A stretch of 64,000 nt of DNA from positions 620,001 to 684,000 of the forward strand of contig CAJFCJ010000001.1 in the NCBI GenBank assembly GCA_904063045.1, written 5' to 3'. Origin of the DNA: Dimorphilus gyrociliatus. Taxonomy: Eukaryota > Animalia > Annelida. The position numbers and the translations under genes are program-made. The notes under the pieces were generated by a model. The model searched no databases, had not been told where the DNA came from, and worked only from the letters and a program-made list of their open reading frames with translations. Below, one piece after another: positions 1 to 64,000 of the stretch. Each line of letters begins with the position of its first letter. Positions within the stretch are counted from its first letter, which is position 1.

Positions 1-696
1 ACATGAATGTTCAAACAAAAATTGATAACGTCAAGGTATTTGACCCGCCGTTCGGCTGTAAACCCATAGACGTTAGTTAATTAATATATCGTTTCGTTGA
101 GTAATGAAACTAAAACTAAAAACTATTAATCTTAAACAGGAAAATGATTCAGATTTTAACAAAATATTTCCATACTTTCTTTTACGATTACACAATCGCC
201 AAGAAAAATGAAGAGTGAAAAGAGAAGCATTATTGGGATTAATTATGCAAGTAGCCGTATTTTTCTCCTTGCTTAACCATTTCTTTTTAGCTAGTAATGG
301 CTAATTAATGACTAATTTATTAGATGAATAAAAAGTATCTTGTGGCTTGTTAATTGCGAATAATTTAATGTATTTACGCAATTATTCGGTACCTTTTTCG
401 CAGCATGAGAATTTGGTGGAAATTTAGTGAAGTCGCCGGAATTTACGTAATCTATTATGCAACGTGGCCGTTCACACTACGCTATTGAAAGCTATTACAG
501 ATAACAGTAAACTTAAGATAATAAAATGCGGGTAAAGAAAGACCTTAGATCGATTCTTAGATTACATAACAGACGTCGGTCTTAATCAACAATAGTCTGA
601 TAGCGTAATTGTTTATCGGTAACCGTATCGTGTCAATTATATAATTAAGACTCCTTAAAAGGGGGAACATTACTTCTCAGCGCAACAGTCGCAGAA

Positions 697-1134
697 ATGG
701 CATCGGAGAGACTATACGAAACAAAATCCGAAGTTAGCATTGAATTTGCTAAACGTAACTTGAATCGTTACGCCTTTAGTTCTCCTGAGGAAACGGAGAG
801 TTGTAATACAACCTATTCTACACCTGAAAAGTCATTTGTAACACCTGCAGCCGCAAAAATTCACCGACGTCGACTAGCCATAAGAGATTTGTCTGCAATG
901 AAAAATTTTAACTCGCCATGCTATTCACCGAAAACGGATGACGAACATTTTGCCAGAAAAAAGGAATTAAACAAGGATAATCTATTTAACTGCTGCGAAC
1001 CAGAACTTGGTCGTCCTCTAAAAAGCCGTTCGAGACTAAATAGAATTAACAAAAACAGCCGAGTCGTAAGACGCTTGTTTCCAGATGCAGAAGATGAAAA
1101 TAATGAGTATACCCGTTTACTTTCTATTGAATAG
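697..1134 (+). CDS. Intronless 145-aa unknown protein, probably disordered, with several S/T-P sites and a C-terminal RRLF motif
   Basis: ATG-to-TAG ORF; SP/TP sites (SSPE, STPEK, VTPA, NSPC, YSPK) and VVRRLFP; no family recognised. Confidence 0.6.
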   Translation: MASERLYETKSEVSIEFAKRNLNRYAFSSPEETESCNTTYSTPEKSFVTPAAAKIHRRRLAIRDLSAMKNFNSPCYSPKTDDEHFARKKELNKDNLFNCCEPELGRPLKSRSRLNRINKNSRVVRRLFPDAEDENNEYTRLLSIE

Positions 1135-1569
1135 AAAACACTTTTTAACATAAAACAAAATGTAAAAGAAAAGTACCAACAGTGTTGTTTGTAAAAGAAA
1201 AAAGAACTTTTTCCTATTTGCCTGTTGTTTTTTTATCATTTTATAAAATTTGTTCTTTTTAAATGTTAAAGTTAAAGAAAAAAGAAACAGCGTTAGATTT
1301 GGTCATTTAAAAAAAACCGCAAAATCATATCAAGACTTCAGAAATGACAAAGGAAAAAACATGTTTTTGTTCAGTATTTTTAATAAAAAAAAAACAAGGA
1401 AAAAATTGTAATTTGTTTAAATCTTACTTTTCAATAAACCATTTTAAAATAATTTCTCAAATCTGGTAATTTAATTTATTTTATCGAGATTTTTAAAGAA
1501 TTTGTTTATATCATCATACAAAAGAAATAACTATTAAATGTACCAAATTCTAGTCAGTACATTAAATAT

Positions 1570-2348
1570 TTAATTACTTCCTCCAACTAATACTCCAGTA
1601 CTTTTAGGTTTTTCTGCTGTCTTCTCTTCTTTTCCTTCATCTCTCTCATTTCTAAATTGAATATCGTACTTTTCTCTATATTCGTTAATTTCTTTGCCTT
1701 TTTGTTCTAACTGCTTTTCCAAAGATTTGATAAGCTCATTCAATTTTACACAATTGTGTGCTAAAGCTGGGATGACATCTTTGACGGTTCTTTCAACAGT
1801 TACTGTTCCAACCTGAAAGTGATTATCGGAATAATGTTAATAGAGTAAGTCATTCAGTGATGGTTAAATGAATGCTAAATAAATACGTCAGGTAGAATCT
1901 AAACATCCTGTATTTTTATATGGAATTAAAACAGTGTTTGCCATTTACTGTGTACCTGGATGTTACCTTTACATTGCTATATAAACTCACGTGTTTTCGC
2001 ATGTGTTTAGCCGACAAGCTTTATTAATGTATAAATAAAAGCTATTTTTCTATCAAATAGGAAAATTTCCTAAAGTAGAATCTTGACTAAACTTATACAA
2101 TGGAAGTTTTAGACAGTGGTATCATATTCATAGAAATATTTAAAAATAAACAAGCCGCATACCATTCGATAACACCGCCTCTCAGGATCGACTTCTTGGA
2201 GAGTTTTTAATACCAGCTCATGTTCTCTTATTTCCATTTTAAGCTCACTTATCTTTTGAGCGTAAGTCTTTTGCTGCATACGCAGCTGTTCAAAATGAAT
2301 AAGGATTTCTTGCTTATTTAGTTTTTTAGTTTTCGATACGGATGCCAT
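1570..2348 (-). CDS. PFDN2: Prefoldin subunit 2
   Basis: Exon 1 2348-2163 (MASVSKTKKLNKQEIL...EHELVLKTLQEVDPERRCYRM), GT-AG intron 2162-1813, exon 2 1812-1570 (VGTVTVERTVKDVIPAL...QKGKEINEYREKY); matches the PFDN2 CYRMVG..VERTVK motif. Confidence 0.95.
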
Positions 2349-2713
2349 CTTGGATTGGAACTGTAGCGTGATTACCGGTTCAAACCATTCGGTCACCAAC
2401 CGGCGGGGTGAGGCATTACATATAAAAAGTCCGCAGAAAGGAAGGCGTAAACTTAATTTAAATAAACGTAAAGCTTTTTTTAATGCCATACTTAAATTTA
2501 AATAAAAACAAATAGAATTTAGATGTGTTTCGTATATAAAATATAATATTTCATTTAAATAAATGATCTGCTCATTGCTAATAAAGTTCACATACAGTGA
2601 GTACAACATTTGAAGGCCACGAGAACATTCAAGCGTTTTATCGTTGTATAAATGTACAAACATTACGCACAAAAGCCATCTTTGAAAAATAAATAAGCTT
2701 CCATCACGATGAG

Positions 2714-3615
<902 letters not shown>

Positions 3616-3952
3616 CTTGTTCTTAGCGGTAACTTTTATGGCGTCCGTGTTTGAATGTTTCGTAAGTGCCAACAATAGACTAAAAAGAAGGGACGATTTT
3701 AAAAAACTGAACGAAAGTAAGAAAAATAGTCTGGATACATGCCCTTTGCTGGCGTATATGTAATTTACATTTCATAGCTTCAAATTAGAACACTAAACCC
3801 TATATCGTGGGTGTGACTCACAGCCAATGACGTCACAAGAAAATAGCGGAATCACGAGGAAACAACTCATATTTTGATAAAAAGAATCACATTTATTAAA
3901 CAGAGTTTGTATCTCTACAGCAGTCAAAATAGGTGCAAATCAGTCGAACGTG

Positions 3953-4785
3953 ATGGAGAGTATCCTTTTTAAAGCGTCTAAACGATTAACAGTCTTTTAA
4001 CATTTTCAGTTTAATATACTTTCATTTTCCTTAACATATAAGAACATCTATTTAATCTTAAGTTCTCTGCGAAACAACTAGAGCGAGAAGCCAAAAAATG
4101 CGAGAAAAGCGAAAAAGAAGAAAAGAACAAATTAAAGAAGGCGATTCAGAAAGGAAACATGGAAGGAGCTAAAATATATGCGGAAAATGCTATCAGGCAG
4201 AAAAATCAAAGTTTACTGTTCCGCCGAATGAGCGCAAGGGTGGATGCTGTTTCTCAAAGAGTCCAAACAGCCGTTACAACTCAACAGGTCACCAAATCGA
4301 TGGCCGGAGTAGTAAAAGGAATGGAGGCCGCAATGAAATCTATGAACCTCCAAAAAATATCAGAGATTATGGACAGATTTGAAACACAATTTGAAAATTT
4401 AGATGTCCAGGCTGGAGTTATGGAAAACACTATGGCAGCCACTTCAACTTTAACAACTCCCCAAAATCAAGTAGATAGCTTAATGCAAGAAGTGGCAGAT
4501 GAAGCTGGGTAAGTTTCATATTCATACTTTATCACGAAGTTTCTCTAAAAATTAGCTACTCTTACATATTAAAAACTAATTATTATCTTTACCCTTTTCA
4601 GATTGGAACTGAACATGGATCTACCTTCGGCTGCGTCAAATACAGTAGGACAGTCTACAGCTGCATCAGCTGAACAAGTACGTTAATAAATATGCAATTG
4701 ATCAAGATATAGCTGGTAAATAATTCTCTAACAATTTTTTCAGGATGATCTGACCAGCAGACTAGCAAGACTACGACAACAATGA
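3953..4785 (+). CDS. CHMP1B: ESCRT-III charged multivesicular body protein 1 (CHMP1B-like)
   Basis: Spliced ME|HLFNLKFSAKQL...KKAIQKGNMEGAKIYAENAIRQKNQ...MSARVDAV...QEVADEAG|LELNMDLP...|DDLTSRLARLRQQ with a C-terminal MIT-interacting motif. Confidence 0.95.
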
Positions 4786-5172
4786 AATCATCACATATTC
4801 CTGTCTGTTTCTGTTTCCTTAAAGTAATCGAATATTTGTATAGATATATTTTGACTATTTTATAATAATATGAATCCATTATTTTACGCTCTTAATGAAA
4901 TTTACAACTCGGCAAAGTACTGAATTTAATTGATTACCTTGCTTGACAATATTTGCTATTTATAATTTTCCCGCTAATTGATATGCAAAAGAGCGCTCAA
5001 AATATTTTCGTATCATGAACTGCTAAAATTGAAGTTTCTAAAAATGATTTGAAAATACACAATCATATAAAAAGTTCCAAATCATGTGATAGAGGCGATT
5101 AAGGATTCTTAAAATTATTCTTTTGAGCGATAATATAGTTAAACACAAAGCATCTGTCTACCTAGTTAAAAT

Positions 5173-5779
5173 ATGGAGCAGTCACTTTGTAGGCGAAGAA
5201 ACGTGAAAGAAGCATTAATAGACAAACAATATACTTGTCCAATTTGTGAAGAAATTCTGTACAGTGTTTTCGATTGCCAGCCTTGTGGTCATAAATTATG
5301 TGAAATATGCCTAAGAAGATTGGCGAAAATAAGTATTAATGCAGGCAAAAAAAGCTGTTTGTGTTCTGTTTGCAGAAAGCCGATAGATTATTGTGTCAAA
5401 GACTATGGTAAGAATAACTAGTAGTTTAATGCTACAAATCATTTAAAAACCTTCTTCAGATCTCATCGAATATATCAAAAAAAGATTTCCTTTTCAATAT
5501 AACGAAAGAAAGCGTTGCGAGAAGAATGATTCGATTATGATGTATCCACTACCTTCATCGACTATGTCTCAAAATCAGATGGCAATTTTAACAGACCTTG
5601 TGGTAAGAAGATCTCGCCAGAAAAGACAAAATACTCATGTTTCAAATGAAAATCGGAAAGGAATCTTTTATTTATTTCTGGTGGTTTTATGCTCTGCTGC
5701 AATTATGTACATTTTCCTGAAGCAGACAAATTTAGGCTCTAAAATTACTTCAATGTTTGTTAGATATCAATTTCGTTAA
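5173..5779 (+). CDS. RING-finger E3 ligase with C-terminal transmembrane anchor (RNF180-like)
   Basis: C3HC4 RING CPICEE...CQPCGHKLCEICLRRLAK...CSVCRK; one short intron at ~5408-5459; hydrophobic GIFYLFLVVLCSAAIMYIFL near the C-terminus. Confidence 0.75.
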
Positions 5780-5789
5780 GTTTCCAAAC

Positions 5790-6302
5790 TCAGATCAAAG
5801 GAAAGTACTTCTCATGAGCGTGCATAAACTTTATAGCTTTGTCATACGCCTCCATATCTGTGTTTGAAATATATATTAAATTCATCTTTCTACATTTATG
5901 TGTTCAAATATCGAACCAAAGTTTTCCTTGTTCATTTCTGGCAGAATGCTATACTCAGTACACGAAATATGACAGTTTGGCTGGACAGTGCCAATTACCT
6001 GAACAAGGCTGTTCATCTCTTCTTCAACCTAAAGCATTTTACATTTAATAGATTTTTTGCTAAGTATGTTGTATTTAGCACGCTCTTACATCTTCGGGAA
6101 CATCTATGTGAACCATCTTTCCATCGCTTGCTTTCACTTCAAACGTTCCGTTTCGAATCGGCTGTAAAAAACAGTTTCACATGTTCATTTGCCAACAATC
6201 GATTATATTAATATTTACTCCTTCAGCTATTCCCAAAAGAACCACTGTTTTTCCTTTAAAAGCTGGTAAAAGCGACCCATTAACTTGAGGTTTTGCGTTC
6301 AT
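5790..6302 (-). CDS. RPA3: Replication protein A 14 kDa subunit (absent from the ORF track because of short exons)
   Basis: Four exons read by eye: MNAKPQVNGSLLPAFKGKTVVLLG / FEVKASDGKMVHIDVPED / VEEEMNSLVQVIGTVQPNCHISCTEY / DMEAYDKAIKFMHAHEKYFPLI*; matches the RPA14 OB-fold pattern. Confidence 0.88.
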
Positions 6303-6939
6303 ATTTGGTCTGAACAAAATCTGTGATCGCGATATTTCGATTACAATTCGATTTATTATATCGATTTGAAAATTATGTAATGGGTAGAAATGAGTAAAAA
6401 TTCTTCGAAATTGTCATACTTTATAATTCTCACAGTACAGTAATGTTTAAAAATCAACTGTTTCAAATATTTACACAGCTACTTAAAATTTTAGAAACTA
6501 CAGATGAAAGTAATAATAACTAAAAGTTTACTCTCTAAATAGTTTTTCTTTAACAAAACTATAAATCAGTCTTCAGTTTTCTTGTATAAAGCTGACTTTA
6601 TGATATAAACGAATCTGTGAACCAGAAGATTTTTTCCTATTACTATTGATAGTAACTTGTGTAAAATCGAGTACCCCAAATTTTAATAAATCAAAATCGA
6701 TTAAAATATTTTGTACAGGAAGATTGGTTAGATTTATTATATTAACTGATGTAACAATACAAGGTTTTGTATATTGTTTTTTTTTAATTATACGAAAAGG
6801 TTTTCCGCCAATAATATCGCAATCGAATAGAGATCCTATCTTTTAAGACATACAGTGTCCGGACCCATTTTGCTACTGGGTGGTAAAGTTCTTTTAGCGT
6901 GTATTTTCAAAATATTTTAATTGACAATAATAGGAGAGA

Positions 6940-8131
6940 ATGATTCAATTTCAACTAAATTCAAACAATGAACTCATTTCCATGCCTTCTTGTGGATGTA
7001 TGTTTAGGTGTAAAAAGTATTTATACCTTTACAATATTTTTTTTGCAACAGTGGGTACGTATAAAGTTACTGGAGAGCAGATGTATGACTTATTAGATGC
7101 AGCTTTAAATGCTGGTTATCGTCTTTTCGGTCAGTAAATTTTCATAATATTAACGCCTATATTAAACAGTGATCACTATTTTCAAACTATAATAGACACC
7201 GCTTCAGCGTACCAGAATGAGGAGGCAATTGGTAGCTGCTTGAAAGAATTGTTGTTGAAATATAACCTAAATCGGACAGATGTATTCATTACAACAAAAC
7301 TTAGTTGGCTGTCTATTTGCAAATAAATTTGTACGTTTACATAATTCTTATTCAGAACCGAGAGAGCATGGCAAAGCAAGAGAATCTTTGTGTTCATCTT
7401 TAAAAAGATTATCCATGGATTATGTCGACCTGTATTTAATTCACTGGCCAGGAGCTCATGGTAAGAAACCTAACGATTCGGAACATAAAGAAGCTAGAAG
7501 ACAAAGCTGGCTTCAAATGGAAGAATTACTGAAAGAAGGAAAAGCAAGAGCAATTGGTGTATCCAATTATACAATAAACCATTTAGAGGAGATGTTAAAG
7601 TTCTGCTCAATTAAACCAGCTGTTTTACAAGTAGGCAAGATCTATTATTCAGAATAGAAATTCAAAAAAAAAACGAAATTTAGAGCGAGCTTCACCCTTT
7701 GTTACAACAACATGACCTACGAAAATTCTGCAAAGAGCATTCCATTCACTTTCAAGCTTATTCATCTTTAGGTAGTATGAAAAACACTTCTGAGGTAAGC
7801 TCCCCGTTAAAATTTCTATTTTTAATTAACCTTTTTCAGGTCCTGGCTAACGATGTCATCTTGAATTTGGCAAAAAAGTATAATAAATCGCCAGCAAATA
7901 TTGCTTTAAGATGGGGAATTGAGAATGAAAGTAGTGAGTTTATACAAAAAAACATTCATGATAAATTAATTTGCGATCCTAACAGGTGTTATACCAAAAT
8001 CAACTAATCCCGAACATATTAAGAACAATATTTGTCTGTATGATTTTGCACTGACCACCGAAGATTTGAACCAGATAGCTAAACTTGATAAAGATTGTCA
8101 CTTTTGTTGGGATCCTGTTGATATTTTGTGA
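6940..8131 (+). CDS. Aldo-keto reductase
   Basis: Multi-exon; GTYKV, GYRLF|DTASAYQNE (catalytic D and Y), FITTKL (K), YVDLYLIHWP (H), KARAIGVSNY, ending CHFCWDPVDIL*. Confidence 0.95.
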
Positions 8132-8303
8132 AATAAAAGTTACATTTGAAATGTAATATGATTTGCTTAAAAGTTAAATACAATGATTAAAATCTTCATT
8201 TACCACACAAACTTTATTTACAGATAATTCTTTTTCCATTAAACAAACAAAACTCGTAAATTTATTATTTATTCTTTAACAACTTGAATAGAAGAATGAT
8301 CAC

Positions 8304-9893
8304 TTAATCATCAAAGGTTCTTTTGGTGCCTTGAAATTTTTGAAAGCCTCTTGATCCTCCTCTTGAACCACCTCTGAAGCCACCTCCTCCTCTAGGACCT
8401 CCACGGCCGCCTCCTCGACCACCAAATCCACCACGCCCTCCTCTACCTCCAAATCCACCTCTTCCTCCACGACCACCTCCGCCTCGTCCACCACGACCTC
8501 CACCGCTACCACGGGGAGTTGAAAAATCCACAAATACATTTCTACCATCTATGTCCAAACCTTGCTTTTCAGCAAGACTTTTCTTAGCATCCTCTTCAGA
8601 AGCAAATTCTACATATCCAAATCCCTTGGATTTGCCTGTATCTTGATGTGTGACAATGCGAGCAACAACACCACCCATAAGTTCTTTTAGTGTTTCTTCA
8701 GTGGTATCATAACTCAAGTTCTTTACAAATAAGGTTTTTGAAGGAACACCATCCGATGTACCCTTTCTATCTCCTTTCGTGTTTTTGCTTTTAGTACCAC
8801 AGAAGTCTAAAAAGAGAGCTTGTCCTTTCAATTCTTTTCCCTGATGTTTTTCTAATGCTTTTTCTACATCCCCTTCAGAAGCATATTCGGCGAAAGCAAA
8901 TCTGTGAAAAACAGTAAAGTTACTTTTCATTCTACATTGAAAATTGGATATACTGCTGGTTAGCTAAATATCAGACAAATGCCTCGAGATATTAAGATCA
9001 TAGACACAACGTCTATCAATAAATATGGTAGCTTTCTCGTTCATCATTAACTTTCATTTCATTTGAGCTAAGTCATTTGCTAACTTTTACTCACCCTCTA
9101 TGACCCATTCCTTGTTTATTTTTAGCCAGTCTTATCTCTACAGCATCATCAAATATGTCCTTTATATCCTTCTCTGTTACTTTTTCTGCGATATTCTTTA
9201 TAAATAGCGTATTCTGATCTTTTTCTGCGGAAAAAATATGTTTTTAAAGCTGGGAAGAACTTATTTTGATAAACATATCTAAGATGAAAGTATCAGGCCA
9301 AATGCCTAGAACTACATGTACATAACGTGTTCAGACTCGTCATCTGTTCATCATTTAAACAAAATACTGTTAAAATTTTACCAATAACTTACTTTCAAAT
9401 GTGTTGGTTTTGGGTTTATCATTTTTTCCTTTATTGTCTTCTCTGATAGATATTTCAGCCCCCTTCCATTCGTTTCCACTTAAAGAAATTCCTTTTTGAA
9501 GGTCACTCGATTTCTCAAGAGTAACAACAGCGAAATCTTTTCCATGAAATTTATCAATTTCTTTGACGGCTATTTTCTCTTTTTGAAAAAATTTCTTTAT
9601 TTGAGTTTCTGTCAAATCCTGTACGCCTTTGAGAAACAATTTCCTGTTTCCTCCTTCATTGTTTTTGTTGGATTTTTTAGGTTTAGCGCTTTCATCGTCT
9701 GTAGAAAGTAATGCATAATTGTTACGGTTATATTTTGTGACACAATAATATTGCATCAATTATATATAATAGTCATAATTTGGCACTTATCAAGGGAAGA
9801 TTCCCAGAGATCTAAATCTATGAGAATGGCAAAAAAGTGCAAGAAAAAGTAATTTTACAAAATCTTACCGTCGTCGTCTTCTTCCTCCTCCTC

Positions 9894-9929
<36 letters not shown>

Positions 9930-10067
9930 TTCCTCATCCGATGACTTTTTGGCTTTTTTCTTAGGAATAGAGGATTTTGCAGTAGTTGCTTTACGCTTCT
10001 TAGAGACATTTTCATCATCATCATCATCTACTTCTTCATCATCATCATCATCATCAACTACTTCTTC

Positions 10068-10098
<31 letters not shown>

Positions 10099-11102
10099 AT
10101 GTCAATGTCTTCATTATCATCATCGTCGTCATCATCATCATCATCTTCAGTTGTTTTCTTTGCTTTTTTTGCCGGAATAGATGATTTTCCAGAGTTTGCT
10201 TTACGTTTTTTTGCGGGAGATTCTTCTTCATCATCATCATCATCATCTCCTTCCTCGTAATCATCATCATCATCATCGTCGTCGTCGTCGTCGTCATCTT
10301 CATCATCACCGCCACCATTTTTTGCCGAAATTTTCGGTACCTTAGCACTTACACCTTCTGTTTGAAAAGGGATGAATGAATTTCAAGTCTGAAAGTAAGC
10401 TGTCGGTTTTATACCCTCTTCATCGTTACTTTCTTCGTCTTCTTCTTCACTGTCCATAACTTCATCTTCGCTAGATACTTCCTTTGGTGGAGGAGCTGCT
10501 TTTTTCTTTGGTGGTTGATTCTACATGAGAAAACACGTTAGATTTTGTGAGATTAAGTGAAAGTAACAATCTAAAGGCATCTATTCGTGAGAAATTTATT
10601 TCTTTGTAGTGGTGTCAGATACTTTTTTCATCGAAAAATTTATGAAGAGCTAGATAGTTACATATCGTCCCTGACAAACCACTTACCATTAAATATTCTA
10701 ACGGGATCTCTTGAATATCTAATGCTTTCATCGCATCACAATATACCCGTACCACACAGCAACACTCGCCGGGCATTGCTCTCTCAGCCATTAAATTAGC
10801 TGTAGCGCGTATCAGCGCTTGCCGCACTCTTTGCACGCCGGGCAAAGGAATTGACTCTATTACAAGTTCACATGCTTTCCCTTCATTATCTTATAGCGCT
10901 CACCGGGCGCTCTAAAAATTTATGTATATGCACGCCGGGCATATAAGAAAAAGTTTCAACGCCATTTTCCCCTTATTCCGACCAAAACGAGGTACATTTG
11001 CCAGTCAGCCGAATTGATGACTACACCTGTAATGTTCTCTTCTGTCGTTCGAGTTAAGCACCCATTCTTTACCTGTTTGCTTTTAGTAGGTTTAGGTTTC
11101 AT
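8304..11102 (-). CDS. NCL: Nucleolin: N-terminal acidic tracts, three RRMs and a C-terminal RGG/GAR domain; snoRNA host gene
   Basis: MKPKPTKSKQ|NQPPKKKAAPPPKEVSSEDE resembles the nucleolin N-terminus; long D/E tracts; RRMs with KLFLKG, LFIKNI..GFAFAEY, TLFVKNLSY..GFGYVEF; GGRGG repeats; terminal KRTFDD. Confidence 0.93.
8966..9052 (-). ncRNA. Intronic box C/D snoRNA (SNORD15/snR13-like) guiding 28S rRNA 2'-O-methylation at the yeast A2281 equivalent
   Basis: In NCL intron 8902-9094: box C ATGATGA (9047-9041), box D CTGA (8974-8971) ~69 nt from the 3' splice site; guide CGAGGCATTTG is an 11-nt perfect complement of conserved 28S CAAAUGCCUCG (recalled). Confidence 0.85.
9288..9359 (-). ncRNA. 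Intronic double-guide box C/D snoRNA (SNORD15/snR13/snR75-like) targeting the 28S yeast A2280 and G2288 equivalents
   Basis: In NCL intron 9225-9392: box C ATGATGA (9354-9348); D' CTGA (9334-9331) preceded by AGATGACGAG (complement of 28S CUCGUCAUCU); box D CTGA (9296-9293) preceded by AGGCATTTGGC (complement of GCCAAAUGCCU). Confidence 0.9.
9717..9843 (-). ncRNA. Intronic box H/ACA snoRNA candidate guiding 28S pseudouridylation
   Basis: In NCL intron 9699-9868: hairpin 1 with lower stem GCACTT/AAGTGC, upper stem ATTCTCA/TGGGAAT and pocket strands TTGCC and CTTCCCTT; H box AAATTA (9781-9776); second hairpin TGATGCA/TGTGTCA; ACA at 9722-9720. Confidence 0.7.
9869..10320 (-). repeat. Coding (GAT/GAC/GAA)n trinucleotide tracts encoding the acidic domain of nucleolin
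   Basis: Long runs of tcatcatca/tcgtcgtcg on the + strand, punctuated by basic KK-rich spacers. Confidence 0.9.
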
Positions 11103-12353
11103 TTTGCCCAACAATTTAATAATTACGCCAAATTAATCAGAAGATATTTGTAGATTCAAGCAACAACCATGTGATTCGTCACTGGGCCAAACGGAAATGA
11201 AATGAATGTAAGCGATTCCTCGGTAATCGATTTATATCATATCGTATTTTTTCGATACGATTATTTATACGAAATTATTATATATTCAGAGCAAATAATA
11301 TTGAAATATAACTATGAAGAAAATTCTTTTTTCTATATGGGAAGCTAAAAAACATGTAATCCTTTAGCATAATTTAGACATTTAGTACGAAGAAACTCAT
11401 AAATTCAATATAAAGAGGGGGAATTATAAAATAATTACAATTTCCTGTTAGTAATATTACCACTGACGAATGACTAACAAAAATGTATTATTCTGGTTCT
11501 CATCATGTCATATTGTAATTTAGCTTGACATACTTGAAACAATTGATCACCTCATTATACAAGTTAAGTTCAAATTTACTAAATATAAGACTTGATTTGT
11601 AAAATTAACCTCTTAATAAGATTAACTAAGTGGACTTTATTTTACAATAACGCTCTAATGGGAAAGTTAGGTGTCTAAAATTTCGAACTTTTTTCTGCTT
11701 CAAAGGAAAAATGTTAACCGTTAAATTTCTTCAAAAAGGCCAACAAGTAAGTAAGATAAATAAAAATTAATATATTGACATAATTGGATATAGGTCTATT
11801 TTAAACTTAAAATAACTTTTTATTCACTGTTCGTTCTATCAATTTTACAGAATTTGGCATCATTTTAGATAATTTTATAATAGCTGTAAGCATTTGACCA
11901 GCTGGCTTAATGTAACTACTCGTCTATTTCAAAGATTATCGTAATTAAAGGACTGAGGGAAGTGATATATGCTATATTCTAAGATACTCTAAACGATCTT
12001 GACTTGACTGAAGCGTGGATTCTGGTAGACAAATATAGAAACTTCATTCAAGAACTGCTGAACACTTTTTTACTGCTTTTGTGTGAATAGCTGATTTTCT
12101 CTGTTGAAATATAAAATGCTGCCGAGAGATTGAAACCTTTTAGATTGGTTTTAATATTGTTCTACTTCCAAAAACCTTGCTTTTTCACTGATATGTGGTA
12201 AATATAAGAAATTAATATTTCAAACTGGATTATCTAAATCTAATAGCACTCATTTACTTTTGATTAGCAATTTATATAAAGATACAGGGACATTTCCCAC
12301 ACCGGCAAAGCTTAACAAATGTCTATTTTGCTTTGTCTGTAAAAACAGGCAAC

Positions 12354-12365
12354 CGCGCATGCGCA
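12354..12365. promoter_or_regulatory. NRF1/Erect-wing type GCGCATGCGC palindromic element upstream of the SLC10 gene
   Basis: CGCGCATGCGCA in an otherwise AT-rich region. Confidence 0.5.
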
Positions 12366-12774
12366 TGTCAAAATCGTTTGAAGTATATAGTATGAACTTT
12401 TCGCTGTAAAACGATATAAACGCTCTCTAGTGATCTGCAATATTATTAAAAGAAGAAAATTATTTTATACTTTGTTCTAGGATATTTTCTGGAAACATAC
12501 AGAATCAATTTTACTGCTGCTCCAGAATCATGGAGGCCATTGCTGTTTACTTGATGATCCTGTCGCAAAAATCAATGTTACTTTGATAATTAGTAAATCT
12601 CAAAGAGATTTTCAAGAAGAAATATTAAAAGTAGTATTATCTTGCATTATGCAAATATAAAATTATTAATCATTTGATATAATTGACACGGATTTTCAGT
12701 TACGCAGCAATATTTTTGATAAGCCAGCACATTTGTACTGATAACGCTGACGACAATCGTAAAATAGTACTGAA

Positions 12775-14255
12775 ATGAGTCGAGAACTGTTGTTGTTAGT
12801 TTTTTTGCCCGTAATTTTGGCATCGTCTTGTGTCATAAATATAGAGACAGTGCCGGATAAAATAAGCCTTAAGCATTCCTCCACCCTTGACGTTCATTTC
12901 TTCACAAATGTGTCTATGTGTGAACCGGAAGATTTTCATAGTACAAATTTTTTGGAAGTTAAAACTTCTAATAAGGATGTTGCCATCCTTAATGAATCAA
13001 CTATTCAAATTGGAGAAAATACAACTGTTAAAGTAACGAGCTATCATGTTGGACTATGTGATTTGCTATTCAGTGTTAATAAGTCAAATACAACAATAAA
13101 TATGGAAAATAATAGAATAGAAGTGCTCTTAGGGAAAAAATCTCTAAATAAGGCTTTTGTAATCATTTTAGCAATTTTAATTTTGGTAAATAATACTGGA
13201 TTTGGCTGCAAATTAGAGGCAGCTTTACTTTGGAAGACTCTTAAAAAACCTCTACCTCCCGCTATTGGCTTCGTCTGTCAATTTGGCTTGATGGCTCCTG
13301 TATGTTAAATCTTTTTGCTAGTTAATATAATTTAATTTTTACGTTTGCTATTTCAAGCTGTCTTTCGGTATCACTCACCTCTGGAATTTGGATCCTTTGT
13401 ATGGTATTGGCTTGTTAACTATTGGTGCTGCTCCAGGGGGAGGTGGAAGTAATATTTTTGCCATATTACTTGATGCTGATTTGGAATTAAGTATTACGAT
13501 GAGTACTATTAGCACCTTCGCTGCCTTGGGTAAAACTAAATAGAAATTTTCCGTTTGAAGTATAATAAGTTTGTTTTCTTTTATTTACAGGAATGACTCC
13601 ACTCTGGCTTCATGTATTAGGCACGCGTATTTTGTCAAGAGCAAAAGCTCACATTCCTGTTAAAAACGTATTTATATCTCTGGCTACAATTACTATACCA
13701 GTTATATTTGGTATGCTGATAACGAGATTTGCTCCCAAAGTCTCAAAAGTTGCAAGCAAATACTTGAAAATTTTCATGCTTTTCTCTGGTTGTATATTTT
13801 TCACAGTTTTAGTTTACACTAATTGGTATTTGATACCTTTGGTGAATTTCAAAATAATATCGTCTTGCTTAGCCCTATCAGCCAGTGGTTATCTATTAGG
13901 CGGTATCATTGCATGGGTCTGTAGGCAAGGAAGGGATAAGAATATAACTATATCTATAGAAACTGGATTTCAGAATGTTACTATGAGCCTTTTTCTTTTA
14001 AACATCTCTCTGCATCACCCAGAATCAGACCTGGCTAGTCTAATACCGATAACATATTCTTTGTTTGGTTCGGTATTACCTGCCTTAGCATACGTTATTT
14101 ATGCTACAAAGAATCTAATTGAAAATTATCGTAAGAAATCTGCTGAAAGTGATTATCAAAAAGTGGAAGCAATTGGAGGAAGTGATTCTACAGTCTGTTC
14201 TGATATCAAAGACGATGATAAAAGGATTTCAGACGTGGAACTAGAAAAAGTTTAA
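12775..14255 (+). CDS. SLC10 family sodium/bile acid cotransporter (P3/ASBT-like) with signal peptide and glycosylated luminal N-domain
   Basis: Three exons; GFGCKLE..PAIGFVCQFGLMAP, APGGGGSNIFAILLDADLELSITMSTIST, ISIETGFQN; several NxS/T sites in the N-terminus. Confidence 0.92.
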
Positions 14256-14802
14256 AGAAGTGCTATTTTTGTAATTTTTGGTCTTAATGACTCGTTTCAT
14301 GTCAAATAAAGTTCTTAGGGTCTCTAATTAGTTTAAAAATGATACTATCGAAACGATTATACTTATCTTTTTTGTAAGTATAACAGATAATTAATTAAAA
14401 AAATATTTGTCATTGTTTACTAATGAACGAAAAAAAACCTTTTTAAATCTAGCAACGAAGAGTCATGTTTTTTGCATGTTATATGTAAGATCGTTAACTG
14501 CAATTGTTATAAGGTTTATTAATAACGAAATAATAAATATAGCATTAAAAAGAATGCATAATAACAATTGTAATATCATCTTTTCTATATTAGTAGATCA
14601 TTGTACGTAAGCTTAAAATACTAAAAGTATAGTATTCAAATTGAAACATTTGAGAAATTTTTGACTACGATAGAAACTCATTAATAATTTTCTGTACATT
14701 AAGTAATCTCTTCTGTAAGCTTTAATTTGTCAGATCTGATGTAGAAATCAATATGTATATCAAAGGTATTCATTTTTACAGGTTGGCAAATTGAACTTTT
14801 CG

Positions 14803-17630
14803 CTAGTACAGGCCTATTTCTTCAAGGATGCTTTGGGGTTCGTCACTTTCCTGTAATGTAAAAGAATCATTAACGAAGCATTTAATACGTAAAAAAAGAT
14901 GGTTAGTTTATTGGTGTATAAAAAGGAACAAATATACTAATTTAGTAATTTTAATGAGAGTTTAGCATTGTTGACTGATAATTAATCAAATATGTAGATA
15001 CTTACATTGTTAGTATTTTGAAGAGACGCAACAATTCACTTTCGAGATAATAGGGTTTACATAAATGAAACAAATATAATAATACATTGTATACTTGTTT
15101 TCAATGCCAATATATTAGTATAATAGCTGCAAGCCTACTAATGGGATAAATGAAAAATAACGCTGAGGTCTCATTGTCTGCTATAATTTCCTATATGCAA
15201 TGCATTTACACGTAGAGAACTTCACATCATTTTCTTCATAAATGAAAACAATCGATTTAACTTCATTTCCTTTTTAATTTTATTTTACAAAAGAAACAAT
15301 TTTCTATCTAATGATGAGCTGTTTGATTTTTGTTTTTAAATAGAGAAATCAAAAGAACCATTCCACAAAAAATAGAACAAAATCAAAATAATTTAGCGTC
15401 TATACAATAGAGGAAAGGAAATCAGAATTTTGATATTTTTTGAAAGAGAAGAAAAACAGACACTTTCTTTTTTTTTCTTGGTTCTAGAAATTATTACATC
15501 TATCGAGATTGTACAAAATATGACAGGTTATTTTGTCTCTCCCTATTACCCTAACTAATGCATGACAAATTGATAATAAATATTTATAATTGCATGTTCA
15601 TGCGTCGTTATATGCTCAAGCATTGTTACAAATCACTTAAAACTTGCATGCAATGATTACAAGGTCTGTTTAAAGAAGTCAGGCAATTTTTTTATAGACT
15701 CAACCTAATCCGTTATCTTCAAAAAATCCTTGCGGCATTTCGTCCTGTTTTATGCAAGAAAGAAACTTGATACAAATCAAGAAGCTTGATGCAAATGAAT
15801 AAAGAGTGCAATTGGATAATGCTTCTTCACAAAACAACCAATATAGTAAGAGAATTTTCGATGTAACAAAATAAAAACGGACCTACTAAGCCCATAAGAA
15901 AAGAGGGATGAAAAAAATTATATACGCCATAATCAACCAGTCTCTCATAATAATTGAAAAGTCTAAAAATCTGCTTTAAACCAATTTTGAGAGATAGAAT
16001 TTTCTTTTGTTCAAATATGCAGGTGTACTTTTTTAGTATAGGATTTTTAAGAGTTTTATATCTAAAACACGTATTCATATTTGTGGTAAGCAGATTTTTA
16101 GGTTGCATACCAACAGATACAACAAAAGAAATTTTAAAGATTGATAATGATAATCGTACCTCTTGCAGTAGATCGGCAGCTGTTATGGCTTTAAGCACAT
16201 TTTTCTTCGAAGTCTCTTGTACTTCTCCTCCCAGAACGAATTCGTCAAGAACAAAATAGGCTTTTTCAAAGTTGAATATAATATCTAATTCACAAACCTG
16301 TAAGCACCAACAAGCACTTTTAAAAAGACGTATTTAGAAAATTTAAGTAATAATCAATGAGCATTCAATGATTTTAAATGAATTTGATAACTTCAATACT
16401 ATTACGTTTAAAATAGGGATTGTTTAACTTCTAGATGAATAATTATTTTTCAAATTCATTCCTCTCAATGATTGAAGTGATTAGAAAAAAGCGGAGCTTC
16501 CATTTAAAAAATGAAATAAATAAGAAAGGATTGATAGGAGTGACAAAAAACAAGACAAATATAAATAAATTTCATGCTAAAACTAAACTACCCATATCCT
16601 TGAATAATAAGGGAAATTCTTTAAAAAAAAAAGAAGTTACAACGATCTTATATTTTAATTAGTATTTTTGTTCCCAAGTCATTTACACACTCACACTGCC
16701 AAAGTATTTGTCGAGTAATTCCACATAACGATGAATAATCTCTAAAGTCAGCAATTCATTATCTTTAGCATCGACACAGCAGCAAAAGTATAAACTGGCA
16801 TATCTGTCCAATTTTGAATAAAAAAAATATATATAAATCTACGGCGTTTGGTCAAAAATAATTGACCGTTACGAGTAATACTAATTGTCATTCCTTTCTG
16901 AAAAAGTATGTAGTGTAAGACATAAAGCTTTTTTTTTTAGGTTAATATTTTGGCTTAAGTTTAGGAGATATATGCGAGTATGTCTACGAAATGAGAAAAG
17001 ATTTAAGCTTGAAATACGAGCAGAAACACAATATTAAAAAAATCAGGTGCGAATTTGTGCACGTAAGTTGAAATTACAGAAAATCAAAGGGGCAGTACGT
17101 TATTTAAGCTTTAATTTCAAATTTGAAATTATTTGTGTATACTTTTCTCACTTACGTTTCCGAAATATTTATCTAGCAATTCGACGTATCGATGAATTAA
17201 TTCTAAAGTCATTAATTCGTTGTCATTTTTGTCAACACAACAACAAAAATAAAGGCTTGCGTACCTGCCAGTTTGTATGTTATAAAATCATCATATTTTA
17301 ATTTATAGTAAAACTAAATGTGAAAAAAATTACTCTTACCGTTTGTAAACAACTTTCTTATCCTTCCATTCAATAAAACTACACATTTTTGGCTTTCTTG
17401 ACAAAACATTCGTTATTAATTCCCTAGTAATTTTCTTCTTCAGTTTCTCTTGGTGGGCGACAAACCATTTTTGTAATCGTAATTTGCCTTGTCGGCTGAA
17501 TAGCAGCATAAATTGCAGCTGAAAAATGGATAAAGTTAGGTATCACACCTGAATAATTAGCGCATTCGCGGGGAAACTCTAATAAAGTATTTTATTCATC
17601 ATAAGGTGACATAAGTTGATTACAAACCAT
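14803..17630 (-). CDS. AP1S: AP-1 complex sigma subunit
   Basis: ATG-only first exon (17630-17628, tentative); [63 protein letters not shown]; distal last exon [15 protein letters not shown] at ~14850-14803. Confidence 0.93.
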
Positions 17631-17942
17631 TCTTGGCTTTTAATCAATGTATGATATTGTGAAATTACAAAATTTCAACAATCCCAGAAACGGAGAACAA
17701 TATTTCAAACGATATGGTATCGACGCTAAATCGACATCGAAAGTTTGCTGATACACTTGTACTTCCTGTTTTTGGCGCCTTGGCGCATGTGCAAATAGGG
17801 ACACTGTACATATTGCAAATTTTGATTCTGACTAAAATTCATTATCGCAAGCACATGGTCTCTTTGTAGACTTAGAAAAGACGTGCTCCTGCCGAAACAG
17901 TTTATCGAACATTTAAGTCTATTTTAAGTACTTTTAAGCAAA

Positions 17943-20274
17943 ATGAAAGGTAATAAGAAGAAAGGAAAGAATAACTCGCTTGTACAACAGGCATCTGTAA
18001 GTATTTCATTCATTAACTATATATTCTAATAAGATCTGAGATTAGAGTAACTGAAATTAAATTCATCAATTATCGCTATCCACGTGAATTGAAATTAAGA
18101 GAATGTTAAATATTACATTTCATTTATAAAATTTTAATATTCGATGTCAACTGAAAGTATTTTTATTTATTAGACTCCTCAGGCCAAGAAAAACGCAAAA
18201 GGGCTTGTTAAGCAAAATAAAACACCCAAATCAGAGCCCCAACCAAAAAGGAAAAAGTTAATGCAAGAAATTGATGAAGAGTTGAGTGATAATGATTTCG
18301 AAGTAAGCTAACCTTGAATAAAAAATTATTTGGAAATTTATTGATTAATTCGTTAAAGCTTTTAATCCAACAATTGCGACAAAACGAAGCTAAAAGAGCT
18401 GCAAAAAAAAAGAAAGGGGAGAAAGTGGTAAGTCAGCCAAGCAAATTTTAAGTATTCCAGTATTACATTCCTATTCAATAGTCGGAATCTGAAGAATCAG
18501 ATGAAGAGGGATTAGATGTAGATGATAGTGATAATCCTGAGATTGGATCAGATGATTTAGATAGTGATGATTTAATGGACGAAGACTTTGATGAAGACAG
18601 TGACGATGAGTTAAGTGATGATGATGATAGTGTTGACGACGATGACGAAGATGAAGAAACATCACCACCTCCAAAGGTAAAAATTAGATTTAGAAAACCA
18701 TATAAAATTTCAATCAATTAATTATTAATTAATTTTTTCTAGAAGAAGGCAAATAAAAATGACATAAAGGGAGCTAAACAAGCTGAAAAGAAGAAACTTG
18801 AGGTATTGTAATATGTTTTCATTAGTTGAACATTGATTTCAACATACATATTTTTTAAACAGAATAATAAAGGGAAGAAGGATGTAAAGCAAGAACAAAA
18901 AAAGAATGGAAAAGAACTTAAAACTAAAGCTCAAGTGAGTAAGAATGTCAAAGAAGCGAAAGTTAAGGTCCAAGATAAAAAGAATGCCAATGAAGTGAAA
19001 TCTAAAGTTCAGGAGAAAAAAAATAGTAATGAGCAAGGTAAAGGTAAAGGAAAGAAATCTACTGAAGCAGTTGAAACAGTAAAGGAGCAAGTAAAAAGTA
19101 ATGTCGAAGTTTTTAAATATTGATAGCCTACTAATTTCTTTATATGCAGATGCTGCAAAGTCTCTAAAAAATGCTGATAAAAAAGCTGCAGGTAACATTT
19201 TTAATTGTAATTAATAGGCTACAAATATCTATCTTTACATACAAACCTACAGAGGACCAAAATGACAGAACTTTATTTGTAAAGAATCTTCCAAGGAAGG
19301 TCACAGACAGTGTTCTTAAAAGTCTTCACCCTGGCATCGTTAATGTCCGTCTAAGATTACAAATGAAAAAGAAGTCATGCTATGCTTTCTTAGAATTTAA
19401 AAACAAAGCAAATGTTGAAGAGGCATTTAAAAGTTTAAAAACGAAAGTACTTGATGGAAAAACTTTATATGTTGATTATTGCAATAATAAGAGTCAAAAA
19501 CCAGGAAAAACAAATAAGCAAAATATGGGTAAAGTGTATAATATTTTAAAATTTTGTAATGTCTAAATATTGAATTGATCTTGCAGCTGTAGATCCTTTA
19601 AAGTTGTATGTAACGGGATTCGACAAAAGTACATCTGAGCAAGACTTAAAGTCTCTTTTCCCAAAATCTCATAGAATTGATATACCTAAGAACAAACAAG
19701 GAAAGATATTGGGGTAAGATATCATTTATTATCAACTTTTCGACTTGTATAGCTAAAATTTTGTGTTTTCATAGAATGGCCTTTATACATTTCAAAACTG
19801 AAGCTGATGCCAAACAACAGCATGATTCAGCACAAGGAAAAACTTACAAGGAAAGACAATTAATTGTACTATATGCTAGAGCCACTAAGAGAAAAGCTGA
19901 AACCCAACCTGGTAAGATTTTCTGAAAAAAAGGGGTCATTTGCAATTATCTATAACGCTATTGTTCAAAAAGATTCACCAACGAAAGAGAAAAAGAAGAA
20001 ACTCTCAAAGAAAGTAGTTGAAGAGGAAGATATTGAAGATGATGATGATGACGATGACGATGAGGATGACGATGAGGATGACGAGGAAGATGACGAGGAA
20101 GATGACGAGGATGATGACGAGGATGATGACGAGGACGACGATGACGATGAATCCTTAATTGACGATGAAGCTGATGAGGATGATGATAGCGAGGATGATG
20201 ATGATGATGACGATATTGATGCACAAGAAATAATGGGTCAGGTTGATGAATTAGGATCTAGTGATAGTGAATAA
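17943..20274 (+). CDS. Second nucleolin-like RNA-binding protein: acidic tract, Lys-rich region, two RRMs, acidic C-terminus, no GAR domain
   Basis: Multi-exon; RTLFVKNLP..CYAFLEF..LDGKTLYVDYC and KLYVTGF..KNKQGKILG|MAFIHF; D/E tracts at ~18480-18660 and ~20020-20220. Confidence 0.8.
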
Positions 20275-20453
20275 AACCTATGTTTTAGGTAACATTTCTC
20301 AATCTTTTATTTTCTGTTGGGATACATATTTTATGTACCTTTATCGTTTTTTTGTTTGATAAAAGTGACTAATAATATAGTGTACAATAAAGCAGATTTG
20401 TTTTATTCTTATGAAATTAGCATACAAAAAAAAAGCATTTTTACTCGAGAGGA

Positions 20454-23400
20454 CTAGTCAACTTTATGCTTTGTGACCTTAAGCATAGTCTCTGGTGTTC
20501 TATACAAGAAATGTAATTGCGCGAACAATTCTTCTTCCAATCGGAAATCTTGGCACTCTCTGACCAAGTATAATTCGATACACAAGTTATAAATTCTTTC
20601 TACTTGTGGCATTTCTTCATATATCATTCGTCTTGAAAGTCCGTCGATGAATGTTGATCTCATAAACTTTCCGATGACAAATACGATAGACACATACATG
20701 GTTATGATCGAACTAGCAGGAAGGAGGAAGAGAAGAGGAGCTGGTGCTACTCTATCATTAATTGTTATGAACGATATAAATTTCTTTATGCTTCCAGAAT
20801 TACTGTCTGTTAATTCTGATAGTTCCCACCACTTGTTAATTGAGTCAAAAATATCGGATGAATTCTTCTCTAATGTTTTTAGATTGAGAGTAACATTACA
20901 ACATGGCTCAGATGCACGATCGAGCACGTCTATCTTGTTTGGTGGTTCTTTAGCAGGAACACGAAAGTATTGAGGAAATAAGAAATCGAAACGTCTGAAA
21001 ATAACAATTAAGTTAAACTGAAGAAAAGTTGTCAATTCAGACAAAATATATTTACATCGGTGTTGTTGATGAACCATTTATCATTCCAGCAAGTTCATGA
21101 CGTATTTTTCCACCCCTTGGCAGCGGATGGATAATTTGAGCACTCACTGATTCAGTTTGAATTCCCTCTTTAGGTCTCCGCTTCACGGATATAGAGAAGA
21201 CTAGATTGATGTCTGTTCTGGGATTGAGTAAATCTTCAAATAAAGATCTTTGGATAGGCGGACTTATTCCCCAAACTGCTGTCGATTTTCCATTGATTTG
21301 TATTTGTTTAACGTCTTCGGCTCTAATGGGGGCCAGATATCTTCTTGCATCCTATATCGTAATAGATATCTAAGTAAAAGTTAAAATAAAAGGATACAAT
21401 GACAAACCTTATCTACAAAACTATCCTTGAATTCTTTAAAAGCACTATCCGAATAGTTTTTAATAAACTGTTGTTGAGCGCTAACTGTAAATAGTGGCTG
21501 AAATCCTCCCAAAGAAATTGAAACGGTAACGTCAGTTGGAGGATTACTGACGTAGACATTTGAAATGAAGGAAAATAAGAGTAAGGGACACCATATGATG
21601 AACACTAATAATCCCAAAATTAAGCCTCCAAAACCATATTTGACACATTTACTTCTGACGGTTGCTCGAGGAGTAGGCCATTCTTTTTCAGATCTCCTCC
21701 AACATTTTGAAATGAATATATTATTGAAGATATCCTCTACTTGCAGCCATGAACTTAAACTTAAAGTTGTGTCCGTCCACATCCAGTCCATCAAACATCT
21801 CATTTCTAATAGGAAAGGAACAGCCAAGTATCCTTTAAAGAGAAATAGATTTACGTAATTGTATTGTCTAGTCAAAAAATTGCCCAAAATTTGAGTTGGA
21901 TAACCAGAACGTATTTGATAGGCTGATAGTCCAAAATAAACACACTTTATGACATACCAAACCTGGACGGGAATATTTTCGGTGAATTTTCTCTCTGTGA
22001 TTTGTGGCAGCACAAAAAATAATCCAACATGAACAACGAAAACGAGCATAATCTGGAAGATGAATTTTCCAAAAACTTCTTTTCTTAAATATAATGCTCT
22101 ATCTATAATAATAAGTAGAAATTGCACTATGAGCATAGCCAGAAATGGCGTTGGAACTTGGTTCTTTTGTATTGCAGCTGTTACAGCTTCATCGTTGGCT
22201 GTCGGACCAAAATAGGAATAGAAGAAGATAGCAATAAAGAAATTGATAAAATCGCAGAGGAACATAAACTTATAGACGTCAACGGTTGTGCTATACTTTG
22301 GATCCCTCATTCTTTTATAAAATAGATAAAAAGGCAAAAAACATTTGGGAATTTTCTTTTGAGGAATATTCATTTGATCCGTTACGGTTTCAGCTTTTTC
22401 CGATCCTATTTGGGCACTAAGAGATCCTACTGAGGATCTCCTTTCTAAATTTAATTCTGAGGGCTTTGACTGTAAAGCAGATGGTGATGTCTCTTCTGGC
22501 ATTTGATCGAATACTTCCTGGTTCGTTTCTCCTTGCAATTGTCCACCAGCCTCGGCTAAGTCCGTATCCATATCTTGAGCGTCTTTCCATAGTCCAAAAC
22601 GACGTAGGTTTGATCGATGTATAAATAAGCACACCAATAAAAATAAGTCTAATAGAGCATAGTTGTCCTTCTTGTCAACTCCGATTATTGAGGGCCACAC
22701 AGCCTCTGATTTTGATGAGTTCCAAGAAAAGAAACTGAACTGGAAGAGGTACTTGACAACAACTATTACTTCAGTATATAACAAAAGAATTAACCAATAG
22801 CGCTTAGTTGGTCTTGGAACAGTTAACATGGCCCAAAGGAACACTGATACTGGGAAAGCCATAGAGAGTACTGAGGCGGAGAGGAGGACATTGAGAATCA
22901 TGGCAAAGTAGCAAACAATCTCTGATCGAGCATTTAAGGCTTGTACAATAGCAACAATAAGACGAAAAAGTCGATAGGAATGTTCTTGAAAATCCTTTTC
23001 TTTTTGAGTTGCATCCTTGTGACCTTCGAGTCCAGCTAGGTCTGCCTCATCAGGATTATCAGGCTCTTGAAAGTTACTAGGATCCGTTAATAAGTCATCA
23101 TCATCTCTATCAGATTCCCTCAGCGAATGGGCTCTTACCATATCTATAAATGAAAAACGTGCATGTTACTTATTCAATAGTCATAACATAAAATATATTA
23201 CTCAATGGAGCCTGATGTTTCTCAGCAATCTTCAATTCATTAATCTTGTTAGCAACGGCATTATACTCGGCCGATTGAGCTTCTATCTTAATTATTAAAT
23301 AGTCAAGTAAAGTTAGGAAAAGTCTCCATATATTTTTAATCAAATTCGTAAATCCACTTTTATCTATTAAGAGAAAGGAGAAAATATTATTGACATTTTG

Positions 23401-26400
23401 TTAAAATACAAAAGAAGAAAGATGATTTTATACTTTGTTCTTTTTCTACATTTGACTCGGATAGATTGTTTTCTATTCCATCTTCATCAGGATCTAGTTT
23501 GGTCGATGAACCAACGTTAGCAGTCACTTTACTCGATTCATCACTTTGCTTTCCCTAAATAAAAAATACAGATGTGATAAAACAGAATTCTATAATACAT
23601 TAAAATATTTATAAAAAATGAGAAAAGAGACAAACAAACAATAAATAACGCTATAAATGAAGAAAACTCATTCTAAATAAACCTGTAGAAAGTTAATAAA
23701 AATATCTGTCAACGCTTTAACGGCAGCTGGAAAAAAGAAGTGAATGGAGGGAGGTTTATTACGAAAGAACCTCTTCTTGTAAGTGTTTGGTAGAATATCG
23801 CTTAAACTTTGCTCTAGTATTGGATACTGATGACATAAAATAGAAAAATGCTCATAGTTCAAAACGTAATCATTGTTAAGTATTCTAAATTTATCACTAA
23901 GAATCCTTACTACATAAATAGAATGTAAATTATGCGTTAATGAAGATCTATCAGATATCCTAAATGGTAAATCAGATGACGGATATACAGTTGAACGCTA
24001 CACGTAAAAAATGAATTAGTTTAAGTGAGAAAAATACCTACTTTCTTTTTTGTTACCGTTTTATGTATCTTTGTAAGATTCATTAATTTAACAAGAGGAC
24101 TTTCCGACATGTCATCGTCAAAATCTAGGTGACTACTATCAGATAGTGTATCCGATGCATCTAATTCATCTGTATCATCATCGAACATGTAATAATCCCC
24201 ACTTCTTATAATAATATAATGATCATTTGATTCTAATAGTGCTCTTTGTTGCAACTTCATTTGTCGCATTTTGATTCGTTTCATTTTCTTTTTTATAATA
24301 TTCAAGTGATGCTCTTCCCTCTTCTTCCGTTTTTCCACTACCAAAACTAAATGTTTGTTAATAATCTCTGCTCCGGCTGCGGCTTGTTTATTTTGAGCCA
24401 CTATTTCCTCTCGTACATGTCTAAAGTAATGCGATTGAAAAGTTCGAAGAAGAAAGATAAGTATTACGAAAGAAAGAGAATCCCAGGTCATGTTTGCTTC
24501 GTCGGTCTTCGTCAGACATTTATTACTTGAACCATTCTCATCGTAAGGATTATACCATCTTTTAAAGCAGACAATGTTAAATAATTGCTGAACCCAGCAT
24601 AATTGCTTGTCAGCATAAACGCATGCCAGTAGTTGTAAACATGATTTCGTGAATATGACAAACAAGTTAAATCCAAGCATTAATCTCCAATTTCTAAGTA
24701 AAGTCTTGATGGGTTTAACAAACATCTCCATCCCCATCCAGAGGAAATAGAAGCAACCGAATAAGTAGCCTAAACCGAACAAGGTAACTCTATGTGTTCC
24801 AGTAACGAATAGGAAAATAAGTGATAACCAAAAGAGATACTGGAATACAAATGATTTTAGGTAATCTAGATAAGATTCTTTGTAAGTTATAAAGTCTTTC
24901 GTCGGATTAGGTGCTGTTTTGTCATCAAAAACAGCAGTAACATCTTCATTAGAACCACCTTTATATTCTGTATTTGATTCCAACGAGAATACCTCCCACA
25001 TTCTAGACACACAAAGAAGCTGAAAAAAGTCTGAGAGTAACTTGTGACTGTTTGGTGGAGTAGTCGTAAAAGTTGGAAGAAATAGCCAAATTTTCAAATT
25101 ATTCGTAAAACCATTCCTGCCATCCCATGTATAAGTTTGACAAATGACAGGCGGGACCCCTAACACAGCTAGATATTGTATTGCCAAAAATATTGTCAAT
25201 AACACCATGTATATGGGCCACATATAGTGTCTCCCCTTGTGTCCAATAGCCACCATAATTATTAAGAGTATTGTATATATGACCGAATAGACATCCATTC
25301 TTAGCCAAATAGTTAATATTGACATACTGAAGCATATTTCTTCTCCAAATTTATAAAATCCATAATTCATTAAGAATTTGAAACAGTTCAAAAGACCTAA
25401 ATCGGCATCTTGCCTACCTATATTATGAAATATTGTACCATAATCGGGTCTATTAATATTTGGAGTTTTGTAGCGTTGTATTTGTCTAGTTTTTATTACT
25501 CCTTGCAATGAAATTAGGACGACAATAGCTACGTATCTCTTTAAATAATTAGCCAAATGAGTAGTCTTTTCGAATCCCAAGTACACGTTAGTATCATTAT
25601 TAATTGTTACATTTCCCATATCAGTACAATTTACAATCCATCTATCGGTAAATGATAGCTGATAAGCCATCTTAAATAGTATGGCTGCTGATGTAAAAAG
25701 TAGTATTAAAGTTGTCGTTAGAGATGCTAGAGAATGAATATGGGATAATGGGAGACAGACTAGTAAGAGAACAACCAGAACGACGTTAATTGCTGATACT
25801 TCTTTGATACAACATACAAAAACCACAATGCAGACTATTTTGAAACAGTGGACCTCTGCAATTCTCCAAAGAACTTCAATTAACTGGTCAAGAAGTTTTC
25901 GAAAAGAGATGGCTAGTTTTTCGGCTTCTTGATAAAAGTTGAAGCTCTTTTCTTGAGAGTTTTCAATATTTTCTTCATCTTCTGCATGCTCTTCTTCTGA
26001 CCTCCTTCAAAACAAGAATATAACAATTTTATAACAAATTAGAAGACATATAAAGTAGCAAAATTGCAAACCTTTCTTCAATATTCGCTATTTCATTTAT
26101 CTCTGACGGAGGGTTTAAGATATTACTGAAAAAGATATTAAAATGAGATAAAAAAAATACATCACAACTATTGACAGTGCAAACTTACCGAAATCTATTT
26201 ATATCCGATAACTTCATGAAGGGTTCGTGGAAATAATGAATTTGAATAATTATCACAACCAAGAAAGAAGCTGGAGTCAGCAACTTTGTAAACAATTGTA
26301 CAGCAGAAAACTTTTGAAAGCCAAGATCTGCAATAATTTTTGCAGATAAACCTGAAAATTTACATTTCATTAGATTACAAGAAAATAATGTCTAACTGAG

Positions 26401-29400
26401 AAAAAAATTACCCGTAATTTTCATCCAATAGTGTGGAAAGTTGGTAAACTGGTATGTATATAATAGAACCAAAACAATCATACTGTACACAATAACAATC
26501 CACCAAAAAACGAAGGATATTAATCTCCATAGTTTATAAGACATTTGGAACACAATTAGGAAAATCAGCAGAAGGAGCATATAGATGATTCTATAGACTA
26601 CCGCTTCCATAAGAGCCATTGCAAGTAGCATGCCACAGCATACTAAAATCCAATACTTGCACAGGAAGAGATGAAGCCAGGATCCTATTGGGATTTATTA
26701 TATACTTTATAAATTATTATCTATGAATGAAAGCTTAACTATTTATTATCAAATAACTAAAATAAAGCTTTGTCTATATTAAACTAATAAAACCTTTACT
26801 GTAATAAAACTATATTATAGATAAGAATTTCATGGCTAAATAATAATGATAATAATAATAGTAGAAATTAATGTACCAAAAACTTTTATCCACTTTGGTA
26901 AATTCTTTTGATCTTCTGTTTCGTCTTCGTCTAAAAGAAAATAGATTATACTAAAAAAAAAAACAAAACACCTTATCTATTGCATAAAAAAAAAAGAACG
27001 GAAGCGAATAATGAGCGGAACAAAAACAAGTTTTGAATATACACTAAAGTTACGGACTATATTTAATGATAAAACTTTGCGAAGCCAGTACATCGTCGAC
27101 AAAATATGATCTTATTTCTGATTTTCTCTTCTCGCATATTTCGAGAAGTTTAAAAGCTAATTGAAAGAAAAAAATATATGCTAATATTTTTCATAGGCCT
27201 AAACTAATGAATAAAAAAAATGATCGATTAAAAGACGTAACGTTAAAAAAGACGTACAGTAAAGATGCAGGCGGTGGAAAAATTTATTCTTTTAACAATA
27301 TTAGAATTAAATATAAAAAATAAACTATGGCTAGTTTAAACGATAATGAAAATATTATTATTGGAGAGAATTTTGATGATAAGGATTTTTTCGTAAGAAA
27401 ATGTTCTTTTAATAGAACAGGAAATTTAATATGGGTTGATGCTAATGGATGTTTACCATTTTTAGGTAATTAATTTTAAACATTAAAAGTAATTAATTAT
27501 AATATTATTTCAGCGTCGTTATGCGATAGTTCAGAACCAAAAATACATTTACTTTTGAAAAATTGTTATGCTTTCTCAACCCAATCAAAATTAGGTCAAA
27601 CTGAGACGACACATTCTATAAGGAACATTAATTGTTCCTTACCTAAAAATAAGTTATTTCATCGTTGGCTTTTATGTGAATTTTTCTATTCGGCAATAGA
27701 ATTAAGCTTGTTTTATGGACCAAGAAATGATATACAGCTTTTTCTTAAAGAGCTTAAATTAAATACAAAGTTATCTCGAAATCAATGGAGAATAGTTAGG
27801 AAACTGGTATGCGGGAAACCTAGACGTTTTTCTAGCTCATTTCTCAAGGTCGAAAGAACACTACTAAAAAATCAAAATTTTGCAACACGTTCGGCACAGC
27901 AAGAAAAAATAATATCCACAAAAAATCTCCCTATGTATATTCCTCAAGCCTACACGGCAAACTTTCAAGTTTTAGTCCGACTGAATAATAGGATTATTGA
28001 AGGACGTATCATTAAATGCGAAGTCGATGGATTTTATAAAGTGAGATGCGACGATTCAATAAACTTAGTACAAGATGGTGATCTAATGCCAGTCCAGCCG
28101 CTACTGATGATACCGCTGGCTGCTTTTTTTGAAAATCATTCAAGAAGTCTATTAAATCCGGGATTACTATCTGAAGCCGACAAATATGAAAGAGCGTTGT
28201 CATTAATTGAAAGAAATCTTCTCTTAGGAGCTAAACAATTGTTGATTAACAAAAAAATTAAATTGGCAGATATTCAACTCGAACGATATCTTACAATCTC
28301 TTTGGCTATTGGAATGGCAGCTTATGATGGAATGATATCGCCAGAAATGCGTAAGATTGTTATGGAAAGACTTGTGAATATACTTACACGGGCAACGAAT
28401 CCCGAGAATGTAAAATTAATTGAATTCGTAAGAAAAACAATTAAAGCACTCTTTTGAGTTAAATACATATTTATAATTAACGATTAAAATACTTACGCGC
28501 TCCATTTTCAACCAAACGCAGACTTAAATTTGCCAAAGCTTCAGCGTCATTTTTCATCTTCCTTTCATAAGACCATTGTCTCATAGTAAAGAAAAATCCG
28601 AGAGTGAACAACAATTTCACGGTCAATACAAAACATGATTTTTCCCCATATTTCACAAGCCCTAATTCAGATAACGGATAGCCATTAGTTGTGTTAACGG
28701 GAAGCTCTTCATTAGATAGTTGTAAGCCATAAATATACTGAAGTAGGACTAAACAAATGCCATAGAAAACAATAACTGGTGAGAGAGTGAGCAATAGTTT
28801 ACTTTTCTGGGGCGTCATCCAAATGATGCATGCCGCAAGTAACATGAGAAAAGAGAGCCAACTGTGATAAGTTATACTCCATGCTAACATAATAATTAAA
28901 GCGCTAAAATGACTATGACGCAACCAATATTTATACATAGCTTGCATAACATCTGTAAAAGCTGAACGAGATTTGATAGTGGTTTGTGTAGAAAGATTTG
29001 ATTGTTCGTTTGCTGATGGCTCTTCCACGAGATTTATTTGAACCTCTTCACCATCATCCCTTTCAGTTTGTAACGTAGCATTAGCTGACTCGTTAACTTC
29101 GTCCATTGAATTATATGTAAGACGAACGGTGTCATCTTCAATTAAGGCCTGTGCGGGAACAATTTATAATTAACGATGTTAAATATATAATGTATCAACA
29201 AAATAACAAAAAGAACGGAAGCTTAAAGGAAGTTGATAAAAATTCATAAATTCCAAAACCCTTTAGTCGAATAGGTTTCAAATGAAACACATGCGATAGA
29301 TACAAGTTGGACAACAGGTTGATTATCACTATACTTACGACCCTTGATGAGTTGTCTCTCATTATTGCCTGAAATTAGACCTTACAGTTTAGAGAAAGAA

Positions 29401-30513
29401 AGAAACAAGCACCTGGCAGACTATAGCCGTATAAAAATATGCATATTCAAACATAATCTGGAGAATATGACAACATTTAAAGAAACTTACTCTTCTTTCA
29501 TCGTTCTCATTTCTTCGTTTAGAGCTTCGCTTCTTCCCAAAAAGAGTAGTTTTTTTGAAGGTAAAAGAAAGTCTATTCATAGTTGCTATTGTGATATAGA
29601 AGACAAAAACAGCTATTGGATTGACGAACATTGTCCATTGGGCATGTTGGTTTATAATGATCATCCATGGTTTGTCACAATTTCTAGAAATTAGTTCCGT
29701 AAAACCTAATAATCTAGCTGTTAAAGACGAAGGAGGTAAGGCTAACTGAAATGCAGGCATTTGATAGCAATAAATCAGTAATAAATGTATAGCGGCATAG
29801 AGCTGTAGAAATAATCTAAATGCAAAAAATTTCCTTCCAAGAGTCCTGTAGAGGGCCCAGTATAAGGTAATAGTCAAAAAAGAAATGAGATAGAAAAACG
29901 AAATAATGCACGGATAAACAATTCCACAGATTGCTAAAATAGTTGTCATCCATAAGGTAGCGACCAATTGTGTAACAGCTGTTAAACGACTTTCAAAACT
30001 TGAACTCTGTTCTGCATCATTTTCATTTCTTTCCGGTGAGGAATTCTCGGTGGGTAAAGTTTTCACACATACAATAATAGTAATAAGAGTAATAACAAAA
30101 GCTCCCAAGTCAGGTAATAGAACTCTAGAAATGTTTAAATAGTCTTTTGGTTCAATTCTTTGAAGTCCAACGTGGCGTAAAGCAATTTCTAAACCACTGC
30201 AATTCTTCAAATCTCCACCGTAATCGCTATTATTCGTATGACCATTTAGATACTCATATAGTAAGAAACCATGAAAGCTTATCTGGCTAATAACGAAGCA
30301 GATTGTTACGACGAACGAAAAAATTATAAATCTCCCGCCCGATGAGTAAATAAACTGTCTTCTATGCTGAGGCAAATTGAAAACCATAGATAATAAAACT
30401 ACCAAGCCATAGAATAATGACATCATATTAAAACGCATTAAACAACAAAATCCAAGAATAAGAGGCCAAACGACCCTCAGAGTTATCATCGATGCGTATA
30501 CTTTGCACGACAT
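20454..30513 (-). CDS. Piezo: Piezo mechanosensitive ion channel
   Basis: N-terminal LRVVWPLILGFCCLMRFNMMSLFY; many TM repeats; PFLLEMRCLMDWMWTDTTLSLSSWLQVEDIF (Piezo signature); YVSIVFVIGKF pore helix; EEELFAQLHFLYRTPETMLK C-terminus. Confidence 0.97.
27327..28457 (+). CDS. Divergent LIN-9/Aly-like DIRP-domain protein nested antisense within a Piezo intron
   Basis: Exon 1 27327-27465, intron 27466-27513, exon 2 in frame to 28457; FHRWLLCEFFYSAIE..LSRNQWRIVRKLVCGKPRRFSSSFLKVER matches the LIN-9 DIRP motif and is followed by a Tudor-like VLVRL..GRII..FYKVRCD segment. Confidence 0.85.
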
Positions 30514-31249
30514 ATTTCCTTTCTTTAACCGGAGATGACTTAGAACTCCCACAGACGCTTACCAGAGAGCATACAGACTTTCGTACCGAATAACACCTGA
30601 AACAATATGCAAACATAAAATAATGCTGACGCTCTGAATCGATCTATCTACTAATACATTTGTGAATTGGTTCATAGGTACATCTGTCACGTTCTAACAT
30701 ATATTACCTAAATCAATACATCTTATTACTACATTATTTGAAGTGGAGTTCTATAGATTTTGAATTAAGTGATACTTTCTTTAGTATGGAATGTCTAATA
30801 GGGGTGACACATCAATGTTTCGTTTTAAATCGGATAAACTTTTTGACTATTTTGGGAGCATAATACATCCTCATTTATCAAGTGTCAATTCAACGTACTT
30901 GAGTATTTTTTTAAACACTTTATTTACAAAATATTATTCACAATTACTTATTTAAAAAAAATATTGTAAAAACAATTGATTCAGTTTACCTTTCTTATCT
31001 ATGGGATAAGAAATCCACAACTGAAATAGAAGCATGAAATATTACTAAAATATAAGCTGTATATTGATAATAATTAATGTAAGCTCACCGAAAAATCATA
31101 AAGATTTAATGATTATGAAATTTTAACTGAATAAACAGAAGAATCTCATCATAAAGCATCTATGATCGCAAGTAAAGTTTGTCGCTCATACTTTGAAGAC
31201 TAGAGGGCGTTTTCAAAACAAGACGAGGAGCCAGGTTAATACCGTTTCC

Positions 31250-31266
31250 GTTTCCTTTTCTTCTCC
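31250..31266 (+). promoter_or_regulatory. Polypyrimidine TCT/5'TOP-type initiator of RPL35
   Basis: GTTTCCTTTTCTTCTCC ~20-30 nt upstream of the ATG, typical of ribosomal protein genes. Confidence 0.6.
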
Positions 31267-31283
31267 GTCTGCTACGAATCAAC

Positions 31284-31972
31284 ATGGTAGGTCTCTGAAA
31301 AATGAATTAGAATCGTGTTTTATCTAACTTTATCGAAACAATTTGCTAACGTCTTTGGGCATATCACTTATTAAATATATGGACTACAGGATTCTGCCAA
31401 AATATTTCGATAAAGATATTTTTAATAGTGTTTAATTATTTGTTACTTTTCAGAGTAATACCAAGGTAAAAGTAAAGGACATTCGCGGTGCGAAAAAAGA
31501 GGAACTTCTCAAGAAGCTCGATGAGCAGAAAACTGTAAGTAATCTCTCTTCGTTTATTAAAATTTTGACCAATTTTGAATAGTGAATATTGTAATGATTG
31601 TGGTTATCCACAGCCAGTTATCATGTTGTTCAGTACATCATCTAATAAACCATATCTAACACAACTTTATCCTCTCAGGAACTTTGCACTTTGCGAGTAG
31701 CTAAGGTTACCGGTGGAGCAGCATCCAAACTGTCGAAAATCCGAGTCGTCAGAAAGAACATTGCTCGTATCCTTACCGTGTACAACCAAGCCCAGAAGGA
31801 GAACTTACGCAAATTCTACAAGGGCAAGAAATACAAGCCCAAGGATTTGAGAATGAAGAAGACCAGAGCAATGAGACGGGCTCTCACTACCGGGGAAACT
31901 AAGATAAAAACGATGAAAGAACGTCGAAAGCTACGATCATACCCCTCACGTAAATTTGCTCTTAAGCAGTAA
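31284..31972 (+). CDS. RPL35: 60S ribosomal protein L35 (uL29)
   Basis: M|[27 protein letters not shown]|[34 protein letters not shown]...RKFALKQ*. Confidence 0.98.
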
Positions 31973-32084
31973 TTGTTACGAATACATAAGTTTGAGAGAA
32001 GTCGAATGGACTAAAATTGTGTCATTTTATTTTTTAAACAAGCAGTGAATATTAGTTAATTACATGCACGACATAAAGTAAAGA

Positions 32085-32778
32085 CTAGCTTCCAGAATGA
32101 AGCACTTTTTGAATACCATTATATAACTTTTTCAGACAGCATAGTCTTGGCCATGTGTTCTGTAGAAAATTAATCGCTATAGTAAATCATAGACGATAGA
32201 AACTTATCCCACCTGAAATAGAGGTACTAATGACGAATCCTGAAGCAAAATTGCCAAGTAGCTAACTACTTGATGCTGAAAAATATAATAGTAATGTAAC
32301 CGAGTGTATTACGACTAAATAATTTTAAACATAATATTGGAAAATCACCATAGAAATAGCCTCAGCCACAACCACATCATTGATACGACAATTATCATAA
32401 AATTGAACCTTGTTTCTACCCGTTGCATAAGTTGTGACGTGCTGAATTCCAATAGAAGACATAACATGAATAGATTCCTTTACAACTTTGAAATTTAATT
32501 TTAGAAGAACTATTAATATCATTAGAAAAATGATTGTTACCATTAACCAAATATTCTGCAAGTAAAACACGTTATGAAAATTATCTTGTGGAAGAAAAAT
32601 ATCTTACCATTTTCAAGTGCAGCTGTAGAAAGAGACTTATAGAATATAAAACAGTTGTATAAATTAACCATCTTAAGAAGTTAAATGGTTTTGCTTCAAC
32701 AGTAAATATAGTGTATAAATTTTTTGAATTGGCCTCTTTGATTTGGAGTATGGTATTGCATTGGTGGTCACCGTTCAT
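32085..32778 (-). CDS. PIGH: GPI-GlcNAc transferase subunit H
   Basis: Four exons; two TM segments then KESIHVMSSIGIQHVTTYATGR..INDVVVAEAISM|HQVVSYLAIL..VPLFQ|NTWPRLCCL, matching the PIG-H domain. Confidence 0.88.
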
Positions 32779-34666
32779 ACTTTAATGTTTTGCTCAATTG
32801 CTCCTATAACGTTGATCTATCACAACTTTTCATCAAGAAAGATTCAATTAATTCAATCATACAGCAACATGCGTGGTATGAATCAAATTTTACTTAAATG
32901 TTTTGAAAACTTGGAATAATCATTTGTCGTCTGCTAAGAGTACCTATAAGCCGTTTCCTAGTATGTCACTTATCTCGCGATATTCGATACGATATTTTAT
33001 CGCCTTCAAGCAATCGATAATAGTCACAAAAAATGATTGAAAAGTATGTTGCTGTCTTTTTTCCTCGAAATAAAAGATGCAACACCTAACCTATAATAAT
33101 TTGTATTTTGTCTAAAAAAAAATATGCATAAGTTTCAGCAAAATGAGTAGTTTTATTTGTCATGACCTTGACATTGTAATATTTCTGATACTAGAGTTTT
33201 CTTTTGAAATATAAATATAACAATTTTGAGTCATACAATTTACACTCTAAATGAATTAAAATACTATTTATCACTTATGACATTCATCCTTATGAAATTT
33301 ACATTGGTTTGATGTATTAAGTACATGACTATCTTTGGAAAAAGTAGTTAGCTATCTCGCCACCAACTATTATTTGCAGTAGCCATCTGTTTAAGATCGC
33401 AATCAATATAAAGACGGTACAAACAATCTAAAAAGTTATCTGGAGAACCTTCAAACTATCTCAGAAACTATTATTCTAAACGTCAGAGGACCAAATCAAT
33501 TTGTGTTTATAAAGAGCATTATAAAATATATATGTTTTTGGGCTAAAACTGAAATTCGATTCGATATTATAATCGATAAACCATTGAGCGATATGGTAAG
33601 CTAAATCACTAAAGTAAACAGTTTTCAAATTTAGTTCTAAAAAACACAAATTTCTTAATATGTTTTACTTATAAAATCCTGATTTCTTCACCAGTGGTCT
33701 ATTATTGTATTTTACGTCCTTCCAGTCTCGTCCGATTTCTATCGCATAAAACATAACTTACAAGGATGTATTATATTGAAAACGGTGGAAATTTTTTTTA
33801 AATGTGACATCCTTTATAAGAAATAAGTTAATAAATCTTACAAAAACGTGAAAAAATATTATATTTATTATAAATTAAAAAAAGTTTTGAACAAACTTGG
33901 AGCGGTGTGGAATAGTCTGGTTTACTCTTCTAAAATTTCCGAACGTTTTATATCATATCAATATACGCTATGTATAAAGTTATGAAACAGTGAAGAAATT
34001 ATCTAAACAAACAAGGAATCGATTGAAGGTAAGATTAAAAAGTTAATCTTTTTTAGCAGTTGAAAAATTATAGTTTTATAATTTTTCTCAATGGTAAAAA
34101 CCTGACTACTTCCCATGATTCCCAAATTCGCAACTTCCCGCTAAGTCGCATCGAGTTTTAATTGTAATCTTTTCTCCATAAAAAGAAGCTCAACAGACCT
34201 ATCATTTTCATATTTTTAATACTATACTCTTCATTAGAAATATTTTTATGTTTCTGAAGAGGCAGGAAGAATATTAACGTAAGTTAAGCTTGGTTAAGCG
34301 ATTCATGTTTTGTGCTCCTCCTTGCCTGTCTTTTTAGCAGAGAAATATTCTGTCCAAAAAGCTTTTTAATCACACTCTTAATTTCTGTTTATTCATTTTT
34401 GAGAGAGATTAGTTAAATTTAAGGATAGTTTATTCTATCGGACCAAGTTTCATGTGATAAAAGTATTATGGAGCCAGTAAAACTGACATTTGTGACTAGA
34501 GTGTGAAAGGCATTTGAAAACTTTTAATCTTTTCACATTTCCGTATAGTAGCTCTCAAGGCAGTTCTTAGCTAGCTTTCTTGTGAGAAATGATTAATCGA
34601 CTAATTGATGCTGCAAATATGAGCTTAATATACATAATAAAAAAAAGTTTATTTCCCTTAGAAAAA

Positions 34667-37277
34667 ATGCCATCAAAACGCCGAGCGAAAATAAGAAAAA
34701 ATCCTCCTTTACCACTCGAGAAAGAAAAAGAAGATGAAAATATTGATTACGGTTTGCTTAAAACATCCATGCAAATGGGGGGAAATCCAGCTATTTTGGT
34801 AAACTTATAGCGACTATTATTACTCTTTAATAAATTTATTTATTTATATTTTTAGATCGCAAGAAGTCTACAATCAGGCTCGGAAGAAGTTCAGGAGCTT
34901 CTTCTCAACGAGATTAATTTCATATTTGAATGCAAATCTTGTAAGAATATGTTCCGGTCTCTATCAAATCTCATTGCTCATAAACGAGCATTCTGCAAGA
35001 AAAATTTTGAAGAACCTATTATTTACGAAGAGCCAGAGGAAGAAACTGTAAACATTGTTCAACCTGAAGCAGCTTATGAGGCAACAAGCAAAGTAGCTAG
35101 CTCTTACGTACCCAATCGTAAAAAATTACTCTCTCCCGTAAAGTGCAATGGTAATAACTTTCATGACTCTTATGTAAATTCGCAAAAGAAAAGAGGCAAA
35201 AATTTGGTGGAGATTTTATCACAAATTGAACAAGCTAAGTTAAATAGGAAAAGGTCATATCAATTTAGCCCTAAAACAACGATCATTGCAAAACCTCTTG
35301 ATGCAAATTCTAAAGTTATAAAATTTGAAGTGAAGAAGAAGGAATGCGATGAGGGATCGGTTGAGACAGATGATGATGAAGAAGATCGTTCTTCAAATGG
35401 AAGAAGAGAAAGAAAGAGCACAAAACCAAAAAGAATATGCAAACAGGTAGATGAAGCAGACGAAATCGATCAAAATGAGGAAGAAAAAGAGGACTCTGAG
35501 TCTGGTAATGAATCAGAAAATAAAGTAATGTGCGAAGAGCAGAAAGAGAAAGAAGAAGGGGAGGATGAAGAAGAGGAGGAGGAGGAAGAAGACGCAACGG
35601 AAGAATATAAGGAAACGCAGGATGAGAATAAAACAAAACGAGTTGTCAGAAAACGAGGAAGGAAGAGGGCTAGACTTACTGCCGTCAGACCAAAAAAAAG
35701 CGGTCCGGCCTCGGCTAAGTTAATGAGCAAGTTAAGCGATTTTAATTGTGATCCCGCCACTCAAACATGCTTAATTTGCAACAAAAGACTATGTAATGTC
35801 TACGCTCTGCTAAGTCATATGATAAACCTTCATTCATTAGAAAGAACGATTTATAAATGTTTATTTTGCGAAGTACTTTTCACTATGGAATCAGCATCAA
35901 TCAGGCATATGCAAACCAAGCACGCGCGAAATGTTACACAATATACTAAAGAAGAGCTAAAAGCTAGAATTATGGCCACGTCATTTAATGTTCCAGAAAA
36001 GGAAGTCGATAATTTATTACAGCCAAGAGTATCAAGCTGTAAGAGATATGCAGTTATGCGTAGGGCAAAAAAGAGAGGAAGAGCTATTGTGAGAACTGGC
36101 TCAAAGGAGAAAGAGGAGGAAGTTGAAGATAAAAATGAATCTGAAGATGAAGAAGAAGAGAAACAGGAAATGCCTGAAACGAGTAAACAAGAAATATTAT
36201 CTATGATTTTGGCTGACGATGACAAAAGTGATGCTAAAAGAACTTCTGACGACGATCAGCTGGACGAGATGGCTTTCACAGAAGGAGATTATGAAAAAAT
36301 GCGTTCCATTATTAGCGAGAAAGAGTTGAAATGTTTGCAGTGTGATCGACTATACACAAACAGATCAAATTTATTACGTCATGCGTATAGGCATCTAGGA
36401 ATATGTCGATACACTTGTAATCTTTGCGATGCCATGTGCTTTAACAAGAGTGAAGCAAGAACACATATAAGAAGGGTTCATAAGAAAGATGTTCCTGAAG
36501 ACGGTGACATTATAGATGTTCATGAACATGTTAAACAATTTGGAACTTCTGGACTAGATAAAGTTAAGAAACGTAAAGTTTCTGGAGACAGTATCAAGGA
36601 TTTGCCTAAACCGAAGCTAGATGTGATAGAAAAGGAGAGCTCAAATAACGATGTAGTGATGAGTGTGTCTTCACTGTCTCTAAAGGTAAGCGATTTGTAT
36701 AAAATTTTTACGAATATTGTATAGTTTTTTTCAGTCTCGAGACAAGACGGATGAAACCACTGTTAAAGTTCTGCCTAAACCAAGCGGAATTCGAACGTTT
36801 TACGTGTCACCACATTCTAGCCAAGAGGAGATAAAAAATGCAGCCAAAAAATTACTAGGAACAAGTGAAAGTTCAAAAATTCGCTTATCTGAAACTACTT
36901 CCACTTCTACATCATCAAAGCAGGCTGTCATGCAGGTAGTTCATGTAGTCAGCTCTGCTCAGCCAGTTATGAAAAGACCTATCGTGAAAGCTATCATTGC
37001 CAAACCGGTTAACACGCCAAAACCACAAGTTATTAGATTTAGTGGACCTACAACGGATAGAGTTCCCTTGAAAACTCCTACAGAAGTTCGACTAATCTCA
37101 TCGAGCGAAAGAACAACAAAGTGCACCCCTATTGCTGTCAGTGTTGTAAAAAAGTCAACCTCTCAACCAACAGTAGTTAACGTAGGGAAATTGGATTCGG
37201 AAGATATGAAAATTCAACTACAAGTGGAAGATGTTAAGAAACTGGATAGATTACTTAGTGACAAAGACGATAAGTAG
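34667..37277 (+). CDS. ZNF800: C2H2 zinc-finger protein, ZNF800-like
   Basis: N-terminal ELLLNEINFIFECKSCKNMFRSLSNLIAHKRAFC resembles the ZNF800 N-terminal motif; further C2H2 pairs (CLIC..HMINLH, CLFC..HMQTKH, CLQC..HAYRH, CNLC..HIRRVH) and acidic linkers. Confidence 0.75.
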
Positions 37278-37306
37278 TTTCCTGTCTGTATTTTTAAGAG
37301 ATCATA

Positions 37307-38992
37307 CTACGTTTGAGGGTGAGGCATTACAGGTCTTTCGTCCAATTTATCGTATTCTATCGTCATGTCCTTAGCAACTTTTCGCCATGTTGACACGTCG
37401 AAAACATAATACGTTCCTCTTTCGTATGTTGAAGATTTATAACTAGGATCGACACCTTGAACCCTTGTAATCCACACTTTTTCTTCCTTATGGTATCGCC
37501 AATCACGGTGATATAATTCGGCTGCGGCTCCTATTTGCATTAAATCCCCACCGTACATATAAAACTGAAAGAAGAGCAAATCTTCTCCATATCGATTTAG
37601 TTTTATGGGAGCCAATTTTTCTCGGATGTACATATTCGTCAAATACTCTGTCGGAACGTGATAATCGATGTCTTGTGGCCGGCACGGTCCGTCCGCCCAA
37701 GGTGATAAAAATGTAGGATATAAGTTATCCGGAGCGTTTAGATTCAAGCCTAGAGTCGTCAAATCTATGCCGGGAGCTAAAGCTACTAAACTTTGATCAT
37801 TTTCGGCCGCTCGAATAAAGGTTAGAAGTCCGACTATGCCAAATTGATCTGTAACCATATTCGATGGTATATTGGAAACAATTCCGTCTCGAGATGTCTG
37901 AATTCCCTTTTTATCATCCGTTTGTCGTGAAGTCTCCCGGTTAACGATCGTCGTTTGATTCATAACGCTTCCAGTTGATGACGGTCGACCATCTATTACT
38001 GTTGTTTGTGTCGAAGCTATTTTCCCAAACGAATGTGAAACATTTTTTACTTTGTGAAACTACTAATAATAAATATAAAAAAAATCTTACGAGTCGATCC
38101 GGGTAAAGCAGGAAAGTCTTCGTTCTGAATCTGGAATTCTGACGACGTTTCCTGAGACTGTTTGTTCACCATGCTAACTGTTAAAAACCGACGACATAGT
38201 TTAAAAACTACTCACTGGAGGATATACTCGTCGGCCGAATGACTCACCGTAATTTCGCGGCGTCGATATTGCAGATGATAAACTTGAGCTACGACCTAAC
38301 GACGGAAATTCCGATAAGTCGAGATTAGGCTGGTCCACTGTGAAAGAGAGAGTGCATTCAAAGGTTTTTTAAAAATATCTAGATACTTACATTGACTTTG
38401 ACTTCTGGGGAACACTGACGGTAAAGACGGTCCGGATGAGCTGAAGTAAAATTCACTAGTCATATATTAAATTTTCAAATATCTTATAAATTGTCTTTTA
38501 AGTACCAAGAATTTCCCGACAACAGATCGCATTCCATATTTACTGTTATTGCAAATAATTGCTCTCATAGTAAATTTAATATTGTTCAACAGAGTTAAGT
38601 ACTGATTTAACGACTTGAGTACTTAACTGAATTATTGTCAAAACTAATTCAAACCAGTTTAAATCATTTACGCTCAAATGATGGTGTCTACATTTAAAAT
38701 GGAAAAATAATCCAACTCACTTCAAGAAATTGGCTTGAGGCCCTAAAGGTCGTTTATTAACGTTAAGCTGTGGTGCTGGCACAACAGAAGGCATCTGTCT
38801 TGGTGTTCTTACGGGACTATTCAACACTCCTTGCGAAAGTTGGCTTGAAGGTGATGTTGGTGTTACCGGCCTTCCAAATTGGTTAGATGCCGATATGGGA
38901 CGTTGAAAGGACGCAGTGAGATTGCTAACCGTGCTACTTGTGTTTGCACCGTACAAGCCACCGCTGCCAAATGACAGATGAGGCGTAGACAT
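37307..38992 (-). CDS. CNOT2: CCR4-NOT complex subunit 2 (Regena/NOT2)
   Basis: LDLSEFPSL and FQIQNEDFPALPG motifs; NOT box DQFGIVGLLTFIR..DLTTLGLNLN..ELYHRDWRYHKEEKVW; start codon tentative. Confidence 0.95.
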
Positions 38993-39628
38993 GGACTAGG
39001 AGAAATCGTTTGTTTTAAAACTATTAGTTATAGTGAATGATTTAATTACCTTATTAGCATGCAATTATTGGCCCCTGGAGTCTCAATCCCAGTAGCCAGC
39101 TGCAATAAATAATCAGATAAGTCTTTATGCGATATCTTTTCGATAGAATACACAGTTGATAAACAAGGAAAATTCATGATTGTCCCTGTTTCCACCATGC
39201 ATGATTATTTAATAATGATCAATATCTAACAACTGGATATATAAAGATCGGAAGGTGAACAATTGATTAGATATTCTTTCAAATTTATAGAACTTATAAG
39301 TCTTTTGAGGCTGTATGGGCTGAAAACTCATTAATACTTACAAATTTGTGGAAAATAATATGGCGGAATATTACTTAACCTTGACCTTTTAAAACTGAAG
39401 TAATCCATTGATGGAACGCGTTACCGTACTAATTCGTTCTCAACGCCATCTATATTATTACTATAATAAATACTACGAATTCAGTTGTTAAATAGAAAAT
39501 AAGCTTATTTTTAAAGGGTGTTTTCTGAGTTAGATTAAATTCTATGGACTATTTAGTTTAAACTTTTACATTTAATGTATGTAATGAGAAAGTACAGACG
39601 TAAATAATACAGATAGTTTGTCATTGAT

Positions 39629-41560
39629 TCAATCATCACTTAATTCGTCTATGTCGCTGTAGTCAACAACGGCGTCAGAGCTTCCCTTTTGTAGCTCATC
39701 CAAGCCGCTTACCTTTTCCAAATAGTCAAATTCGTTGAAAACCTTAAGTAAAAACTCAAATTCATCTTTTTCAAATGCATCAAGAACGGGCTTTGAGCAA
39801 GCTGAGCAATGATTGAACGCCAAGCTTGTTGGAAAAACTTGCGTAAACTTCGACATATGTCCTCTAATATGATGGGGAACAATACCCAAAAGTCCCTCTT
39901 CTACTTCAACTTCACAGCTAGTATCGGCTGGGGCCTCTCCGCCAAGAGGATGCTGAATTATAGTCATCAATAATTCTACAGCTATAGATGCTGCAATCAT
40001 AGACATTCCTGGTCTAGAAACAGTACACTGTTGATCTAAAGTTCTATCTTTCTGTGAATTTCCGGGAGCTACGACATCTGTGCAGAAATAACATCCTAAA
40101 TTAGTATTGGACTTCAGTCCATGTCTCATTACTAAGTAAGAATCAAATCCGAGAGCAGCATTAATTATCAGTTTGTTATATTTTGCTCCTAATAAAGTTG
40201 GCAACCAGCGGCTCTCTCTTGTATCCATCAAAAGGAAAGTTACATCATGTTCCAACATAAGTTCTTGTATTTTCTCAACATCCTTTCTAACATCGGGTAG
40301 GGCTTGATGACCAGGCATAGGAATGCTTAAACTAATTCCTGTTGCCTTCACACCAGGAAAGATTTTTTTTAGATTTATTGCTGCGGTTTCAGCTTTAGGT
40401 TTCCCACCATTTAGACTGTCCTCGAAGAAAAATAATGATTGTCGAACTGGATTAGAGTAGGATATCTTTCCGTTATCGACAAGGGTTATTGTTCTAACTC
40501 CCCAACCTAAAAGATTCCTAGCAACATTACATCCAAGAGTTCCAGCTCCAAGTAATAGACATTTTAGATTCTTAATTCTATCTAAGTCCAAATCAGGCAT
40601 TAGTCTCCACCTCATAAGTTTAAGATTCAGATCCACAGCACCATCAGCTAATTTATTTGGATCCATATTTGAAGCCATATTCACCATTCTTGGTCCGTAT
40701 TTACCTTTTTCGTTCTTCTCCCATCCAACAACCTTTGGGCATTCTTCTAAATTACTTAAATCTTTCAATTGAACAGTAAATTCAATACTTAATTCCGGTT
40801 TCCTACTTCTGAAGCAAACTACTCGTAGTCTATCTGAAAATTTTCCCCAATGATAGCATGCACTAATAATTAAATTACGGCATGGCCAGCCAGGATAATC
40901 ATTGGAAGATGGATCGCAACAAACAACGAATATTTCCTCCTTATTCTGAAGAGATTTAGATATTTCTTTTAATTGAAGAAATTCAATGGCGTTATTGGTT
41001 TTTCTAACTCCAAAGAATGGTTCAATTTTCCCACTTAGCTTTTGTATCTCCTGATAAATAAGGATCACTTCTTGATCATTCATTTGTCTAATAGGATTTA
41101 TTAAGGAAAATTTTTCTAGGCCTGTTAAGCCGATGAAATTAAACCAATAGTAATAGTGATATTTTTTCAAATCTGCATAAGTTAATACACAGAAACGATT
41201 AAGTAAGCTAACATCATCAAAGATTTTGCCGCTAGTAATATCTTGCCATAATTTTCTTCCAGCCTCCTTTGCATAAACACCTTGATCACAATTTTTAAAA
41301 TCATCTACCGTATTGAAATTCTTTAAGAATCCTTCGCTTCTGAAATTATTTCTTCCCAATCTAAGCTCCTCAAAAGATTCATGATCAACGTTAAACGTAC
41401 AAGGGAGACCCGGTTGTTCATTATTACAATAGTAACCAATTAATTGAATATTACTGTCATCCAGTTTATAATGTTCTAGTTTATTTTCGGAAAATTTTTG
41501 CCAAAATGCTCCACTAATACAACTGTTAAATGGTACGAATTGAACTTGACTCTGCTCCAT
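39629..41560 (-). CDS. ATG7: Autophagy E1-like enzyme ATG7, single exon
   Basis: 643-aa ORF; AVDLNLKLMRWR, LLLGAGTLGC (ATP binding), SYSNPVRQSLF, LGCYFCTDVVAP, RTLDQQCTVSRPG (catalytic Cys). Confidence 0.98.
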   Translation of the reverse strand: MEQSQVQFVPFNSCISGAFWQKFSENKLEHYKLDDSNIQLIGYYCNNEQPGLPCTFNVDHESFEELRLGRNNFRSEGFLKNFNTVDDFKNCDQGVYAKEAGRKLWQDITSGKIFDDVSLLNRFCVLTYADLKKYHYYYWFNFIGLTGLEKFSLINPIRQMNDQEVILIYQEIQKLSGKIEPFFGVRKTNNAIEFLQLKEISKSLQNKEEIFVVCCDPSSNDYPGWPCRNLIISACYHWGKFSDRLRVVCFRSRKPELSIEFTVQLKDLSNLEECPKVVGWEKNEKGKYGPRMVNMASNMDPNKLADGAVDLNLKLMRWRLMPDLDLDRIKNLKCLLLGAGTLGCNVARNLLGWGVRTITLVDNGKISYSNPVRQSLFFFEDSLNGGKPKAETAAINLKKIFPGVKATGISLSIPMPGHQALPDVRKDVEKIQELMLEHDVTFLLMDTRESRWLPTLLGAKYNKLIINAALGFDSYLVMRHGLKSNTNLGCYFCTDVVAPGNSQKDRTLDQQCTVSRPGMSMIAASIAVELLMTIIQHPLGGEAPADTSCEVEVEEGLLGIVPHHIRGHMSKFTQVFPTSLAFNHCSACSKPVLDAFEKDEFEFLLKVFNEFDYLEKVSGLDELQKGSSDAVVDYSDIDELSDD

Positions 41561-41709
41561 TTTTTTTCAATTGAATATATTGAATACAAGATATTTTCTT
41601 GGTAGTGATGATATTTTTATAATTATTTTTCAATATCTATCTATATGAGTAAACAATCATAGGAGGGGGTTACCTTACAAGTGCAGGCCTACCAGGCGGA
41701 ATTCCCTAA

Positions 41710-41717
41710 TGACGTCA
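41710..41717. promoter_or_regulatory. CRE/ATF palindrome in the ~196-bp ATG7/ITFG1 bidirectional promoter
   Basis: TGACGTCA within ATGACGTCAT between divergent start codons. Confidence 0.5.
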
Positions 41718-41756
41718 TAAATTCCGAGGAGTACTGAATTTTCGTAAAATTATAAA

Positions 41757-44241
41757 ATGTATAGACTGTTAGTACTGATTTTGTCGGTTCTAACGATTAA
41801 AAGTCAAATTGCTGTAAAAGATGTTACAAAGAAGGCTTTTGGGAATATTGAATCGGCGACAATCGCCGCTTTTGGTGATATTAATGCGGATAGATTCACA
41901 GATATATTAGTCATAACAAGCGAAGGTAGTATGCTCCTTGTATGTTTGTTTTAGTCTAACAAAATAATAACAATAGGAAGAATAGATGTGCTCCTTAGTA
42001 ATAAGAAGGAGGGATTTTCTAGATCTACATTCTTAAAGGGATCTTCAACGAGTGAAATATACGGAATTATTCCAACTGATTTCAATGGAGATGGACAAAT
42101 GGATGTTCTGGTCACCTATAAAGCTGGGAAAAAACTATTTAACGCAGGTGTTCATTTTGGAATACCTGGAGAAACGTCTGTTGGTAAGTAAAAAGGATTT
42201 ATTTGTATGTAATCTATCTGAATGTAATTTTCTATATTCCTGAACAGAACCCCATATACATTGGCTGACGGTTGATTCAAATCTAGCAGATTTAAAAGAT
42301 GAACCATTTTTATTCGAGTAAATTATAATTTCATATATTATAATTACGAGATGATTTGAATTATTTCAATTTTGCAGTGTAAACTTTGACATGTATCCAG
42401 ATTTGTTGGCGGAGACTAAAAATGATAGAATAATATGGAAGATTGACAAGTAATAATATTTTTATATCTTGATCATTTTCATTTTTATTCCAAATTGTAA
42501 TTTTACTTTAAATTGCTTTCAGACCACTTAATAACAATTTTACCGCCACTATTAAAAATAGAACAGAACATCGTTTAATTGTTCCTCATTCTTCTGCTTT
42601 TCTAGATTTAGGACATGATTCATCTGCAGGTTTCTTACTTTTCATTATCTTTACGATTATTCATATTTTTAAAAATAATAACGTCTTACTTCAGATTATG
42701 TATTGACAACCGTCAACAAGGATGATATTCCAGTTTTCGAATATTATCTCAGTGGTAAAGAAGAGCCGCAAGAAATAACTGCTGATATAAAAGGGGCCAA
42801 AGTCTATGGTCAATCTTCATTTACTGATTTAAGTAAGTAATACTTCTTGTTAATTTTTGCTCGTGTTCGCTTATTTTCGTTCATTTTACAGATCAGAATA
42901 CTTTTGCAAATCATATATTACCTGTTTGTATGGATTACGAATGTAAAGATAGTCAAATATGGGTTTATCTTAATGAAACAATTGGGGTAATTCTATTATT
43001 ATTACTATTTAAAATTCAACAAGAATATATTCAATATTAATAAATATTCTTTTTCCATAGAAACAAAAATGGTTTAGAGCATCTGAACCTTTCTATAATA
43101 AACATAACAAAGCGACTTGGGGCTTTAATAATAACAAATACGGTATTAAATTAAGAATGGGAGATTTTGATTCAGATGGATACCAGGATGCTTTGGTTGT
43201 ATTAAAAAGAGTGGACGAAAAGTAACAATTAATTTCCTAATTTAAACATATTTATGTTTCTTTTTTTATCCTAGTGAATCGCAATATGTTGAATCTCGTG
43301 CCTTTATACTTTATAATAGAAAGTGTTCAAAAGCTTTCTGTCAAAAATTAGAAAGATATTTTGATGTTGATTGGTCAAGTGGTACGTCCGAAAATGTGAC
43401 TTTGGCAACATTCTTTGATTATCAGGAAGATGTAAATAATTTATTGTTCAAATTTAATCTATTATTTAAATCATTTATGCATAATATTACTTTTTACTAG
43501 GGAAAATTAGATATATTAGTACAAACTGACACCGGCCTTAAGAACGGAAGTCGGTTAAAATTATACGAAAGTAAGCTGGACGCTGATGTTTGCTTTATGA
43601 AGGTCTTAGGTATTAAAGTATTATTGAAAATTTATTCGAAAATTGCTTTATACGTTTTTTATTTATAGTTACAAACGGTCTTTGCTACAAGAATTGTGCG
43701 AATGACAGACCTCCTTACGGAGTGAATGTACCTGGTCCAGCAATAAGATATGACACTGTCAATATAAATAATAGGCGTCAAAAAAGTTTCGGTGGACAAT
43801 TATCTCAATCGGCCCATAGAGCTCTTCAGTTACCATATGTACATTTTGGTCTTGGTCAAACGCCAAATTTCCTCGATAAACTAGTCGTGTCCATTCCAAG
43901 TAATCTAAAGAGAAAGGAAAAAGTATTAACAACAGTAATTCCTAATTCTCGTATAATTATCATACCATATCCACTTGATAAACCATCGTCATGGACTGAT
44001 AAACTGTTTGTTAATCCTGGTATTAAAGTATTAATTACAGGAGGCTCACTCTTGGGAACTTGCATCTTTGTTGCCATTATTGTAGGACTTTTACATTGGA
44101 AAGAAAGGGTTAGTAGAAAAAAAAAACGACTACTCTATTCTTCTTTTCATATGATTTTTGTTTTTATCTATCAATCAATAGAGTGACGATAAAAAAGAAA
44201 AAAGACAAGACGCTCACAAATTTCACTTTGATGCAATGTAA
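41757..44241 (+). CDS. ITFG1: T-cell immunomodulatory protein / LINKIN (FG-GAP repeat type I membrane protein)
   Basis: Signal peptide; AAFGDINADRFTDILV, PTDFNGDGQMDVLV, GDFDSDGYQD repeats; QLSQSAHRALQLPY..FGLGQTPNF; TM segment; cytoplasmic KKEKRQDAHKFHFDAM*. Confidence 0.95.
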
Positions 44242-44524
44242 AGAAAAATAAAAGAATAACAAATATGGAATTAAATTGACCTTACTGCTGCAAAAAGACT
44301 TATTCTCTAGTCGTTCGTTTTTAGGAAGATTTACTCCAAGAAAGATGGCGGAAAGTTATTATTTTATTGTTCAGTAAAATGTAATTTTTAATTGGTATTA
44401 AATTTTTTTTAAATGCTAATATCATTTATATTATTTAAAATTTTATTAAGATTGTTTCTTTTCATATAAAAAACAAATGACTCTCTACAGGATTGAACAT
44501 TTCTTTCTTGAATATAAATATGGG

Positions 44525-47500
44525 TTAAATACTAATGAGTTTTTCTATTAGACAAGTTATATGCCTACCAATGTCCATTTCTTTTACATTCTTAACAATT
44601 AATGAACATTTATGATATTTTTGAAATGTTAATGATTGAGGATAATTCGATTGTATTATAGGATTAGCGGATTGGTTATATTTTGAGAAGATTCTTTGTA
44701 AAAATCTTCTATGCTTCGATTTCATAAGGCAAGACGATATTCTATAATAATTTAATTTGTTTCTTCTAAATTTATCTTCGTCTTTAATTGGACTATGTAC
44801 ACTCATAATTGAATTAAGAAAAGATTGAGTATTCTCTGTCTTTTGTTGTTTGTTTCTCGAGATGGATTTAGTTAGTTGGGCCGTAAAGTTATCTTTCAAA
44901 TTCACTTCTTTTTCTCTAATGTTCTGATGAGAATCAATATTTGACAAGTATTTAATCAATGTTGTCAAATCCTTCACTTTTTGATTGTCTGTGTTATGAG
45001 AAAATGAGTCAATTATTTTGTTTAATTCATTCTTATCTCTATTCCGAAGAATTTGGGAAAGCATGTTGGTGGATAGATAACCTTCGGCCCAATCTTGAAT
45101 TCCTTCTATAGAAGTTCTTATATCTTTGGATAAACCGGATGATGTAATATATTCTTTCAAAGCGTCTATATCTTCTATGGTTAAACTCTCTTGTAATATA
45201 TCAGTTTTAATGACAGTTCCGTCAGATCTTTTAATAGATAAACTGTTTCGACTATTTATAGATGTATTTGTCATGTAGCTTTTCAACGAACTGAGTAGTT
45301 TATTAATCTGTAAGAATTGGTGTTTCCTTTCATTTTCCGAACAATTACTAATAATGATTGTTAATGCAGGTTTGAGTAGTGATTTACATATTTTGTAGAT
45401 GTTTTGTATAGTATTTTTTCCAAGTATCCAATCTCGAATTTCAACAACAGCCTTTCTTAATTCTTTACTATCAATTGAAAAGACGCTATCGCTATCGATA
45501 TCCATAGTTGTTCCCCCGCTATCCTTTCTATCCGATTTCCAGCTATTCTTTAAAGAGAAATCACTTAAAAGACTATCAATTCGATTAATTTGTTCATCTT
45601 TATCTTTGACTCCAACTTCGTGAGTAGGAGTTGTTGTTTGTCGATTCGGTTGGAGAGAGTTTGCAGGCGTTGTATTATCCCATAATTTTAAAGATTCTGT
45701 TGAATTTGCAACTGAACTATTCGGCAGTCTTGGAATATTATCTTTAGAATCAAAGCTATCGGGGGAAGATCTTACAAAGATTGTACCACCAACTTTATTC
45801 ATAGTTTGAAGTTTGAGAGCTCTTTGAAATTGTCCGATATCACTGCTGATTTCATTGATTCGTAAATTTCTTAATTTCAAAGATTTTAGATTTGGTTTTT
45901 TTCGATTTGTTATTGAATTCTTTGAAAATACTTTAATTTTCTGAATTGTTAGATCAAAGTAAGGATTCTCTTCAAATTCATTCTTAATCCTGCTAGTTCT
46001 CTTGGCACTACTACTGTATGTAGGATATAAATCAAATTTTGCCGTTAAATTTCTTGTATATATTGGAAATCTATCTCCATTTTTAAATCTTGATTTATTA
46101 ATCGAAGGGAATTTATGAGACAGTTCCTTTGTCTGTTTATTCACGATGTTTAATTTAATATTATCTTTTCTCGAATTGACTGTCATAGGATTTCTTATAA
46201 AATCCTTAAATGATATATTTAAGGGTTTTTTTGCAAAATTTGAATATTTTTCTCTTAAAGATTTAATATCCTTTTTCTTTTGTGTTGAACAGTTTAGCGG
46301 ATTAGTAATTTTATTCAGTTTGTAAGCGTCTATAATATAACCGGTAGATGGTGTAGGCGGTTCGTTTAGATTAGCTACTTCCTTGTTCGTTTGACTAATT
46401 CTTTGTGATAAAAGTTTACGGTTGCCTGCAATTTCTAAATCATTTGGTAATTGATGTAAATCAATGGTCAGCGTTAAATTTGACGATAATTTTCTAGTTT
46501 CAGGTTTACTTATGGATTTAAGTCGAGGATAAATTATAGCTTTCTCCTCATTAACAGTAGTGCCGAGCGTCATTGGCGCCGTTTTTAATGGAATTGAATG
46601 TGTATACTGAGTAGTATCATTATTGAATGAAGTTAATTTTTTACCATACTTCCTTTCTTTTTTCAAGTATTCCAGATAATTTTTCATGATATTTTTAGAT
46701 AAATATGCATAATCAATTTCCTGGAAAAAGAAAGAAAATAAGGATTCATTTATTGGAAGGATAATAGAAATATTGAATAATACATTTATCTCTGCCTTAT
46801 CTTTTACTGTAGCTGTACCATTTTCAAAATTCTTATCGATAAAACTTTGGAGAGAATCGTTATCCATTTCATTAGGTTTATCAAATAATGGTAAATAATA
46901 ATGAATATTTTCTAAATATTCAATATTGTTACATCGTTTTTTAACCATTGTTGAATTCTCTTTAAAATAGATAAGGAAATCTTGATCTTTACCATAAAGA
47001 TAAGATTTTAGGGGAATTTCTAAATTTTTATAAACTTGTAACGCATTTTTTAATGGAATAGAATTCATTGTAAAAGTATCTTGCAATTTATCTCGTAAGT
47101 GCTGAAGAGTATTAGCAATCATTTTATCTTCCGTATCCTTAGATAAATTATATTTATTCTCCATAAAGAAATGTTTAATAGCATTATAATAATAATTTTC
47201 AGCTCGAATTAAGCACGGATTATCATCAAACAATTTCTTTATATCCATATTCTCTTTTGATTGATCAGCATCTTTCGTTAGCTTAAACTTGGCTGCTGTC
47301 GTTTGTCTAGAAATTCTATTATCTTTTTCAGTTAAATTAATAACCTCATCTGCTAATAATGATTGTTCATGTAGTTTCTCTCCTGATCGATTTTCCTTCT
47401 TGAATACTTTATAAGTAGTTTTTTTCATTTTTTTTCTATATCTATAAATCTTCTTTTTCCCCTTTTTAATTGTTTTCCTACATTTCATACGAGAAACGTC

Positions 47501-50127
47501 TATTTTACAAGAATTTCCACTTATTCCTTTGCTAGATGTTTCAACGGCGTCCTTAAATTTAACAAAATTACCAGTGGAGTCTTTCATCTTGAAAACTGAC
47601 ATAGTAGACGATATAGTCGTTTCATTTCCATCAATGTTCAACACTATTCAACCAAATGAATATAATAAAATAGATTTATATTTATAACATAAATTTTACT
47701 ATTCGATTCTGGTAGTCTAGTTAAAGAAAAAACGTTAATTTCACTATCCCCAACGTCGAGCACTGTATCATCCCCTTCCTTATTAGTAGTATACCTAATT
47801 AATATATGTAAAAATATGTATTTCTAATAATAAAGGCAAAACAAGCTGTTGAAATAAAAACTGGATAAAAAGTTACAATTTGTAATACGAAACTAACGTT
47901 TGTGTCAATTCAAACTTATTAGTTTTAAATGATCTAAAAATAAATTAAAAACATTATTAAAAAGAAAAACGCAAAAATTAATGAAAATAGGGATACAAAC
48001 TCCTCTGTCATTGAATAAACATGATGAGAATTATATATGTTTTCTTTCGTTTTAGACTTTAGTACATGGAATGCTTTTTTCCGGCTTTTCTGTTTGTAAT
48101 CTTAGAATATTGAAAAGTATTAGTTTGTTATCGACATAATTATAATTATTGTGTACTCTTAGAAACTTCATTTCTCTTCCTATCTCTATTTAGAAGTTTG
48201 TTAGCCGACTTAAAGAGAATATATATCTTTATATTTTTTGCACAATAGCCAAAAAATGAAATAATTAGATGTTTTACCTTTCGTAGTTTGTTAGTATTTT
48301 TTAAGAATTGATTAATTCTTTTCCTATTTATCTTTAATTGATTAGTCATATTAAGTAGCATTTTATCGTTTTGGCAAGCTTTGATGACTTCTTTTATCAA
48401 TTCTTCTTCCTATTCTTGACATATGAGTGTTAATGTAAAATAGAAGAAATACTTAATTATTTATCTTTTAAAATATTAACATCTGTTAATTCAGTTAAAT
48501 TTAGAAAGTTGATAACGTTATATAACAATTCAGAGTCGCTTTGAGATTTATCTTTCTCGTATTCGTCCAGTTTAAGATTAATCTATATATACAATATATA
48601 TATATATATATACTGTATTATATATATATATGTATATATAATTCTAAGTTTATCAATACTAAGTTACCGAGGAATCTTTAACTTCAATTCCTTCGTTACT
48701 TAATATCTTTGACACATCCTTTTCTTCTGTTCCCATTGAACTAAGAACTCTTAAAGTTCCTTTTCTTCTATTACAAGATTGTGTCTGTTTATAGTTTTTT
48801 TATTAGTCCTATTAAAGAAGAATATTATATTCACTTAATGAAAATAACATACGTTCAACTGTTCTGCCAAATCAGCAAGAATAAACTGCTGCAATCCGCT
48901 AGGATATCCATAATTTCTAATAGAATTACATCGGCAATGATATTTAGATATATTTAAATATTTTAGCTTATTTTTATACTCATGTATTTTAACTATATAA
49001 TCGCAAATGTTCTCGTAGGAAGAATCATTACATATATGCATTATATCAATCATATTTTTAATTATTGATTCGGGAGCTTGATGTTTTGTGCCCGCAAACC
49101 ATTTTTCATCAATTATCTCTTTAAATATTGGCGGCAGCTTTATAAAAGGGTTGTTAAATACACTAACTGATTTGAAAGTTGCGAAATAGTTATTAACCTT
49201 TTCGTACTCTTCTACTTTATCATTATCATCGTCATTGTTGTTATCTATCCTACTTTTATACCATAGGTTATAATCAAGCTTTATATCTGGTAGGGTATTT
49301 CGCCTAATCCGTCTCTGGTCTAATTAAAAGAATAGAGTACAATACTTATACAGACTTAGTGCAAAAATTAATTTCGTTTTCTGACACATACGGAAATCTA
49401 TATCTGGATTGTTGACAACAATCATCGGTGATGATAGACCTTTTGGTATATTGGCTTTCTCGTCATTTTCTTGGTTGCTGACCTAGCATTTAAAGTATAT
49501 AGGCCTTATACGGTTTTTTTTTAAATCGAGAAAACTTTACATAATCACTTCGTTCTCTACTGAAAGTTATATGTGATTTCTTTCTTTTATGAATATTACT
49601 TGGTTCCTTGTGAATTTTCAATGAAATATCAGATGTTTCTTTAAAGGTATCGCCTTGCTTTATAAACAGAAAAGAAAAACCCTTTATTTAAATACGATTT
49701 TATCATAAATGAAATATTTTTACGCCAAAGTAAAGTTTAGGTTTAGAGAAAAACTCTTTTTCAAATGTAGATTTTTCAGGTAGCTAAGGTTTAACAGGTT
49801 AATAGTTTATAAAAAAAAACTATACTTCTATAATATAAAATAATATTCACGGGAAGTGGTTGCCAGTCATCAACCTGATATTTTTCATAATCAATATTTA
49901 GGTTATTCTTATTATTACACGATAATAACCTTCTTATAACAGAATTTGGTATATATCCTAAATGAAAAAAGAGTACAGATAATAAAAAAGCAAATAGAAT
50001 AAGCTATTATTTTATAAAATATTGTTTCTAATAATAAACCATCAGGAGCTATAGGATATTTTATTATTTCTTCATTAATTTTAATTGGACACTGTATTGT
50101 AGACAATTGATTCTCCTTATTCAACAT
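44525..50127 (-). CDS. Large orphan protein (~1,500 aa, estimated) with an N-terminal transmembrane segment and a 3.1-kb terminal exon
   Basis: Small exons from 50127 down to ~47690 join in frame through GT-AG introns into the 1039-aa ORF (splice creates A|TG at 47643); no family recognised. Confidence 0.65.
48588..48640. repeat. Imperfect (TA)n microsatellite in an intron of the orphan gene
   Basis: tatatatacaatatatatatatatata...tatatatatatgtatatata. Confidence 0.8.
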
Positions 50128-50776
50128 TCCCGGTATCTATATGAGTTAAGAATAAAGAGAATGTAGTTTGAAAGCAATAATTCTGTGATAACCTACTTAA
50201 ATATACTGTATATATATGTATATATATATATATTCTTTACATAAAAGGAAGATGATTTTGTTATAGTTTTCGTGTTAATTAAAAATAATCTGTTCGATTA
50301 TTATGTTACTAAATCTTCTCATTATTATTTGAGAGCAAATAGACGTCTCTTCTCACAATTATAACAATATTATGCCTATAATTTCTATCTTCTTTTCTTT
50401 CGTTTTCTTCCTATTCGCCTTATTATTAGTATTATTCCTTTTTAAATTAAATGAAAACGTTGTTATTAATTAACTTATATAAATATATGTATGTTATGAG
50501 TATTTGTTTATTTTTTTTTTGAAAATTAAAACCGTCCATTCATTAATTTTATAGATTTCTTACTAAACTGTATTTAGATATGGAAATATATAAATATTAA
50601 TATTTTATAAGTTATTGATTGGTAATTTAATGTTTTTTGCAGTTTTCCTTTATTCATTGAAAAGCAAACCAGATATGATATTGCACTGAGGAACCTTGAC
50701 ATTTGATAAACTTTGAATTTGTCTTGTTTTTTTCTCTCTCTCTCCTCCAACCTTCTGTCTCTCTTCCAAAAGTAGA

Positions 50777-51662
50777 ATGATGAATTGTAATATCTTTATG
50801 CTCTTTACAAGTTTTATTATATTTCAAATGATTTTCGTATTTTGGATATATTTATCTAAAGATCAAATATCGAATACGTTGATTAGAAAAAAGATTATAA
50901 AAGAGGCTAGGTCGCCATATTATGGCTTTTTAAGTGTCGTTAAAAGGAGAAAGTACCTTAAAAACTTAGATATACGGACTATTGTGATTTTGGAAGTAAA
51001 TATTGAAAAAACCAGTAAAAACTTTGAAATTCTCGAAACGTTCCTTAGAAATCATGAAAGGATAATTTATTTTGGGGATATTGATCAATTCCTTTATGAA
51101 TTAACAGGAAAGCGTTACGCTGGGAATTCGTTTAAAAAATATCGCTACATCCGGCATTTTTCTTCTTGTTCGAGGCTAAGTAACATTCTTATTAACCACT
51201 ACACCCGACAGAGAAGACAATATCCTTGCCTACGTAAGCTTGTTATTCTTTTTATACATATACAGTGTACAATTTTTAACTCTACTCTATATTTATATAT
51301 ATATAAACATAGGTTTATCGGTAAAATCTCCATCATATCCCTGTGAAATATCTCCGCACAACTGCAAAAATTATCATATGGCATTTTCAATTAGAGAACG
51401 ATTGTCTTTCAATTTAATTAAGCAAATGACCGATTTAAAATCATTAGTAAGAATAATACGAGTAGTTGAAAATAAATCGGATTGTCGAAGAAGATATTCT
51501 AATCGAAGAATATCTGGAAGTATATTCAATCATTCTATCACGGAAATGGATTTAAATAATATTAAATGTAATCCAAGATTAACTTTTTTAGAGTTAATTA
51601 ACAATATAGGATTATATCTTCCAACTGATTTGGGTTTATATGTAGATTCGTTGGAGAATTAA
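50777..51662 (+). CDS. Type II membrane protein, possibly a degenerate carbohydrate-sulfotransferase-fold protein (~270 aa)
   Basis: N-terminal TM (IFMLFTSFIIFQMIFVFWIYL); intron ~51234-51312 joins two ORFs in frame; only weak resemblance to the CHST architecture. Confidence 0.45.
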
Positions 51663-52389
51663 TAACTTATTCAATATTCTTCATTTGTTTTATCTAACAA
51701 ATTGTTAATTGAAAAAATTCAAGTTAATTATGCGATTCTCCTTTCTTTTTTCATTTTTATTAGCTAAATGTTGAATTAAGGTAAATGACTTCTGAGATAT
51801 AATTGCGTAATATTAGGAAATTTTGAAGAATAGTAAATAGGCCTTTGCTGGTAACTTTCCTTGTTGAAGGGTGATATTGTGACGAAATCGATTTTACGAA
51901 GGTTACGAATATGCTCTAATTTTTTCTCTGAATAAATTCGTTATTTTTAAAAAATAAAAGAGTATAAAGGGTTTGTTTGTATTAAAATATATGTAGTACG
52001 TATATTTGTATAAACAGTTAACTTGTAATTAGACAACCATAGAGATATGTAGCAATAGAACAATAGAGAAATATTTATTTTACTGCAAATCATGACGATA
52101 CGAAAAATAAAATTTGTGCTGCCACCTATATAATTTTCATTTAAAAGCAAATTCAAAAGTATCAGTTTTCTTTATGCAACAGAGAGAAGTTGACGCCACA
52201 TTATACGTTATTCTTAATGCTTTTTCCATCAAATAATTGACTATAATAATTATTTAGAAACTAATTATTTATTAAATTTGAAACGCTTATTAGCTTGAAA
52301 GAAGAAAATTTAGGAATAAAAGAAAAGAAATATACAGATATTCTTAAAGAGAAAGCATTGAAAAGAAGGAAAAATAGCAATTAAAAGAT

Positions 52390-53160
52390 ATGAATTTTGA
52401 AGCAAGGTGCATGAATATTCCTAGTGGTATAAAGTTTACAATTGGATTACTCTTACCATCGTCTATAGCTACTTTGTTAGTTGCATTAATTATGAAAGAT
52501 TGGAGTTCATTATCATCACCTGAAACAGGAACAAAAGAATTTGGTATCTTCTCTGTTTGTATGAAAATTGAAAATCACCGGTCATGTGAGAATTATTACG
52601 AAGTGTCAGGTAAAGATCCTATCATATACAGTAATATAATATTACAAAACTGAATATTTGTTGTTATTTATTTCTATACAGGACTACTCAGATTCTTACA
52701 AATAATGCTAATCCTAGCAGTAGTTCTTCTCTTTTCTGCTGAAATTATTGGCTTAAGTTTTGCCTGGGCTTGCAAAAGTCGCTACCCTCTTGCCATTTCA
52801 AGCTTGTTTAGTTGCTTGGTGATTTGCTTATGTTGGGGATTGTTCCTCGCCAAGAGTATGGACATCATACCTAATTTAGCTCAAAGTTTTAATTCAGAAT
52901 ACTCGGTTGGATCATCGTTCTCACTATCAATTGTTTCTTCTGCCCTTGCCTTATTATCCTCCATCGTTACTTTCATATCAAGACCTGTTCAGGCAAATTC
53001 CGCAAGTCATCATCGTCTAAGCCCCCATTTACGAGTTCCAGTTAGTAATATCATGGTTACAGATGTCCCTCAGTCAAATTTTAGTCAATGTCGATTGCCT
53101 ACCTACGAAGAATGCGTCTTTCCCTCAGATCTACCACCAGCTTACGAAGAGAAAGCTTAA
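52390..53160 (+). CDS. Claudin/PMP22/EMP-family tetraspan protein with C-terminal PY motifs
   Basis: Two exons (intron ~52610-52681); four TM helices; first loop W...GIFSVC...C; tail LPTY and PPAY. Confidence 0.8.
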
Positions 53161-55311
53161 ATATAATAAACCAATAGATGTTGTTAACGTACGGTCATTT
53201 GTTTTTCCTATGTACGCCTTGTTGATTATTTGTTTTAACATTTTCTTTAAGAAAAAGTATCTTTTTTATCCGAAAGTTTTGTAGCTATTGTCTTATTTTC
53301 TTCCTCTTTAGTTCTCTCTTAAGGAAGAGAGAGGGAAAGAGAAATAGAAAGAAAAAAATGAAGGTGCTCTAAAGAATACCCTTCAATACGACATACATTT
53401 AGCAGAGGTAGAGATTTTTCCTAGGCCTATTTATTTTCTTTTTGTAACAAATGATGAAGACTTTTAGCCATGAATAAAGAAACAATTAATGAAACCAAAG
53501 ATAACATTATCTTCTCCCTTTTCCATCATCTTAAACTATAGTTCTCTCAGTATAGTCTTTTTATATATAATACTACGAGGGTGAACAACCTAGATATTAT
53601 CATGTGTCACTGACATTAAGGTCAAGCATGAACCATAATCTTTCAATGTTAAATGAGTATACGACAAGCTACTATGTTGTACAAAATCGTAATAAATGCA
53701 GTAAATCGCAATTTTTTTGAAAGAGATATAAATAATTAAACTATTCAATGCAATATCAATTTAAATAAAACAAAACGATTTTCAAGGCTGTTCTATTCAA
53801 TGATAAAAAAATGTAACTATTATACATTTCTATATATAATACATTAAGTTTAATCTAATAAAAGTTGAATATAATAATAGAATTTTAAAGGACTAAAGCC
53901 TTGAACTTTAGGAGTTAATAAGCTTTAATTATATTGTAAATTCATGTAACATTAAAACATTTCTATTTTTGAACGAAGGACACTTTCTATTTAGTAATTA
54001 GAACAGCTAATGCATTGTATCTACTTTCTCTTCGTGTTTCTCTAATGATCAAGAAGAGAAAAGAAAAGAGCAAGATATTAGTCTTAAAAAATATATAGTA
54101 TATAAACTGCGCATTTAAACGCTATTACGTGGAAATGAATCAAAATGTATTCAAAAGATATAGAAAGAAAAAATATTATAAAAGATAGTTTAAATGTAAT
54201 ATTAGATATTTCTTAATCTTTCATCATTTCATATGTCTATATTTCTAATTAAATAGAAATTGAATAGGCAAAAAGGTCACATAATCTGTCGTATATTCCT
54301 CTATGTATATTACAAATATATAGTGATTAGAAAAAGAAAGAATTATGAATGCAGATTGATTCTAGATATTTATTACTTGAACAATACAATTCCCCGAAAA
54401 ACATCACGCATAATAAAATTATTTAATGTAATTTGTACATTCATAAAGAAGTATATATACTAAAATAGTATATACTATGTTGTAAACTCGTTTATATAAT
54501 TCTTTGATAATTGTACTACTGTATGTATAAATGAAAAAGAGAATATCAGGCGGCCAAGATTTAGCGATATAAAGAGAGAAAGAGACCGAGAGACAGAGAG
54601 AGAAAGAAAGAAAGAGATGTATTTGTATTAAATGAAAAGAAAGGAGGAACTTTCTTATAGTTTGATTTCAAAGAAATGATTCTGGTTGAAACCTATTTAA
54701 ATCACGAATGCACCGCGCCATCTGTTAGCCTCGGAATATATTTATTGTTATGTTTATGAATAGCTGCTTCTCATGTTTACAATACATTTTTCTGTATGTT
54801 AATAATGTTATATTTATATCAATATGTCTATGTTAGTCGTTTGCTACATTATACGAAAATTAAGCAATCGTTTGTCTTTAAAAATGAAATATAGAGGGCA
54901 TACTGAATAGCGTAGTATAAAGTTGAGAAGAACAATACCTTTGTGTAATATAGTATATATAGATATATTTCTTTGTTGGAGCTATCAATAAATTCAAAAC
55001 AGCTTGTTTCTAAAAGTCTATCTTTTATTATGCTATTAGTGAATGGGTATTACTAACATGTACTGTCTATTTTTAGAAATATGAAGTCGCTAACAGGTAG
55101 AGAATAGAAAGCCAAAAGTGATGATTAAAGATATTTATTCTTCAGCAGTTAAACTTTTTTTCAAACATTCAGTATGAATTATAGCAATAAATAAAACTAT
55201 TATTTTGATAAGATTTTATAAAACTTAGTAGCTTACTCTAACTTTGAAGATCATCTATCTGTAGTGAAGTTTAGTAATTATAATCACCTATTATGTATTT
55301 TAATCTCCAAT

Positions 55312-55330
55312 ATATATATATATATATATA
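55312..55330. repeat. (AT)n microsatellite in the AT-rich intergenic gap
   Basis: atatatatatatatatata. Confidence 0.8.
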
Positions 55331-55940
55331 GGTTCTTTGTCTATTGTGATAAATCTCCATTTGTCATGTTGGCACGCGAACAAAAGTGACAAGGTCAAAA
55401 CTTCGAATATATTTTGGTTTCTCGATTGAATCTTTATTTTCGAAATGAATCAGGTCACTCTTTTCCGAACAATAATAATAATAAAGATTATAACATCAAA
55501 TAATGAATTGATGATATTAGAATATAGAAAGAGGCGACTTCAGTGCAAAGAAGGCAAGATATTCCAAGCAGTAGTATTTTATATAAATAAAATAAATATC
55601 CTTTATTTTTTTTACTTCCTGTATTTAAATCTGCTCAAAGTATACTAAAAATACTGTGATAAAAATTTTCTAGTTACTACATTAGAACAATATTAATGGA
55701 TATTCAATGAATTTACTTTTTGGTATCTAAGGTATTATTACAGAGGTATTTATATGAAACAATGAATTTTCAACTTCCTTTTTAAAAATAAATCATATTA
55801 TTTATTAAAAAGCCCAATAATAATGACAATTTTAGTAAAAACGCCCACGTTACTTGTCTAGTTTACAAGGTATACTATATATTAGCTATGTCGGTAAAAA
55901 TCGTGACTAAATTTACACAAAACCCTAACGGTTTGTTCCA

Positions 55941-55952
55941 TGCGCATGCGCA
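55941..55952. promoter_or_regulatory. NRF1-type TGCGCATGCGCA palindrome upstream of DEGS1
   Basis: Perfect 12-bp palindrome ~85 nt upstream of the ATG. Confidence 0.55.
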
Positions 55953-56035
55953 ATTTTACTACCGGTTATTGTCCACATCGTACGACCATAGCGTGATAAG
56001 AAACATCACCATTTTTCTTCAAAGGAGACTCAAAC

Positions 56036-57628
56036 ATGGGACAAGGTGTTTCTCGCACAGATTACGAATGGGTTTATACAGATGAACCCCATGCAACTAG
56101 GCGAAAAGAGATTATGGGTTCGCATATTTTTCCTTCATTTTGTTTTCATTTAAAGACTTAGCGGTTTCTGCTTTTAATTTCAGCCAAATATCCCCAAGTA
56201 AAAAAGTTGATGGGTTGTGACCCAAATATGAAGTACAAAGTTACTGCATTGATTCTCATGCAGCTGATTGCCTGCTACTTAGTTAAAGATTCGTCATTTT
56301 TAACTATATTCATTGTCTCCTACTGTTTTGGCGGTGTTATTAATCACTCTCTCACTTTGGCAATACACGAAATTTCACATAACCTTGCCTTTGGGCATAG
56401 TAAACTACTATGGAATCGTTGGTTAGGAATTTGGGCAAATTTACCATTAGGAATACCCATGTCAATATCCTTCAAAAAGTATCACTTGGAACATCATAAA
56501 TATCAAGGGGACGTTGATAAGGATATGGATGTTCCTCATGAATTAGAAGCTAAATTATTTACAACTACCTTATTGAAATTTGTATGGCTGTTGCTACAGC
56601 CCGTCTTTTACGCTCTAAGGCCGTTGGTGGTGAATCCTAAACCTGTAACATTGCTTGAGATAGCAAATACTATTATTCAAGTCATATTTGACATTATTAT
56701 AGTCTACACAATGGGCTGGAGATCTCTAATTTACCTTGCTTTTGGAACGTTCACTGCCATGGGTCTTCATCCGGTGGCGGGTCATTTTATTTCTGAACAC
56801 TATATGTTTGTCAAGGGTTACGAAACGTACAGCTACTATGGCAGATTGAACTGGATTACATTTAATGTGGGATACCATAACGAGCATCATGACTTTCCTA
56901 GTATTCCAGGATGTAACTTACCCAAGGTAAGAATCTATGAATCTATTTACTCTCTTTCCTTATCTACAATCTGTTTATTTTTCGGTTGTTTGAAACCGAT
57001 ACAAGACTATTAACTGATAAAGACACTAGAGTTGTGTGTATAACTACTAGAGGCATATGTCCTATCTATCGCTATTGTTATGGAAAGCAGCTAATCCCTT
57101 CATAGTTGTTTACCATCGCAACAGCTTAAACAAGAAAGAGTTTTAAACGAATAATCATTCATCTAGTAATTGATATCATAACAAATTTAACGTCTTCTTT
57201 TTTTGTAAAGACTAAACAACCATAACACCCATTTAAACTGTTTTTTCTTCTATCTAAAAAAATGCTATTAAAACTTTCGAACTATTGAACACAAATCATT
57301 AACAATATATTCTTGACATCTTTTGTAATTTGTTTGTTGTATATCGTTACCTTTTTAACTAAAATGGATTTTTAACTATTATTACAGCTGAAAGAAATGG
57401 TACCAGAATATTATGACAATTTACCTTGCCACAACTCCTGGTGCAAGGTATAATATTGATATTATTTTTATTTATCTCCTTCATAATGAAATAATGACCT
57501 TTTTTTTTTCCTTTCTCAAGGTTCTTTGGGAATTTATTTTCAATCCTGATATAGGACCATATGCAAGAATACGTAGACGTCGTAAAGAAAGACTTGAGAA
57601 TATGAACGAAACACCTAAAAACGAATAA
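56036..57628 (+). CDS. DEGS1: Sphingolipid delta(4)-desaturase
   Basis: [27 protein letters not shown]-terminal motif; His boxes HEISH, HLEHH, HNEHH; final exons [11 protein letters not shown] and IGPYARIRR. Confidence 0.97.
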
Positions 57629-58124
57629 TTGAGCAAAGAGTAACTTCTTTGTTATACGGGATACTTTTATCACCCTAAACTATAGCTATGTTATTATATG
57701 TGCACGTATTTATCACAGTATTACTGTTTTCTTACTAGTATTTAATATTTCTTGATATTATTCTTTTTCTTAATGATATGCTTATATGCTTATAGTGAAA
57801 GTTTACGTATTCATTACGTTAATGCTTTGACTGGACTTATATGAGATTTACACCAACTATATCTTAGGTAATTATTACATCTCAAAAAATGTTCAAAAAA
57901 CTTGGTGCCTTTTGATTTTATTATTCAACATCAGTAAAATTGTTTGTTGTAGGCAGATAGAATTGTATTACGTTCATAGTTATTGTTAGAATACATGAAC
58001 GCAACAATCCCTACCCATCGATTTACATGATATTGAAAAGTGCTTGTTGTTAAATCAAATTGACTAAATCCTAAATAACTTAACAGGGTATGTAAATAAC
58101 AAAACAATGATAAATCTATCGAAA

Positions 58125-60111
58125 TTAGTGCCAATATTTTCCAATGGAGGATGACTTAATAGACGCATTTGAGGGCCACGGTGTTACTGTTGGGGTATTC
58201 ATGCCTCTGTTCAAATCGCATCCTGAAAGATGACGTACAAGTCGACTTATATCTGGCCCTTTGCATGATTCAGTTTTAGCCATTTCTAAAGCGGCTGCAA
58301 AATCCCAAACTTGTAAACTGCCAGAATTATGTCCCGTGATGATATAGCGACCAAGGTTATTAGGTGCGTCATGAACTAGTAAATCGGTGACGGCACTACC
58401 ATCTACGGCATCCAATCTTGTTATGCACTTACCATTTAAAGCGTTTCTAATATAAACCTCGCTACAATTAGGGACTAGTTTATGAGCAAAGACAAGATTC
58501 TCCGATCCATGAACTTTCATTTGCCATTCATCGACATTATCATCTAAGCAAAGAATCCTAAAAGAAGCTACTGGTTTGGTTGGTGGGTGAGGCTGTGTTG
58601 CCATAAGACCTAATTCCCGTTTTACTTGAAAAGTTCGAACATGGCCATATTGTGAACAAATTGAGAACAAATTGAGATCAGATAAATGCAGAGAAATAAC
58701 AGGGCTTGTATGGACTAGAATTGTTTGAACAAGCGCTGGTCCATTCGTCGCGGCTTTAGTCTCCGGATATTGAACTAGAATATGTATACTACCATTAGCC
58801 GTACCATAGGCAACTTCAAACCATTTATTGTGATAAGAATGAGGTTTACAATGAGGTAGATGTATTGAAACAGCGGTGATTTTTGATCTATTCGGATCTA
58901 TATACCAATCAGTAACTAATAAATCAGCCATAGAATTATTGATATATTTAATTGGGAGTTTGTGGAGATCTATAGCTCTAATAACTCCATCAGAGCAGCC
59001 AAGTAGCAGTATTAGATTGGGGGCAAATGCAAACGAAAAAATTGGAGTTACCACTTTGCAAACTGTCCAAGGCCTTGAAAATGTACTTTGCCATACCCCA
59101 ATCTCTCCAGTTTTTGCAATAGCTACCAAAGATTCATCAAACCCAACTAAAAGACTAGTGACATTTGCTCCAAGTTTTAGGACATCAATTTCTTGAACTT
59201 GACCATTTAAAAAAAAAGACCAAATCTTTATGCAATCACGGGGAGTATTAGCACACAGAAGGCTTCTCGACTGCCTAATAATTAACGCTACTTCATCAAC
59301 AACAGTTTCTAATTGTTCGCTTGTCCATACAGGAAGCCATATTTGAGGTGTTTTGATTCGATACAACGATAATCTTTTACAAGCATAGCCAGCTACGAGC
59401 CAGTTATGTTGAGCTTTAATTACGGTAACAGTTTTCTCTTCAACAGCCTCAGTAACCTCAGGCGGCGGAAGAGAAGATACAAAGTGTACACCTCCACAAG
59501 AGTCCTCTGTTAATAACCTACAAGCTTTCAGCCTCTTAACTAGTGGAGTGACTCCAAAAAAATCAGCTTCAACTTGTAAAGCATCAATCATAGCAGGAGA
59601 TGTATCATTGCTATAGATGTTGAAATTTGCAGATTATTTTATGTTCAATAAAATAAATACCATTCAATGAATTCTACCTTAATTGTAAATGTCTTGTCCT
59701 CAAAAAGTGGAGAATTACCTTGAAAAGATCGGGATCGCGATCAATAAAATACTGAAAGTATTTTTAATGAATATTTAATTTATATTTTATTACATTGTAG
59801 CAATTTCTACTTACAGCACCATTTTCATCAACTATAGAATTTAATCTACCACTTAGAAGACTGTTGTAAAATCGTTTTTATATGAGAAATCAGTTATATG
59901 CAAAATGATTGTGACTAAAACCTTGTAAAAAATGTGTCTGGGATCCATGTGAGAGTTTCTCGTGAAGTTGTAAACCTTTAAAAATGGTATTTTAATAGAA
60001 AAAGTCCTATTTTGTACAAAATTTCTTTTCTTACCTGCCACCTCCAACATTTAATTTAACAATATTATTTGGGCCATCAGAGACCGGTGTACCAGCCGTT
60101 GTGGCGTCCAT
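58125..60111 (-). CDS. KCTD3: BTB/POZ plus WD40-like protein (KCTD3/SHKBP1 family)
   Basis: IVKLNVGG|FTTSRETLTWIPDTFF|LLSG..DENGA|YFIDRDPDLF BTB domain; EADFFGVTPLVKRL..C..SCGG; beta-propeller region with IITGHNSGSLQVWD. Confidence 0.9.
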
Positions 60112-60287
60112 TGACTAACAACAGTTGTTATAACCAACACTAAAATAATTTGCTTATTTTTAGGCTTTTAACAAATGTTTATTAAGAATGTTTTACTGCG
60201 ACGAAAATGTATTCCAGTTGTGCCATAATCGAAAACGGTGTCCGTTACCACGCATGCGTCCTTTTTCCCCCTGAGATAAAAATCGTC

Positions 60288-60655
60288 ATGGGCTTCGCTA
60301 ACATTTGGCATTCTCACCCTAGAAAATACGGCCAAGGCTCTCGATTTTGGTAAGTTAATGTATAATAAGTACTTATCTGTATATCCGACGATAATTTTTT
60401 CGAAAAATATCGTTTTTTATCATAAATTTCCGACCCTTTAATGTGCCATGCCTTGTCACTCAATTAAGTCTGTATTATCGCTCCTTGCAGTCGAGTCTGC
60501 GGAAATAGACACGGTCTTATCCGAAAATACGGATTACATATGTGCCGTCAATGCTTCAGAGCATATGCTGGTGATATCGGTTTCAAGAAGGTAATTTTGG
60601 CTTATTTCAAAAATGTAATAATTATAATTTTTTCTTTGCATTTCAGCTCGATTAA
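60288..60655 (+). CDS. RPS29: 40S ribosomal protein S29 (uS14), missing from the ORF track
   Basis: [20 protein letters not shown]|[34 protein letters not shown]|LD*; TCT-like CGTCCTTTTTCCCCC upstream. Confidence 0.98.
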
Positions 60656-61154
60656 ATATATTTTCAACTATCGGCATCTGGGGATGCTCTAAAGTCTAAG
60701 AAAGCGTTTTGTTTCAATACAGAAAATTATCAGTGACTGATTGAAATCGATTTCTTTTCATTTATATATCCTAATAGGACACTCACTTATAAACTCTGTA
60801 GCACAAGAGAATCCTAGTTACACAACCCATACATTCCTTTGTTAATGACTTTAAGTCCCGTCGACTTAAAATGAAAAATTAAAATTCTCAATCTTTTACG
60901 ATAGGCTATTTTGTTTCACAGCGCAAAATCCGCTTACTGCTTGCTAATGATACTAAATCCTATTAAATCAATCATACTTTATATGGATAATTAGGTAATT
61001 GGTCATTATAGTCGAAGAGCTAATTATATTTAAAAAAGTACTTGAGCTTATAAGCTACAATGGCGTAATAGATATATGTAGATAGTTTGAAATTAGCGGG
61101 TGAAAATGGTAAAACATTAGACAGCTTCACTAGAAAACTGGTTAAGAATAGAGA

Positions 61155-62860
61155 ATGGTTCTTAGTACGATTTTGTCTTTTATTTTGCCCTGTATCACCT
61201 TTGGTTGGCTTTACTACCTCTACAAGTTAGTATATTTACATAGTTGACACATTGTAATAGGAAAAAATAAAAAATTTTCAATTTTCCAGACATTATGTTA
61301 TGCTACCCATTGAATTTCATAGTGATGCTCGCCTGGATGGGAAAACTGTTGTTATTACAGGAGGAAGTAGTGGATTAGGATTGGAAACTGCAAGAAATTT
61401 ATGTTCTAGAGGTAATTTAAAATTGTTTTCAATAAGTGGTATTATAGTAAAACCTAAAAATTTTGAGAAATTCAGTGTCGGCTTTTCATGCAATTTTGTA
61501 TACAGCCTCAAGATCTCATTGCCAGACTTCTGTATTTTATTAGTCACCGTAACAAACCTAATAAAAGTATTTTCCATGCAGACAAAATTATACGAAGAAA
61601 ATCTTTCACCGTATAATTAATTTTATACCAGACTTATATAAATAATGTATATATTCACTGTTATATTAATGGTTATAGCACTAAAAAACAGAAATTAAAA
61701 ATCACGATAATCTATAAATTATTTTTCAAACTTGCTTTATATTTAAACAATATGAAGTTTTTTATATTTATTTAAATTAGGAACTTTATTTTTTATAAAT
61801 GAATATTTTACCTTCCATACAACTATCTCATTTATGAATCTCCACCCATTTCCATTCAAAAAAAAAGTCGATTACGATAATTAAGAAAAAGATTAGAATT
61901 TTTGTTAATTTTTATGTAAATATTTCATATTTTTCTATTTATATTTTCAGGTGCAAGAGTAATTATAGGCTGTCGAGATAAAAAAAAGGCGGAGGAGGCG
62001 CTCATAGACGTTAAATCTAGTTGTAAATCGGCATTAGTTTCTTACTTTCATCTCGATTTGGCTTCGCTAAGCTCTGTGAGGAAATTTGTTCAGGAGCTGA
62101 AAGACTCCAACATTCGTGTGAATATTTTGATCAATAATGCGGCAGTCGTCGGGGTACCTTATCAAAAAACAATTGACGGATTCGAATACATTTTTGGAGT
62201 TAATTATTTAGGACATTTTCTATTAACGAACCTTATGCTGGATCTTTTAGAAGCAAGAGCTAGAATAATAAATGTTTCCGCTCATGCGCATATTTTTGGA
62301 CATATTGATTTTGATAATTTAATGATGGATAGGGGTTTCAACTCTATTGTGGCATATTTCAATAGCAAACTGGCTATGGTATTATTTACTCAAGAAATAT
62401 CGAGAAGATTAGATATTGAAGTTGCTTGCTCATATGCTCTCCATCCAGGCGCCATATACACTCAATTAACCAGACATTTTTTCTTTATGAGATATAAATT
62501 TTTAAGGATGATAAGTGACCAATTGGGAAAACATTTCCTAAAGAATGCCAAACAAGGGATCCATACCATTCTCTATTGTGCTTTATCTGAAGAAATAGAA
62601 GGTGTCAGTGGTAAATACTTCAGGTAGGTTACCTTTCTATGTCCATCTTTTTTATCATTTCCAGTTAAAGTATTTAAACAGTAACAGCTAGAAAAAATAT
62701 GTTCATCTTGCTAAAAGAACAATGTTAATAAGAATTACTTTTCTTCTTATACAGCGATTGCAAATTATCCGTACCAATTCAAGAAGCTTTGGACATTGAA
62801 ATAGCTGAGAGATTGTGGTCAACCAGCGAAGAGTTAGTAAGACTTAAAAAGGACGATTGA
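61155..62860 (+). CDS. Retinol dehydrogenase 12/13-like short-chain dehydrogenase
   Basis: N-terminal TM exon MVLSTILSFILPCITFGWLYYLY; LDGKTVVITGGSSGLG, LINNAA, NYLGHFLLT, catalytic YFNSK, LHPGAIYT. Confidence 0.93.
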
Positions 62861-64000
62861 TTATGAACAGCTTCTTCCATTTCCAACATCTTCCTATGTT
62901 TCTTTCCTCCCAAGAAAATTATTTTGTATTTTAAATTTCTGGAAAGTAGTCTTGTTTTTTAAATCAAAAACCAAAGAAAAAAAAGAAAATAACCAAACAA
63001 GACAGCAAATAAAATGCACTAGTCTACATTTGAGATAAAAAAAGAAGCTATCTCACACCTTTAAATAGTCATACCTTTTCTCTTTCTCTCTCATTAATTT
63101 ATTGATTCTCAAATTGTCTTGGAGTATTGTTAGTTTTATTTCTCTTTTATGAGTGTGAAATTTTGGTTTGCCTTTGTTTTCTGCTTTAAGTATATTAATT
63201 ATCTTCTTTAGCGATAATGATTTATCTTAGCCAACCAACCAATTGTCTTGCATTACTGTTTTATGCTAGAGTTTTATATTATGTTATTGGGTTTTTCTTT
63301 TGCCATTATTGCTCGTGTAAATTGATAAAATGCTGTAATAGATTAAAAAAAAACAAGCCATATTCTGCCAAGATGAAACGTGATGATCTGCTCGTTTTTT
63401 TAATAATAAATAATTATTAAATGAAAGCAAAAAGCTTTTTTCTTGTAATTTAATATCTCATTTTCATGGCATTTATTTATTTCTGAATTACATAGATAGG
63501 TACGTTAAAGTTCAATTTTACTTAATTTATTAAAAAAAATTCATTAAGTTTTTAAATGGAAACAAGAGAATTCTTTAGTAAAATTATATCTTAAATAATT
63601 AAAAATTCACGTAGATCTAATTTGTAGCTTTATTTCTAGTTTTAGCCATTACAATTATAAGCTCTAACACGTTGGCCATAAAGTGTACACAGCAAATACT
63701 GTGCTCTTTCAAAAAAATTTTTACAGCCGCTGTGCTGCGCTTAGCTTTGCTGAATATTTGAACATATTTTTTATTAGTTACGCGTTCGAGATGACGTTTA
63801 AAATTCTCTAAGAGTTGCGCAACTTAAAATGAATATTTGTGGCACTATCTTTACGTTTCTTTTAAGATTTCTATCTAACATCGTTTTATGGTAATTATTA
63901 TTTAGCATTATTCTTTTCAGTAAATTGATCTTCTATTTTCTTTTCTATAATTGCAAACCGCTGAGCGATAATATAGCTATTTATAAATTTTCAGTCTCTG

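Follow-up and report, generated by a model that had tools for sequence, protein, structure and literature searches.

Two candidate box C/D snoRNAs in consecutive introns of a nucleolin-like annelid gene, most likely a duplicated and subfunctionalised SNORD15

The window, i.e., the whole 64,000-nucleotide stretch of DNA analysed here, contains on its minus strand a nucleolin-like gene whose last two introns each hold an element with the layout of a box C/D snoRNA, copy 1 in the last intron and copy 2 in the penultimate one (Table 1). Intron borders were set by spliced RNA contigs from three public runs: the joint 8901/9095 is present in RNA contigs of runs X8, X1, and X2, the joint 9224/9393 in contigs of X8 and X2, and the spliced contigs end at 8901 for the last coding exon (8304..8901). 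The two introns (8902-9094 and 9225-9392) are consecutive, are the last two of the host gene, and have GT..AG ends on the minus strand. One RNA run matches the window with zero mismatches over the listed pieces; a second run contains a related transcript with ~4% differences from the window. The open reading frame at 8304..8901 has a Pfam RRM_1 match (E 2.3e-23), and the host protein has RRM domains in the flanking exons, a C-terminal RGG tail, and acidic runs further upstream. Its best named homologues are nucleolins of vertebrates and molluscs; among named proteins it is nearest to DgyrCDS3768 from Dimorphilus gyrociliatus, an annelid of the family Dinophilidae, with 67% identity across the last exon. 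Judged by these homologies the host is a nucleolin-like gene from an annelid near the dinophilids, called here a nucleolin-like annelid gene. A protein search with the last exon also found a relative on the Logan contigs L001-L003, the last-exon protein of which is 87% identical. Nucleolin introns are already known as snoRNA hosts in vertebrates, where they hold U20 (C/D) and U23 (H/ACA) (PMC3035437). A probable third snoRNA gene was also noticed near the pair.

Table 1. Features of the nucleolin-like host gene and of the two putative snoRNAs in the window, together with the related copies in a mussel
Feature	Position	Strand	Basis or remark
Last coding exon of the nucleolin-like host gene	8304..8901	-	RRM domain and RGG tail
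Last intron (193 nt), hosts copy 1	8902..9094	-	Spliced RNA contigs, GT..AG
Penultimate coding exon, start of an RRM	9095..9224	-	Spliced contigs; weak RRM_1 match
Penultimate intron (168 nt), hosts copy 2	9225..9392	-	Spliced RNA contigs, GT..AG
Copy 1, putative box C/D snoRNA	8966..9050	-	Ends approximate; boxes and guide read from sequence
Copy 1 C box AUGAUGA	9047-9041	-	Sequence
Copy 1 conserved element AAAGCUACC	9035-9027	-	Contains GCUACC (9032-9027)
Copy 1 D'-like box UUGA	9019-9016	-	Degenerate
Copy 1 D'-C' hairpin, 5 bp	9015-9001	-	Sequence
Copy 1 C' box UGAUCU	9000-8995	-	Sequence
Copy 1 D guide CGAGGCAUUUG	8986-8976	-	Sequence
Copy 1 spacer U	8975	-	1 nt between D guide and D box
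Copy 1 D box CUGA	8974-8971	-	Sequence
Copy 2, putative dual-guide box C/D snoRNA	9288..9359	-	Ends approximate; boxes and guides read from sequence
Copy 2 C box AUGAUGA	9354-9348	-	Sequence
Copy 2 D' guide AGAUGACGAG	9345-9336	-	Sequence
Copy 2 spacer U	9335	-	Between D' guide and D' box
Copy 2 D' box CUGA	9334-9331	-	Canonical
Copy 2 C' box AUGUAGU	9317-9311	-	Weak
Copy 2 D guide AGGCAUUUGGC	9307-9297	-	Runs directly into D box
Copy 2 D box CUGA	9296-9293	-	Terminal, canonical
Mytilus trossulus SNORD15-like copies	L005:14105-14260, 15500-15655, 17056-17211

The sequence-only reading of this DNA had claimed that two consecutive nucleolin introns each hold ATGATGA...CTGA, with guides CGAGGCAUUUG-U-CUGA and AGGCAUUUGGC-CUGA and with D boxes ~68-69 nt from the 3' splice sites. 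The minus strand together with the spliced contigs confirmed this arrangement, the guide strings read from the sequence are as written there, and the D boxes were measured to end 69 nt (copy 1) and 68 nt (copy 2) before the 3' splice site. Animal intronic C/D snoRNAs typically lie about 70 nt upstream of the 3' splice site; the same distance is 66-67 nt in L001 and 69-71 nt in Dimorphilus. Both copies have the terminal boxes AUGAUGA and CUGA at the expected ends. As for the internal boxes, copy 2 has a canonical D' CUGA and a weak C' AUGUAGU, and copy 1 has a C' UGAUCU and a degenerate D', which is UUGA in the window and UAAG in L001; the hairpin between the D'-like and C' boxes of copy 1 is conserved, with one compensatory A-U to G-C change in Dimorphilus. 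Letter for letter, the copy 1 D guide matches the guide consensus shared by Rfam SNORD15, fly Me28S-Am2589, and plant SNOR75. Accordingly, the SNORD15 D guide GAGGCAUUUG-U-CUGA, which has position 5 on the third A of the target, is exact in copy 1 and not in copy 2, where the D guide is one base longer than the canonical one (GGCAUUUG-GC-CUGA), i.e., the register is shifted by one, and the guide end reads ...UUUGGC followed directly by CUGA, with a C at position -1. Copy 2 also has the SNORD15 D' guide GAUGACGAG-N-CUGA, its D' guide being the SNORD15 5' guide; copy 1 is without a SNORD15-type D' guide.

Conservation was assessed from three-way alignments of the orthologous introns of the window, the L001-L003 relative, and Dimorphilus gyrociliatus (L004), a sample of three annelid genomes, two of them close. 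Orthologous introns in related annelids had been proposed as a check in the sequence-only reading, and both elements are indeed present in the same two introns of the L001-L003 relative and of Dimorphilus gyrociliatus. The C box AUGAUGA and the D box CUGA are invariant in the three annelids in both copies. In the three-species intron alignment, 59 of the 65 columns inside copy 2 are invariant versus 20/120 outside, and for copy 1 the figures are 55/77 inside versus 29/126 outside. Because the snoRNA bodies are nearly invariant while the remaining intron has diverged, the paired elements are, on this comparative evidence, more than chance.

Rfam at gathering thresholds found no match in the window or in the mussel locus described below; the Rfam scan that had likewise been proposed thus gave, for SNORD15, sub-threshold matches only. 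Copy 2 matches SNORD15 at 26.2 bits and plasmodium_snoR21 at 32.3 bits, in both cases via its 5' guide, and copy 1 matches SNORD15 at 18.3 bits, through the guide only. The copy 2 D-guide end searched alone against Rfam had no match. The gathering score of SNORD15 (RF00067, clan CL00045), 75 bits, was reached by neither copy; the model represents a 146-nt vertebrate-type RNA, and the copies are ~70-85 nt. None of the window's other GGCATTTG sites turned out to be a snoRNA. Folding gave z-scores of -0.6 and -0.9, no better than shuffles, with weak terminal stems; box C/D snoRNAs are normally without strong folds. The introns are without contig coverage in run X8, where bin depths equal the exonic fraction times the spliced-contig depth; these are assembled, probably poly(A)-type data, which are uninformative on small RNAs.

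The lack of gathering-level Rfam matches and the predicted folds no more stable than shuffles speak for a different view, in which the conserved intronic blocks are splicing regulators, relics of decaying snoRNAs, or some other kind of conserved intron element and not stable snoRNAs. We consider this very improbable, as the copies have complete C and D boxes and 10-11 bp of guide complementarity at the exact distance from the boxes, the D box-to-3' splice site spacing is kept at 66-71 nt, and the elements are near-invariant between species whose flanking exons encode proteins 67-87% identical. We hold with moderate confidence, and jointly with the whole explanation set out below, that copies 1 and 2 are genuine intron-encoded box C/D snoRNAs by their sequence, predicted to be released from the pre-mRNA as stable RNAs, and that they fall into the SNORD15/U15 functional group, represented in yeast by snR13 plus snR75.

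The three guides, when reverse-complemented, tile one 18-mer, GCCAAAUGCCUCGUCAUC. A 22-mer, made of this 18-mer and the complement of GCUACC, was found in at least 120 metagenomic contigs of eukaryotic LSU rDNA. The flank of the target is conserved across all 120 eukaryotic LSU contigs carrying the 22-mer, with the 28S consensus context CUCUCUUAAGGUAGCCAAAUGCCUCGUCAUCUAAUUAG, and the 28S target string that the sequence-only reading had given is identical to the consensus of these contigs. In three contigs with complete eukaryotic rDNA, the target site is inside Rfam-annotated LSU rRNA. Briefly, target-site contexts were pooled over the rDNA contigs, one second 28S motif was counted in the same pooled way, and Rfam annotation and guide-complementarity scans were run on three whole rDNA loci (L008, L041, L085); guide pairing was measured against the consensus of the 120 eukaryotic LSU contigs and these three loci, i.e., it refers to a consensus and not to the window species' own 28S. 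One match of the 18-mer in viral contigs was rejected as a chance match that is not rRNA.

On this target, the copy 1 D guide forms 11 bp at positions 2-12 and has position 5 on the third A of GCCAAAUGCC. The copy 2 D guide forms a perfect 11 bp at positions 1-11 with GCCAAAUGCCU and has position 5 on the second A, and the copy 2 D' guide pairs over 10 bp, so that its position 5 meets the G that lies seven bases past the third A. The same stretch is well mapped in other eukaryotes: in yeast 25S, A2280 and A2281 are guided by snR13 and G2288 by snR75 (PMC4174444); human SNORD15A aims its D' guide at 28S G3771 and its D guide at A3764 (PMC5027482); and Arabidopsis U15 aims its D guide at A2282 and its D' guide at G2289, with the neighbouring A unmethylated (PMC8053127). 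Two statements of the sequence-only reading are borne out by these papers: a single RNA, snR13, serves both A2280 and A2281 in yeast (PMC4174444, PMC5389607), and the A2280 equivalent is passed over in human, where SNORD15A has the third A and the G seven bases further along as its sole targets; the same is true of Arabidopsis U15 (PMC5027482, PMC8053127). By its pairing, copy 1 should aim ribose methylation at the third A (the yeast A2281 and human A3764 equivalent), i.e., it would direct fibrillarin to the third A of GCCAAAUGCC, and the copy 2 D' guide is predicted to aim at the equivalent of yeast G2288 and human G3771. This D' guide (G2288/G3771), like the likely accessory guide of copy 1 considered next, had been left out of the earlier description of the pair.

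The 5' region of copy 1 was tried as a D' methylation guide and rejected, because the conserved AAAGCUACC sits 8-16 nt from the D'-like box and the adjoining 7 nt vary, being different in all three species. The GCUACC within this element is complementary to 28S GGUAGC, which directly adjoins the 5' side of the D-guide target; this pairing is only 6 bp in the window, and the complementarity of the region reaches 10 bp in Dimorphilus (GCUACCUUAA). Extra base-pairing adjacent to the target stimulates methylation in yeast and has been reported for snR13, vertebrate U15, and Arabidopsis U15 (PMC3116282, PMC5389607, PMC8053127), and the copy 1 GCUACC element is probably an accessory guide of this kind. 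No convincing 18S or other rRNA target was found for the AAAGCUACC element; its best alternative match lies in domain V of 28S (GUAGCUUUUUGAU), where the window element would form 10 bp and the Dimorphilus one 13 bp. The GUAGCUUUUUGAU pairing needs an A at a variable position, and because this A is present in only 5 of 56 LSU contigs, domain V is a weaker alternative that we keep as a minor possibility. The 28S stretch GACGUNGCUUUUUGAU carries a variable base.

The target of the copy 2 D guide requires more caution. The sequence-only reading had assigned the third A to copy 1 and the second A (the yeast A2280 equivalent) to copy 2; the position-5 rule does give these two registers, and this division of the targets is the one that we somewhat favour from the guide pairing. 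The neat one-copy-per-A assignment is, however, weakened by the C at position -1 of copy 2. In yeast, van Nues and Watkins found that, when the guide ends in C, this C can be taken into a five-nt D' box, which leads to methylation at position 6 (PMC5389607). In snR13 (C + UCGA), position 5 corresponds to L2280 and position 6 to L2281, and replacing the C by A shifts the preference to L2280; among active guides, position -1 is depleted in C; the effect, as the authors stress, is mainly found where the box is without its own C; and the dual targeting by snR13 also needed an accessory guide (PMC5389607). Copy 2 may methylate the second A, or both A's, or mainly the third.

If the copy 2 D box is read as CCUGA, methylation would move to position 6 (the third A) or affect both A's in an snR13-like manner, which would leave copy 1 either redundant or as a booster of third-A methylation. 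A -1 C in yeast does lengthen the D' box and move methylation by one nucleotide (PMC5389607), and copy 2 shares both the snR13 register and its C at -1. Copy 2, however, uses the terminal motif with a fully canonical CUGA; no accessory element, which snR13 needed, was found in copy 2 by sequence or in the three-species alignment; and two different registers are strictly kept in three species, which argues that they are not equivalent. The five-nucleotide reading of the D box is, in our assessment, unlikely.

Another consideration is the overlap of the copy 2 D and D' targets by two nt, because of which its two guides are not bindable simultaneously on one rRNA; the two overlapping targets of Arabidopsis U15 likewise cannot be bound together (PMC8053127). 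This would suit an RNA that is a single-site guide for the G2288/G3771 equivalent, in which the D-proximal complementarity serves for docking only and the second A receives no methyl, and yeast snR75 (G2288) provides a precedent with its conserved extra base-pairing in the second guide region, by which methylation is stimulated 4-5 fold (PMC3116282). Yet yeast accessory elements are, with one exception, not adjacent to the D or D' box (PMC3116282), whereas the 11-bp perfect duplex of copy 2 abuts a canonical terminal C/D motif, which is the standard catalytic arrangement, and in human SNORD15A and Arabidopsis U15 the D guide homologous to that of copy 2 has a methylated site as its assigned target (PMC5027482, PMC8053127). 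Docking alone is therefore regarded as distinctly improbable.

With copy 1 on the third A and copy 2 on the second, the H70/H71 junction would carry an AmAm...Gm cluster made by both RNAs together, like that of yeast; the earlier suggestion that the pair 'rebuilds' the yeast double methylation fits because the copy 2 register is the snR13 register. The complete proposal, i.e., that dinophilid annelids methylate the second and third A of GCCAAAUGCC and the downstream G via two paralogous guides with registers one nt apart, is advanced only tentatively.

How the pair came about is suggested by a mussel. A pairwise alignment of copy 1 with copy 2 found no similarity beyond the boxes and the guide, and the kinship of the two is visible only by way of the copies in Mytilus trossulus, the nucleolin gene of which (L005) contains three canonical dual-guide copies of ~110 nt each, with GAUGACGAG-G-CUGA and CGAGGCAUUUG-U-CUGA. 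Copy 2 and the mussel copies share the 5' guide and the non-guide string AUGUACAU...GUAGUU; copy 1 and the mussel copies share the C' box and UAACAU before the guide (UGAUN-UAACAU). The paralogy claimed in the sequence-only reading is supported in this way, as common descent of both copies, and, given three canonical dual-guide RNAs in the mussel gene, we read the annelid pair as most likely a duplicated, subfunctionalised SNORD15. The vertebrate host of SNORD15 is RPS3; that the annelid copies have a different, nucleolin-like host holds, but the mussel copies mean that this host is not peculiar to the worm. No SNORD15-like guides were found in the nucleolin loci of Haliotis, Argonauta, Tegillarca, and Branchiostoma, and the association of SNORD15 with a nucleolin host is patchy, since these four other nucleolin loci are without such guides.

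We propose that the ancestor would have been a canonical dual-guide SNORD15-like gene in a nucleolin intron, its D' guide directed at the G2288/G3771 equivalent and its D guide at the A2281/A3764 equivalent, and that this gene was duplicated in tandem into the neighbouring intron and then underwent complementary loss. Copy 1 would have kept the canonical D guide with its U spacer and lost the G guide, with the conserved GCUACC in its place; copy 2 would have kept the G-directed D' guide, and its D guide would have gained one base. In going from G-U-CUGA to G-GC-CUGA the guide acquired two extra bases (GC), both complementary to 28S. Because both added bases pair with 28S, which is unexpected for a random insertion, a selected re-registration is favoured over a slip of the spacer, and this argues for the one-base shift in copy 2 being the result of selection.

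The pair stays within the known logic of box C/D guides and is a neat but rather ordinary variant of a familiar snoRNA family. If the proposal is true, it would provide a clear case, in an animal, of a snoRNA that was duplicated and whose copies then divided the work, and it would add a methylation site, the yeast A2280 equivalent, that is absent from the human and Arabidopsis maps (PMC5027482, PMC8053127). If both A's are methylated, the yeast AmAm pattern, there the work of one 'sloppy' guide, would have been reached in an animal by duplication and one-base re-registration, which would imply selection for double methylation at the H70/H71 junction. Copy 2 is in addition a natural test case, in a terminal motif, for whether a C before the D box shifts the methylated nucleotide, and the same pair in Dimorphilus gyrociliatus means that this question is not tied to one species. 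Two candidate snoRNA genes are annotated here in a poorly annotated phylum, and nucleolin, in annelids and mussels, appears as the host of a snoRNA family that is placed elsewhere in vertebrates.

Compared with known systems, the copies are, as far as sequence goes, functional and evolutionary relatives of the SNORD15-type group; they are not SNORD15 by the Rfam model, because both are below its threshold and copy 2 also departs from the D-guide register. Human SNORD15A/B (U15, RF00067) is a dual-guide RNA that has its D' guide in common with copy 2 and its D guide, letter for letter, with copy 1, whereas in the annelids these functions are split over two RNAs of ~70 and ~85 nt, copy 2 has position 5 on the neighbouring A, and the host is a nucleolin-like gene. 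Arabidopsis U15 and plant SNOR75 (RF02539) have the same two targets and the same D-guide consensus. For Arabidopsis U15, an extra pairing common to both targets has been proposed; in contrast to the annelid pair, it is one RNA and not two, and the second A is reported as unmethylated (PMC8053127). A literature search yielded no usable data on fly Me28S-A2589 and no usable direct comparison of snR13 with SNORD15.

Yeast snR13 acts on the same AAA stretch, and copy 2 has its register, position 5 falling on the A2280 equivalent, and likewise a C at -1; snR13 also uses an accessory guide, as copy 1 appears to (PMC5389607). It differs in that a single internal guide with an unusual D' box without the 5' C (UCGA/CUCGA) makes both methylations from an independently transcribed RNA, and the annelid pair consists of two intronic RNAs with canonical terminal CUGA boxes and two registers. 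Copy 2 is not classed here as an snR13-type dual-site guide, since it uses a canonical terminal CUGA and no accessory element was found in it. Yeast snR75 (Gm2288) guides the G seven nt 3' of A2281 and depends on extra base-pairing next to its target, and the copy 2 D' guide aims at the equivalent G (PMC3116282, PMC4174444); snR75 comes, however, from a polycistronic cluster and has one guide only, whereas in copy 2 a further guide abuts the D box. Vertebrate U20/U23 are likewise hosted in nucleolin introns and thus co-expressed with a ribosome-biogenesis factor (PMC3035437); they belong to different families with different targets, and no sequence relation of the annelid copies to them was found. 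The closest parallel in host and sequence is the set of Mytilus trossulus nucleolin copies, which have the same host family, the same guides, and non-guide motifs shared with both annelid copies; in the mussel, however, all three are canonical with a U spacer, and none is register-shifted or split.

Toward the 5' part of the nucleolin-like host gene, RNA contigs place a 57-nt intron at 10358-10414 and alternative joints from 10520 to either 10687 or 11073 (window 10358-11072, minus strand); reads are seemingly cut in the acidic-repeat region (9865-10318). A spliced transcript from the marine metatranscriptome run X2 differs by ~4% from window 8488-9699 and has identical exon junctions, a sign that environmental samples contain a close relative, either another species or another population. 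Beside the relative's nucleolin-like gene (contig L001), an Aldo_ket_red ORF (L001:2356-2580) holds the matching relative position to the aldo-keto-reductase-like gene of the window, so local synteny is preserved.

Coordinates of the features in and around the nucleolin-like genes
Feature	Coordinates	Strand	Location
H/ACA-like element	window 9699-9868	minus	third-from-last intron of nucleolin-like host gene
Copy 1 5' element	window 9027-9040; Dimorphilus L004:4771-4784
Aldo-keto-reductase-like gene	window 7280-8007	plus	just downstream of nucleolin-like gene, convergent
Three SNORD15-like dual-guide box C/D snoRNAs	L005:14105-14260, 15500-15655, 17056-17211		Mytilus trossulus nucleolin-like gene

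The H/ACA-like element has no Rfam match. Its 5' hairpin (GCACUU...AAGUGC) and the AAAUUA that follows are both well conserved in L001, with weaker conservation in the 3' part; the Dimorphilus counterpart of the intron, apparently just ~58 nt as read from sequence, lacks the element.

The 5' element of copy 1, the SNORD15-type snoRNA of the last intron, is also complementary to GUAGCUUUUUGAU in 28S domain V, the window sequence forming 10 bp and the Dimorphilus sequence 13 bp, each with one G-U pair included. Eukaryotes differ in the middle base of GACGUNGC, with A at this position in just 5 of 56 contigs. The 18-mer 28S string tiled by the three guides of copies 1 and 2 also occurs once in an IMG/VR contig (L007:3843-3860); the surrounding context is not rRNA, and this site is a chance match.

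None of the three SNORD15-like copies in the Mytilus trossulus nucleolin-like gene reaches any Rfam gathering score; all three are canonical and near-identical, spaced ~1.4-1.6 kb apart.

What the first reader, a model, noticed from the sequence alone, without database searches (positions are those of the whole stretch)
27327..28457. Divergent LIN-9/Aly-like MuvB subunit nested antisense inside Piezo
Seen: a two-exon gene fills the ~1.5-kb Piezo intron on the opposite strand, with a recognisable DIRP core (RW..CEFFYS, GKPRRFS..ER) and a Tudor-like segment. The C-terminal region, where LIN-9 binds LIN-52 and B-Myb, is short and divergent. Established: LIN-9 scaffolds DREAM/MMB, and Drosophila Aly is a fast-evolving testis paralog forming tMAC. 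Inference: an independently evolved germline-specific MuvB variant in a non-insect, perhaps retro-derived given its few introns.
Basis: partly seen in the sequence, partly recalled or inferred. Interest (0 to 1): 0.7.

Follow-up and report, generated by a model that had tools for sequence, protein, structure and literature searches.

The report
Truncated LIN-9 paralog nested in Piezo
A small, intact, fast-evolving extra copy of the cell-cycle scaffold gene LIN-9 sits backwards inside an intron of the Piezo channel gene of a miniature marine worm; it keeps the front half of LIN-9, has swapped the partner-binding tail for a new one, and is conserved in a related species, but when and where it is used is still unknown.

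Summary
On the + strand, inside a 1,566-nt Piezo intron (26931-28496, - strand), lies a two-exon gene of 360 codons: exon 1 27327-27465, a 48-nt phase-1 intron, exon 2 27514-28457. Exon 2 matches Pfam DIRP (E 1.3e-15) and human LIN9 residues 94-301. Its model folds as DIRP helices plus a Tudor barrel like LIN9 in solved MuvB structures.

It is a paralog. The genome has a canonical multi-exon LIN-9 on another contig, with DIRP and LIN9_C. The nested gene has no LIN9_C. Instead it has about 100 residues of predicted helices with no detectable relative.

A related species carries the same gene in the same Piezo intron, with the same 139-nt exon 1 and intron phase. Between the two species the nested protein is 55% identical (dN 0.32, dN/dS about 0.15, synonymous sites saturated). 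Canonical LIN-9 is 94% identical (dN 0.035). So the gene is functional, evolves about nine times faster, and appears confined to this lineage.

Germline specificity is untested. RNA-derived contigs cover the gene at low depth, but their strand is unknown and the small intron is retained. Retro-origin is plausible, not shown. Earlier scan notes name the genome Dimorphilus gyrociliatus; the scan had not noted this gene elsewhere.

The parts
27327..27465 (+). Exon 1 (ATG; 46 codons plus 1 base). No recognisable domain.
   Evidence: ORF, sequence. The relative has an exon 1 of the same 139-nt length with an ATG and the same donor (L003 5798-5936). Amino-acid identity is 43% with no gaps. There is no other copy in the genome.
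27466..27513 (+). 48-nt GT..AG intron, phase 1. It holds an in-frame TAA if retained.
   Evidence: Sequence. The relative has a 65-nt intron at the same position and phase, with unrelated sequence. No spliced RNA was seen: the X1 contig 27440-27814 retains it.
27514..28457 (+). Exon 2 (313 full codons plus TGA stop).
   Evidence: Ortholog P0002 is 55% identical with one 1-residue indel.
27642..27944 (+). DIRP domain (exon-2 residues 43-143).
   Evidence: Pfam PF06584, E 1.3e-15. Human LIN9, E 6e-16. 27 of 38 columns that are at least 80% conserved in 125 DIRP proteins are retained. Model pLDDT is about 80.
27936..28115 (+). Tudor-like beta-barrel (residues 141-200).
   Evidence: AF2 strands with pLDDT above 90. 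Foldseek matches 7r1d_C and 7n40_B (LIN9) and PHF1 Tudor domains.
28131..28454 (+). C-terminal domain of about 108 residues with four predicted helices. It stands where LIN9_C stands in canonical LIN-9.
   Evidence: No Pfam hit at E up to 10. hhalign probability 0.2%. No atlas hit. No other copy in the genome. 55% identical to the relative, as conserved as DIRP. Model pLDDT only 46-66.
28483..28488 (+). ATTAAA, a candidate poly(A) signal 26 nt after the stop and 8 nt before the Piezo exon.
   Evidence: Sequence. The relative has AATAAA at a similar distance after its stop. Function is inferred.
26931..28496 (-). Host Piezo intron (1,566 nt) that holds the whole coding region.
   Evidence: Joint 26930 to 28497 in an RNA-derived contig, CT..AC on the + strand.
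28497..29147 (-). Upstream Piezo exon. Its last base lies 39 nt beyond the nested stop codon, so the nested 3' UTR must overlap it antisense.
   Evidence: Contig pieces. Piezo_TM1-24, E 1.9e-46.
26876..26930 (-). Downstream 55-nt Piezo micro-exon.
   Evidence: Contig piece; sequence.
27071..27159 (.). Conserved non-coding block about 170-250 nt upstream of the nested ATG. It is a candidate promoter or 5' UTR element.
   Evidence: It is the only alignable intronic stretch outside the gene: 73% over 89 nt to L003 5495-5583. Function is not tested.

Best explanation
This is a functional, lineage-restricted, fast-evolving paralog of the MuvB scaffold LIN-9. The architecture is a new 46-residue N-terminal exon, a DIRP domain, a Tudor domain, and a new helical C-terminal domain of about 100 residues. 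The LIN9_C region is missing; in human LIN9 that region pairs with LIN52 and binds B-Myb (established knowledge, PDB 6C48). The canonical LIN-9 is kept elsewhere in the genome. The most likely working (inferred, not shown): the conserved DIRP-Tudor module still docks RBBP4/LIN-53 and LIN-37 as in PDB 7N40, while the replaced tail uncouples it from LIN-52/Myb and recruits something else. That would make a variant MuvB-like sub-complex or a competitor for shared subunits. It most likely arose as a retrocopy that landed antisense in the Piezo intron and picked up a 5' exon, at or before the common ancestor of this worm and the related species. Shown here: gene structure, domains, paralogy, conserved nesting, purifying selection and rate acceleration. 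Inferred: partners, origin and context of use.
For: DIRP, E 1.3e-15. Human LIN9 residues 94-301, E 6e-16. The model matches LIN9 in MuvB structures, 7r1d_C with TM 0.69. 27 of 38 family-conserved positions are kept. A second, canonical gene with DIRP at 112 bits and LIN9_C at 44 bits lies on C19. LIN9_C is absent from the nested gene and its ortholog. The ortholog sits in the same Piezo intron, with the same strand, exon-1 length and intron phase. Between the two species dN is 0.317 for the nested gene against 0.035 for canonical LIN-9 and 0.12-0.14 for Piezo. pS is about 0.7 for all three, and omega for the nested gene is about 0.15. Differences by codon position are 0.33/0.23/0.51. The frame is open in both species although the chance of that is about 1e-13. 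The three canonical introns in or beside the homologous region are absent, and the single intron is at another place and phase. RNA-derived contigs cover 27440-28526 and none of the rest of this or the neighbouring Piezo introns.
Against: No spliced transcript was seen. The only assembled RNA form retains the 48-nt intron and lacks most of exon 1, and its strand is unknown, so it could be a Piezo intron-retaining or intronically terminated form. The C-terminal model has low confidence. dS is saturated, so omega is only approximate. The tree cannot date the duplication: the pair sits on a long stem at the base of animal LIN-9s, and the AU test does not reject a recent duplication, p 0.27. No binding data exist. 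Only two species carry it, so constraint rests on one pairwise comparison.
Confidence: 0.75

Rival explanations
1. It is a full tMAC-type germline scaffold. On this view it is expressed in the male or female germline, and its tail is a LIN9_C diverged beyond recognition that still pairs with a LIN-52-like partner. It would work with the extra CXC (LIN-54/tesmin-type) genes as a second MuvB complex, parallel to Drosophila Aly/Tombola/Wuc.
For: Paralogy with a retained canonical gene and about ninefold faster protein evolution mirror Aly. The genome has three CXC-hinge-CXC loci, two of them compact single-exon genes with E about 1e-32 to the LIN54 DNA-binding domain. The tail is helical and as constrained as the core. 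Depth in a whole-animal RNA set is low, about 8 against 108-301 for Piezo, as a tissue-restricted gene would give.
Against: There are no expression data by sex or tissue. There is no LIN9_C signal by Pfam or profile-profile comparison. No LIN-52 gene or paralog could be detected, though that blank is uninformative. LIN-37 is single-copy. Extra tesmin-type CXC genes are widespread in animals (my own knowledge), so they need not be partners.
Confidence: 0.2
2. It is a non-functional or decaying retrocopy, or an over-read ORF, and the RNA signal is Piezo pre-mRNA.
For: The RNA contig retains the 48-nt intron, lacks exon 1 and is unstranded. No full-length protein for it turned up in the protein collections, where only a 174-aa fragment call appears.
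Against: A 355-360-codon frame is open in two species whose synonymous sites are saturated. There is one in-frame indel, a codon-position pattern of 3 > 1 > 2, and dN/dS of about 0.15. The ATG, exon-1 length, splice sites and phase are all conserved, while the surrounding intron is mostly unalignable. Other Piezo intron stretches have zero depth.
Confidence: 0.04
3. It is the organism's only LIN-9, that is, a divergent ortholog.
For: None after testing.
Against: A canonical gene with DIRP (E 9.6e-31) and LIN9_C lies at G000:C19:3097598-3098955. It is 94% identical to its ortholog in the relative.
Confidence: 0.01

Closest known systems
LIN-9 / human LIN9 (MuvB core subunit of DREAM and Myb-MuvB)
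   Same: The DIRP domain followed by a Tudor barrel aligns to human LIN9 residues 94-301, and the fold matches LIN9 in 7R1D and 7N40. Most family-invariant residues are kept.
   Different: It has 360 aa against 542. The LIN9_C domain (PF19438), the LIN52/B-Myb-binding region, is absent and replaced by an unrelated-looking helical domain of about 100 aa. The N-terminal exon is new. Protein evolution is about nine times faster than in the canonical copy of the same genome.
Drosophila Always early (Aly), the testis LIN-9 paralog of tMAC (PMC3123737)
   Same: It is a second LIN-9-family gene beside a canonical one, and it diverges fast. Extra CXC-type genes are also present in the genome.
   Different: The origin appears independent: it was found only in this annelid and one relative. 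Aly keeps the second, C-terminal conserved region (my recollection of the literature, not tested here), whereas this gene does not. Testis expression and complex membership are unknown here.
Canonical LIN-9 of the same genome (G000:C19, locus L001)
   Same: It has the same DIRP-Tudor core. The AU test does not reject it as the parent of the nested gene.
   Different: By my reading it has at least nine exons, including a phase-2 intron inside DIRP. It has LIN9_C and is 94% conserved against 55% between the two species. It lies on a different contig.
Nested, intron-poor retrogenes in host-gene introns
   Same: It is antisense in a host intron, lacks the parental introns, has gained a 5' exon, and lies at a different genomic place from the parent.
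   Different: No poly(A) relic or target-site duplication was looked for, and after this much divergence none is expected. The nesting itself is conserved between species.

Membership tests
LIN-9 / DIRP family (Pfam PF06584) | DIRP domain above the curated cut-off | tested here: met
   57.8 bits against a cut-off of 27, E 1.3e-15. 60.5 bits in the genome scan. The ortholog P0002 scores 68 bits.
LIN-9 / DIRP family (Pfam PF06584) | Tudor-type barrel directly after DIRP, as in the LIN9 structures 7N40 and 7R1D | tested here: met
   AF2 model pLDDT above 90 over residues 141-200. Foldseek 7r1d_C E 2e-8 over 176 columns, and PHF1 Tudor TM about 0.8.
Canonical LIN-9 (MuvB scaffold able to bind LIN-52 and Myb) | LIN9_C domain (PF19438), the coiled-coil region that pairs with LIN52 and binds B-Myb | tested here: not met
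   There is no hit at E up to 10 for the tail or for P0002, while the canonical gene of the same genome scores 44.2 bits and a fish LIN9 scores 394.6 bits. hhalign probability is 0.2%.
Canonical LIN-9 (MuvB scaffold able to bind LIN-52 and Myb) | Physical assembly with RBBP4/LIN-53, LIN-37, LIN-52 and LIN-54 | not testable with these tools
   No multimer prediction or binding assay was available. The only indirect support is retention of conserved core residues.
tMAC-type germline paralog (Aly-like) | Co-exists with a canonical LIN-9 in the same genome | tested here: met
   There are two DIRP loci, on C19 and C1.
tMAC-type germline paralog (Aly-like) | Germline- or testis-restricted expression | not testable with these tools
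One unsexed, unstranded contig set (X1) shows depth of about 8 over 27440-28526.
tMAC-type germline paralog (Aly-like) | Paralogous partner subunits (CXC/LIN-54-type, LIN-52-type) | tested here: inconclusive
   There are three CXC loci, two of them compact. LIN37 is single-copy. The LIN52 search was blank and uninformative. No link between these genes and the nested gene was shown.
Retrogene | Lacks the parental introns in the homologous region | tested here: met
   The canonical gene has introns 30 residues before the RW motif (phase 0), inside DIRP (phase 2), and after the Tudor region (my reading). The nested gene has none of them. Its only intron lies about 50 residues before RW, in phase 1.
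Retrogene | Poly(A) relic and target-site duplications | not tested
   These are not expected to survive at this divergence, and intron loss remains an alternative.

The most novel reading that the evidence does not exclude
Dinophilid annelids may have independently assembled a second MuvB-like transcription complex from compact, intron-nested paralogs. Its parts would be this LIN-9 variant with a new partner-binding tail and one or both of the compact CXC (LIN-54-type) genes. It would be used in a germline or sex-specific programme of an animal with extreme dwarf males, as a convergent counterpart of Drosophila tMAC.
Probability: 0.15. Interest if true: 0.7.

Novelty: new variant of a known kind. 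Interest (0 to 1): 0.45.

Why it matters
LIN-9 is a near-universal single-copy scaffold of the DREAM/Myb-MuvB cell-cycle machinery. The well-studied exception is Drosophila Aly, which founded a testis-specific complex. This gene is a second, independent case in a spiralian. It cleanly separates the RBBP4/LIN37-docking half (kept) from the LIN52/Myb-docking half (replaced). That gives a natural test of what the DIRP-Tudor module does on its own. It also bears on how conserved chromatin complexes spawn specialised variants. The organism is an emerging model with a compact genome and dwarf males, so the question can be answered at the bench. The gene also shows that a functional nested gene can be missed by routine calling: only a 174-aa fragment call was found in the protein collections.

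Tried and rejected
- **Word-indexed protein searches.** Searches with exon 2 and with the ortholog found no further relatives. Only the exhaustive HMMER search found P0002.
- **Spliced protein.** The joined exon 1 + exon 2 protein was not sent to any search or fold tool, because it has no reference. All searches were made exon by exon by reference. The two exons were joined once, inside a script, only to check frame and length.
- **LIN52 search.** The Pfam LIN52 search of the genome was blank, and the controls were blank too, so it is uninformative.
- **Protein atlas.** The feature search of the tail gave no usable hit.
- **Profile comparison.** Comparing the tail with LIN-9 profiles gave nothing.
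- **AU test.** The test on the 127-row tree did not finish in time. A 41-row careful tree replaced it. In the large quick tree the pair attached to the branch leading to plant and protist sequences with support 31. I read that as long-branch attraction.
- **Literature.** A search for other LIN9 duplications found nothing relevant beyond Drosophila.
- **Readings rejected.** Sole ortholog, pseudogene, and a tail that is merely decayed.

Full report
**What is in the sequence**

On the + strand an ATG-led ORF (27327-27473) is followed by a long open frame that ends at TGA 28455-28457. A GT at 27466 and an AG at 27512-27513 define a 48-nt intron. Exon 1 has 139 nt, so the intron is in phase 1 and the frame runs on at 27516. 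An in-script frame check gave 360 codons plus a stop.

I never sent the joined protein to a search or fold tool. Every search used exon 1 or exon 2 by reference.

**The host gene**

- The neighbouring - strand ORFs are Piezo_TM1-24 (E 1.9e-46 and 3.5e-61).
- Contigs of run X1 splice Piezo with GT..AG on the - strand at three introns, so X1 is RNA-derived.
- One of those joints runs from 26930 to 28497 and skips 1,566 nt.
- The nested coding region lies wholly inside that intron. Its stop codon ends 39 nt before the Piezo exon.

**What family it belongs to**

- Exon 2 matches Pfam DIRP at 57.8 bits (cut-off 27, E 1.3e-15).
- It matches human LIN9 (7r1d_C, E 6e-16), with exon-2 residues 20-218 aligned to LIN9 residues 94-301.
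- An AlphaFold2 model built on a 36-row alignment shows:
  - DIRP helices at residues 46-128, pLDDT about 80;
  - a beta-barrel at residues 141-200, pLDDT above 90;
  - four low-confidence helices at residues 220-312, pLDDT 46-66.
- Foldseek puts LIN9 from the two MuvB structures first (7r1d_C E 2e-8, TM 0.69; 7n40_B E 4e-6). PHF1 Tudor domains follow for the barrel.
- Of 38 alignment columns that are at least 80% conserved in 125 DIRP proteins, the window protein keeps 27 and its ortholog keeps 26.

**What it lacks**

- Pfam's LIN9_C (PF19438) is not detected in the tail or in the ortholog, even at E 10. A fish LIN9 scores 394.6 bits.
- A profile-profile comparison of the tail against 16 LIN-9 proteins gave probability 0.2%.
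- The protein-atlas feature search gave nothing.
- The genome has no second copy of the tail or of exon 1.
- Exon 1 has no significant Pfam match.

**It is a paralog**

A six-frame scan of the 77.9-Mb genome finds exactly two DIRP loci: this one at 60.5 bits and G000:C19:3098662-3098955 at 112 bits.

- By my reading of the sequence, the C19 gene has at least nine exons.
- One of its introns is a phase-2 intron inside DIRP.
- It carries LIN9_C above the cut-off (44.2 bits).

**It is conserved and constrained, but fast**

The exhaustive HMMER search of 1.84 billion representative proteins found one close relative, P0002 (309 aa, 55% identity, E 1e-97). Every other hit scored 62 bits or less and, with one weak exception (P0148, query residues 43-297), matched within residues 7-254, mainly the DIRP-Tudor part.

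P0002 lies on four contigs from runs SRR23372216, 28, 29 and 31.

- It sits on the opposite strand between the same Piezo_TM1-24 exons.
- That locus has an ATG-led exon 1 of the same 139 nt, a GT donor after the same codon, a 65-nt intron of unrelated sequence, and an AG acceptor that restores the same frame.
- The two loci are collinear at about 71% nucleotide identity. Inside the host intron, almost only the nested gene aligns.

The same sample (SRR23372229) also holds the canonical LIN-9 (P0151, L014). That allows a like-for-like rate comparison between the two species:

| Gene part | aa identity | dN | pS |
|---|---|---|---|
| Nested exon 2 | 55% | 0.317 | 0.705 |
| Canonical LIN-9 exon | 94% | 0.035 | 0.708 |
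| Piezo exons | 79-81% | 0.12-0.14 | 0.65-0.75 |

- Synonymous sites are saturated, so omega (about 0.15 for the nested gene, 0.016 for the canonical one) is approximate.
- dN is well below dS, and differences by codon position run 0.33/0.23/0.51.
- There is one in-frame indel in 308 aligned codons.
- An open frame of this length has a chance probability of about 1e-13.
- Together these show purifying selection on a protein that changes about nine times faster than its canonical paralog.
- The tail is as conserved (55%) as DIRP (59%) and Tudor (56%). It is therefore a working domain, not debris.

**When the duplication happened**

- In a 41-row careful tree the pair groups with animal LIN-9s (99/96).
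- It stands on a long stem (1.64) outside all canonical animal sequences, at a fork that is not starred (91/97).
- In a 127-row quick tree it attached, with support 31, to the branch leading to plant and protist sequences. That is typical of long-branch attraction.
- An AU test does not reject a clade of the nested pair with this lineage's canonical LIN-9 (p 0.27).
- No other ortholog appears in either protein collection.
- A duplication within this annelid lineage is therefore the simplest reading, but the date is unresolved.

**Origin**

The canonical gene has three introns in or beside the region homologous to exon 2:

- about 30 residues before the RW motif, phase 0;
- inside DIRP, phase 2;
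- after the Tudor region (my reading).

The nested gene has none of them. Its single intron lies about 50 residues before RW in phase 1. Together with the different contig, this fits retroposition followed by recruitment of a 5' exon. Stepwise intron loss is not excluded. The genome paper reports some intron loss and a median intron of 66 bp, so a 48-nt intron is unremarkable (PMC7854359).

**Expression**

Only one run could be found and laid.

- Two contigs (27440-27814 and 27793-28526, depth about 8.5) cover the gene. Piezo exons have depth 108-301.
- The rest of the host intron (26970-27431) and the other Piezo intron stretches in the bins have depth 0.
- That pattern favours a separate transcript over Piezo pre-mRNA.
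- Three caveats remain:
  - contigs carry no strand;
  - the contig retains the 48-nt intron and lacks most of exon 1;
- A productive mRNA, and any sex or tissue bias, therefore remain unshown.
- The published stage series covers embryos and females only (PMC7854359).

**How it most likely works**

From established structures, LIN9's DIRP-Tudor part holds RBAP48 and LIN37 (7N40), and its C-terminal coiled coil pairs with LIN52 and binds B-Myb (6C48, my knowledge). This protein keeps the first part and has replaced the second.

- The best-supported reading is a variant scaffold or competitor that engages RBBP4/LIN-37 but is uncoupled from LIN-52/Myb. Its new tail would bind something else.
- The tMAC-like, germline-specific version of this idea is possible but untested.
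- In its favour, the genome has three LIN54/tesmin-type CXC loci, two of them compact single-exon genes.
- An earlier scan note (s1-083342) says one CXC gene is also nested antisense in a host intron. I did not verify that nesting.

**Organism**

Earlier notes of this scan name the genome Dimorphilus gyrociliatus. The assembly size of 77.9 Mb fits the published 73.8 Mb. I did not verify the name independently. The relative is unnamed.

**Verdict**

- a fast-evolving paralog, apparently confined to this lineage: yes;
- germline-specific MuvB variant: untested;
- retro-origin: plausible.

It is a new variant of a known kind and of moderate interest.

Noticed in passing
G000:C6:4004404-4004721 (L007 1069-2019, - strand) and G000:C2:2327388-2327702 (L008 880-1869, - strand); canonical-like copy at G000:C20:1456369-1456662: The genome has three LIN54/tesmin-type CXC-hinge-CXC loci. 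Two are compact ORFs of 316 and 329 aa in single exons. They are 54% identical to each other in the DNA-binding part, and each matches the human LIN54 DNA-binding domain (5FD3) at E about 1e-32. The C20 copy has a LIN54-like C-terminal helix. Scan note s1-083342 says one CXC gene is nested antisense in a BNIP2-family intron.
   Followed up: partly
window 27071-27159: This 89-nt block in the host intron lies 170-250 nt upstream of the nested ATG and is 73% identical to the relative (L003 5495-5583), while the rest of the intron does not align. It contains a TTC-NN-GAA palindrome in both species. It may be a promoter or 5' UTR element of the nested gene.
   Followed up: no
window 28458-28526: The nested stop codon ends 39 nt before the Piezo exon, and a similar spacing is seen in the relative. 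Each species has a poly(A)-signal-like hexamer in that gap (ATTAAA here, AATAAA there). The nested 3' end must therefore overlap the Piezo exon antisense. The X1 contig runs at least 29 nt into the exon.
   Followed up: partly
window 27440-27814 (X1 contig): The only assembled RNA form retains the 48-nt intron of the nested gene, which would stop translation after 48 residues. This could be regulated intron retention, a Piezo-strand RNA, or an assembly effect of low depth.
   Followed up: no
window 26876-26930, - strand: A 55-nt Piezo micro-exon is confirmed by the spliced contig. It bounds the host intron on its downstream side.
   Followed up: yes
G000:C167:23994-24275: A weak, below-cut-off LIN9_C-like match (17 bits, E 0.08) lies in a 619-aa open frame. 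It is probably a chance coiled-coil similarity.
   Followed up: no
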